Assembly: GCA_035221665.1 (NCBI GenBank)
Contig: CM069150.1
Span: forward strand, 37,200,001 to 37,264,000
Direction of reading: 5' to 3'
DNA from: Okamejei kenojei
Lineage: Eukaryota
DNA length: 64,000 nt
The position numbers and the translations under genes were made by a program. Below, piece after piece: positions 1-64,000 of the stretch (positions within the stretch are counted from its first letter, which is position 1; the number at the start of each line of letters is the position of its first letter). Under the pieces are notes generated by a model. That model did no database searches and was not told the DNA's origin. It was given only the letters and a program-made list of their open reading frames with translations.

Positions 1-280
1 TCCAGTTCCACTAATGTTCTATAATACTCACATTCCCTTCAATGCCCACCAGATTCTACCTCCGTCATCATATTCACCAACATACTACGGGCGATTTACA
101 ATGACCAATTAACCCACCAATCCATAAATCTTTGAAATGTGGGTGGAAACAAAGCACCTGGAGGAAACCCACATGATCACGAGGAAAACATGTAAACTCC
201 AGACAGACAGCACTGGAGGTCAGGATTGAACTCAAGTTGTTGGAGTGATGAGTGAACAGTTCTATGTTGTGGCACTAGAC
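1..280 (-). mobile_element. tRNA-derived V-SINE (HE1-like), degraded
   Basis: Reverse complement of the V-domain (GGAAAC...CACCTGGAGGAAACCCAC...AAACTCCAGACAGACAGC); similar to the copy at 22740-23048. Confidence 0.75.
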
Positions 281-579
281 CACCTTTATGTGTGAAAATG
301 TTATCCATGTAATATATGTGCTCATATATACTTGGTTTAAATTAGGTTGATTTTGCTAAGTAATTTATTTCCATTGCTATGACATTCTATCAACGAAAGT
401 GTAAATTTATGCATTAGATTGTCTTGGCAAACTGTCTTGCCAAACTGTTTTATTTGGATGTTCTGTGTTCAAGGTCAAAGTCGTATATTGAAACAGGAGG
501 ATGGAATGTACATTCATTGTGGGAATAGCAGTATTCAGTCCCAGAATGATCAACAAATGTTAATAGTCTGTAAGTAGTA

Positions 580-690
580 CAGTGCCCTCCATAATGTTTG
601 GGATAAAGACCTATCATTTATTTTCTTGTGGAGTACAGAGGCAAGTAAATAAATGATTGGTCTTTGTATCAAACATTATGGAAGGCATTG
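580..690. mobile_element. 111-bp Tc1/mariner-type MITE (near-complete palindrome) with TA target duplication
   Basis: TA-CAGTGCCCTCCATAATGTTTG...CAAACATTATGGAAGGCATTG-TA; ~44-bp inverted arms. Confidence 0.85.
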
Positions 691-739
691 TATGTATGCT
701 CTTCATAATAAGAAATTGTCCAGTCTTGTAACTCAGAAT

Positions 740-1660
740 ATAATTACCGACATCTTTTGTGAGTCTAGATTTTTCCATTTTTGGTCAGCATTGTGATGTG
801 TTAACAATCGGTTTCTCATGAACGCTGTCAATTAACCTCCACAGCTGGAATCACTGCAAGCAAGTTTTAGTGCAGAGTTAATGTTGTAATCTCCCAAAAA
901 AGGATTCACTGCTAAGGCTTTTCTTTTCCCTGAGCTTTCATTCATGAGGTACTGGCCTGGATGGATTTGGCATTTGGCTTAACACTCGTGGAGCTCAGTG
1001 CCCTTTAATACCTGTGTATTCATTAAGCAGATCTTCACGTGTTCTAGAAACTACTTTAAGCATTGTTATGAAGCATTCACACTAAATATGTTTTGCCATT
1101 CCATCCTCAATTCTCTCAGCCAATCTTTTAGCATGGTTGGTCTGTTTACATGATCGGCCACTATGATTGGGATTGTATACTCCCAACAGCTCTTGAATTT
1201 CAGTGCAGATATGATCTTTTTTTTACACTTTCCTCTGACCCCATCTCTTTGGCCAGTTCTACCTCCTTGTTCAGCTTTCACTGTCCTCACAAATCTTCCC
1301 CTCCCTGACCCCGAGTGACTGTTCCTCAGCAAGAGGCCTCTGGTTTGTCTTCCTCCACGCCCATCTAAGTGAATTCTGAGTATGACACGACATTGAACTT
1401 TTCTTTGACTGTCCCCACCTTTGTGCGCATTCTTTTGGTCAGGAGTCTTCACTTCAAATTGTAAATCTTTCCCTTGCCAGGATTTCCGTTGCCTCTGGCC
1501 TCTTGTCTTATCTCGAAACAGTCATTGCAGACCTCTGATGCAATAATGACCATCCTTATTTTTTCTATACCCTTTACTTGCTCTAACATTTTGTCTTCTG
1601 AACGCAACAGTCTATTTATGAAGACTAAATCAATATCATCATCAAACTCATAGAGAAGGG
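740..1660 (-). mobile_element. Highly decayed Ty3/Gypsy LTR-retrotransposon remnant (gag-, protease- and RNase H-like fragments)
   Basis: Minus-strand peptides: IPIIVADHVNRPTMLKDWLRELRMEWQNIFSV (post-protease LPxxV..LGRDWL..L..W..IF type), LGDYNINSALKLACSDSSCG and EKPIVNTS/MLTK (RNase H LKLACDASxYG / ERPIAFASRTLT type), YEFDDDIDLVFINRL (gag-like). Confidence 0.6.
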
Positions 1661-1729
1661 TAGCGCTTGTTGTGGTGTGGTGAGCTGACTCCTATGTTGC
1701 AGACACCAAATGTCAACCCACCCAAACTT

Positions 1730-1935
1730 ACTTTCTCACACCTCCTTCTGCACTATGACCCTATTACTAATGGTCTGGCTATTGTCTACCAGCTGGTTTC
1801 ATGTTTAATTTCCTCAAGAGATCTTCCATCCAAAGCTTTCAGTGTTGCAATCTCCCAGTGCTGCACAGCTGCTCATATCTCCTGCCCTAAATTCAGAAGC
1901 AGAACTGTTACAGCATTGTTTCAGGCTGCACCAAC
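1730..1935 (+). mobile_element. Decayed Penelope-like RT fragment
   Basis: HYDPITNGLAIVYQLVSCLISSRDLPSKAFSVAISQCCTA aligns by eye to NHDPTDKHQATISSTITDFITSGSLPSQASTLIVPQPRTA of the 14630..15364 ORF. Confidence 0.55.
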
Positions 1936-1936
1936 C

Positions 1937-3118
1937 ACACATAGTAATAACAGGATCGGTCCGAGACAGCATGGATTTATGAAGGGGAAATCATGCTTGA
2001 CTAATCCTCGGGAATTCTTTGAGGCTGTAACTAGGAAAATGGACAAGGGAGAGCCAGTGGATGTGGTGTACCTGGACTTTCAGCAAGCCTTTGATAAGGT
2101 CCCACATAGGAGATTAGTGGGCAAAATTAGAGCACATGGTATTGCGGGTAGGGTACTGACATGATAGAAAATTGGTTGGCAGACAGGAAACAAAGAGTAG
2201 GGATTAACGGATCCCTTTCAGAATGGCAGGAAGTGACTAGTGGGGTAACGCAAGGCTCGGTGCTGGGACCGAAGCTATTTACAAAATACATTAATGATTT
2301 AGATGAAGGGATTAAAAGTAACATTAGCAAATTTGCAGATGACACAAAGCTGGGTGACAGTGTGAACTGTGAGGAGGATGCTATGAGGATGCAGGGTGAC
2401 TTGCAGGTTGGGTGAGTGGGCAGATGCATGGCAGAAGCAGTTTAATATGGATAAATGTGAGGTTATCCACTTTAGTGGTAAGAACGGGAAGGCAGATTAT
2501 TATCTGAATGGTGTCAAATTAGGAAAAGGGTAAGTACAACAAGATCTGGGTGTCCTTGTTCAACTGTCACTGAAAGTAAGCATGCAGGTACAGCAGGCAG
2601 TGAAGAAAGCTGATGGCATGTTGGCCTTCATAACAAGAGGAGTTGAGTATAGGAGCAAGAGGTCCTTCTGCATTTGTACAGGGCACTAGTGAGGCCACAC
2701 CTGGAGTATTGTGTGCAGTTTTGGTCTCCAAATTAAAGAAAGGACATTCTTGCTATTGAGGGAGTGTAGCGTAGATTTACGAGGTTAATTCCCAGGATGA
2801 CGGGACTGTCATATGTTGAACGAATGGAGCGACTTTGCTTGTATACACTGGAATTTAGGACGAGAGGGGATCTTATTGAAACATATAAGATTATTAAGGA
2901 ATTGGACACGCTAGAGGCAGGAAACATGTTCCCGTTGTTGGGGGAGTCCAGATATATGAATAAGATTGGTTTAAAGAGATATAGGACCAGCCCAGAATGC
3001 CAACTTGGACATAGGCCCTACGGGCCAATTGATCCAATGCCACCTTGGTTGGCATCAATCAGTTGGGCCAAAGGGCCTATTTCCATGCTGTGTAGCTCAA
3101 TGATTATTATGACTCTAA
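1937..3118 (+). mobile_element. CR1 LINE ORF2 (RT) fragment with frameshifts, followed by a CR1-type 3' tail
   Basis: QHGFMKGKSCLTN, VDVVYLDFQQAFDKVPH, SGVTQGSVLGP, KFADDTKLG; the tail from ~2954 appears to come from a different subfamily. Confidence 0.93.
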
Positions 3119-4989
3119 GATAGATCCTCCATATTTCATTCTGATAGTGCGGCCATGGGATGGCCATGAGTAGTAGGCACCGGGACAACAGGATTTATCT
3201 CAATCATTTATATAATTCCCATTTTTAGGTCGGTCCACTTTCTACTGGCAGGGTAATTTTACATAAAAGGTTTCAATTGCATATTTTCTTTTACATGTTT
3301 GGCTTAAGTTTAGTATGCAGCACTGTCTGCATTCCTTCATCAATTGACAAGCATGATATAGGTGAAAGCTGGATTTTGTTTCCTTCATCATCTTGAATTC
3401 TCAGTCCTACTTCCATTGGTATCCTTATACGCAGCATCCATAAGTCAGTGATGAAGCCCTTGTAAGAGATCTTCAGCTGCTGCATGCAGCTGCTACAACT
3501 GCTGCAGGAATAAATCTGCAGTTCTAAAATCTGTGTGATTTATTTCTGCTTTCACTTTCTTTCTAGCTAAATGGCTCAAGTATGGCTGCAAAAGATCCAA
3601 AGGAACCAGCAAGCATAGAGAATTGTGCATATTTCTGAACCAACTAATTTTTCTAGTTTTGATTTGCACACTGATTCGCAATAGTTTCCGTTGGATGTTG
3701 ATATCATGTTAGCTTGGAAATTATGAGGGCTGACCCATTTGCGCATGAATCCCCAGCTTTCCAGTTGCTAAAGCAGTGACATTTCAGCCTTGTGATGATA
3801 CACAGCCACTCTTATTAAAGAAGCACCCGTTTTCTTATCATTTGTGAGTTTATCGTGGGAAGGGGGTTGGTTGAACTCAGAACCAACCACTGTTCTGTTT
3901 ATTCATTGTTTATTCGTATTCAAAATATTACAGCTACTTTTTTTTCCCCCTCTCCTGAGCAATTTTCATCAATGAAACTTGTCGGGAGAGTAGATTCGTA
4001 AGCGGTAAAGATGTCTTCAGTGTAGTATAGGAAATACAGTCTCAGGAATTTTACTGTACAGTTTTTTATTTGAATAGCCATTTTCAAATATGAATTTGAT
4101 TGCACAATAGTTTTTGAAGCATCCAATCCACAATACTAAAGCGGACTGACAAATTGAAATGCACATTTTCCTGATTGAAAAATGCTGTTGGAATTTAGCA
4201 GTAATTCAATTTTCATTTTCCAAGTATATAGAGAGTGGGAAGTATAGAGAATTACATTTTTGTGTCATTGATTTTTTCATTTATCCAAATTGCTTCTCAC
4301 TGTAATTTGACTATTTTTCCTCAATAGTATGTCAGATCTTTTTTAAGCTACATTTTCTAAATTGCCTTCAGGTGGGGAGTCTGCCAAGTTAAGGGTCTGG
4401 ACATTATTCATGGAGTTATGTTCAAATTTAGAAGATGGAATTTTGAATTGGTTTGAATTTGAATTAAACAATAATTTCAATGAACAAGTACAATGGCTAA
4501 AGTGAAAGAAGAACAAATAATTAAGTTATAGGGTCTTAATTAAGCTGACAGCAGTTCAATTTCCAATCCTAGTTTATCTAACTATTTTACTAATAGCTGA
4601 AAGTTATTTATTATTTTGAAATATGGTACTGGATCAATCAAGTCTTAATGTTATCTCCTTTCCCAACAGTCCTAAAGGAATGTTTTCTTGCTTTAAGTGC
4701 AATGCTGAATTTCAACATTTATTTGTCAATTTTATTCTACTAGAGACATATTTGCACAACTGGAAAACAGGCTCTTTGGTCCAACTCATCCAGATTACCA
4801 CTGAATTACTCTAGATTGGATTGACAATGTTAAATCGTTTTGTAAAAACGATTAGTACAGCTCAAGATTTTTTTGGGGCTGGATACTGAGAGATAGGCAG
4901 AATGTTTACTATATTTTCCATATGTCATGAAAGTTGCTAAGAGGCCTCTTGCAGAAATTATGAAATTCTAAGTTTTGATTTGGTTACTT

Positions 4990-5335
4990 TGGAGAGGATG
5001 TGGAGGAGATTAACCAGGAAGACAATAAGGATGGAGTACTTGAGAAGAGACGAAATAATTTGGAATTGGATGGGCCAGACATGTCCAAGAGAAGATTTAA
5101 CAGAGATGTTCAATTTATTAATGCTTGTAGTACAGGAGAACCTTTACCACTGGTAGGATAATAATAGCCAGAGAGGATAAATGTAATTATTAGCAAAGGA
5201 AACTGGCTTACATAGTGGAGCTCTAATCTCAAAACTACTGTTTAAAAGGATGTTGGAAGTAGAATCAACAGCCTTCTAAAAGGGAATAGACAGTTACTCT
5301 AAGAGGAATAATCTCTAGGGCTGTAAATATGCATT
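4990..5335 (+). mobile_element. Old degraded CR1 3' fragment
   Basis: GGAGAGGATGTGGAGGAGATTAACCAGGA...GATTTAACAGAGATGTTCAA resembles the CR1 ORF2 C-terminus. Confidence 0.5.
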
Positions 5336-6169
5336 ATGGACATAACAATCTGCTCCAGCATTCCATTTGTATTTGGTTCAATAATGTTTGTGGAGGCTAG
5401 CATCATTTTGGAGGGAATTTTATATCAAATGTTTTCCAACAGCAAGGACATGGAGACATAAGGGACTACTTCTTACTGATAAGGCCTGATAGCATTACTA
5501 GTATTTCTATTTTTGTTTAATACTTGGGTCCCTTTTCAGCTTTTAATAAAGTGGATATTAAAAAGTAATGCTGGTTTACAAAAAAAGACACAAAGTGCCG
5601 GAGTAACTCAGCAGGTCGGGTAGCATCTCTGGAAGACATTGATAGATGATGTTTCAGATCCGGACGCTTCTTCAGATATGGTGTGGATTTACAGCTACTT
5701 GTGCCTAGAAAGCTCAGGTACAGGAAGGGTAAAGGTCCCAGGTCAGGTGCAGAAAATCTGTTTATTTATTGTTTGCACATCCACCAGCCTTCAACCCAGA
5801 TTTTCTTCCATTAATTTCTTCACAGCACCCCTCCCTCCCAACCTAATTTCCTTGGATAAATGTAGGTTAAAATGCTAGTAATCTCACCAGAAATTAGATT
5901 TAAAGGTATTATTTGAGTTACTAATATCCATTGGGAGATTGCCAGGGGCAAAGGAGGGGCCGTTAGATGTATGAAAATAGCAGTGGCGTGTGGCAGATAC
6001 TGGCAGCATGACACTTGCTTGAAGATCCAGCTAGCAGTTCAGGAAATATAGCTCCAGGCAACGTAAATTGGCAATAGCTCAAAGTTCTGATTGCCATCAC
6101 TGTTACAAAGGAACAGGTTCAAGGATCTGACTAGTAGAATAGAAAAAGGTTCCCTCGTCTGTTGAGTTA

Positions 6170-7346
6170 CAAATCAGTTTTATTGGCAAGAGAGAGAACA
6201 AAAACAATACTTGGCTTGGTATGTGTGGGGTCCGTTTTACAGCAGTACACCTCCCTCTGCCTCCGTCCGCGGCGCTGATCGTGACTCAGTCCGTCGGTGA
6301 ACCCCTCTTGTACATGAATACATCAGATTTATTGGCAAGAGAGAGAATAAAAACAATACTTGTTTTGGTATGTGCAGGGTCCGTTTTCTGCAGCACAACT
6401 CTTTCTCTCTCGCTCTCTCTCTCTCTCTCTCTCCCTCTGCATCCATCCGCGTGCTGATCGCGACTCAGCCAATCGGTGAACCCCTCTCGTACATAAACTA
6501 ACTTATGGCTTACTGGCGCCTGCCTTAATACAGGTAGGAAATCAGCCGTTGAAATAACCGCCGGTAAGTCCTGGTCAATAGCGCTGCTCCCAAATTCAAA
6601 CTATAACCAATGGTAGGGGACTGCATTTGGGAACAAAGCGCTCTCAGCCACAGACTGGCGCGTAAAGCAATACACAGCGCTACAGGGTTGACGCGAGACC
6701 AATACACTCCGCACTACAGACTTGGCGTGTAAAGGTAGTACACATAGCAATGTTACAACATTTTGAGATTATAAAAATCAAGTCTGCAATTTATCCCATC
6801 AGATAAAGCATAAAAATAAGTTTAATTTGACACCTAATTCACTTTCATATCTTCAGTATTAAAAAAGTTAAGGCCATTTTCATACTCGGAAATTAGCAAC
6901 TTGTTTCCTTTTGCTTTTCTAGTGACTTAACACAAAAGTTGTGATCGAGGACAGTCAAAAGCCCATAACCTTCTTAAAAATTAAGAGAACTGAAAGAAAT
7001 TTTCAGTTATTATTGATTGAAGTATTCTGAAACATATATGAAACAATCTTACTTGGATGACCTGAAATTAAAGCATATAATTAGTTAGTTACCCAATAGT
7101 AGCTAATTACAAAATTCAATTACTAGATCAAAACATCTATCCATTTCTTAAGAAAAAAAAATAAAAATATTTAAAGCCTAAGTGTCCAATTAACATTCAC
7201 ACAATATAACATGATTTTAAAATCTAATTGTCATTAATTTATAGGCCAAATTGAGGGAATTTAGTGTTTAATGCCCATAAATTAATGGGCATTTTAAGCT
7301 TGCGAGTGGGATTTTCTGGAACGCGATGGATTAGAAAGTTGCGGTT
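6170..7346. repeat. Unclassified interspersed repeat (DNA-transposon-like) with an internal ~150-bp tandem duplication (6170-6320 / 6321-6497)
   Basis: Two diverged copies of ATCAG.TTTATTGGCAAGAGAGAGAA...GGTGAACCCCTCT.GTACAT; CpG-rich part followed by an AT-rich part. Confidence 0.5.
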
Positions 7347-9252
7347 GTAGGGTCTCGACCCAAAACGTCGCCTGTTCCTTCGCTCCATAGATGCTGCCTC
7401 ACCTGCTGAGTTTCTCTAGCTTTTTTGCCTACCTACAACATATAGTACAGTGATTTAAACTAGAAAATACACTTTTTGTTCATTATGGTATTTGCATGGT
7501 GTACCGATCCCCTACATCCATTGTGGTGGTTTCATGTGGTTTCCAAAACTTTTCATGTTGCAGTGACCCAGGTTCAGTCTCAACGTGAGTAAAGAGGTGA
7601 CACTTCTTTAGTAATATTCAGAATTCAAATACCGTAAACGCATATAATGGTTAAAAAGTCAAACGCACATTAATTTAATCTGCAGTATGCAAATTTGATC
7701 TCAAATTTTATTGTGAGCTCATTTTATTTAGTGTAGTTATTAGTCGAATGATCAATAGCATTGAATAATGGAATGTAAAATTGAAGACATATTCACATTT
7801 TAAGTAATTGGCTCAGTTTTTGGTTGTAATTTTGCTTTAAAAGGAAAAAGAAATCAGTTGTTAATTACCTAATTCCTGACTCTTTGTACATTTCAAAGAT
7901 GTCCAGATAAGATCTTAATGTCAATAGCCTGCTTTGAGACTGTCAGCAAATCCATTTAACTCTTTTTTTTCCCCAAGGAATTTTTCATTTAAAACTTTCA
8001 TTTCACAGTGTGAACCAAAATACAATACCAGGGGTCTCTGCAATGTAGGATGCCATTTTGCTAAACTAATATGGCCATGTTTACACCAGGTTAATAGTTC
8101 TGACTTACTTTTTGATATCCACTTTATTAAAAGCTGAAGGAACCCAAGTATAAAACAAAATTAGAAAATGTTAGAAACACTATCAGACTTTATCAATAAG
8201 AAGAGAAACGGTCAACGTTTCAGGTCAAAGACCCTTTGTCAGAATAAATCAGAGTTTTAACGAAGATCTCATAACTGAAAAGTTGACTCTATATTGCTTC
8301 CCACAAATGTGGCCTGACCTGCTAAGTGATTCCAGCATTTAAAGAAAATACATTTATTTTCTTAATTTGGCATTTCTGGCAAAAGACTGTTAAATATAAT
8401 GTTATAATAATGTATTGAATAAATATTTCATTTTACTTTTCAAATTTACTGAATTTGCCTTTGATAAATTACTGGTTTATTTTTCAACTACCCTGTCTGC
8501 AAGATGTACTTTGTTTTAACAAGTCATTTGGCTGCTTCCCAACAAGCATGTTTTAGCAAGAATCTAGTAGATCAGTCAATTGTAGGAGCACTATTTGTTA
8601 TGTTGCTAACACGTCCTAAACCCCTACCTCAGAAATGGGTACACCCCAATAAAAGGGGATTACCCGAGGAATTTGAAGAGCAACTTTGTCTATGTTAAAA
8701 CAAATATATCAGCATTAACATAAACATTGTTTTCAGACAAAATCTATAAACTGCAGTTTTGCTGCCTGTGTTTGCTGGAATTTGAAGTATGGCACAAAGC
8801 CTTAAAACAATATTCTTTATGAAAATTGGCTGATGCATTTCCTTTATTGGCTGTATGTTCTTCTGCCAAACTTTATACTCTTTTCATCAAAAGTGAGCTA
8901 CACAGGAATGGGAATGTACAATTGCAGGCAAAAGCCAGTGTCAGAGCCACACTGAGGGTCAAACTAAACATTGAATAATCCACCCCCATTTGACTGTAAT
9001 TAGTCTGTTTCCACCAGGAATATTGTTGTAATGCTACCTTTTTCTTACTATGTTCTGGTCTAATAAAAGTTACCGATACACATCATACTTTATTTAATAT
9101 ACAGGCTATCCCCGGTTAAATAATTGATTAGGTTCCAAAAAATCCATTGATATGAAAAATTCCAAAGGCAGGATTTACAGTGAACCCTTATCTTTCACCA
9201 GGGATACCACTTGCTGTGAATGGTAAGAAATGTAGTCAGAAGCTAGTCAATC

Positions 9253-10111
9253 TATTCTAACATTTCTCCTATTTGTGATAAATGTCAGAACTTGGAAGCT
9301 AATTTAACGCATAGTTTTGTAACATGTATAAAACTTAATTATTATTGGATAGAAATCTTTAGAGTTATTTCTGAAGTTCTTAAAATTAAACTAGACCCAG
9401 ATCCAAAATTAATAATATTAGGAGTTCCGGATTCAAATCTAACATTAACAGTAAACCAAAGAAATTTCTTGGATTACTGTTTGATAATAGGGAAAAAATT
9501 AATATTGAAATTTTGGAAGGGAACATTATCCCCCACAATTAAAATGTGGACAGTGGAAATGTTGGAGACGTTGCATTTGGAAAGAATCAGATTTGTCCTA
9601 ATGGACAAATACGAACTCTTTGAACAGATATGGTCTCCATATACAGAATATTTGAAGGGGTAGCTGTTCTTGGCATCACAACTCAATGGATACCCGGCAG
9701 GATTAGATGAAAATAACTCTTTGTTTCTCTTTTTGATTTGTATACATGTCTCCATTAATATTGTATTTGAAATAGTTATTCACTATTAAGATGTATAGTA
9801 TAATCTCTCTCTTTTTCTATATAATACTTTATTTTAATTAAATATAAATAACAAGAATATATACATATACATATATATTTTTTTCTCCTCTTTTTTCTTT
9901 TCCACTTTTTTTTATAATCAAAATTATTATTTAATCACCACTTTTATTGATTAAAATCTATTCTTTTCTTTTTCTACTTTAAAAAAAAATAGAAGTTTAT
10001 AAGTACTATTCGTAACATTCGTATACTTATTGAAATAAGTAGGTTGTGTATTGTAAAAGTTGTAATACCGTTGTTATGATGGATTCCTTTTAATAAAAAT
10101 ATTATTACACG
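9253..10111 (+). mobile_element. 5'-truncated L1-clade LINE (ORF2 C-terminus with CCHC knuckle + 3'UTR) with a 15-bp TSD
   Basis: CDKC...HSFVTC then ...KKLILKFWK...IWSP; AATAAA at 10092; TSD AGAAGCTAGTCAATC at 9238-9252 and 10112-10126. Confidence 0.88.
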
Positions 10112-11479
10112 AGAAGCTAGTCAATCACCTCCCAGTAAGGTTGCAGTAAATCAACGTCAAGTGTGGTTGTTTTGACAAGCTAAAACTTGAAAGCCAATGC
10201 TTACAAGTCCATTCGCTCAATGGTTATTATTGCCAGATGGATGTGTGCAGAAGCTCAATAGAGTTATTTCCCCCCATTCTAAATATCATGTTTATTGCAC
10301 AGACTGCTGAATAGCATTTTAATTAAAACCCTTTGTAGCTATGAATGTTCACTGGCTGAGGGAAACCTGTACCTTCTAACATATTTGAAGTCTATCATTT
10401 TGCACAAGGGAACTTTGATTGCCACTTTTCATTGTTGGAGTCATGAACCAAAACTGAACCACCAGTCGAGTAACTGGAGCTCGGTGTAACTGTTTGTGCA
10501 AATCACATGCTGAAGCCATTTAGTTTGTGTTTCAGTGAGGTACAACTGTGATTATTTCCTGTTAAATTCCTTCCCGCCCTTGAAACTGGACTGTGTATTT
10601 ACAGCTATTATTCATTCAAGTGTACTTAATATTTTCCCATCATCATACACACACTCAGTGACATTTTCAATGTGCAATGTTTATTTCCACTATTACTGGC
10701 ATGAGGGACCTTCAATGAATATTCACAGCTGAACCAGGATATTATGTTACTTTGTTGTTTTAAAAAAGATACTCCTCTGAAACCGAGACATCTGATCTAT
10801 GCCTTCAGCACTCGTAAAAGCTGTTTGCAGACTGTGCAAACGGCCTCCAGAATCTTCAGAATGTACTACAATTGGAACAAGTGCTTTTCCAGCAAAATAA
10901 AATTTGGGGAGCCTCATTAGTAACACCACAGGCACCAATCTATCACTGTAGGCATTGCTATGGTAATAGTTGGCCAGGTAGAGTGGTTCAGGGATGTGAG
11001 GCAGGAGGCAAAGGCACGTTTATTTCCGAAAAGGACACAAAGTGCTGGAGAAAGTCAGCAGTCCTGGGGTATATGGATAGGTGACATTTTGGGTCGAGAC
11101 CCTTCAGACTGATTTCTGAAAATCTACTCCCCACAGCCCCTCTCCATTGTCTCTATCTGTATCCATCCTCCTGCTTGTGCCCCCTTGGTGGATGGGTAGA
11201 TGGCCCCTCAGTTCATCGTTCTCGGGGTGGATCACAACCTCACACAGACATTGATCGTTGGAGGGCTCCCTCCCTTGTCGATGGTGTCTTCCTCATTGTC
11301 TTTACAAGGTTGAAGGAGATGAGTAAACATTTCATTTCATTTTCATCACTGGGGAAGGTTATGTTGTGTAAGAGTTAAGGAGGGGCTAGAATATCAACAT
11401 AGAGTTGAAAGTTAGAGTTTGGTATCGGGAGAGGAGGTGAGTGTAAGTGGAATAATAGGAGATTAGAGAGTTGAGGATA

Positions 11480-11650
11480 ATAGATTGAGAGTTGGTTAGA
11501 AGAAAGCAAAGATTGGGAATCAACAGCTCTTTCTCGGGTTGGCAGGCTGTGACTAGTGGCGTACCGTGGGACTTAGTGCTTCGGCTCCAGCTATTCACTA
11601 CTTGTATCGATGATTTGACTGAGGGGATCAAATATCATATTTCGAAAATC
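11480..11650 (+). mobile_element. CR1 RT fragment
   Basis: RKQRLGINSSFSGWQAVTSGVP...LFTTCIDDL. Confidence 0.8.
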
Positions 11651-13431
11651 CCCAAGACCTGGAGAAATAAGAAATAAATTTCATAAGTTAATATACTTCT
11701 ATCAGATTACCCTTCAGCCTCTGACGCTTTTGAGAAAACAATCCAAGTTTGTCCAACCTCTCCTTATATTTCTCTTGCTGCATCCTTCGAATTGAGCACC
11801 TGCTGTATCACTGCCACACACCCCCTTTGCATATAGGACCTTGCTCTTGGCCTCCATTCTTGCACCACCGCCTGGGTATACAGTCGGTTGAACCAACGAG
11901 CTCTGTTCCTCCGTACCATTTTGCCCATCATTGTGTGTTCTTGATGTGTGGCTCTTCTGGCGAATGTGTCTCTGAGGGATTAGACTAGAGCGTCAAATTT
12001 CTGCAGTTGTGCCAATTAGGCGAGATCCATTCAGGAAGTTTGAGGGTCCCTTTTCAGTGTGTGATCATGGATGCTATTTCACTACATTTGTAAGGTGGGG
12101 GGGGGGGCAATTGCATTTCAGTACCAAAGACTATGACCAACAAATAAAGCTGTAATCTAATTACTAGACAACTTTGTCCAAGGAGAAATTGGAAACATTG
12201 AAGACAGTTAACGCAAGGCAGGAATAGCGATGTCTTGGCAAGAAGACAGCTTGCAATCTGAGCCAGAAAAAGAAGGACCTAAAATTGGAAGGAGAAATGC
12301 CATAGCAGAAATGTTTATTTTTAAATTGAATGATGCTTGAATTTCAGTGTGTTAGTTATTTATTCGTTTCTTGATGATTCATTATGTTAAATAATAATGT
12401 GGCAGATAAAAATCTGAATTCAAAATCAAGTTCCAGGTATTGAGATGAGATTCAATGAATATCATATTTATGTAATTTGCTGCAATTTTGTAGTTTTATA
12501 TTTTTGCGAGTCAGGCAGCATCCTGGAGAACCTGGATATGTGATGTTTTCGGTTGGGGTTCTTCTTCAGAAGAAGGGTCCCAGCCCGATATGACCCTCTG
12601 AGTTACTCCAGCACTTTGTGTCTTTTTATTGTAAAACTGCAGTTCTTTGTTTCTAGAGGTAAAAATCATCTACGGTGTGGCCAGAGGTATGATTGGGAGT
12701 TTGGGACATGTTGGTGCAGGAAGCAATGAATAATTGAGCAGTAATAAGTTTGGCTTAGGAAGGTGTTGATAGGAGATGGGGTGTAGGTGGTAATGTTTGG
12801 GAGTTGGCAGTCTGTGTGAGTCAGTCTGAGAAAGGTTCATGCGGATCAGTGGCAAATGTAATTGGAGGGCAGTGAGTTTTATTTTGACATGGCATTGGGT
12901 ATGAGAATGTAGCTAACAAGGAAATCTGGAGACTGAGAGCAACCACAAGAAATCTACTCAAAGGAGAATCCACCTGGAAGACCTTCAGTGCCTTAGATAC
13001 CCCAGCAACAGGCAAGGTCAAGCCCTCTCAAACTAACTTTCCTGATAAGGCTTTCTCTAATCTCAGGAGAAGGCTTACTTCAAAATGAATGGTTTACACA
13101 GTTTGCAGACGTCATATGCAAACAATAATTTTTGACATGTGGCACCAAAACATGGATTGCATGCCACTTGATCTCGCTGTGCATCAGTCTCCTTGTTCAG
13201 GCATGTCAAGCACATCCAAAACCCAAAGCAATTTTCTAGAATTGCACTACCGGTAGAATGCAAGGGAATATTGTACATTACTTTGAACTACTGCATTTTA
13301 CGTTATAATTAAAACATTTGTAAATAATACAGGATTTAACGTGCTAGAATATTGAAAACAGATGCTCAACATGGGAATTTGGTTTAAGTATCACTGAATA
13401 GTGTTTGGATTTTAACGATGGTTCTAACAAA

Positions 13432-15335
13432 TGTTTTAGAAGGAACTGCAGATGCTGGAAAATCGAAGGTAAACAAAAATGCTGGAGAAACTCAACGGGT
13501 GAGGCAGCATATATGGAGCGAAGGAAATGGGCAACGTTTCGGGTCGAGACCCTTCAGACTGATGTGAGGGTGGAGGGGGGGGCAGGAAGAAGAAAGGAAG
13601 AAGCGGAGACAGTGGGCTGAGGCAGAGCTGAGAAAGGGAGGGGAAAGCAGGGACTACCTGAAATTAGAGAAGTCAATGTTCATACCGCTGGGGTGTAAAC
13701 TGCCCAAGCGAAATATGGGATGCTGCTCCTCCAATTTATGGTGGTCCTCACTCTGGCCATGGAGGAGGCCCAGGACAGAAAGGTCGGATTCGGAATGGGA
13801 GGGGGAGTTGAAGTGCTGAGCCACCGGGAGATCAGGTAGGTTAATGCGAACCGAGCGGAGGTGTTGGGCGAAGTGATCGGCAAGCCTACGCTTGGTCTCA
13901 CCGATGTAGAGCAGCTGACACCTAGAGCAGCGGATTCAATAGATGAGGTTGGAAGAGGTGCAGGTGAATCTCTGCCTCACCTGGAAAGATTGCTTGGGTC
14001 CTTGAATGGAGTCAAGGGGGGAGGTAGAGCAACAAGTGCAGCATTTCCTGCGGTTGCAAGGGAAAATGCCAGGTGAGGGGGTGGTTTGGGTGGGAAGGGA
14101 AGAATTGACCAGGGAGTTACGGAGGGAGCGGTCTCTGCGGAAAGCAGACAGGGGAGGAGATGGGAAGATGTGGCCGGTGGTGGTATCCCGTTGGAGTTGG
14201 CGAAAATGTCGGAGGATTATTTGTTGTATGTGACGGCTGGTAGGGTGGACAAGGGGGACTCTGCCCTTGTTACGAGTGGGGGGATGGGTAGTTAGAGCAG
14301 AGTTACGGGGTATAGAAGAGACCCTGGTGAGAGCCTCATCTATAGTAGAAGAGGGGAACACCCGTTCCCTGAAGAATGAGGACATCTCTGATGCCCTGGT
14401 GTGGAACACCTCATCCTGGGTGCAGATGCGGCGTAGGCGGAATAATTGGGAGTCAGGGATGGAGTCCTTACAGGAAGCAGGGTGGGAAGAAGTGTAGTCC
14501 AGATAGCCATGGGAGTCAGTGGGTTTATATATTGGATGTCGGTCAGTAGTCTATCACCTGCGATGGAGGTCTAGAAATGGTAGGGAAATGGCGGAAATGG
14601 TCCAGGTGTATTTGAGTGCCGGATGGAAGTTAGTGGTGAAATGGATGGTCAGTGAGTTGTGTGTGGGTGCAGGAGGTAGCACCAATGCAGTATTCGATGT
14701 AGCAGAGGTAGAGTTTGGGGATAGGGCCCTGGTACGCCTTGAACAAAGATTGTTCGACGTACCCTACAAAGAGGCAGGCATAGCTAGGGCCCATGCGCAT
14801 GCCCATAGCTACGCCTTGTATTTGGAGGAAATAGGAGGAGTCAAACGAAAAGTTGTTAAGGGTAAGGACCAGTTCCGTTTGGCGGAGGAGAGTATCAGTG
14901 GACGGGGATTGGTTGGTTCTCCGGTTGAGGAAGAAACGGAGGGCTTTAAAAACATCCTGGTGGAGGATGGGGGTGTAGAGTGACTGGACATCCATGATGA
15001 AGATGAGGGAATGGGGGCCTAGAAAACGGAAGTCCTGGAATAGACGAAGAGCGTGTGATGTGTCTTGAACATAGGTAGGGAGGGATTTAGCCAGGGGGTA
15101 TAGGATGGAGTCGGGGTATGTGGAAATAAGTTTGGTAGGATACGAACAGGCAGAAACAATGGGTCTGCCAGGACAGTCAGGTTTGTGGATTTTGGGGAGA
15201 AGGTAAAATCGGGCCGTGCGGGGCTGGGGAACGATGAGGGTGGAGGCTTGGGAGGGCAGGGAGCCAGAAGTGATGAAGTCAGTGATAGTGCTAGAGATGG
15301 TGGCCTGGTGCTTGTCTGTGGGGTCATGGTTGGCG
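13432..15335 (-). mobile_element. Penelope-like retroelement (RT + GIY-YIG endonuclease + pseudo-LTR), 5'-truncated and frameshifted
   Basis: RTARFYLLPKIHKPDCPGRPIVS, QIQGVAMG.RMGPSYACLF, RFTCTSSNLIY followed by a YIGETKRR-type GIY-YIG region; terminal repeat at 13432-13562 shared with many short copies. Confidence 0.92.
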
Positions 15336-15809
15336 TGTGGCCTCAGCCTTGTAGAGATCAGCACGCCAGTCTAACTAAATAGTCAGCAGAATCTAAAAGT
15401 TAAGGAGATCAAAAGGAAGTGAAGCTACGTTAGTAAAGATGATGGACTAGTAGTTCATTGCGATAATCTAAAATTGGTTGCATGATGCAATTGGATTATT
15501 AATGTGCTGTTCACACATATTTGGAAATTTGTATCATTTATGACAAGCATGGGAATAAAGGTCACTTCAGAAGCGAGCAGTGCACATCTATAATTATTCT
15601 TGTAAAATTTATTTTTTGCATTTGCGGACTGCAAATGGCATGTTGTAGGAAGTCTAGTTTAAGAATAAGTGGTTACTCTTTCAACACAGAGACAAGGAGG
15701 AATTTCTTTGGAACGTCATGAAAGTGAAATTCTCTGTCACAGCAATGCATCTTTGAAGGTGTTCAGAGCTAAGAAATATTTTTAGATTGATTGATTGAAT
15801 TGACTGAAT

Positions 15810-16075
15810 GATACAGCACGATAACATGCCCTTCTGCCCACCGAGTCCAAGCTGACTGTCGATTCACACTAGTTCTATGTTATCCCACTTTCTCATCCAC
15901 CCCCAAAACACTAAGGGCAATTTACAGTGGCCAATTAACATATATATATAAAACATTAACATATAACATTTTGGGTCGGGCCCCGTGCTCGGCGTAGCAG
16001 TCTGGAGAAGGGTCCCGACCCGAAAAGCAAGATTCCAGCATCTGCAGCGCAGTTGCTTGTGTCTTCTTTGGTACA
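15810..16075. mobile_element. V-SINE 3' fragment (-) followed by a Penelope pLTR fragment
   Basis: CACACTAGTTCTATGTTATCCCACTTTC (SINE tail), then CTGGAGAAGGGTCCCGACCCGAAA...CAGCATCTGCAG. Confidence 0.65.
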
Positions 16076-16321
16076 ATATTTCTGCGTTACTTGGCCCAGT
16101 TACATTTCATTTACATCTTTATAAAAGTGACCTTTTCTTTGGAATGTTCTGCTGGTAATCTGCTGCAGTTGTTGCAGTCTGGCTGAAAAGGTTGCAATGG
16201 TTTCCCTATTCATACTTTAAAAAAATAAATAAATTGTAAGCACTGATTGAAAAGATTTTCTTTCTCTGGCTGAATGGTAGGTTGAATTTATTTGCCATAA
16301 AGGTAATGCACAGAACAGTGA

Positions 16322-16501
<180 letters not shown>

Positions 16502-17199
16502 TGAATACAAGGTACATTTAAACTGGGATTTAAACCAAAAAAGAGCTTTCTCTGACTGTTTGTAAGAAACTGTGACCAAAGTTGCAAGAACAGAACACCC
16601 TATGATTTGGTATTGACAGGCTGCATCACATAGATGGATGATAAGAATATCCCTTTTCGGAAATAGAAATGTTATATTGTGACCGTAATGCCAGAAGAAT
16701 CTAAGGAATGCAACAAGGCCACTTAGCCGCTCGAGGTCATCAATCCACTGTAGTTCCATCTGGTGTTTTTATGGTGCTGTAATTAGTCCCTCTCTGCAAT
16801 TGCATCTGATTCAACCCAAAGCACAGCTCTCTTCACAAGTCTGCTCTAGATTTGGGCAATAATTTTATAACCAAAATATGAAAAATGCTCTTTTAAAATT
16901 ATTTTTTGTTTCATTATTCACTGGACAAAATCTTAGCCTCTTCCTTTTGTTAATTTAATTTGTGTGTTCTTAAATAATTTCTTATATTCTCTTATACAGT
17001 CTGGAATTACCTTAAATTATCAGTTTTTCTTTAATGTGCTGATGGCACACTAATGTAAAAGTGCTCTTGAAGGTGACCCTTTCTTATTTTATATCACTAC
17101 AATCAGAAGGCCATTGCTTTATTGTTTCAAATTTATTAAGTCTCAGAGACCATGCATTTTGGTTAAGTGAGCTAACTTTTCAGAGGTCATTCAGTGTTT

Positions 17200-17335
17200 C
17201 CAGTTGCCTGCCATCTTAATTCTCCACTGACTTATCTGCGGATGGCTTCCTGCACTGCTATAACAGTGTATTCTTGAGGAGCGGCACTTAATCTTCCATC
17301 TGGGCATCTTGCGGCCTTCCAGACTCATTATTTTT
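17200..17335 (+). mobile_element. Decayed Penelope endonuclease C-terminal fragment
   Basis: LEERHLIFHLGILRPSRL resembles the C-terminus of the 13.4-15.3 kb element. Confidence 0.5.
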
Positions 17336-17576
17336 CTGTGTTGTGAAAGCTGTTTCTTTCACCCTTTCACCCACAAAGACTTGAAAAGATGAAAAGTAAA
17401 ATTTGCAGGCCTTGTGGAAGGAGGGCGCAGATAATATAGCATACCGAGTGTAACAGAAAGCAATGGATTAACGGAGCAGGGGACTAAAAATAACACTCGT
17501 GATGAATCGGATGTGTGAGTGTTTGACTTAGATCAGGTGGAGAAAGCTGAATCTGGAACTGTCTTTTCCATATGTC

Positions 17577-17805
17577 CATAAGACATAAGAGCAGTATTAG
17601 GTCATTCGGCCCATTGAATCTACTCCATCATTCGATCAAGGCAGATTTATTTTTTCCTCATAACCCCATTCTCCTGTCTTGTCCCTGTAACCTTTGACAC
17701 CCTTGCTAATCAAGAACCTATCACCCTCCGCTTTAAAAATACCAAATGACATGCCCTCCATAGCCACCTGTGGCAATTAATTCCACGGATTCACCACCCT
17801 CTGAA
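17577..17805 (-). mobile_element. CR1 3' end
   Basis: CATAAGACATAAGAGCAG...ATTCGGCCCATTGA...ATTCCACGGATTCACCACCCTCTG. Confidence 0.8.
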
Positions 17806-17899
17806 TGGTGTGATTTGAATACAGGATTTCATTTTGCGTGAACCTTTGGCAGCTGCTTTGTAAAGAAATTTTATTTCTTAAGCTGCTGCTACCATTATC

Positions 17900-18589
17900 A
17901 GTTGGAGGAGGGGGGAAGAGGAGGAGGGGGGGGGGGGAGAGGGGGAGAGGAGGAGGAGGGGGGGAGAGGAGGAGGGGGGGAGAGGAGGCAGGGAGCAGAT
18001 AGCGGTGCGGGCGTCAACCAAAGGGTTGCGAGTTCAGCGGCTTCAATCCAGAGCCGGCGGGGGTCGTCACAGGGGAGGGCTGGTTCCCGAACGCAATACT
18101 CCCTCGCTCCCGGCTCCCGGTTGCAAGCTCCAGGCTGCAGGCTCCAAGTACGGCGGGGAGTGGTCGAGGGGGCGACATCAATCGCAGAGCGTGGAACGCA
18201 GTGCAAGCCTCGCGAAGCAGATCCATTGCAACATCATCAGTGAAAGAGCCGGTTTATTTTCAGAGTTATTTCAGATTTGTGAACATAACACTAATCACCC
18301 CTTCACCCCCCACATACACTAACCACCCCCCTTGATATTATATTAATATTATTAATTAGCTCCTTATACCCCATCCCTGCCCTATCCACTCACACTTAGC
18401 CCCCAACTCGCAGGAGCGTTTAGAGAGGAAGAGTGAGGGGAGGGGGCAGAGACAGAGAGAGTGGGGTAGGGACAGAAAGAGAGGGGCAGAGAGAGAGGGG
18501 CAGAGACAGAGAGGGGGGGGGGGGGAAGAGAGAGGAGAGAGGGTGGGAGGAAATGGGGGGAGAGGAGGAGGGGGAGAGGAGGAGGGGGA

Positions 18590-18644
<55 letters not shown>

Positions 18645-19125
18645 ACGCACACGCACACGCACGCACACGTGATACGGATACTAGACCTTACACTAGACTC
18701 CTTTAACCCTATCCACTGACGCATGGCCCCCAACTTGCAGGTGCGTCCAGAAAGGGAGGGGGGGACGGAGAGGGAGAGGAGAGGGGGTGTAGAGGCGGGC
18801 GTGGTGGTGGGGCTGGGGAGCGGGCGTCAACCAAAGGACTCCGAGTCCGGCGGAAGGGGGGGTGGTGTCATTCGGAGAGCATGGAATACAACGCAAGCCG
18901 TGGGCAGCAGACCCATTATGACATCATCAGCGAGACCATCTAGTTTATTTTCAAAGTTTTATGGGATTTGTGAACATTTTCATAAATAACTCGAGAAATA
19001 AAGGATGAATTTTTCAGATAAGGCGATTTTAGATTCCATGAGGAAAATCTCTACCGGAATATGCAAAGATTTTACCGTAAGCGCGTTGTTTTTTCGCGAA
19101 GATGTGATTATACACAAACAAATAA

Positions 19126-19166
<41 letters not shown>

Positions 19167-19192
19167 CAAGATCAGTTTTATAGTTATATATG
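17900..19192 (+). mobile_element. Non-autonomous Helitron/Helentron-like (HINE/DINE-type) element with internal repeats and microsatellites
   Basis: Duplicated modules GGGCGTCAACCAAAGG...CATCATCAG...GATTTGTGAACAT (~18009-18286 and ~18822-18977) and CCCTATCCACT...GCCCCCAACT.GCAGG; internal ACTAGAC; ends (CA)n-TCCAAGATCAGTTTTATAGTTATATA. Confidence 0.5.
18591..18669. repeat. Compound microsatellite (AC)n-(GCACAC)n after a ~170-bp purine tract
   Basis: Direct reading. Confidence 0.95.
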
Positions 19193-20159
19193 GATATGGA
19201 TGGATGATATGAACCTAAGTAATGACTGACATTTGATTTTGTATTGAAGAACTGCACACAACTTCTGAATAGCATGTACTCAAGCAATCCCCAATTTAAA
19301 AGTAATTTTGATACTAATTTTGAAGAGAGAAGAAATGTTCCTTTGCCACTACTTTATCCTTTTTATATCGGTGTGTTTGGAAACTGGAATGTAATGCTGA
19401 AACCTCCTGGTTTAAATTAAATTATTGGAACTTTCAATATTCATTTTTTTAATCTACTCTTTCCCACAAAGATAAAAACTAAAAAGAATTTTTATTTTCA
19501 TATTAGATATTGGTTTTTACCCCAGCATAACTAATATTAATAATAGTTTACTGATTTCATAAGAAGACATAACATAACTGTACATGGTAGAATTAGGACT
19601 ACATGGAATAAATCCATCTGTAAACCATGCTTCCAATTAATGTTCCTCTTTGAAAACACTCACATACAAACAAGATGCACCCCTGCTTTTTGGAATGATT
19701 CCTGTCATTCCAAAAAATTAAATTATACATCTCTTAAGTACATTTAGTATCCAATTGTATCTGAACAAACATAAGTGAACAAGAGTAGCACATGTAACCT
19801 TTCACTGTTGTCTGCACTTCAATTCAATATTTTGAATTATATTTGCAGTTGTCCAAGTAAACTAAATCTCTTGTAACATATTGTTATTAAACAGCTTTTC
19901 TAAATTTAATCCCCTTACGCCCCCACAATAGAAGGGGCATTTTTTGATTGATAAAGGTGCTTGTTTAATTTACTATTGTACTACACCGAAGTACAATTAA
20001 AATTTCCCACCACAGTTATGAGTTTTTTTCTTTCCTCAGCCTCTGTACTGAGTAGTTTCTTTCCACCAATGCTTTCAGCCTGTCTGAATTCACTTTGTGG
20101 CAGCTATTCTAAGATACTGCCCTCCTATCCTGTTTCTCCTCAAAACTGAAAGGCTGCAT

Positions 20160-20440
20160 CACAAGCAACATCCTGGTGAATTTCCTTTGCATTCTTTCCA
20201 GTGCGATCACATCCTTCCTATTGTATGACGAGTCAATGCATTTTACGGAATGCCAGATGTGGCCTAACTAATGTTTTATAAACATATTATAACTTCTCTA
20301 CTCTTATATTCTATGTTCCGGCTATTGCTGGTAGGTATCCCGGTAAATGTGCTGAAATCTTCAGGAATCGTTGGACAAATATACCAAGATCCTTCTGTTC
20401 TTCAATACTCTCTCGGGCACTACCTTTCATTGTGTAGGTC
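20160..20440 (-). mobile_element. Degraded CR1 fragment
   Basis: GCAACATCCTGGTGAATTTCCTTTGCATTCTTTCCAGTG...GTGGCCTAACTAATGTTTTATA. Confidence 0.65.
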
Positions 20441-21566
20441 TTTGATACCCGTCACAAACCTCATTTTTTTTCCACTGATTCCATCCATCTTCCTGCCTAA
20501 AGTGAAAGTTTGCACGTTAGTGTCATGCTGGATTCCAAGACGAACTTTGTCATCGCCTCTTCAACATTTGTAACATCTTTTGATTCTAACTTTGTGTCAG
20601 CTCAACTGCTACTGAAATCTAATTAACATCGGACTTGACGTTTCCAGTGAACTTTTGGCTGACCTTCCTCTTGCTCCTTTGGCTAAACCAAAATTCTGCA
20701 GCCTATGTTCGCACCTACTGTATTTGCTGTAATAATGCCAACTAAGTGCTATTTAGTTGGCATCCAGCTAAGTAACACATCACTGTTAAAATTTGCATCC
20801 TTTTATTCAAAACCCTACATTTTCTCACCGTTCTTTATTGTTATAATTTCACTGAGATAGACACACAATGGCATTTTTATTTTTTATTATTTTGTGCCTA
20901 ACTGATTTAAACCAGCATCTGCAGTTCTTTCCTGCACATCAAGTCACTGAGGTAACTGCACACTTCCAATTCTGACCGTTGCATGCCATCATTATCTAAA
21001 TGTTCTGTTTTTTAATCAGAAACTTAAAGTTGTATTTCAACTTTATGAAACAAAATCTTGTAATACTAAATCCCGAGATATTAGGTAAAGAAGGGAAGCT
21101 GACATTTTCTTTCCAAAGATTTGTTATGAACTTTTTACAGATAACCACATAGTAAAAAGATGAACTTGAAAGCGCCTTCTTATAGTATACAGAGAGATTC
21201 ATTTCATAGAACAGTGTAAGAATAATGTAAGAATATTTATTAATCCACTTGATATGTATGGATATCATTCAGTTTTCTATCTTAAAGGAAAGATTTGACC
21301 ACTGTTGAAATGTTGACTTATTGCTAACTTTATTTCTAAATCTTTTCAGTGAATTCTATTGCAAAAAATGCACCTTTTTCTCTGAGCAACAACTGACACA
21401 TTCAAAGCAATGCCACGAAAGATCTTTGGGAAAAGCACAAAATTGCCTTCAACTTCCCAGTATTTTCAGCAGAATGAGCTCTTTAGAAACAGTCCGACTG
21501 TAAAATATGACTCACAATTAGAATTTTGGAAGCTGTTGTTTAAATTATTGTTCACTGTTTTCACAG

Positions 21567-21600
21567 GTACTCAGACCACGAGCAAGGAAACTGGGATTAG
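21567..21600 (+). CDS. DPM1: DPM1 coding exon 3 (34 bp): VLRPRARKLGL(G)
   Basis: ttttcacAG acceptor, GTAAGA donor; matches human LLRPREKKLGLG. Confidence 0.96.
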
Positions 21601-22739
21601 GTAAGAGCTATGAATGCATGCAAGCTATTTTAAGTGGCAATTTGTGTTTTAAGTTTTGTAAATGATCTATGTTGAAAACATTTATTGAAAATTAAACTTT
21701 TTGTTTACTATTTTGGCACTCTAAATATCACGACCATTTCTAATGCTCAGAATCCGTCTGCACTCTGAATCTGTTTAGGCAGAACCTCTTGTTATTTTCA
21801 TGTCAGGCAGTGAGGTGTAAATTTTGGATTTTCGAACTAACTGTCCAAAGACGAGACAAATAATCTGGAGAACTGATGCTTTTTTTTGGAAGTGAAGCTT
21901 TTTTATTGATGCCCTCTGGAGTCTTGCATGTGAATCTTAACTGTCCTCTTGAGCAGCCTAGCAACATAATCAGGAACGAATAAAAAGTGAAGCTATTCAG
22001 AGTCGCACCTTGTATGTTTTTATGCGATTCTGAATAGCTACATAACCTCTCCAAATTAATAATATTATTTATTTTGTCTTTTCTAAATACTGTGTAGAGT
22101 ACATTTGCCTGGAACTCCAGTACATCCGAATACATCTACAACAGAGACACAGTATTGAGTGTCAAACACCATTTAAGAAGTCTGAAAACTTATTTGCGCA
22201 GAATCAAGGACTTGGGCAGAACTGACTGATCATTACACATTTTTGGCACTGAAAATATGTTGCCCAATGCTCTTTCCTGACGTTGTGAAACTGGGCTGGG
22301 GGTTGGGCAACCCTAAGCATTAATTGTGTTGTGTCTGTGGAGGGGGGAGGACATTGGAGCTGGCCACTTGGTAGGGGCAGAGGGGAGGGTGGAAGGACTA
22401 ACATTATGTTTTATATTAGGGAGGCAAATGGTAGAAGATTGGGATTTGTAGGAAGAGGTATGTCATGGGGAGAAAAAGATGCTGGTGGGAACGATTGGGA
22501 TTAGTACCAGCCGAAATAGAAGGAATAGGCCATCAATGGCATTGCCAACAGTCAGATCATGCTGGAAGTAATTTGAACGCAATGTCAACAAGATGAGCTT
22601 AGAAGACAGAAATCAGAGCTTTCACTGTGGTGGTCAAGATGCTGCGATAAAATTCATATTCCTTTTAACATGCTTTTTCCATTAGAATTTCTAGTTCAGC
22701 AGACCAAATCTGATAGAGAGGACAAAACACAAACTATTG

Positions 22740-23048
22740 CAACATTGGCACAGTTGATAGAGCTACTGCCTCACAGCGACAGAGACCTGGGTTCTATCCC
22801 GACCTTGGCCGCTGTCTGTGTGGAATTTGCATGTTGTCCCTATAACCGTGTGGGTTTCCTCTGGATGCTCTGGTTTCCTGCCACATCCCAAAAATGTGCA
22901 GGTTTGTAGGTTAATTAGCCTCAGTAAATTGTCCCTAGAGTGTAGGGAATGGATGGGAAAGTGGGATAACATGGATCTGGTGTGAACAGATGTTCAATGG
23001 TCAGCGAGGACTAGGTGGGCCAAACAGTTTCCATGCTTGCTCTCTAAA
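22740..23048 (+). mobile_element. Near full-length tRNA-derived V-SINE (HE1-like)
   Basis: tRNA-like head (TGGCACAGTTGATAGAGC...GGGTTCTATCCC), V-domain TTTGCATGTT.TCCC...GTGGGTTTCCTCTGGATGCTCTGGTTTCCT, CR1-like tail GGTGGGCC...GTTTCCATGCT. Confidence 0.88.
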
Positions 23049-23481
23049 CAACCTATCTTGCTTGTTAAGTAATTGCTTCCTCTTATTATAATAGTATGCT
23101 TTCAGTTAGTTATTACATGATACATCTTCAAAGACTTCATAAAGTGATTTTAAGAAAAACTATAGATTACAGTGGTGCTCTACAGTTCAATGTGAGAACA
23201 AAGGTATTTTCAGAACTGACATCAAAATTATGATCCTAGAAATGTTGGCTATATATTGGTTTGATGTTTCCCTAACAAAATACTTAAATTGTAAAATGTT
23301 CTCTTACATTTCTCTAATTACATCAAAATAAATTTCAAAATATATTTTGTTTCCGTGACCGATCCTGTAAAGCTAGTTGAAAATCAACTTTTTGCACTAA
23401 GCTGTTATTTTGAGTACTTTACTTATAAAGATGCCAATGAAAGTCAACAAATAATTTTTGCTGAATGTAATATCTGTGTGA

Positions 23482-23655
<174 letters not shown>

Positions 23656-23664
23656 TAATTTCAG

Positions 23665-23690
23665 CCAAAGTTTATCCTTGAGTTCATAAA
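23665..23690 (+). CDS. DPM1: DPM1 coding exon 5 (26 bp): PKFILEFI(K)
   Basis: tttcAG acceptor and GTAAGT donor after a 90-bp intron; phase fits both neighbouring exons. Confidence 0.95.
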
Positions 23691-23751
23691 GTAAGTATTC
23701 TTTGTTTTATGTGTACGCATGTGTATGTGTGTGCGCGCACGCGTGCGCGTG

Positions 23752-23855
23752 CCTGACCTGGGGTAGTGTCCAGAAGCTAGCCCAGAACAGACAGGAGTGG
23801 AGGACCTTTGTTGCTGCCCTACATGCCAGGAAGCATAATAGGCAGTAAGTAAGTA
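23752..23855 (+). mobile_element. RTE-clade LINE 3' end with (TAAG)n tail
   Basis: WGSVQKLAQNRQEWRTFVAALHARKHNRQ-stop followed by TAAGTAAGTA. Confidence 0.7.
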
Positions 23856-23904
23856 TATATTACACACAAATATGTGTGTGTGTGTGTATATGTATATACA
23901 CACA

Positions 23905-24040
23905 CATGCACTGAACTTTATTTTCCCTCATTTATTATATTGTTTACAGTGTACTACATTTACGTATTTTGTTGTGCTGCTGCAAATAAGAATTTCATTC
24001 TTCTATCTGGGACATATGACAGTAAAACAACCTTGGCTCC
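23905..24040 (+). mobile_element. LINE 3'UTR fragment (Rex1/L2-type)
   Basis: ACTGAACTTT...AAGAATTTCATT...CATATGACAGTAAAAC-type tail. Confidence 0.45.
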
Positions 24041-24964
24041 CGACTATTTTCCTTATGTTTCCAAATATTACTTATCCTTATTGCCTGTTGCATAACTGAT
24101 ATATCCTCAGAAATTGGTCATTGGGCAAAGCATAACAGACAATTTTTTTTCATTCTGGTATCAATCCTTTCTTTATTATATCAGTGTGATTTTTGTGTCT
24201 ATGATTTTAATTTTACCATTTTTATGACTTGAAACAATTATAAAAAGAGACAGGACATAGAGTAAAGCTAGGCACGGCATAAATATTTGCCCTGATTAAT
24301 TCAAATGGTGTCCCATGTGCACATTCAGCACAAACTTTCATTGTATAACATTCCTCTACCCAAGCAAAAGTGGTACATTGCATTTTTGTCCTGTCAGATC
24401 ATGTTTGTATAGTTACGCAATATTCTATATCATTATAATAATATTACAATTAAGTATTTGTAATTATGAGCCTACTCCTATATATATGCTCTCTAAACTA
24501 AATTTGGTATTGCCTGAAATCTAAAATTACTCAAATTATGAATGTGTGAATACAAATTTTTCTTGGTAAATTGTTCCTATTAATTACAAAGCTATGCAAT
24601 TAATGTTTTTTTTATTGTTGTTCTTTAATTGTCATGTAATTCTCCAAAGCTTTCTTCCAAGAACATAAATAAAAGGCATTTCCTTTGCCTCTTCACAACA
24701 GCTGGGGGAGGTGATTACTTTTTCTCCCCCAAAATTGGGAATGCTTTTCCAGATAGCTGTAGATGCAACTGTTTTAGTTTTATGAACAACATGGTGAGCC
24801 TCCTACCCTTGAAAGTATAATTATGAGCCTTATTTATGTCTAGCCATATCACATGGATTCATCAGGGCTACACAAACCTGCCACTATGAGGCAAGCAGAA
24901 TTAATGGCAGTAGATAGCAAGTGTTGTTTGTTGTTCTCTTTATGTGTCAGTACAAATAGCAATA

Positions 24965-25390
24965 GAATCATAGAGTGATACAGCATGAAATCAGCGCAAG
25001 TCGTCTGCTGACCAGGTTTAATGAACTAGTCTAATTTGCCTGTGTTTAACCCTTTTCCCACTAAACCTTACCGATTCATATACCTGTTTAAATATTTTTA
25101 ATCATCACCATTGCACCCTTCCTCTGACAGCTCGTTCCCTTGCATGAAGAAATTGTCCCTCATGTTAAACCTGTGCCTTCTAGTTCTGGACTCTATGCTG
25201 GGATAAAAACTATCACCAATCACTCTATTTGTGCCTCATTATGTATAACTCTTTAAGGTCAACCATCAGCCCCCAATGCCCCAAGGAAAAAAGTCCCAGC
25301 CTATCCAGCCTCTCCTTATAATGGAAGCTCTCATACCCTAGCAACATCCTGGTGAATCTTTTCTGTATGGTTTCCAGCTTAGTGACATCA
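24965..25390 (-). mobile_element. Degraded CR1 3' fragment
   Basis: AATCATAGAGTGATACAGCATG...CCCAGCCTATCCAGCCTCTCC...GCAACATCCTGGTGAATC. Confidence 0.7.
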
Positions 25391-25849
25391 AATGTTAGCA
25401 CTCAGCACCTCAATGAAACCTTCAATCTATCCATACTCAATCTTGGTCATGATTGGAAACCTATCTGTGTAATTGAGAGAACTGCACAAATCTAAATAGC
25501 AGCAAATATTTCAGATTAATCATCGAATGAGATGAAATCTTTAATCACTTTGGGCTGACATTTTTTTTAACCACACTGCCCTGACAAATGTAAAGATAAA
25601 TTCTCATGAAACCTGAATCAATGGCATGGTGGACTATCTGCAGCTGATTTAACCAACAGTTGATAGGTCTGTAAAATAGTAAGTTATCATTGTCAAGTGG
25701 AATATTTGAAACTCTTCAACTCTTACATGCTTCAATTTATTAGTACTAAATTCAGGGAAGAACTGCTTTTAAATTATATGAATACATTGTCTACGCTATT
25801 GTACTATTTTGACTTACAATGAAGGGTAGGTTAGATTCATATAAACATG

Positions 25850-26150
25850 GGAAGGTACAGCATGCACAGGCACACTTAGTCTATGTCTATCATCAAGAAC
25901 CCATTTTTACAGTATTCCAACATTAACCCCTTTTACTCTCCACATGTTCTCATTAACTTTCCTCCCCAATTCTCCAACTTATCTACACATTCGGGGGAAT
26001 TCAAAGTGTCCAATTAACACAGTTTTGAGATGTGGGAGGAAACCAGAGTTTCTGGAGAAAACCTACACAGTCATAGGGTGTTTGTCCACACAGATGTCAC
26101 TGTAGGTCAGGATTGAACTAATGTTGTTGGTGCTGTGAGCAGGAGCTCAC
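25850..26150 (-). mobile_element. V-SINE, degraded
   Basis: TGTGGGAGGAAACCAGAG...GGAGAAAACCTACACAGTCA...GGTCAGGATTGAAC. Confidence 0.7.
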
Positions 26151-26619
26151 ATATAGGAGAAAATCCCAAAATGTTGTTTTTTGATGGATTTGGATTTGCT
26201 TTCCAACATATTTTCTGTGGATGTTATCTTAATTGAATCTCCTTGATTATTAAATTATCTCTTTGTTATGTATGCAGTAAATATATGGCTGATTTGGTTT
26301 ATGCTTATCATGTCATAACTTAGCTAACTGGAAAAGGGTGCAGTCATATTTCGTTTCAAATTTGAAAATATGGTTTATTTTAGACATAGTTCTATCCAGC
26401 AGAAATGGGCCCTTCGGCCCAAATCATCCATACTCACCCAGGTTGCAAGTTTTCTTCTACTTATAGTGCAAAATCAATCTTCAATGTTGTAATTATCATA
26501 CTAATAATTACATTTTAAATTAATATTTAGTTATTCAAATTTATATTTACTTTAGTATAATTTCAAAACATATCTTTGGTAGAAGTGAGGTTATAGGTTT
26601 CGAAACTTAAGGACACTAA

Positions 26620-26820
<201 letters not shown>

Positions 26821-27214
26821 TAATGCATAATAAATACTTTAGATTCCCACCTAATAGATTAACTACAACATCAGTAAAATACCATTCTAATTTAGAAATC
26901 ACTCGCCTAATTGGGTTTTATTAATATTTTCATTCAAACTGTTTCATCAAACAGAACATAGTTTTAGTTCTGTTTTTGATCAACCTCAACCACCCAGAAT
27001 CGGAAGTGACTTAGTCAATGGAGAACTTGTGGTTGAATTGTATAGTATATGTATGTGAATAGTGTAATTCTAAATAGGTATGGAAGAATGCTGTTGTATA
27101 TTTTTCTGAGTGCTAGGGTTTTCTTGTTAGGGTTATCACACACTGGAACCCCTCCAATGCATTCATGATCATGAATACCAAAATGATAGTTGTCTCAGAT
27201 CGGTTTTACAAATG

Positions 27215-28057
27215 ACTAGATTAAGTGGGACCCCTTGAGTCCATGTCACACAGGAGGCCTCGTCCCCCAACGCAGCCCGTTCCCCAATGCAATATTCCAC
27301 CACTCACCCGTTCTCCCAATGCAACCTGTCCCCCCAACGCGATATTGCACCACTCACGCATAGTCCCCAAATGCGCAGGCAGGCTCATTTCACCTCATCC
27401 CTCCCCCTCCTCTTCACCCTCCCTCTTCTTTCCCCTCTCCTCCTCCCCTCCCCAACTCTCTCCCTCACTTCTCCCTCCCTCTCCTTTACCCTACCCTCAC
27501 TCCCTCCATAACTTCTCTCACCTCCGTACCCTCCTCCTATCCCTCTATCCCCACTCCTCACTTCCCCCTATTCCCCCCCCCCCCCACTATCCCTACTGAC
27601 CTCCACCACTGAAATCCTCTCCATCTATTCCCCACTGCCTACCTTCCCCAACCCCCCCTTCCTCTATCCCCCCTCCTCCACTCTTCTCACCTCCCCCATT
27701 TCCCCCCTCTCCCTCCCTACCCCTTCCTCTCTCTCTCAATCCCCCCAATATCCCTCCTCACCGCCCCAGGATCTTTCCCCTCCTCCAATCTCTCCCTCAC
27801 CTCTCCCTCCCTCTCCTTTCCCCTACCCTCAGTCACACCCTCCCTCCCTCCCTGTGTGTGGTGTCTGTGTGAGTTACTCAAACTCCGTGCAAACTGCTCG
27901 GCCACCCTGCAACCTGACTCTCCCTCCCTCCCTCCCTCTGCCCACTCCAGCTCAGCCGCCGCTCGTCCCGTCCCCATCCTGTCCGATCGCCTGCTGCTGC
28001 CGCTCGTTCCTTCCCCGCCCTGCCTGCCTGCTGCCGCTGCCGGGCCTCGGTGGGGGG
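27215..28057 (+). mobile_element. Helitron/Helentron-like element 5' part with subterminal hairpin and long C-rich tract
   Basis: Starts ACTAGATTAAGTGGGACCCCTTGAGTCC; shares CCACTCACGCATAG.CCCCAA.TGCGCAGG with modules at ~18385 and ~18713; polypyrimidine tract 27395-27853. Confidence 0.5.
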
Positions 28058-28578
28058 ATGAAGGCCAACATGCCATTAACTTTCTTCACTGCCTGCTGTA
28101 CCTGCATGTTTACTTTCAGTGACTGGTGTACAAGGTCACCCAGATCTCGTTGCACTTCCCTTTTTCCTAATCTGACACCATTCAGGTAATAATCTGCCTC
28201 CTTGTTTTGCCGCCAAAGTGGATAACCTCACATTTATCTACATTATACTGCATCTGCCATGCATCTGCCCACTCACTCAAAATGTCCAAGTCACCCTGCA
28301 ACCTCCTAGCATCCTCTTCACAGTTCACAGCCACCCAGCTTTGTGTCATCTGCAAATTTGCTAGTGTTACTTTTAATCCCATCATCTAAATGATTAATAT
28401 ATATTGTAAATAGTTGCGATCCCAGCACTGAGCCTTGCGGCACTCCACTCGCCACTGCCTGCCATTCTGACAGGGACCCGTTTATTCCTACTCTTTGTTT
28501 CCTGTCTGCCAACCAATTCTCTCCATGTCAATACCCTACCCTCAATACCATGTGCTCTAATTTTGCCCACTAATCTCC
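28058..28578 (-). mobile_element. CR1 RT fragment
   Basis: ADRKQRVGINGSLSEWQAVASGVPQGSVLG...FADDTKLGG; WQMQYNVDKCEVIHFG. Confidence 0.92.
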
Positions 28579-29034
28579 AGGTGTCTGGCGCTGTAAAGCA
28601 GCAACTCTACTGCTGTGTCACCGTGCCACCCCAAGTTGGGCTCTGCCTTTTTTAAAGAAGATATTCATGAAAACTTCCCTTCTTATTATTTATGAAGTTG
28701 TCCACCACTATTCACAACTATATATGGTTTGCAATTTCCACTGTTTAGCATGTATGCTCTGCTGCTTCACCAAGTTGGCACAGAAACTCTGTAATGGACA
28801 GATGGTCAGCAACCGGTAGTTTTACAGAGGAGGAGGTCAAGCAAGCATCTTCCTTTCTTGATTGTCCCATCGCCGGATCATCTGCCCTTGCAGATGGTCG
28901 TGGAGAAGTCTGGGCTTTGGGAGAATAGTACGATTATGGGTTCAGGTTTATTATTGTCACGTGTATCGAGGTACTGTGAAAAGCTTTTGTTTTGCCTGCT
29001 ATCTAATCAGATCAGATAATAATATACATAAGTA

Positions 29035-29225
29035 CAAGACCACCACCAATTTTCCGGCAACCGACGGTCTGGCACCTCCTTTAATCTGGACCAAATCACG
29101 AGAGCACACTTGAATTCCCCCGCTGAAGTCACCCCAAAATATGGGTGCCTGGGCTGGGTGAGGCGGCCTATCTCGACCTTATCAGGACTTCCGCGCCATT
29201 CGGAGGGTCGAATTTGCCTCCCCCC
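29035..29225 (+). mobile_element. DNA-transposon end (TA-CA start, pogo/Tigger-like), copy 1
   Basis: Colinear similarity with 60912-61110. Confidence 0.65.
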
Positions 29226-29472
29226 GCTGTTCAGGAAGTTATCACATTTTTAAAAAAATTACCTAAGATCACATATTTTCAAAATGTTTAAGGTAAAATA
29301 CAACTTAACTGTTGTTCAATTTAGGAGGATTTATTTTCTCTTTTTTCGCCGTAATCCAAGAAAATATTAATGATGATGTTTACATGCTTTTATATAAATT
29401 AGATTGATTTATCTATCTTAATAAGTGTGAAATTAAAAAAAAAACATGGCTCTCAATTCTCTAAAGGAATGA

Positions 29473-29586
<114 letters not shown>

Positions 29587-30396
29587 TAAGAATGTGGTTT
29601 AATATCTTCTGCTATATTACCTTTTGTGTGGGTGTACTTGTTTAACTTCAGGGCATGTTGAAGATTATTTATAATTACCGAACCACTGGCAAAGTGTGAC
29701 TTTATTATACTAAGTTCATTTTTTTGCATTGTGCCCTCTTGTGTGAGTAGAGTAGTGAAAAACAGAACAATAAAATTATGGGAAATGGAGTCCCAAAGAT
29801 ATTTTTCAATTTTGGTGATTTTGAAGAAAGGTTATTTGACATATATATAAAACTTATTTGTACATAGCTAGAGGCTATTAGTATAGGTAGACTGGCTTGC
29901 CAGGAGATCAACATTTGTTTTACTGTGCTACAATTATGATCCATTAACTAGCAATTCACTTGAAGCTTTTGATTTTCCACTATTGCCGCACAATGATATT
30001 TTACACTCTGAAATGGAGCAAACAATTTGACTATTTTTTCCACTTCCCCTTCTAAAACATTTTTTGGAATAGTTGTTTCATTCGAAAACTGAAGCATTGT
30101 AGCTGATTCTAATCCTCTTCCAATATCACTTGAGCTCTGACCACTTTGCTGAAAATCAACAGGCCACAGGAAAGGAATCGGAAAAAAAAGTGGCACATTT
30201 TGCTTGTTTTTTTCAAGCGCTCTCCTGCCTCAGAAATGCAGATCAAAATATTGAGCTTTCTCTCCTGCATGGCTCAATGCAACAATATTAACAACAAATT
30301 TGCCCATTTAGGTAATACATTTATTTCCAGAGGTGATATATACCTCGACATAGCTCTTCTATAGTTGTTGAGATGGCATTTCTTGTTTTAGATTAG

Positions 30397-30603
<207 letters not shown>

Positions 30604-31369
30604 TGAAAGAATTACTTTAAAATAATTATAAAAAATAATTGAAAATCTGCAGTTGCGCATTACAAAATATCTTGCATAATTACAGAATTTACGTTTGAGT
30701 AATGCTTCATGATTTAGAATTAATGTTTCGATTTATGACTGTTGCACATGCTTCAAAAACCAAAATAGTTGGTTTGCAGCGTTATCGTAGACAAGATTGT
30801 TTCCTTTTCCCCCAGGAATAATTAAATTGTAAGATGACAAACAGCACTCGTGCTAAGCTTGGTGGGAGATGAGATAAATCAACTTTAGATGTAATTTCGG
30901 ATGTAGTCCTGTGAAATAAAATTTGTCGTGTATTTCTATGAGGTTCAGGTAGGTGTTATTTAATTGAAGTATTTTAAATGATAAAATAATTTTACAGGGT
31001 TAATTAGAAATATTACTTCCTCTGGTATAATCTTAATCTTAATATGTTTTGGTATGATGGAGTCAAAGTAGAAAGCACTTAGCTAACAGATTGTGTTGAA
31101 ACTTTGGAATATATTCTGGAAAAATATATGGATGGTCAATAAAAAAAAATTAAGGCTACGATCTCATAAAGTTTTATTATGTACATATATTAAGAGATAT
31201 AGAACATAGTTGAGTAAATATACACTAACTGAATTATGGAGCTTATTAAGGAGCTAAATGGTGCTTGTGTTCCAGTTCACTCCAGTTTAACAAGTTGTGA
31301 ATAATTGTGAAATAAATGTTGATGTCCTTACAGAAAAAATATTTTTATTTCCTATAGGAATGATTCAGC

Positions 31370-32470
31370 GGACATTATGTGTAAAGGACTGTGGTTCATA
31401 CAGTATCAGGTGTGGAATTGGAGGCGATTTTATTAGCATGGATTGAGGATTGGTTTAGGGAGAAAAAGTAAGAATAAGCAGACTAAGTTTGAAATGGTAG
31501 CCTGCAATTACTGTCACAGGAAATAAAGTGACCTCTATTTTCAACTATTTTCAGTTTTAGATGAGTATAATAAATGGAATCCAACTGACGATACAAAGTA
31601 AACTATGGGGAGAATGAAAAGAGTTAGTAAACTAATAAAGACAGGTTAGGCATCTGGATACGAATGCGGCAAATGGAATGCACTGGGAAATATCAACTTA
31701 AATTGTTGAGGAAAAATAGAAAAACATGATAATTTTAAAAGATGACAATTCTGGAAATTGTTGTTTGTCAGAATGACGTGGTTGTGTTACACAAAGCACA
31801 AAGTTAACAAGTATAGAAAGAATTTAAGAAATTATGTGCTACTTTTATCGTAAAAGAATTGGAGTATATATGTAAGGTAGTCTTACTGTGATTAAATGGC
31901 GCCTTATGAAGGCACAGCTGGATTACTTGTGTAGTTTTGATTTCCTTGCCCAAGAAGAAATGCTCTTATTTTCGATGAGGTGTAAAATTTATTCACACAA
32001 CTAATTTTCTGGATTCAATCAGTTTTAGAAAGAGGAGAGATTAAGTGCACTGGGCCTTTTTCTTTGTTTGAGTTAAAATGAATGAGTGATGACCTCAATG
32101 AAATTAGATTATCTGCCGAAACGCTTGTCAGAATCGATCAGGGAGTTTGTTGTCCTTGTTGATGGAGCCAAAAGCCAAAGGCTTGGCCATTAGGACAGCG
32201 GTAAAGAGAAATGTTTCTTTAGAGTGTAATTGATGGAAATTCTCCATCCCAGATGGCTATGTATTTGATTTTTTGTGCATGCATGCTCACATGCATAAAC
32301 CAATCTACAATTTTGATGACTATTTTCAAGATAGGAACAAGTAGAGTTCTTGGAATCTGGGGATACATGATGATCGAATTAAGTGAAGATCTGCCAACAT
32401 CTTATTAAATGGAAAAGTAGTTTTGAAGTGTCAAATGCCCTGCTGTTCCTTTTTTCTATATTCTTGTATC
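31370..32470 (+). mobile_element. Old, heavily decayed CR1 ORF2/3' fragment
   Basis: Residual motifs in CR1 order (TTAGCATGGATTGAGGATTGGTT, GACGATACAAAG, GGCAAATGGAAT, CACAGCTGGATTAC, GGAAATTCTCCATCCCAGA). Confidence 0.6.
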
Positions 32471-33180
32471 CTAATTAAAAATGAATCCATGACTAATTTA
32501 GAGAGAGAACTTTCTATGATGATTTCTGCGACACTTGACATCTTACAATCTTGAAAATAATTAACTCACAACTGAATAAAAAACATAAGAATAAGACACA
32601 CAGGCAGGAATAGGCTCTCTGGCCTCTGAAACTTTATCCTCTATTCCCTAAGATTATGGTTAATTCAAAAATGTATCCCCATTCCTGTTCTATACCCGTG
32701 CCTCTTTACTCATTTTGTGTCCAAAAATAGGAGTCTCAGCTTCAACTGAAACAAGCAAGCGATTATAGTTCAATACCTACATGGATATGATAATTAGTCA
32801 TAGAGTCATGGAATGATACAGTGTGGAAACAGGCCCTTCGTCCCAACTTGCCCACACCGGCCAACATGTCCCAGCTATACTAGTTCTATCTGTCTGTGCT
32901 TGGACAATATCCCTCCAATCCTGTCCCATCCATGTACCTGTCTATCTGGTGAATTCTGATGAATAGATTTCTCCTTACCTCTAACCTGAAATGCCCTAAG
33001 ATTGTGATCTATGTTCCTAAGGTCTTCAACATAAGGAGGCAGCCTCTCAGTATCAACCCTCTTTATAATTCCCCCTTTTTTTTCTTACCACAGCCCCCTA
33101 CCCCCCACAATTTGTTGAATACTATTCCACACCAGACAGTTTTCCTAGTATTACACCCTGGAGGCCATGACTTATGATTC

Positions 33181-33309
33181 CGTCTGAAGAAGGGTCTCGA
33201 CCCGAAACGTCACCCATTCTTTCTAACTAGAGATGCTGCCTGTCCTGCTGAGTTACTCCAACATTTTGTGTCTATGGCGTAAATCAGCATCTGCAATTCC
33301 TTCTTACAC
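33181..33309 (+). mobile_element. Short Penelope pLTR-derived insertion carrying a hammerhead core
   Basis: Homologous to the reverse complement of 13432-13562. Confidence 0.85.
33182..33213 (+). ncRNA. Minimal type-I hammerhead ribozyme motif: GU-CUGAAGA-A-GGGUC-UC-GACCC-GAAA-CG-UC-AC
   Basis: Conserved core CUGANGA...GAAA...UH, 5-bp stem II, palindromic mini stem III (ACGU). Activity untested; stem I is only ~2 bp. Confidence 0.65.
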
Positions 33310-33563
33310 TAATGTTTGTTTGAAGATGATTTCAATATATGGGATATCATATCTGCAATTGATCCTGCGATGTCTTTACACACATACATCAAGCTCATGT
33401 ATGTTGATTGTATGTTCAAATTTGTAAGCTTATTACATCTTCAGTCATTGTCATTTCATTGGGAATCATTTCATATAAATCGACAATAAAAATGTTGGCT
33501 ACTTTGTACTTTTTCAAAGAAACAAAGACAAATAGAAATTATTTTGGTGCTTCAAGTAAAGTT

Positions 33564-33956
33564 CATAGAAACATAGAAAATAGGTGCAGGAGTAGGTCAT
33601 TCGGCCATTCGAGCCTGCACCGCCATTCAATATGATCATGGCTGATCATCCAACTCAGTATCCCGTACCTGCCTTCTCTCCATACCCTCTGATCCCTCTA
33701 GCCACAAGGGCCACATCCATCTCCCTTTTAAATATAGCCAATGAACTGGCCTCAACTACCTTCTGTGGCAGAGAATTCCACAGACTCACCACTCTATGTG
33801 TGAAAAATGTTTTTCTCATCTCGGTCCTAAAAGATTTCCCCCTTATCCTTAAACTGTGACCCCTTGCGCTGGACTTCCCCAACATCGGGAACAATCTTCC
33901 TGCATCTAGCCTGTCCAACCCCTTAAGAATTTTGTAAGTTTCTATAAGATCCCCCC
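33564..33956 (-). mobile_element. CR1 3' end with CATAGAAA repeat terminus
   Basis: DRLDAGRLFPMLGKSSARGHSLRIRG...LWNSLPQKVVEA (ORF 33655..33918). Confidence 0.92.
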
Positions 33957-34889
33957 GTGTGCAAGTTCAGCTCTTGCATCAAGTAATATTTGAGCCCAAG
34001 TTCTTTCTGGTCTCTTATGGTCTAGATACTTACTTTATAAACCTAGTGTGTTAATAGGAAGACATTTCCTTCATCTTCAAACCCTACTTCACCTTGATTC
34101 CAAAGACGTTGTGTTTAGTTTAATGGAGAGATACAGCATGGTCCACATCACCCACATGTTCACACTAGTCCTACATTATCCCACTTTCTCATTCTCTCCC
34201 TGCACCCTAGGGGCAAATCACAGTGGCTAATTATTCTACAATCATTTATTTATTCATTTATTTTAAATCTATGTTTATGCCGATATTTTCAGTTTTTCAA
34301 TGGAGTATAGGTTTAATAAAAGTAGAGTTGGAATATGTGGTTGGAAGTGTGCTATTGATAATTTTGAAACAGTTACTTGGAAAGGACCACAAAGACAATG
34401 TTTTTTGACAGCATGCATATTTTATTTGATATGTTCTAAATATGCATCTACATTTAACGACATGAAAGAAGGAAGATGGAGATACCTTAAAATTAATATC
34501 TTTCACCATGACAGCAGGTTTACAGTTCCTCTTATTTGAGTAAGAATTAGTTTTATTGAAACAGAGTTCAATTTAGTAATGGGACAGAAAATACAGCCAT
34601 TCTTATTTCTATATTACTCGGTGAATAACATTACAAATGATAAATTGATAACTAAAGCAGCATGGGTAAAATAAATAGCTCAAAATTATCTTATTAGGAC
34701 CCATATACATTAAAAATCTATTTCCATGAGTAAAATGGTGTGTAAAATGTATAGATAACATAATGCATCAATTTCTTATTGCTGAAGGCATTCGTGTAAA
34801 TAGAACATATGTCAGTTAATTCTTGATAGTTTCCTTTGCTTATTAATGCTTATGTTTACATTGAACTAATACATTTCTCCCCCTCCTAA

Positions 34890-35003
<114 letters not shown>

Positions 35004-35358
35004 TCAAAACTAAGAATTGCCACTGAAAATTTACATATCCAAAATTTCATCAGAGAAGATTTATATTGTTTTTCTGCTGCACAACCTCATTGTAAATTCC
35101 AATTTGTGTACAAAACTGTGGCACACCGCAGTGAGTGAACAATTGTATAATAAGAAATAATTCATTCCAGTCTTTGAGTAAGACTGTCGTTAAATATTAA
35201 TTTTGTTTGATCCATTTTGATGCATATAGTCCTGCTGCCGTAAATCATATTGCTGAAATGTTTTGTATGTTTTATAACTAATTAAGAATAGAGACATGGC
35301 CTTATTTTGACATCACTAATACGGTTTGCTGTTACAAATATTTATCTTTATGTCCCCA

Positions 35359-35949
35359 ATTAAAATAGAAGCATTTAGCTTATGTTGATACCTGATAAAC
35401 ACACTCTTCATCTCAAATATGTCAGGATTTCTTCTAACCGATACTTGTCATTACTATGTTGTTTTGTTCTAAAAAATTGCACATACAAATTCTAACATGA
35501 TTAGCAATTTATTCTTACATTCTGAAAATCAATGTAATAATGCAGGACATTCTGGGAGTTCTAAGAGTTTCTATCTAAATTAATTTCCAGGTATTACATT
35601 TTTAATTTTGGTCAGAAATTTTAATTTTGATTATGTTTTCAGGGTTTTTACACTTTTGTCTATTAATCATTTGCCTATAAATATTCACTTTAATTATGTG
35701 TACTATCTTTACTAGAGGAATATAACCATCAATTGTCACAGATAAATTAAAATGTAATAATATCTTTGTACGCATTCATGCAAATACAATTTATTTTACA
35801 CCGTGTGAACCTGTTGGGGCTAGATCTATTTGTTTCACTTTCGTGTCCAGTACCTCAGTAATTCTTTCTGCTTGAATTTTGTATCTCTCTAGATCCTTTA
35901 GTGTAATTTGGAGAATTTGCTCTGAAGGCTATCTCAATGTCACAATAAA
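35359..35949 (+). terminator. Candidate DPM1 polyadenylation signals (ATTAAA 35359-35364; AATAAA 35944-35949)
   Basis: Hexamers in AT-rich sequence downstream of the stop codon. The site actually used cannot be determined from sequence. Confidence 0.4.
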
Positions 35950-36127
35950 ATTGGTAGAAGGAAGTATGGTGTGCGTTTGATTTGTTACTTCAGCCAGTAA
36001 TTGATGAAGTTCTAAGACTTGGCACATTCACTAACCAGGCCATTACCAGTGATGGGAATAATACATGTAAACCAGCATTCCTACTTTCTATGGTATCGCA
36101 TTTAACAAACTTGTCTAAAATTGGGCA

Positions 36128-36342
36128 AAAACAAACTACTGGAAGAACTCAGTGGGTCAGCCAGCACCTGCGAAGGAAAATGGACAGAAATCTTTTTGGG
36201 TTGGGACCCTTCTGCAGACTGAAGAAGATTCCTGACATGAAATACCATCTATCAATTTCCCAACATAAATGCTATATGGCCTGTTGAGTTCTTCCAATGG
36301 TTTTTTTCGCTTAAGATTCCAGCATCTGCAGCCTCTTGTGCC
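36128..36342. mobile_element. Palindromic Penelope pLTR-derived insertion, degraded
   Basis: CTGGAAGAACTCAG...CCCTTCTGCAGACTGAAGAAG...GAGTTCTTCCA...CAGCATCTGCAG. Confidence 0.7.
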
Positions 36343-37611
36343 TTATTGTCTAAAATTGGTATTGGTTTTACTTTCAAGCAGACGTGCTTTGCTCTTGTTG
36401 GCTGATGCACGAATGGTGTAATAATTTCATTTTTATTAGTTAGTTATTTCTTATAAATAGAATCCAGAAATCTTAACCTTACAACTTTGCATCATTTCAG
36501 GTTATCAGTGAAAATTGCAGGTACGTTTATAGCAGTCTCAGTGAAAAATTACACTGCATTTTCATTTAATTGATCTGTGTTGTGCTTTAGAGTGCTGTTT
36601 GTGTGCACCGTAACGTAAATCCCTAATCAGATTCATATTTTGTTAAGACGGTGTAATTGTTTCGTATTGAGTTCTGTACTCCTTTCAGTTCTGTCTAAAC
36701 AAAATGATTTTCTTTAAATAGATTCTTACACATTTGACCAGATACTGATTAACTGTTGAAAATAACAATTTTGGGACCTGTTATAAGCATGTGATTGTGG
36801 TGAGTAAAAAAAATAGCAGTTCACAAATACCAAACTCTTTAGGATTTTTGTGAAACAAGTTCCTGACAGGAGTTGAATTAGTATGGCTAATCTAAGTACT
36901 GTCTTTGAATTTTTTTTTAAATGTGAGATTATATTTTTGCTCCTGTGGAATAAACAGATAATTATCACAAATCCAAGATTTGTTAGGTGCAATGGATTGT
37001 CATACCACATGTTGATTGAAATCTTTCCAGTAACCTTAATTTGAATATTTATGTAAAAGCAATGTTTGAGTTTTCATTTGTGGAAAATGTCATGAAATAA
37101 TGAAATATTTGCATACAGTTATGTCCTAAGTAATATATTACTAAATTAATGAAAAGGCTGTTTTAGAACATTTTTTTTCCAAAAATTCTGGATCTAAATA
37201 TGCATCACAATTAAAATCTTTTAGAAAGCAGGAACTTGCATTCATATATCAGCTTTTAAATCTTCTGTATGATCAGTTTTACAAACAAGGAATTATAGTG
37301 CAGTCATTATTATGTAAACTGAATTGATAGGCAATTCATACACAAATTTAAGAATAAATAACTACCTCTAGGACAGAAAACACACTGCTATCTTTGGACT
37401 GTTATACATATGTCTGACCTAGCAGACAGGCCCTTGGTTTACAGTATCAGCTGAAGGGTAGCACTTCTCAAATTATCTTAAAACATCTATGTGGATTTGA
37501 TGTTTAAATCCATAGTAGTACTAATGTCTGTAACCTTATGACTCATGAGATGAACATGCAAAGTTTGGGTTGGAAGTTTAATTAACAATTCTTTATGTCC
37601 TTTTGGTTTGC

Positions 37612-38175
37612 TTCAAATTCAGATTCAGATTCAAAACTTTATTGTCATTGTGCAGTGTACAAGTACAGAGACAACAAAATGCAGTTAGCATCTCACCCAG
37701 AAGTGCGAACACAGAATAATGGAACAGTAAATATATATATGTATATACAGTAGCAGTAGTGCAATTTCCGGGGACGGAGATCAGTCACTGGGGGAAGGGG
37801 GGGGGGGATGACTGGCAATCACCAAGGCGTAAAGTAGGGTAACAACCGCAGGGGAGAAGCTGTTCCTGAACCTGCTGGTCCGTGAACGGAGAGAGAGACC
37901 TGTAGCACCTCCCAGATGGGAGGAGGGTAAACAATCTGTGGTTGGGGTGAGAGCAGTCCTTGACGATGCTGCGCGCCCTTCGCAGACATCGCCTGATCTG
38001 GACAGACTCAATGGAGGGGAGTGAGGAACCGGTGATGCGTTGGGCAGTTTTCACCACCCTCTGCAGTGCTTTCCGGTCGGAGACTGAGCAGTTGCCATAC
38101 CATACTGTGTTACAGTTAGTAAGGATGCTCTTGATGGCACAGTGGTAGAAGTTCACCAGAATCTGAGGAGACAAA
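37612..38175 (-). mobile_element. Rex1/Babar-type LINE 3' end with (TCTGAA)n tail
   Basis: NFYHCAIKSILTNCNTVWYGNCS..DRKALQRVVKTAQRITG...HPNHRLFTLLPSGR. Confidence 0.88.
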
Positions 38176-39474
38176 GTGCTTACAAAGGTCTGTGAGTGAA
38201 GAACTTGAATCTTGAATAAAGAATTCAAGATAATAAAAGATAAAAAAGAATCACTCTTGAATAAAGAATTTCAGTGAGGCCAGTGAAGCTAACAAAAGGA
38301 ACAAAGATCAGCAGAGAATCCATTCAATCCAGGTTTCAATATTATATAAATATTCCACCCCAAAAATACTGAGATCAGGTGTAATCCCCAAAATTGTCTT
38401 GGTGAGCAACTCAAAACATTATTATTGATTAGATTAAACTCAGTCTGGTCTCTTTTGTCCAGCACGACAGTTGGCAAAATATAAGACAAAACATCTGACA
38501 GGCCTATATCCCGATAAAAGTCTGCTCAGAACAAACTTCGTATGTGATCAGAAATACTTGCCAAATCGTCATAACATTTAGTCAAGGTTCTGTGCTCCTG
38601 AAACAAAAATGTCATGAAATCAACCAAAAATGACTGATTAATTTAAAATGGGATATCAAATCATATTTTAATCAAAAATACAGAGGCATCAAAATAAAAA
38701 CTAGACTAAATGGGTTGTAGTATTGAATGGTGGAATCTGAATGCAATGACTATGAAAAATGGGCTGTGGATATATGTTTACAATCCTTCAAGTTAGGCTT
38801 CTAGTATTGCACCATACAATTATTGGAGGAGTGGGAGAGGAGTTCATAAAGTAAGATCAAAAACTACAAAGTAATAGTCATCTAGTATCATGCTGTCTAA
38901 TAAATGTACTATTTTGTCCAGGGCTTTCATTTGCTCTCATCCACTTTTTTGAAAAAAAAAATTGTTTTGCAACATAATAAAACAAGTCAGTTCCAGTTCG
39001 TCAAATCACTGAAACTATTTAAGCATTTACTGAATGTTTACAGACTTGCCTTTGTTTGCATGAGCGCAGGACAAGCGTGATGTTGACAAAAGTACTAGTG
39101 CCATAAATAGTCTTTGTATCAGCACCAAAAAGTCCAATGACCAAAACAAACTTCAAACTATATACTCCAACTATATATTTTTTATTGAAACAAAACTCCA
39201 TTGCAGAACTGAAATCAGAATAAATGTACATTTTAAATAAATAAATAATGTACTGCAATGAATGTACAACCAAATGATTTGTTGTAAGCTAAAATAACTT
39301 ATACATCGCTAATTCTCCCCAGATATATCCAAAGAGTCAATTGGTATTAATACTTTGCCTTGATGAGGTTCAATTTGAGATGAATATGAACAAAACCCCT
39401 TGTTGAGCTTGAATGATAGATTGTGGATCTCACAATAGTCTAGGAAGAGATTGCATTAATACTGGTTGTATTTC

Positions 39475-39660
39475 CATAAGATGTAGGAGCAGAATGAGGT
39501 AATTCGGACCATACAGTACTCCGCCATTTAATCATGGCTGATCTATTTTTCCCTCTCAACCCCATTCTCCAGCCTTCTCCCGTAGCCTTTGAAGCCCTTC
39601 TTATTGAAGAATGTTCAGTCTATGCACTTTGAAGGCCTTCCTAATCAAGAATTTCCAGTC
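39475..39660 (-). mobile_element. CR1 3' end fragment
   Basis: CATAAGATGTAGGAGCAGAA...TCATGGCTGATCTATTTTTCCCTCTCAACCCCATTCTCC. Confidence 0.75.
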
Positions 39661-41354
39661 TATACTAAAGTTGGAAATCAATAATTTAACATCTTTTCTC
39701 TTTATTTGTATGTTGCTGTTGGTGAATAAAATGACATGCTCTCGGTACATAGATTTGTGCATTTTTTTATGTTCAAAGAATCTAGTCACAAAGTGACTAC
39801 AGACTGTTAGCTGAGGCCAAATGCAGCTTATATTTTTGAAGAGTGGAATCTGAAGTGGAAAGTCTTGTGACAAATGGTTCCCACCTCTGACATAATCGCA
39901 GAATTAAATCATACTGTTAACTATTAAAGTTATGGAGGTGGAGGCAGGCTCAAGCTGTTATGATATGAGAGTTTGGGGGGGAAGATTCCCCTGCAAATTG
40001 TTTTAGCTGTATAATGGTTTTTGTCACTAAACGTCCTTGCGATGAAGGGGACTCGTGGTTGTCATGAATGCTATTCTGTCCAGTAATAAGTTGGGATAAG
40101 AAAACTTGAGAACTGGATACATAAGGGGGTCAACAATTATTTTGAGAAGGGAAAACGTGGCTCTTAAGTGATCATCTTTGAATAAATGTAGGTTTATCTG
40201 TTATCCTTAAGAATTTTGTTTAATTCTGTTATTTGCAGCTAATTATACCATATTAACCAGCAACCATCATTGTAAAGACTTCTGATATTGCATGTTCCTG
40301 GATTTCCTAGGCAGACAAGACTTGGGGAGAGGGAGGGGGATACTATTGTAAGGATGGTCTACAATTGTTAGTTCATTTATCATTTTGTTCTTGATCTTTG
40401 CATAAAAATGAGAATACTCTGAAATGATCACTAATACATTTCATATTTCTTCAGAATGAAATTTTGAAACTAATTTATTTGAGAATTTCTTAAATTTTGT
40501 TTATGTCTAGGCTGGCAACATTAAATTTAGATGTTTATTAATGTCAATTACTTATTTTCTCAGGAACATAATATATTAATTTAAGGACACATAACCCTTT
40601 CACCACATAATTATTTTTGGAATGAAACTTGAATTTTTTATTTTATTTGCCTTTAAATTATGAAACAAAACTAAAAAGGTGCATATTATTAGCGAAGTTT
40701 ATTTCATGTATGTTTAAGTATGTACAAAATACTTTTATTTGCACACAGATAATATGGCTACCATTGGAACCATCCATAATCTGCATTGTATTTTCTGATT
40801 AGCTACCATTCTGAGATAGGACAGGAAATGCTACAGTACGTAACAGGCAAGGCAGCATCCGTAGAGTGAAAAGCAGATTTAACTGTTCAGGCACATGACT
40901 TTTCATCATTTTCATATGAATAGAATCAGATTTTTCGTTGTTGAAATTGATTATATTCAGATTTCAATTACAAGAATGTGTCCATATATTTGAATAATTA
41001 CGGTACATGATAATTGTCAGATCACATTCACCATGTATATGCCACATTTCATTGTTTTAGTTTTTTAAATTGTGGTCTAGTTATGAAATTTTGTCAGCTC
41101 ATCTCTACACTATAATTGGGAATGTTAACCAATTGTTGAACTGTATAATGCTATTCAAGGGTATGATCTCTAATAGTGTGATGTTAGATGGCTTAGTTTA
41201 TTACCAATCATGTGTCCACCTGATCAAAAGTTGGGCCTTTATGAAGAATTGAATGCTCTATTTTATGCTTCAGCTTTTCACTTTTCATGGAGGCTGAAGC
41301 TCACAATCCTTAAGCCATCTTTGTGAGCCAGTTATTCACCTAGATTATTAATTG

Positions 41355-41630
41355 TTTAGTTTATTGTCACGTGTACTGAGGTACATTGAAAAGCTTTTGT
41401 TGCGTGATGATCAGTCAGTGGAAAGACAATACATGATTTCAATCGAGCCATCCAGTGTGTAGGGATACATGATAAGCGAATAATGTTTAGTGGAAGATAA
41501 AGCTAATAAAGTCCGATCAACGAGAGTCGAGGGACCAATGGGGTAGATTGCTCAGGACTGCGCTCTGGTTGTGGCAGGATGGTTCAGTTCCCTGATAGCA
41601 GCTGGGAAGAAACTGTCCCTGAATCTGAAT
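41355..41630 (-). mobile_element. Rex1-related LINE 3' fragment (related pieces at ~28940-29030, ~47170-47225, ~50725-50980)
   Basis: TTATTGTCACGTGTAC.GAGGTAC..TGAAAAGCTTTTG and RFRDSFFPAAIRELN on the - strand. Confidence 0.7.
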
Positions 41631-41699
41631 GCAACCTCTCTTGGTGTAACAAAATGGATGACTTCCCACCAGCATCTCAGAAAGTAGTGCTGGGCCAGG

Positions 41700-42570
41700 G
41701 CCAGACGGGAGGCGCAGTGATAACCCAAATGCTGAATCAGGTTGTGTGCACATATGTGTGCTGAGGTCTGTGACTGCACGCTGAGCAGATGGAGGCGCCA
41801 GATGCCCTAGTCCCGCACCTGCGCAGTGGCGCGCCCCTGCCAGCAACCTAATGGGCGGTCGAGTGGGGTAGCGCCCCCTCCTGGACGTCCGGGGGAGCCT
41901 CGCCTGCACAATCCTCGCGAGAATAGAGCCGGGGGGGAGGGGGGAGGTGTGGTAGCTTATGCAACATAAACCATTCCTATTCTTCCACCAACACCACCCT
42001 TGTTAACCACTTATTGGGCAGAAATAAGACCATTAATAGTGGGCAACCACCTCTTAGTTTGGAAGAATTGCCCTGAAAGTAGTGCTGCTCAAACTCTGCT
42101 CTCTATTGGACAATAGTCCCCTATGCAAATAAGGCGCCCGCGTCACTTCCGTTCTTTCTCGGCCGCCATTTTGAGCAGCGGAGGCTCAGTGAATTATTGT
42201 CCGAGAGAGATTGAATTTTCGCCCCCCTCTTTTACCCCCCCTTCGCGGCCCAGCGCCTCAGAAAGTTATCGGTCCGGGGAGAAAAAAAAAGTTCGCTCGG
42301 TCGGGTTTGAGGCTTTGTTGTTTTTTTGGGGGGGAGGAAAGGGAAAATTGCGGGGAGCCGCTTGTCCGGCGGCGCTCAGTTGTCTTTTTTTTCCCCCTCC
42401 TCTCCTCCTCCTCCTCTTCTTTTGCCACTCACTAAACAGCTCCCTCTTTCAGTGAGCGCTGGAAGCTCGGCCGCTCGGGGGTTGATGTGAGGAGATTGAA
42501 GCGGCAGCAGGAGGAGGAGGCCCTTTGTTTGCGGCTCGCGTTCTTCTCACTGCTGCCGGCCCCGGCTCGC
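41700..42570 (+). promoter_or_regulatory. ADNP: CpG island / ADNP promoter: reverse CCAAT (42105-42109), octamer ATGCAAAT (42123-42130), composite CRE-half/ETS CGTCACTTCCG (42141-42151), YY1 GGCCGCCATTTTG (42161-42173), BANP/ZBTB33-like CCTCGCGAGA (41913-41922)
   Basis: The only non-repeat CpG-rich block in the window, with housekeeping-promoter motifs read directly. It lies upstream of the ADNP ATG exon. Confidence 0.85.
41869..41884 (-). promoter_or_regulatory. CTCF-type motif (CCAGGAGGGGGCGCTA on - strand)
   Basis: Close match to the CCASYAGRKGGCRS consensus. Confidence 0.55.
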
Positions 42571-42630
42571 GCTTTAACTGAACAATTAAAACAAAAATAA
42601 TCAGAGCAAACAAAACCCCAAAAAAACAAG
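42150..42630 (+). other. ADNP: ADNP non-coding exon 1 (5' end approximate)
   Basis: Starts near the ETS/YY1 motifs and ends at a strong donor, AAG|GTGAGA (42630/42631). Confidence 0.7.
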
Positions 42631-43982
42631 GTGAGAACATTTATCTTTCTTCTAACAAGTTATTATGACTGAGATTTTTTTTCGTGCACACAAATAGTCA
42701 AAAAAAAAAATCCAGGACCTATTTTTTTCCTTCTTTTGCACTGGGTTATCGTTTAAAAAAAAACAATATGCGATGCATGCGAGTAGTTTCTCTAACAATT
42801 GGCACTTTATGGACAAAGATGAATCGACCTAAGGTAACAGATCCAGCAATAACGATTGTTTTATCCTGTTTGTATGTTGCCTATTCGCATGATATAAAAC
42901 ATTGCATTAACACCCGATTAATTTGCGAAATGCACCATTTGTGAGCCGGCATCAGTTATACTAATCAATCATTTATAATTGTCAATCATTTGTGTGTGTT
43001 TACTGTACTTCAAAGTTAGGTGGGGATTCGGATATTAGTATAATTTACCATGTATTGATTTGATGTATATATGATAGGTCAAGGCAACCAATCGATGTTA
43101 GTGTTGCTTTTCCTAATCGTGGATTACAATATCACCCAAAAGTGTTTCTCAAAACTGGATGGCCAAGGTTTTTTTTCAAAAGAAGCTCCCCTGTTCAGAG
43201 GTTGTTTGATCTATGGGTGCATTAGTTCAGTTAATTTCGAGCTCCCTCAAAATCAGCTCTGTCCTGGACAACTGAAATATAACATAGTAATTGTTAACGG
43301 TTAATCTGTGTGAGGCATCAGTCGTGAATCTGATCGAACATTTGTTTACACATTTGCTCAATACCTTTTCTAGTGCTCCATGGTCTTTAGACAGCATGTT
43401 CAACCAATCCAGACAGCAAGGAACGCCCTAGACAGAAGACGGGGTGGATGGAAACTGTGATTTAATTTATTTGTTAATTTACATATAAGTATTCACGTGA
43501 GTTCACTCGGTGACAGTTCTGCATATTTTATGATGCTGATAATATTTAGGGATGGGATAAGTTGACGATGATAATGTTAAAATGTGCACCTCTGGACTGG
43601 TTGCCGGCTGTGACGTTGCTGTAAAATGGCGCGAGTACTGCTCCACTGCAGACATGAATAGATTCAGGGATCCCCAGTTTTGTAATTGCTTAAGTAGAAA
43701 TGTTTAGCACGTGTTCTTTGGAGAAAACGTTTCGTGATCCAACCGTTATCAGGTTCAAAATGTTGCAACGTATATGACCGGCTTTCAGGAAAAGGCATTT
43801 AGAACTGTTATGCATCAAATAAAATAGTTCATTTAAAAAAAAATATTGTTGCATTCAAATCCATTTCGGTTGTAGTGTTTTCTGTATAATCTGATGGTAA
43901 ACCAATTTTCCTTTCTTGCGTGCACAGCCGCCCCCACCCATATTGTAATGCAGCCATGCAGAAAATGAAAATCAATACTGGG

Positions 43983-44105
43983 TGCAGCAGGAGGCGCTCT
44001 CCAGAAGCTGGTTTGGAGGCTCCAGATGCAGGATGAGGAGTTTTTGGTGAAATAAATGCTGTGAGGGGAAAGGGCGGACGCTCCCAATACAGCGCCACCT
44101 GTAGC
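43983..44105. promoter_or_regulatory. Pair of oppositely oriented CTCF-type motifs in ADNP intron 1 (TGCAGCAGGAGGCGCTC on +, 43983-43999; GCTACAGGTGGCGCTG on -, 44090-44105)
   Basis: Motif matches read by eye. Confidence 0.45.
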
Positions 44106-45679
44106 TTAATGGTGACTGAACATTGGGTTACATATAAAGCACATTCCGGCAAGTGTCTTACAAGAATGCAGTTAATCCAGTAGAACTTTAGATAGGTTTT
44201 CAGGAAAACATAGTAATTTGCTTAAGATCCAGCTCCATATGTTAAAGAATACCTGAAGAGTTTTTGGTTGACTCCGTTTTTTGGGACAACTCATTCAAGG
44301 CATTGGTTCTAGATTGTTTCCCCCCCCCCCCCCCCCATTGACTAATTAAATGATAATCGTTTAAGTTGGTTGTTTCAAAATATGTTTTGGGCTTACAAAT
44401 TCATTGATGTAGTGAGACATCGGTGTAATCAAATGTGTTTTGATTTACCAAGAAATTATCTATCAAATGTATACGGATTTAAAAAATTGATAGCACCTTA
44501 TTGCTGCCATTTATCATTAGGTTATGAGATGCGTACAATTTATCAAATAATCTTGTGGTTTCAGGTAACTTTGGATATCTAAATTTTGAACTGTTTAATC
44601 TATTTCTCAGGATTTTGCCCCCAACTATTTTTTTTGTTACTATATGGTTCAAAATGGCGCATGGTGCCATTATTTTAAAATAATCTGCAGGATATGTCTT
44701 GTAATGCATGTGATTTATGAAACTGCAGAATAAGATGTGAACCTTTCAAATCATGAATTTATAATATCATTTTTAATATTACACATTGCTATGGCTGTAG
44801 GCTACACAAATGGGATACACTTTACAAAATCGGTGGACAATTCTAATTTTTTTAATAGTTCGCCATTGGTTCCTTTGGCATGTAAATGTTAAGTCAATGT
44901 TAAGGTGTAGCTGGATACCATTTCTCTTCAGTTCAATTGTCTTACGCGGTTATGTGCATGATTTTTCTCCCAACTCTTTACAGTACATATTAAGAGTAAT
45001 GATATTTTTCTGGCATGAGGAATATCTTCATGGCTTACTTGCATTAATTGTACACTTCTATTTCTTCTCAAGAAATCTTTTACTTTTTTGCCTTTGTGGC
45101 TTAGGCTAAGGTTTACAAGCTTGGCTGGGTTATAGTACCTCTGCCAAATGGGTAATGAACTTGGCTATGAAATTCAAAATCTAGTAACTTGCAAAGTTTC
45201 TACTTAGCGGCATCTGTTGCAGTTTTCATGTACCTTCCCATTGAGATGAATGAAAGCGTTGAAGAGTGGGACCCCCCCCCCCCCACCACCACCATCAGAA
45301 TAGGTGGTTCCCTTAATGCCTGATGGAGAATAGCTAACTAATCATGTATTTGCAATCAAACCAAAGATGTCAGTTGTCTGCATATGGATATCTCAATTGC
45401 ATTATGCCATCTGAACCATTGTGTTGGCTGAAGGGCTCATTCTTAAATTATATTATGCATTAATTTTAACTATTAGTCTGCTAGTAGCTCCAGGGATTTG
45501 CGAGGAACCTTATTACTTTGTTTCTAAATTTTACTTTTTGCAGAAAAAAATATTTATTAATAAAATAAAACTCAATTCTGTTCGGTGAATTTTATGCTAA
45601 ATCGTTTTTCTTAATTCTTCCCCTAATTACCTTTATTTCTATTTAATAAGATTTTTTTTATCTTCGTTTAAAACTGCAG

Positions 45680-45879
45680 GATTTTTGAGAGGTGGTATAA
45701 GGTTGAAAACTTTTTATTGACAACTGTCTGAAGTGTCAGGTCAAAACAAAAAACATGGATAACCATTCAGCATTAATTGGACGTTGCCAGAGAAGTAATA
45801 TGGTCGACACTTGAGAATTTCAACTGTTGAATGCAGATATGTCCGTGACAGTGAAATTTCACCCTGACTGGAGTTCATT
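45680..45879 (+). other. ADNP: Probable ADNP non-coding exon 2 containing uORFs
   Basis: Long pyrimidine-rich tract then ctgcAG (45679), with a candidate donor att|GTTAGT (45879/45880). Unique, more GC-balanced sequence ~3 kb after exon 1, where vertebrate ADNP has a non-coding exon 2. The donor is uncertain. Confidence 0.55.
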
Positions 45880-47989
45880 GTTAGTATTCCAAGGAGTGTA
45901 CAAATGTTCATAATGGAAAAATATTTATGACCTCATCTCTTTTAAATACCAAAATTAATTTATCGTATGACTTCTAAATTTCCCTTTACATTTTTTCTAG
46001 CCATTATCTTGGATTTAGATAAAGACATGGATTAGGTTTATCCTGTGTGCTATGCCTTTGATGTTTACCTGACTGAATTGTGGCAATCATTTGAAAATGA
46101 TACATCTTAAAATTAGACGTTGTCTTGGTTTTTTAACATGCCATGCAGGATTACTATAATATTTCCATTTATTCTTGGCAAAAGGAAATATAGTATTTTT
46201 AACTTGTGTAGATGCATCTGAGTTTTTACAAATCTGATTAGATCAACATTGCCAAGGGGAATTTAATGTCAATATATAATCATTAAATATTTCAACATTT
46301 GGGGTTGTTCCCTTGTAGAATAATTATTCCAGGATTATTTGGTTTATTATACTGGCAATACTCTTCACAGGTAGAGGCTTTGCTTCTTTGTAAATCTTAA
46401 AATTATTTAATGTCATAAGTCCTGGCAACTAATATGTTGACTGCTTTTGTGAAAGCAAGGAGAATATAGATGAACTGCATAATTGGCAGCTATTTGGCAA
46501 CTGCTTGTTGTAGTCATTATCATTAAGTTAGTTTGAATTTAAGTCCTCAAAGAAAGTGAAAGCTTGTACATTATATACTTAACGTGGCATTTATTCTGTA
46601 TAGATAGTGAACTGCCATTTATATTTGAACTTGAAGTCAATTCTTCAACTTCATAGGGAGACATTCATTGTTTTAAATGTCTAAAGATTTAAATTGCACA
46701 TTTGGAGAGAAGCTTTGCCTGAACTTGGAAAGTAATTTTCATATTGTGAGAGGTGCTTAAAGCATATTAATTCTAAGATATGTTGAAGATTTCACAAATG
46801 GCTTGATGGTCTATATAACGAATCACTACGAAGTAAATGCTAAGAAACACAATTTTAATAACCTGAATCTGCCAATGTGACGTTTTCAATGATTTAAGTA
46901 TCTATTTTGTTCCCTGCTTTACACCTTGAGGAATTTAAAAGTTGTCATACTTGCTTTAGTTAGATGAATGAAGATATTTGGTCAAGTTCCTGATGTGCAT
47001 TCACCAGCTGTATGTGTGCATGTACAGCAAAAAATAGATTATCTTTGGGTAATGCTTCTGCTTGAATCATTGGCTAAGGGAAAATGGCAAAAAAAATGAT
47101 CTTTGAGGTTAAAATCACCCTTTGCTCTCATGTTCCTGTGCTTTATTTCCTGACTATCAACTGTCATGTTTCAATGGTTTCTTTAATGTCACATGTACCA
47201 GGTACAGTGAAATACATTTTTTGTCATGGTGCCAAAGGATAATTTTGAAGAACCCTTTAGTTTTTCTTTAAATAATGTTTTTAAGGTAGTTATACAACCG
47301 TCCGAAGAAACTGCAGTTAATTGGTGCGGCCTTGAAGAAGAAAGGATGTTAGGAACTCACAATGATGTCAGATGGTTTAGATATGTGCCGTTAGAAGTGT
47401 CAACGGTGATATTTGCTGAAATAAATAGTACATAGTATGCATTGTAAATCTTCCAAAACTGCATATATTTAAGAACATCTAATTGCAGGGTAGGTACTTG
47501 GGCTGTAGTGTCAAACATTTGGAAATAGTCCAGTAGTTCAAAACCTCGGCCCAAAAATCTTTCATTACTTTATATGAATTTATTAAGAGGCAATGTTTTT
47601 GAGCTTCTCTGAAATGAAAATATCACTTTAGCCACATATCAGGTGCACATTGGTCAGTTGTAGGTGCGTGGTACTGTAGAGTAGGGATTAAAACAAACCA
47701 TTGATTACTTTTGAGTTTGTTGCTGCTGCACTGAAGGAAATTATGATTTTGAGCTTGCATTGGGTTTGATTAGATTTATAAAATAGAATCTGAAAACTAA
47801 CAACATGGAAGGAAATGTTGGCTCATTGTCGCTCTCCTGCGTAGTTCCACCTTTCAGAATTGGCTGTCATTACTCGTGTCATTACTCTTTGGGTATGCAA
47901 GCATTTGTTAATCACGATGATCACCACCCTTGCAGAGAATTAATTTAAGCCCATACAGACTTTGAGGTTTTTTTTCCCCTCCCAATATT

Positions 47990-48500
47990 TATTGCTGTAT
48001 TTGCTGTACTAAGGTAATTGGGTCCTTTACCTGGTCTGTACCCTCATAATTATGTATATCTCAATGAAATCTCTGGTCATCTTCTAACAAACACAATCCC
48101 AAATTATCTCTTAATTCCTCGTAGCTAAAACTTTCCAAAACCTGACTCTGTATTTGAGTTTCATCTGCACCTTGTGCATTCTTATCTTTGCTGTATGTGA
48201 TCAGAACTGTAGACTGTATTTAAAGCTGTGACCCAAGGAGAGTTGTATACAGTTCTAGCGTAACCTCGCTGCTTTACATTCTATGCCTCTGTTAGTGAAG
48301 AAAAACATCACTTGTGCATTTTTCACTGCATCAGTAACCTGTTCTGCTACCTTTGCAGATCTGTGGATATAAGTTCCAAGATTCCGTGTGTTTCATAACA
48401 CCATTTTGTTCTCCCATTTATGTTATTTTCCCTTGCCTTGTGTCCCCAAATACCTTAAATTACACTTCTCTGGATTAAATTTCCTTTGCCACCTTACTAC
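47990..48500 (-). mobile_element. Old degraded CR1 fragment
   Basis: CCCTCATAATTATGTATATCTCAAT...CAGAACTGTAGAC...CACTTCTCTGGATTAAATTTCCTTTGCCA. Confidence 0.55.
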
Positions 48501-51019
48501 TCAATATCTTCCAGCAGTCTTAAAAAGCTCCTCATTGATGTCAAAGGTCTAGCCAGATCTATGTGTAAATTGGTATACATTTCAAAAAGGGACCACAAAC
48601 GAACTGAAGTTTTTTTTTAATCACAAAAATTCGATAATTACCATTAAAGGCCCGGATTTGGAAATACTTTTTATATAAAAGTAGCTTATTTTCTTAGACC
48701 TGGCAAATCTGAGACTTTAAGCTACAGATTTAATTATAAGGCCTTTTAGTTTTTAATTACATTTTTAACCAATAAGTGATACTTATAAATATGAAAATCC
48801 ATGTACCCTGCATGCATACCTAGATTTTTCATTTCTACTCGTGAAGAATGACTGCAGTATTTGATTTTCGTTAACCCTTTGGCAGAGGTGTACGTGAGAG
48901 AGCTGGTTTATAATTCATGTGTATGATTATTTTAAATTGTTGATTTCGTTATTGAGCTTGGCCCTTATCCAATATTTTTTTGCAAATTAGATTAGTGAGC
49001 TTCTGCTTTGCAGACAAATTAGAAGTTGACTTTTGACCAGATACCTGGAAATGGAAACGAGTGAAAGAAGTCGAGTGGAACTGGAACTTCAAAGCCACTG
49101 GGCAAATCAGAAGCAACAGAATGAATTGCAGGGATCAAAAAGTGCAAACTTCCTGGGTAATAGTTAAACATAATAGTCTGGTGCACAACTTTTGCAGACT
49201 AGATTGATGACCCGAATGCTCATGTACAAGAATTTATTAATACATTTATTTATACTTACTGGTCAGATTGCAAACACACCATCAACTATCTCTGGCAGCT
49301 CTTTCCATATACCCACCGTCTGTGTGAAAAAGTTGCCCCACGGTTTCCTTTTTTTTTAAAATGGAAAAAGATGTGATTAAGAAGCAATGAGTGATAGCAG
49401 GAAAGTGCCAGGGAAGTATGATGGCATGTGTCCTCTTTCAATACCTATATTTTGGGAGCCAAATGCTCCCCAATTGTTTCTATCAAAAATAGATTGTCAG
49501 TTTTTTCCTGAATTTTGCAATGCAACAATGTCATAATATTTTAAATTTAATTCTCATACAATTTTCCGATACCAATACATCATGATATAAATAGACAAGA
49601 AGTCTCCATCCATGCCATTCTTAGGAGAATCCACTCCTGACAAAGTGCATGCTGGCTACCCCTACAATATTTCATTTTGATTTATAGAGCATACAACTAG
49701 AGAGAAAATAAGTTTTATCACAATCATTGATAATTCGGGAGGAATTATTTGGAGTTGAGGTGCGAGCTACACATGTTTCTTGGTCACTGTGGCAACTAAA
49801 CGATGCAGAGCTCAATGATCTGGATTTGTTTTAGTGCTTTCAGCCACCTCTATAAATGTGGCTATAAGATAGTGGTTGGCTGGTTTAATTATAAGATATG
49901 CTTTGTCTATTGTAAGTGGTGGTCAGATCTCTTAAATGAACAGTTGCAATTTAGTTAATTAGGAGCATTTAAAGTCCAGCATACATGTAGAAAGTAGCTG
50001 AACTAATGACAAGGACCTTGTATCTGGTGCTTGTGGCTTGTTGAAGACTCCAGAGAGAGCTGGGAAGTTGGATGAGACCTAGGGGTAGGATATTGAACAC
50101 CACTCGCAAAAACACACCCTTTAAATTTACTCAACATAAGAAATTGTGATTTATCTCGTTTAATTAACCAAAATATTTGGTAAACATATAATGTGCCTGA
50201 TGCATCATTGATCTTTCAGTAAAGTAGATTTGAACAATAAAGTGATTAAAATGGACAAAAGTCTCTTGTCACTCTGACCACTATATTTTATGAGGTTGCC
50301 CAAGATTTTTGACGTGAAGGAGGTACTTTGTCATTTAGTGGCTATATTCTGCAGGTCATAAAACAGACATATTCGGAACAAATTTAAACAGAAGAAATTA
50401 ACTGTGGTATGAAGTTTCCATATTAGTGAGGAATATTAACTTTGTGTTGCTTGTAATATAGTTATTATTTTTACAATTCATATTTAACTATCCATTTAGA
50501 GATCCATATATTTAATTTGTATAAATTTTAGTGTTTGTAATCAAAGCAAGTCGGGAAGTGAATAATCTTCCTATAATTGCCCATTGACTGCAAAGAAACT
50601 TTGTATTATTGATAATGATAAAGGACTAAATTTACGTGTTATTGCCTAATTTAAAGTAGGTTGTATTTAAAATTGAGAATATTTTATCATTTATAAATGC
50701 ATTAGCATGGTTTTGATGTGTTTGTATTGGTTTATTGTCATTTATACCATGATACAATGAACAGCTCTGTTTGCTTAATACCCAGTCAATTCATACGATA
50801 CACGAGTACAATTGAGCTATACACTAACACAATGGGTAATACAAAGAGAAAAATACAAGTGCAGAATTTGTCACAGCATTATAGTACAGTTGCAAAGAAA
50901 ATGCAAGATTTGCAGTGAGTAGGTTGGAAGATTAGCATCTGTTTACGGGAGGACTGTTCAGTAGTTTGATGACAATATGGATTTGTAAGGAATGGGGAAG
51001 AGGAAGAGGAGGAGGAGGA

Positions 51020-51835
51020 ATTGACAATGTTTTGGGTTGAGCCCTTATTTAGGACCAAGGGTGGTATAAAGAGAGAAGCAGTGATAAGATGTTCACCAGT
51101 GGGTGATTGGTGGACCGAAGAGGGGTGAGGGATGATGGGCAGCTGGGGGAGGAGGAGGATGTGGTATTTTGAGGCAGAGGCAGGTGGATGATAGATGGAG
51201 GCAGCCAATAAAGGCAGGTGATGATAATTCCTCAAACTGCTGGAGGGTTATAGGCAAGTATGCATAGGCTTATAATGCTAGGATGTGATAAGTAAGGAAG
51301 ATAATAAGGAAACCACTAGGAGAGAGGTGAAGGGCAAGGGGAACCAGACTTTTGTGGGGGATTGGGGACGACTGTTGGGATGGATAATTAGGTGGCTGGA
51401 ACTAGGAGGGAAAAGGGTAATGTAATGGGATGATTACCTGCAATAGGTGAGTGTGGAGAGAAAAATATCCTTATTGTGGATGGAGGTGTATGAAGACTAG
51501 ACATTCATAATGAAGATGAAACGGGTAAGGAAAATTGGAATTTATCAAAATGATGGCCGGCAAGTTAGATGACCTATATATGGGTGGGAAGTGTTTGGAC
51601 AAGGAGAGAAATGATAGCGTTACGGTAAAAGAAGACGGGTTCTGTGGGACAAAATGAGGAAAAATAATGGGCCTAACAGGACAGTCCAGTTGGGTGATTT
51701 TGAATAAAAGCTAGAAGCAATAAGTGCTGTTGGGGGGCAAAAGCTTGGAGTCTGGAAGGAAGATCCATTATTTTGTTGAGATTTGTGACAAGGATTACGT
51801 CTCTTACATTTCTATATTGTGAGATGGAGTTTCTT
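51020..51835 (-). mobile_element. Decayed Penelope-like element
   Basis: pLTR remnant at 51020-51055; GGACAGTCCAGTTGGGTGATTTTG (~51680) is a remnant of the PKIHK.DCP region on the - strand. Confidence 0.55.
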
Positions 51836-52200
51836 GCAGTCACTGTTTGGCTCTGCATTTTGGCGATCCGTTCTGGTAATACGCATTATTGAGAATGATG
51901 AAATTTATGCTTTAAGTATGGACAATTTGAAGAACTTTTAGTTATACAGGGAGGATATAGATGTCCATCCATCTTCACAATTAGTTTTGAACTTTTCAGA
52001 GCAATTAGTTTGCAATTTTGGAAGTCTTGTGGACAACTGAAGTTTAAGATTCTTTATATTTGGAACATGTTACACTGTCTAAACTATGCTGGATAACATG
52101 GTTTGAATGCTTAGGAAAAGTATTAAGTTATACTTAATTTATTCAAAGCAAAAACTTTGATTTGAAATTTACATTAATTGAAATTTTGGTACCAAATAAT

Positions 52201-54092
52201 TAGAAACATTAAAAAAAATAGGTGCAGGATTAGACCATTCAGCCCTATGAGCCAGCACCGCCATTCAATATGATCACGACTGATCATCTAAAATCAATAC
52301 CCCGTTTCTGCTTTCCCCCCCCCCCCCCCCCCCATATCTCTTGATTCCTTTAGCCCTAAGAGCTAACTCTTGAAAACATCCAGTGAATTGGCCTGCACTG
52401 CCTTCTGTGGCAGAGAATTCCACGGATTCACAACTTTCTGGGAGAAGACGTTTTTCCTCATCTCAGTCCAAAATGGCCTGCCCCTTATTCTTAAACTGTG
52501 ACCCCTGGCTCTGGACTCCCCCAACATCGGGAAAATTTTTCCTGCATCTAACCTGTCCAATCCTTTAAGAATGTTATACCTTTCTATAAGATCCCGTCTC
52601 ATCCTAAATTACAAGCCCGGTCGACCCATTATTTTATTATATGTCAGTCCCGCCATCCTGGGAATTAACCTGGTGAACCTACGCTGCACTCCCTCAATAG
52701 CAACTAAGTCCTTCCTCAAATTAGGAAACTAAGATTGCACACAATACTACAGTTGCAGTCTCACCAGGGTCCTGTACAACCTAAACTCAAATCCTCTCGC
52801 AATGAAGGCCAACATGCCATTAGCATTCTTCTCTGCCTGCTGCACCTGCATGCTTACTTTCAGTGACTGATGTACATGCACATCCAGGTCTTGTTGCATC
52901 TCCCCTTTTCCTAATCTGACACCATTCAGATAATCTGTGTTCCTGTTCTTTCCACCAAAGCGGATAACCTCACATTTATCCACATGATATGGCATCTGTC
53001 CATTCACTCAACCTATCCAAGTCACCCTGTAGCCTCATAGCATCCTCGTCGCAGCTCACACTGCCATCCAGCTTTGTGTCATCCGCAAACGTGGAGATGT
53101 CACATTTAATTCCCTTGTCTAAATCGTTAATATATATTGTAAATAACTGGGGTCCCAGCACCGAGCCTTGTGGCACCCCACTAGTCATTGCCTGCCATTC
53201 TGAAAAGGACCCGTTAATTCCTACTCTTTGCTTCCTGTCTGCCAACCAGTTTTCTATCCATGTCAATACATACGCTGAATACCATGTGCTCTAATTTTGC
53301 ACACTAATCCCATATGTGGGGCCTTGTTAAAGGCTTCCTGAAAGTCCAGGTACTTGACATCCACTGACTCTCCCTTATCCATTATACTTGTTACATCCTT
53401 AAAAAATTCAAGTAGATTAATCAAGCATAATTTCCCCTTCATAAATCCATGCCTATTTTGACTGATCCTGTGGTAGACAAACATGCTTGAGAAACTCAGC
53501 GGTGAGGCAGCATCTATGGAGAGAAAGGAATAGGTGACGTTTCGGACGGAGACCCTTCTGATCCTGTCACTGCTTTCCAAATGCGCTGCTATAACATCTT
53601 TAATAATCGACTCGAGCATCTTCCCATCTACCAATGTAAGGCTAACTGGTCTATAATTCCCCGTTTTCTCTCTCCCTCCTTTCTTAATAAATTGAGAAAT
53701 TGGCTACCCTCCAGTCCACATGAACTGATCCAGAGTGGAGAGAACATTGGAAAATGATCACCAATGCATCCACAATTTCTAGGGCCACCTCCTTAGGTAT
53801 TCTGGAATGCAGACCATCAGGCCCTGGGGATTTATCTGCCTTCAATCCTAACAGTTTACCCAACACCGTTTCCTGATTAATGTGGATTCCCTTCAGTTCC
53901 TCCCTCCCACTAGATATACTCGGTCCACTAGTATTTCTGGGAGATTGTTTGTCTTCCTTAGTGAAGACAGAACCAAAGTACTCATTTAACTGCTCTGCCA
54001 TTTCCTTGTTTCCCATTATAAATTCACCTGTCTCTGACTGTAAGGGACCTACATTTGTTTTCACTAATCTTTTCCTTTTTACATATTTAAAG
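52201..54092 (-). mobile_element. ~1.9-kb CR1 LINE (ORF2 RT to 3' tail), frameshifted and interrupted by a pLTR insertion
   Basis: ORFs 53684..54064 (KSPGPDGLH), 53263..53634, 52976..53266 (SGVPQGSVLGP..FADDTKL), 52747..53007, 52363..52602. Confidence 0.95.
53472..53557 (-). mobile_element. 86-bp Penelope pLTR insertion inside the CR1, with a 10-bp TSD
   Basis: TSD CTGATCCTGT at 53462-53471 and 53558-53567. Confidence 0.85.
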
Positions 54093-54899
54093 ACATTTGA
54101 CAGATAGCTAATTTGTTTTAATTTGTTTGTTTGCTGGGAACAAAAGCATCAATTTTTTTTACAAATGTGGAAAAATGGGTACTTTGCAGGGACACTGCAA
54201 ATGTGCTAAATCAAAGAGATGGGAGAACTGGACTAAAGGGTTTATTAAAGTTACAAGCTTTAAGAACATGGCAAAAAGATGTTGATGTGTGGGAAAGAGC
54301 TGCAGATGCTGGTTTAAATCGAGGGTAGTCGCAAAATGCTGGAGTAACTCAGCGGGTCCGGCAGCATCTCTGGAGCGAAGGAGTGGGATTTTGGATTAAA
54401 GTTGGCTAATGAAGAAAAGGGTGATGGGTTGGTGAAGGAAATGGAACAAAAATAGTTAAAACTTGGAAAACAATACATTTGAAGAGTTGAGGTTGGTGGT
54501 GTGCTGATATGAAACAAGGTTCAATGTTACATGACCTTGAATGGAATCAGGTTATAGGTAACAAACTATAAAATGCTGAAATTTACAGACTGGTGCTGAT
54601 ATTAACTGGTAATTTGAGGCAGAGGTGGGAGAAAAGTGTTTTTCTACCAGGATGGAAATAAAGGATAACATTTCACAATTGTGGTTCAAGGTTAAAGGAC
54701 AGTCTGATTAATACCAAGATGGTGCCTGGAAATGGATAGCGTCGGTTGGTAGAGATTTGTGAAAACAGTCATAGCCTGTTACTTTGATCCTATATAGCTG
54801 GAAAAATTATTTTTTCATCAAGGCTGGCAGTTGAAGATTTGGAAGGTCATTTAAATGTGGAAGATGTATAGCTGAAATAAAAACATCCAATTATTTGAA

Positions 54900-55330
54900 G
54901 TTTTAACAGGTTAGGCAACATCTGAGGGGAATGGAGTTAATGCTTTCAGTCAATAACCTCATTCTAACGAACCTCTACGTGAGCTCAGAGAACAGTTACC
55001 CTTCTTTTGATTAGATGTGTCACTGCCTTCCTGACGCAGGTAATCGGCAATTCTTGAGGTAAGCAGTAGGTCTGTATGGGAGTGAGATGAAACATGGGGT
55101 CAACTTGCTGAATTGAAAGGAGGTCTTCTACAAAATGGTCAGCCAGTCTGCTTTTTGGTTTCTTCATTGGATCGGGGACTGCATGATGGCCATTTAAAGA
55201 AACATATTAAAATGGCAGATGTACAAGTAAATTGCTGCTTCGACAGGAGGATGGTGGGATCCAATAAACTTAAAAGCACATTTCTATCAGTTGTTAGGGA
55301 AGACAATACAGTTGTGTGGCCATGAATGTT
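54900..55330 (-). mobile_element. Decayed Penelope GIY-YIG region
   Basis: KSRLADHFVEDLLS (ORF 54985..55167) matches ETKRRLADHFAQHLRS of the 13.4-15.3 kb element. Confidence 0.6.
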
Positions 55331-55384
55331 GCAAAGGAATATAATTGAAGGGGAAAAGTGAAGAGAGTATCAAAAATGGATTGA

Positions 55385-55945
55385 AGATAGAACAAAACAG
55401 CACTTTGGCCTACAATATATGTGCTGAGCATGATGTCAATTTAAACTCTGCCTGTTTGTGATCCACATCCTTCCATTCCCGGATATTAATGTGTGTATCT
55501 AACATGCCACGGTCGTATATGCTTCCTCCACCACCTCTGGCGATGCACTTCAGGCACCCGCCACTCTATGTGTAAAAAAAACTTGCACCACACATCTCCT
55601 TTAAACGTATCTCCTCTCCCCTTAAACCTATATCCTCCACCCTGGGAAAAACATTCTGACTGTCTATCATATCTATGTGCCTCATAATTTATATACTTAT
55701 ATCAAGTTGCCCCTCAGTCTCGGCTCCAGAAAAAAAGTCCCAAGTTTATCCAACCTCGCGTTACAGCTGATGCACTAAGCAATGTAGCAACATGATAAAC
55801 CCCTTCTGCACCCTCTCCATATCTGTCTATAATGGGGCAACTTGAGTTGCACACAATACTTCAAATGTGGCAGTACCAGTTTTGTAAAGCTGCAACGTGA
55901 CTTCCTGACTCTTGCACTCAGTGCCCTGGCCAATGAAAGCAAGTC
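55385..55945 (-). mobile_element. Degraded CR1 3' fragment
   Basis: LVLPHLKYCVQ; CCACTCTATGTGTAAAAAAAACTTGC. Confidence 0.75.
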
Positions 55946-57289
55946 TATCAAGCTGTGATCCAATTACATAGTGATATTTTGAAATGGTAATGACATTGTA
56001 GGATTAAATACACACAAATTGGGAGTCTTTAGATCTTTGCTTTAGTGCAGTCTGATGCATTGTCTTTATTTAAGAAAATAGTGTGCGGTTTATGGTTTTG
56101 ATGACACATTCAACTTACCGAACCTATGCAAGCTGTAAGATCATTTTCATCGGTATCAGTTTGTAGCCTATTCTCCCTTGCATACTCATGCACCAGGGAG
56201 GAGGGGGCAATTCACAATAGATGGTGTACCATCACATCTTTGCGATTTGAGATAATATAACAGATATCAGTACATTCAGTGGAAGCTCACAGAGCAATTG
56301 GAAAGTATGCAGGCATTCAAAGTCGGAGTTGGACCATTGAGCTGTGAGGCAGCAATGGTACCTGCTTTGCCATTGTATAATCCTTGCTGGTCAGCAAGAG
56401 GACTGACTGCATGCAATAATGTCCTTACTAAACTGTAAATTGCAAGGTAAAATGCAATTTTGCAAAACATATTTTTCTGTACAAATTTGCAATGGAGAAG
56501 GATCCACATTGGGGCCTGAACACATTTTAGGTGTTCTTAATCTGTGCTGTTTTTTATTAGCTGTTCTATATATAAATCACTGCAAGAGGTTGAATTTTAC
56601 TTTATTCTTCAGTTTGGTGTATCTCCAGTGTGCTGTTCCTCTAATTCTTTGTTATGCTTCCCTCGCTGCATCCATCTTACTTGTGACATGAACACTGTAA
56701 TTGTGGGGGGAGATTTTCCTGCCAAACTGAAGGGATGGTGTAATTCTACTTTATTGTCATTGCCATGGCTGAGCTATTATATGTTTAGCAAGCTGTAAAA
56801 CAAGGTAATTTTCTCACTAGCTAATAACATTGGTATGCTTAAACTATACTTTCACTCCTCTGGCTTGATACTACTTGTAATATAATTAGTCTTGATGGCA
56901 AACCTCTGGTATTTCACCCAAAAAAAGTGTTTGCTACCCATGAGGTGTTGAATTCTATCTAAATGGCAGTGTAAATTGAAATAAAATGCAGAAAAAGAAA
57001 GGAAATGATATATTTTGAGAATAGGCCTGTCTCATACAACTTGTGGGTTGAGCTAAACTTGTGTAATATTAAAATGGCAGGCCTTTAACTTTTTTTACTC
57101 TGAAAAATGTGTGTTAAATATTTGTTATTCACAGTGTGCTTTACTCACAAAAATGGTTGTTCTACAACCTAGATTTTGCAGAAATAACGGCTGAGTAAAA
57201 GTGAAACTGTTATATGCCTCTGTTTGTTCATATTATTGACCCAGAGAATGCATCTGTGTAATTGCATATGAAAAGTTTATATTTTGCTT

Positions 57290-57355
57290 CATAATAATAA
57301 TAATAATAATAACTTTATTACGGATTCAAGGTCCAGACAAGGGGCAACATTACAT
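57290..57355 (-). mobile_element. LINE 3' end with ATT-repeat tail ((TAA)n on +)
   Basis: (ATA)n followed by ACTTTATT (reverse AATAAA). Confidence 0.45.
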
Positions 57356-59034
57356 TTTAAAAAATGCATTGCATCTCAAATATCATAAATATATATAAAA
57401 TCCTGGTAAATCACATAAAAACATCATAATTTATATATTTAAATAAAAAATAGTGAAAGTAATTGCAGATACCTAATGGACAGTCGCTGACATTCAAGCA
57501 TATTTATTTTTTTGACTCAGTCAGCCATTTTACACCTCTTTGGTTGTAATATTTAATTTTCCAAATGTGGTCACTTTTATCTTTTTCTGTTTGGTTATTT
57601 GGCATTGCACATCTTGTTGATATTTCTGTTCAGATGATGTATTTTAGTATGGATGGAGAAATATTTACTTATATTAATGTCGGGTCTGATTTCACATTTT
57701 AATTTTATTGAGCAGCTCCAGTGATATTTGTTAATGGATATGTCTTCCCTTATGCACAGTTTGCAAATGAAAATCTGACTCAACATGACCTAATCTTGTA
57801 AACTGTCGTTCATTTTGTTTGTGGCAGAGCAGTTGGAGCTTGTGTATGATGAAGCAACTTTGGTCCTTAAGTTTTTCTTCCGTAACATTTTCTTGCTATT
57901 ATCCATTTATTTTTTACGTTCCAGTGTTTGGTTACAGTGACTTGGACGGGGTATGAGTAACTCCTTTCATACATCACAAAAAAAACTACCTTTTCATACA
58001 TAGCAACCAAATGCAGTGTTTTAAAAACAAAACGGTGTTTTAAAATATTAATCCATTTTGAATTTGAGTCTAGGCATAATAAGGGTTTTACAATTGTGCA
58101 GGTTTTATGGACCATTGCACAAACTTTGCTAACAAATCAACTGTGCATGGCAACTTGGGTTGAGAATATTTTTAAATAACAAATATTTAAAATGTATGTT
58201 TCAATCTAATTTACCTAGACTGCTTGGTTGGAAAAGACTGATCAGTGGCATGATACAATTGAGGGCGAAGGAAAAGAGAAATTGTGCACCAAATTAACAT
58301 CTATTGAAGGTATACTTTCCTTTAGACATTTCCATGTTTGAAAGCTCTAATTTATTTTAGTTTATTTGATTGCTTAATTAGATCTTTTTAATCTAAATTT
58401 CCGAATGTAAATGTGTAAAATTTAATCTAATCCACTAAACAGGTTGCAAATTCTCCGATATCTATTATATTATCTGATATCTTCTGTAGAAAATCTTTTC
58501 TTACCTGGAATTACTTCAAATCAAACACTCAGTCATTTTCAAATTATTTAAAATATCAAATATGTAACCTGGAGTGCCAGGCGTGCTCACCAAAAATGTT
58601 TCTTATGAAGCATCTGTTGTAACTGCCCAACTCTGAACTAATTTGAGATAGCCTATTTACTATCAATGTGCCAACATTAGAACGATTTATCACATAGTTC
58701 CCTTTCTGATTAACCTTTTAATTTTCATGCTGCCATTTAGTTGTTTTGACATTTTGTCCATTCAAAAGTTGTACTTTGTTTCCTACAGAGATCCCCTTCA
58801 TCCACAAGCTGTTAAATCTGGGGACAAAAGTTCAGGTGAGATGGTTTATTCAATGTATTGGCGTCTAAAATACAGACTTTTGCTGATTCAGGTAGTTATA
58901 GAAACATTCTCAATGTAAAACATTAACATTAATGCTCTCCGCTAATGCTGTTCCACTGGAGTATTTCCAGTATTTCATTACTTTATTTGCAGTTTTCCGC
59001 ATCAGTAATATTTAATATATTGTGTGTGTGTGTG

Positions 59035-59053
59035 TGGCCTCCAGGGGGTGCAA
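59035..59053 (+). promoter_or_regulatory. CTCF-type motif TGGCCTCCAGGGGGTGCAA
   Basis: Near-consensus (TGGCCACCAGGGGGCGCTA) in otherwise AT-rich intron, directly after a (TG)n tract. Confidence 0.55.
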
Positions 59054-59289
59054 ACTGTTCTCTGATTCTGGTTTCTGTAAGTTCCTGGAGTCTAAACTCC
59101 ACTTGTTACAATTTGGAACTTAATGGATGAGTATTCAAAAGAGATCTCAATAAAACAATGAAGGAAGGAGCTCAAGCTTGCCCCACCATTAAATATGACC
59201 ATAGCCAAGAGGTTGCCTTGTACCTCCTCTGTGTCAGTTCCCTATAACCCTCAATTCCTCGATCTTTACAGTATTTATCCATAACGAGT

Positions 59290-59735
59290 CACAAGGTTAA
59301 TTCGCGGGATGGCGGGACTGTTATATGCTGAGAGAATGGAGCGGCAGGGCTTGTATACCCTGGAATTTAGAAGGATGAGAGGCGATCTTATTGAAACATA
59401 TAAGATTACGGTTTGGGCACACTCGAGGCAGGAAACATGTTCCCGATGTTGGGGGAGTCCAGAACCAGGGGCCACAGATTAAGAATAAGGGGTAAGCCAT
59501 TTAGAACGGAGATGAGGAAACCCTTTCTCACACAGAGTTGTGAGTCTGTGGAATTCTCTGCCTCAGGTGGAGGCCGTTTCTCTGGATACTTTCAAGTGAG
59601 AGGGCTCTTAAAGATAGCGGAGTCAGGGGATATGGGCAGGAACGGGGTACTGATTGTGGATGATCCGCCATGATCACATTGAATGGCGGTGCTGGCTTGA
59701 AGGGCCGAATGTCTACTCCTGCACCTATTGTTTAT
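59290..59735 (+). mobile_element. CR1 3' end
   Basis: LEAGNMFPMLGESRTRGHRLRIRGKPFRTEMRK; tail GAAGGGCCGAATG.CTACTCCTGCACCTATT. Confidence 0.92.
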
Positions 59736-60911
59736 TGTCCACAATAGGTATCTAATGGTCTGGCTATCCTCATCCTCTGTAACAGAGCATTCCAGAACTT
59801 CACTGCGCTTAAAATCTCCTTGCATTTTAATTTAACTTACCAGCCCTTTATTTTGTGGGGATGTCTCCATAGTTTGTGACTTCCACTTATGCAAATAATT
59901 AAATCCTCCCTGTCCAACCTCTTAGGATCTTTTTGAGGAAGGTCAACCAACATTCTTCTACACTCCAAGGAATGCAGACTCAATCGGTGCAGCTTATTGG
60001 TAACACAACTCCTTCATTTGTGCACTACAATAATTAAATCCCTGAACTTGACTCATTTGCAGGCGCTTGCCATTTAAATATTCTGCCTTTTGATTCCTCC
60101 TACCAATATTTATGGAAATATTAGATTGATATTGGAGGTTTTGTTGAATTTTGGGAAATCTATCAGAGATCTGTCATGTTGAGACATGGTGGAGATTTGA
60201 TCTAAGGGGCATTGGTAAAAGTATGGATTTAAGTTATTTCCTGGTGTGTTGCAATATGAGGTGCATGTGAATAATCCACTGTTTAACCCCCATCTCTTGT
60301 GGTTTGGTTTCAAAATTACTTGTATGGCTGTGCCACATCAACAAAATGACCATTCTTCATGCATGAATCCAGACACTGAATTCTACCAGGTTTATTTGAG
60401 TTCACTGCACACCATCAAATCCTGGAACAGTTAAACATCTTGAGATATTGAATCGTTTACTAATGTCTTAGTGGCCACAAACCAGAATTAAATGTATTTT
60501 TAATTTCTTATAATTTAACAGTTGAGAGGTCTGAAAATAAATGAAATCTTGAACTTCGTTTTTCTTTCTTCAATTATTATTATTTTCAGTCAGACAACTT
60601 TCTTACAAGGAGCTTCAGATGATGGAATCTTGCATAGAACACAAAGTACTGGAGTTGCTCAATAGGTCGGGCAGCATCTCTGGAGGACGTGAGTAGGCGG
60701 CATTCCAAGATGTCACCTATCCATGTCCCACAGACATGTTGCCTGATCTGCTGGGTTGGTTATTCCAGCACTTTGAATTCTCCCCAAAAATTTTATATAA
60801 ATACATACCTGTTGTGAGTGCTCCACAGAGCATCGTGCCTAATAAAGCCTAAGATGATTCATTTGATGTGATATTCCCTTAGTTTGTGGATGTTTCACAG
60901 TCCTGCTACTA

Positions 60912-61110
60912 CAGGTCCACCATTGATTTTCTGGCAACTGGTGGTCCGGCACTTCCTTTAAACTGGAAAAAACCACGAGAGCACATTTGAACCCCACTTC
61001 CAGAAATCCCCACCGAAAATGTGCACAGGCTGGGTGAGGGGACCGATCTCAGCCTCATCGGCACCTGTGCGGCCGAGCGGTGGGTTGAAATTGCCTCCTG
61101 CGGTCGCGGC
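60912..61110 (+). mobile_element. DNA-transposon end (TA-CAGG start), copy 2
   Basis: Colinear similarity with 29035-29225. Confidence 0.65.
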
Positions 61111-61179
61111 TCTGGAATCCAGCAGATCAAAGGTTCTTAAAAGCCCTTATAGTACCTAACCCCATTTTCACTCTTGTCA

Positions 61180-62340
61180 GTTTGTTTCAGGCACCCACTA
61201 CACCCTGAAAAATAAAATAGAAAATGTGCCCTGCACATCTCCTTTAAATTTTGCCTGTCTCGCTTTAAAGTTTGACATTTCCAGGGGGAAATGGGTATAA
61301 TTGTCTACCCTATTTATGCCTCTCACATTTTGTTACATACCTATGTGTCGGGTGTCCCCTGGAAAATAATGATTCTCCAGAGAAAATAATCCAAGCTTGT
61401 CCAACCTTTTCTAGCTAATACCCTCTAATCACAGCAGCATCCCTGTAAATCTGTTCTGTGTCCTTGACAAAGCCTTCATTTCCTAGTAATGGACCAATCA
61501 GAACTGCGCACGATATTGCAAATGCGGCCTAACCAGACCCCTATCAAGCTGCACATACTTATGCCCTGACTGATGAAGTTGAGCAAACCATATGCCGCCT
61601 TTATCCACGTGTTGCTACATTCAGGACACAATTGAACCCCAAGATTCCTCTGTATAACAATGCAGTTAAGGCTCTTGCCATTAATTATATATTTTCCCCA
61701 TACATTTGACCCCCCAAAATGCTACACCATGTGCTCAGTCGGATTGGTGTAGCTTTTTCTCTGTACATTTGCTTTTTCTCTGTACATTATTATAGATGAT
61801 CTTATAAGGCAATGAATACTTTGGCAGCCTTCCTCACTTCACTGGTTTTGGTGTAATCTGCAAACATACTAACCAATCCATTTACATTAATAGGTAGACA
61901 AAAGTGCTGGAGAAACTCAGCGGGTGAGGCAGCATCTATGGAGCGAAGGAAATGGGAAACGTTTCAAGCCAAAATCTTTCTTCAGACTGGAAGAAGGGTT
62001 TCAGCCCTAAATGTTGCCTAATTCCTACGCTCCATAGATGCTGCCTCATCTGCTGAGTTTCTCCAGCACTTTTGTCTACCTTTGATTTTCCAGCATCTGC
62101 AGTTCCGTCTTAAACACTTACATTAATATCCTAGTTGTTTGTATGTTTTTCAGAAACACCATAGCCACAGCACATATATACCTGCGTAATTCCGCTGGTC
62201 TCAGACTTCCAGCCAGAATAACCTTTCCACCACAACCCTCTGTCCTCTGAGTGAGTCAGTTCTGAATCCAAATGACCAAGTCACAATGGGTCTTAATCTT
62301 CTGGATCAGATCCCCTTGAGAGACTTCATCGGTCATTTCC
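61180..62340 (-). mobile_element. Degraded CR1 hosting a younger pLTR insertion
   Basis: CAGCATCCCTGTAAATC...CAGAACTGCGCACGATATTGCAAATGCGGCCTAACC...GTGTAATCTGCAAAC. Confidence 0.7.
61893..62117. mobile_element. Inverted (head-to-head) Penelope pLTR pair plus 37-nt tail, with an 11-bp TSD
   Basis: GGTAGACAAAAGTGCTGGAGAAACTCAGC...GCTGAGTTTCTCCAGCACTTTTGTCTACC (61893-62080); tail 62081-62117; TSD TTACATTAATA at 61882-61892 and 62118-62128. Confidence 0.9.
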
Positions 62341-62773
62341 ATGATATCAGAATTCATCAGTGTTATACAAATCTATTGCTGGTCTGCATATTATTACCTC
62401 TTAAGCTTGATTGATCAATTCACAAGTAATGTGGAATCTGGTACGAAATTTGAACATAGGAGGGATATGGTCTGAGTGCAGGTAGATTAGGGGAAAACAA
62501 ATGGTCGGCACGGACTGGAAGTGCCGAGAGGGCCTGTTTCTGTGCTGTAATTGTTATATGGTTATAGTCGTTAATGGAATGGGATACTAAGCATTTGAAG
62601 AAATCCATACACCGCAAAGAAAATGCACAAGTATATTTATTTCATTCCTACAGTGGTTTCACTTGGGTTGTTTAATGATATGTAGTTCTTGGTAATTTAT
62701 GCCACATTTAACCTTATTTTGAAAATAATTCCATCGGGGCTTACCTGTGCTCTTTTTGGTTTGAACAGAAACG

Positions 62774-62881
62774 ATGTACCAGCTTCCTGTTAACAACCTT
62801 GCAAATCTAAGAAAAGCTCGTAAAACGGTGAAAAAAATCCTTACTGATATTGGGTTAGATTATTGTAAAGACCATATCGAG
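62774..62881 (+). CDS. ADNP: ADNP first coding exon (exon 62769-62881; 5 nt UTR + 108 nt CDS): [36 protein letters not shown]
   Basis: Matches human ADNP N-terminus [36 protein letters not shown]. ttgaacAG acceptor, GAG|GTAAGT donor. Adjacency to DPM1 favours ADNP over ADNP2. Confidence 0.95.
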
Positions 62882-63149
62882 GTAAGTAGAATGCATTTTG
62901 GAAGGGGTTGAAATTATATCACATCCTAATTGTACCAGGATTTTGTTAGCATTTCAAAATGAACATAGCAAGTTAAGGCAATTATTACATTTATTATATG
63001 ATGGTCCAGAATTTGCTGTTCTTAAGTTGTAGAAATTGCAACTAGGGAGATGTTATTCTGATGTGATAAAAGGATGCTCTTCTGGATGACAAAGTATTAC
63101 AGAGCTTTACTAAATTTATTCCATAATGCCACGAGTGCTGGTTGGATCT

Positions 63150-63960
63150 GGATATGTAGGGTAAAATTTCAAATATCTTCTAATAGTGCAGAACTTGAAA
63201 TTATGGTAAACAGTGAAGAAGAAAATAGGAGACTGCAAGAAGACAGGGTGGCACAATGTGGAATTCCGCAGGCACATGGAAGTGGCAGATGGAATTTAAT
63301 ACAATTTAAATAAAGTAATTGGCAGAAAGAATGAGACAGTGTAGATCAAATGGCAGTGTTCTTGATGTATTGTTATGCATTGATGGAGTAGTGAGTAAAG
63401 TTTATGGCAAAGAATGTAAAAGCAGGAAAACTGCATAAGATCCCCACAAGTTGTATGAGGACAGGGTATAAGTTATTTGTTTGGTCACAACAAGAGGATT
63501 GTATCCAATTCTGGCTACTACCTGTTAAGAGAGGTTGAGTAGATCCAAGACTATTTAAAAAATTAAAAAAAAAAAAATTCCAGGTTGATGTTTGACTTAA
63601 AGTTTGGATTACTCTTTTCAGAGCATAGGCGGTTGAGAAGCAAATTGAAGATGTATAAGATCATGATTGTTTTAATATGAAAAGTAGAGGGAACTGTACT
63701 TAGAAGCAGTGCTTCAAAGACAAGATGGCGCAAATTTCAAATTTGGATAGAATAAGGGGAATAATAGCAATCCTGCATAAAATATTGGGTTGCAAATAGA
63801 CTATTATTAATTTGTAGAAATGTAACCTCGGTTGAATAAGTGTATATTTATAACCTGGAACAGTGACCGTAAGAGCCCTGGAAAAGATTACACAAGGCTT
63901 TAAAAAGAGAATTGGAATTGCACTCTAGGGACAAAAATTTGCCAGGGAATGAGTCTGATA
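63150..63960 (+). mobile_element. Old decayed CR1 fragment
   Basis: NSEEENRRLQED, GTGGCAGATGGAATTTAAT, GTATCCAATTCTGG, CCTGGAACAG in CR1 order. Confidence 0.6.
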
Positions 63961-64000
63961 ATCCTGCTTTACTATAAGATGTATTGTCATTTGTCTGGCC

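Follow-up and report, generated by a model that had tools for sequence, protein, structure and literature searches.

A minimal type I hammerhead motif of Penelope-like origin in the last intron of a gene read as DPM1

Introduction

Sense hammerhead ribozymes in the introns of housekeeping genes are represented in amniotes by HH9 and HH10, each of which is a complete monomeric ribozyme, present as a single copy and strongly conserved. The locus described here, at 33182-33213 of a 64-kb stretch of Okamejei kenojei DNA (the whole stretch that was analysed, hereafter the window), resembles them as a sense hammerhead in a housekeeping-gene intron. In contrast to HH9 and HH10, this copy, located in a gene read as DPM1, is one of many thousands of decaying copies and has no stem III.

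Closer relatives are the minimal hammerheads of metazoan Penelope-like elements (PLEs). As presented in the text of PMC4209133, these share with the motif in DPM1 the type I layout, the core boxes, the extra base between positions 9 and 10.1 and the G10.1-C11.1 pair. The likeness extends to a stem III that consists only of the palindromic 15.2-16.2, to the location in terminal repeats and to the occurrence mostly as single dispersed copies (PMC4209133). The helices differ in length: stem I has 2 bp here, in comparison with 4-5 bp in Schistosoma and 2 bp in Drosophila virilis, and stem II has 4 bp, in comparison with 7-8 bp in Schistosoma (PMC4209133). According to the same text, the Schistosoma minimal hammerhead showed no cleavage as a monomer and was weak as a dimer (PMC4209133). 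Cartilaginous fishes are unnamed in most of the text of that paper, and a literature search found no paper on this PLE family in cartilaginous fishes, although the figures or supplement of PMC4209133 may include an example. The motif class was already published in 2014, and the copy in DPM1 is another member of a decayed family.

Craig and others (2021) described the Neptune EN+ PLEs, in which, as in the decayed element of our window, RT is followed by a C-terminal GIY-YIG domain with a C-x4-C-x2-C linker between them (PMC8557442). Strong 5' truncation and inverted truncated copies joined at the 5' end are also common to both (PMC8557442). The comparison differs in that the assignment made here uses the linker motif alone, without a tree, and that Nematis also has a linker motif (PMC8557442).

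Another example is the Poseidon element PAc of Anolis carolinensis, for which Frangieh and others (2024) reported a terminal-repeat hammerhead near the ORF end and copies that keep the motif uncut, as is the case here (PMC11167929). In that account cleavage by the hammerhead depends on the protein of the element, and the cut site coincided with neither the start nor the end of any RNA-seq read (PMC11167929). PAc differs in belonging to another clade and in having been assayed for activity; its ORF starts inside the ribozyme (PMC11167929). Non-LTR retrozymes are, like the repeat studied here, non-coding, hammerhead-bearing derivatives of Penelope terminal repeats; as reported, they include one chondrichthyan, and more than 40% of the Xenopus copies are intronic (bioRxiv 10.64898/2026.07.22.740005). 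Retrozymes are described as tandem arrays with at least two intact motifs, whereas the 33182 copy is solitary (bioRxiv 10.64898/2026.07.22.740005). With regard to ribozymes within introns, PMC2995048 reports that introns cut by slow hammerheads are still spliced (Dye 2006; Fong 2009) and that a fast HDV ribozyme in an intron blocked splicing (Fong 2009).

Host gene and intron

Eight exons of 100, 34, 77, 26, 96, 69, 115 and 105 nt were found on the + strand, all preceded by AG and the first seven followed by GT; exon 1 was not found within the 64-kb window. Glycos_transf_2 (Pfam) scored above cut-off in two of the five exons scanned, and searches of the PDB with the two final exons were uninformative. 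The exon sizes and motifs fit DPM1 exons 2-9, the 115-nt exon being presumably exon 8 and the 105-nt exon presumably exon 9, and 30601-34898 is taken to be "intron 8" by human DPM1 numbering. Downstream of this GT2 gene, an exon at ~62780-62890 (+) reads like the first coding exon of ADNP, the usual neighbour of DPM1. The host gene is read as DPM1 on the basis of its motifs, the sizes of its exons and the neighbouring ADNP-like exon.

30486..30600 (+), upstream exon, 115 nt
30601..34898 (+), host intron, 4,298 nt, GT..AG, the last before the stop-codon exon
34899..35003 (+), last coding exon to TGA, 105 nt

The first-pass annotation had placed the motif in sense orientation inside the last DPM1 intron, in agreement with an intron at 30601-34898 on the + strand. 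More high-copy repeats are present in this intron at 32815-32900, 33564-33956 and 34158-34241, and they include an antisense LINE-like RT C-terminal fragment (ORF 33655-33966, - strand). A CpG-rich stretch lies further along the window, at 42001-42500.

The hammerhead motif

The layout of the motif was obtained by a descriptor search and by reading of the sequence.

33182..33213 (+), minimal type I hammerhead motif
33182-33183 paired with 33212-33213, stem I (GU/AC, 2 bp)
33184-33190, core box CUGAAGA, followed by the extra A at 33191
33192-33195 paired with 33200-33203, stem II, 4 bp, with the loop CUCG (4 nt)
33204-33207, GAAA box, with the palindrome ACGU at 33207-33210 and the predicted cut after C33211

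The core boxes CUGANGA, GAAA and UH are all present, and in hammerhead numbering C3 corresponds to 33184, G8 to 33189, A9 to 33190, G12 to 33204, A15.1 to 33207, U16.1 to 33210 and C17 to 33211. The extra base between positions 9 and 10.1 is A33191, the G10.1-C11.1 pair is G33192-C33203, and stem III is reduced to the palindrome at 15.2-16.2. The letters and coordinates given in the first-pass annotation, including those of G12 (33204) and of the predicted cut (after C33211), are correct, and the sequence agrees with the catalytic core that it had described, with an extra A after A9, ACGU replacing stem III and a GU/AC stem I. Its 5-bp stem II has to be shortened to 4 bp around CUCG, because the fifth pair would leave a 2-nt hairpin loop and such a loop requires at least 3 nt. 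With 2 bp, stem I is short of the 4-5 bp of the usual metazoan PLE minimal hammerheads, which makes the motif a variant; its membership is kept because a 2-bp helix I was published for D. virilis (PMC4209133).

The descriptor, applied to both strands of the 64 kb, required the core boxes together with a stem II of 4 bp and a stem I of 2 bp, the palindrome being optional. The full descriptor gave a single match, 33182-33213, and matched anything in 3 of 300 dinucleotide shuffles. The bare pattern CTGANGA..GAAA was weakly above chance, with 10 matches against a shuffle mean of 5.49 (3 of 100 shuffles reach 10). An Rfam check, which had been proposed earlier for this locus, gave no match to the hammerhead models at E<=5 over the whole window or at E<=10 over 33100-33330. 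The motif falls outside the canonical three-helix-in-cis form of Rfam: its stem III is unable to close in cis, and a partner copy is needed.

Penelope-like parentage of the repeat

The hammerhead is the 5' end of a ~130-nt stub, which is a dispersed repeat. A copy of this repeat at 13555 (-) lies downstream of the stop of a decayed RT and GIY-YIG ORF.

33178..33309 (+), whole insertion, a 5'-truncated pseudo-LTR stub of a Penelope-like element, ~130 nt with approximate ends, from blastn, nhmmer and the family boundary in contigs
13652..15370 (-), decayed 5'-truncated Penelope-like ORF with RT, C-x4-C-x2-C linker and GIY-YIG, carrying stops and frameshifts
13426..13651 (-), 3' UTR and pseudo-LTR of the decayed element, with the same hammerhead, carrying a 3-nt core deletion, ~95 nt past the stop

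By using the RT and GIY-YIG protein P0036, in which both Pfam domains score above cut-off, tblastn covered 15361-13678 (-), corresponding to P0036 residues 325-891 of 893. Pfam searches on five window ORFs at E<=0.01 matched none of them, and at E<=0.5 two of three window pieces showed weak similarity to RVT_1 and GIY-YIG, short of the cut-off. The nearest named RT relatives of the decayed ORF are from Mobula and Chiloscyllium, with 66-69% identity, which points to a host among the cartilaginous fishes. Between RT and GIY-YIG, the 14550-13936 frame contains a C-x4-C-x2-C that falls within the CX2-5CxxC definition given for Neptune (PMC8557442). This linker points to a putative membership of the Neptune clade, the placement being made by the linker motif alone; Nematis has a linker motif too. 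A real minimal type I hammerhead of Penelope-like origin at 33182-33213 is supported.

No target-site duplication was evident by eye at the 33178-33309 insertion. The decayed element (13426-15370, -) lies in antisense orientation in the intron that precedes the earliest of the exons found.

Copies in the window and decay of the family

The stub repeat gave 21 profile matches in 64 kb. Among them the 33182 copy alone is complete, with its 12 core positions, the four pairs of stem II, the two of stem I and the palindrome all retained, which upholds its earlier description as the best-preserved copy in the window. Two others, at 5676 (-) and 61986 (-), retain the core letters and have lost a helix. 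The other sense copies, at 7343, 8275, 12566 and 16001 (upstream, within the gene span) and at 36219 (downstream), are all core-defective, so that the nearest sense copies, 17 kb upstream and 3 kb downstream, are both defective. The gene span holds five sense and five antisense stub copies. One intact copy is expected somewhere among 21 decaying ones.

The family is very abundant in the relatives, with 58,299-69,647 contigs on 151 nt in each of the runs X19, X22 and X23 (read as DNA); the summed contig depth, 10^5 to 10^6 times that of a single copy, is a sign of abundance and not a copy number. At 33182-33219 the copy equals the family majority, and no other letter reaches a majority. Its 3' part is visibly unlike the family (loose-end consensus, compared by eye). 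At 33220 this copy carries T, a minority allele, the family having C in 84-94% of depth.

Sites varying by at least 10% in at least one run are 33203, 33204, 33208, 33209, 33212, 33215 and 33220; within 33182-33219, such variation is confined to four CpG sites, A33212 and C33215. The catalytic G33204 (G12) is replaced by A at 13.5-14.3% of depth in each of the four runs, and the other listed CpG sites change in 5.6-14.9% of depth. Both G12 (33203-33204) and the palindrome (33208-33209) lie in CpGs, and these are the fastest-decaying core sites. The rate at G33204 is what would be expected from neutral CpG decay. Most core letters are well kept at the family level, which counts against reading the copy as an inert passenger, although the alignment favours conserved copies when core variation is counted. 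A comparison of core positions across genomic copies, put forward earlier as a check on the ribozyme, leans against activity, G12 being among the most often changed sites. With regard to covariation in the helices, 151 of 500 shuffles reach the score (13 of the 21 window copies aligned, two rows being out of register at stem I).

Where the copies begin

Of the 21 window matches, 16 have their start within model positions 1-8 and not one has it within 25-35, and the ORF-linked copy alone among the window copies carries the upstream UTR. Among the loose ends listed, the top ones are at 33182-33185, a peak artificially sharpened by the window's C33181 where the family has A, and the sequence upstream is mixed (agreement 0.32-0.38). 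Family copies start at the ribozyme's 5' edge, beside TCAGTC, rather than at the cut site, which fits a report of uncut RNA as the insertion template. The TCAGTC a few bases before the ribozyme core fits the initiator consensus. An internal promoter has been described for the Penelope of D. virilis, as reported in PMC2377424. It could be imagined that the stubs are SINE-like units starting at the initiator-like TCAGTC, with the ribozyme kept hairpin-shut until the element's protein binds, which would make tens of thousands or more intronic copies, the one in DPM1 among them, latent protein-triggered cut sites in host pre-mRNAs at any time of element expression; we consider this highly unlikely.

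Five head-to-head inverted stub pairs are present in the window, at 12506-12640, 15943-16030, 36122-36325, 60619-60781 and 61887-62096. In three of these, at 12.6, 36.2 and 62.0 kb, the junction falls on the 5' edge of the ribozyme or next to it, and in two of the three it runs through the near-palindrome CAG(T/A)CTG. The 62-kb pair gives spurious matches to miRNA precursors in Rfam.

Age of the insertion

Four runs from relatives were searched, all of them as contigs, which cannot show RNA ends or levels. Contigs leading from the unique upstream flank into the core, reaching 33204-33208, were present in all four runs, and contigs tying the 3' part of the repeat to the downstream flank in three of the four. 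The 5' junction common to the four relatives indicates that the insertion predates their split. Each relative has one unplaced difference in 33100-33208, hence at most one in the core. At an intron divergence of 2-4%, a stretch of 24 nt would be expected to show 0-1 differences in 72-91% of cases. As judged from these sequences, the conservation among the four relatives appears to be no more than the neutral expectation, a divergence of 2-4% giving no power to tell selection from neutrality.

In run X1, a contig spans the 5' junction of the insertion. Another contig of 1,389 nt first matches at 34897, with a depth figure of 175.4 equal to that of the upstream exon, and there is no cover at 30610-30840. 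The 1,389-nt contig is read as spliced mRNA from an insertion-bearing organism, the joint being suggested by the start of the match and the equal depth; the run label is "RNA? (probably DNA)", and the exon-matched contig is the single basis of the RNA reading.

Head-to-tail joints of a ~94-nt unit (33275->33182) and short tandem core doubles (33211->33182) occur elsewhere in the relatives' genomes. Such head-to-tail or tandem units are candidates for active dimers, rather than the copy in DPM1.

Predicted folding and competence for cleavage

The folding of the transcript was predicted with ViennaRNA and nearest-neighbour energies, which take no account of tertiary contacts within the hammerhead, of Mg2+ or of proteins.

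33186..33222 (+), predicted rival inactive hairpin, 33186-33195 paired with 33212-33222 and A33216 bulged (ViennaRNA)

This hairpin engages G5, A6, G8, A9 and the 5' strand of stem II. In three context sizes its ViennaRNA probability is 0.999, with stem II at <=0.001; forcing stem II costs 5.05 kcal/mol, and forcing stems I and II with an open core costs 8.56 kcal/mol. As the chain is lengthened step by step, the probability of stem II rises to at most 0.60 and has dropped under 0.02 when 33219 is reached. T33220 adds one pair to the rival hairpin. With regard to pairing in trans, the interface would consist of the palindrome ACGU/ACGU, which gives -1.7 kcal/mol, and the 2 bp of stem I, and the active half-dimer of 41-nt pieces is calculated at -9.5 kcal/mol, in comparison with -7.8 kcal/mol for each of the two monomer ensembles (nearest-neighbour).

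A longer stem I formed from the flanks was considered and rejected, as the best upstream/downstream duplex leaves the core unclosed. The rival hairpin as a conserved family switch was also rejected: no two-sided change was seen in 13 copies, and 483 of 500 shuffles score as high. In eight other natural copies the probability of the hairpin ranges from 0 to 0.75, and this spread together with the low covariation leaves selection on the hairpin unsupported.

By these models, intron cutting by the 33182 copy would be unlikely. The likely cutting of the pre-mRNA suggested in the first-pass annotation is opposed by the predicted rival hairpin, the 2-bp stem I, the defective sense copies, the published inactivity of Penelope hammerheads as monomers and the tolerance of introns to slow cuts.

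Competing explanations

We regard it as very probable that the motif is an inert passenger, a Penelope terminal-repeat hammerhead present as a 5'-truncated stub that is spliced out and folded inactive. The sequence of events would begin with a family terminal repeat that, as the window element shows, follows the RT and GIY-YIG ORF and starts with the minimal hammerhead. From known Penelope biology, reverse transcription by the Penelope-like protein would have brought no more than the final ~130 nt of its RNA into the intron, at a time that, as the 5' junction shows, precedes the split of the four relatives. The copy would be intact by luck and age, as the best of 21 decaying copies, and not by selection. 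On transcription, stem II is predicted to form briefly and to be displaced once 33215-33222 emerge, and the catalytic fold would not be reached unless a partner copy, or the protein of the element, were present; the flanking exons would splice normally and the stub would leave with the intron. Against this passenger status, a core equal to the family majority next to a differing 3' part, with at most one difference in the relatives, would fit selection, but the copy was picked for its intactness, and 0-1 differences are expected that often. A fortuitous resemblance to the core, without descent from any ribozyme, would agree with a bare pattern found 5.49 times per shuffle, with the silence of the Rfam hammerhead models and with the lack of significant covariation in the window copies. 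It is made very unlikely by the link to the Penelope-like ORF, in whose terminal repeat the motif lies, and is further opposed by a full descriptor found in just 3 of 300 shuffles and by the extra base after A9, the G10.1-C11.1 pair and the palindrome, which are PLE family traits in the text of PMC4209133; its probability is close to nil.

Two other explanations grant the motif some activity. One is low-rate cleavage of a copy that is silent alone and is refolded when the element's protein, or a partner on another transcript, is at hand, as might happen in germ cells, the output of DPM1 being hardly or not at all affected. This would be in keeping with the complete core, with the great abundance of the family, also in run X1, and with the protein dependence reported for the Anolis Poseidon hammerhead (PMC11167929). 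In the same report, however, the first 172 nt of the ORF are the proposed binding site of the protein, a site that the ~130-nt stub may lack, and reads at the cut site were absent from the Anolis RNA-seq (PMC11167929). The single ORF seen in the window is moreover decayed, and the minority allele T33220 strengthens the inactive hairpin by one pair, so that we find such conditional cutting unlikely. An exapted regulator, cutting the last intron before splicing and tuning DPM1 output, is extremely unlikely. Its sense orientation, intact core and 5' junction common to four relatives would suit this role, as would the ability of a fast intronic ribozyme to block splicing (Fong 2009, as reported in PMC2995048), but it is opposed by the predicted misfolding, the 2-bp stem I and the want of a competent partner. 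It is equally opposed by the tolerance of introns to slow hammerhead cuts in that source (PMC2995048), by a conservation in the relatives within the neutral expectation and by the balance of five sense and five antisense copies in the gene span.

Significance of the copy and of the family

On the inert-passenger explanation, which is the best reading, the DPM1 copy matters little and is likely harmless debris. The family is more useful than the copy, as it furnishes a large natural data set on the role of Penelope hammerheads. Were this copy to cleave the final DPM1 intron, it would represent a transposon ribozyme acting on a housekeeping transcript, that of dolichol-phosphate-mannose synthase.

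Other repeats in the window

Two diverged direct copies of a ~170-nt unit, with a CT run between them, are located at 6216-6500. A long inverted repeat (MITE-like hairpin) at 571-702 gives weak matches to Rfam miRNA models.
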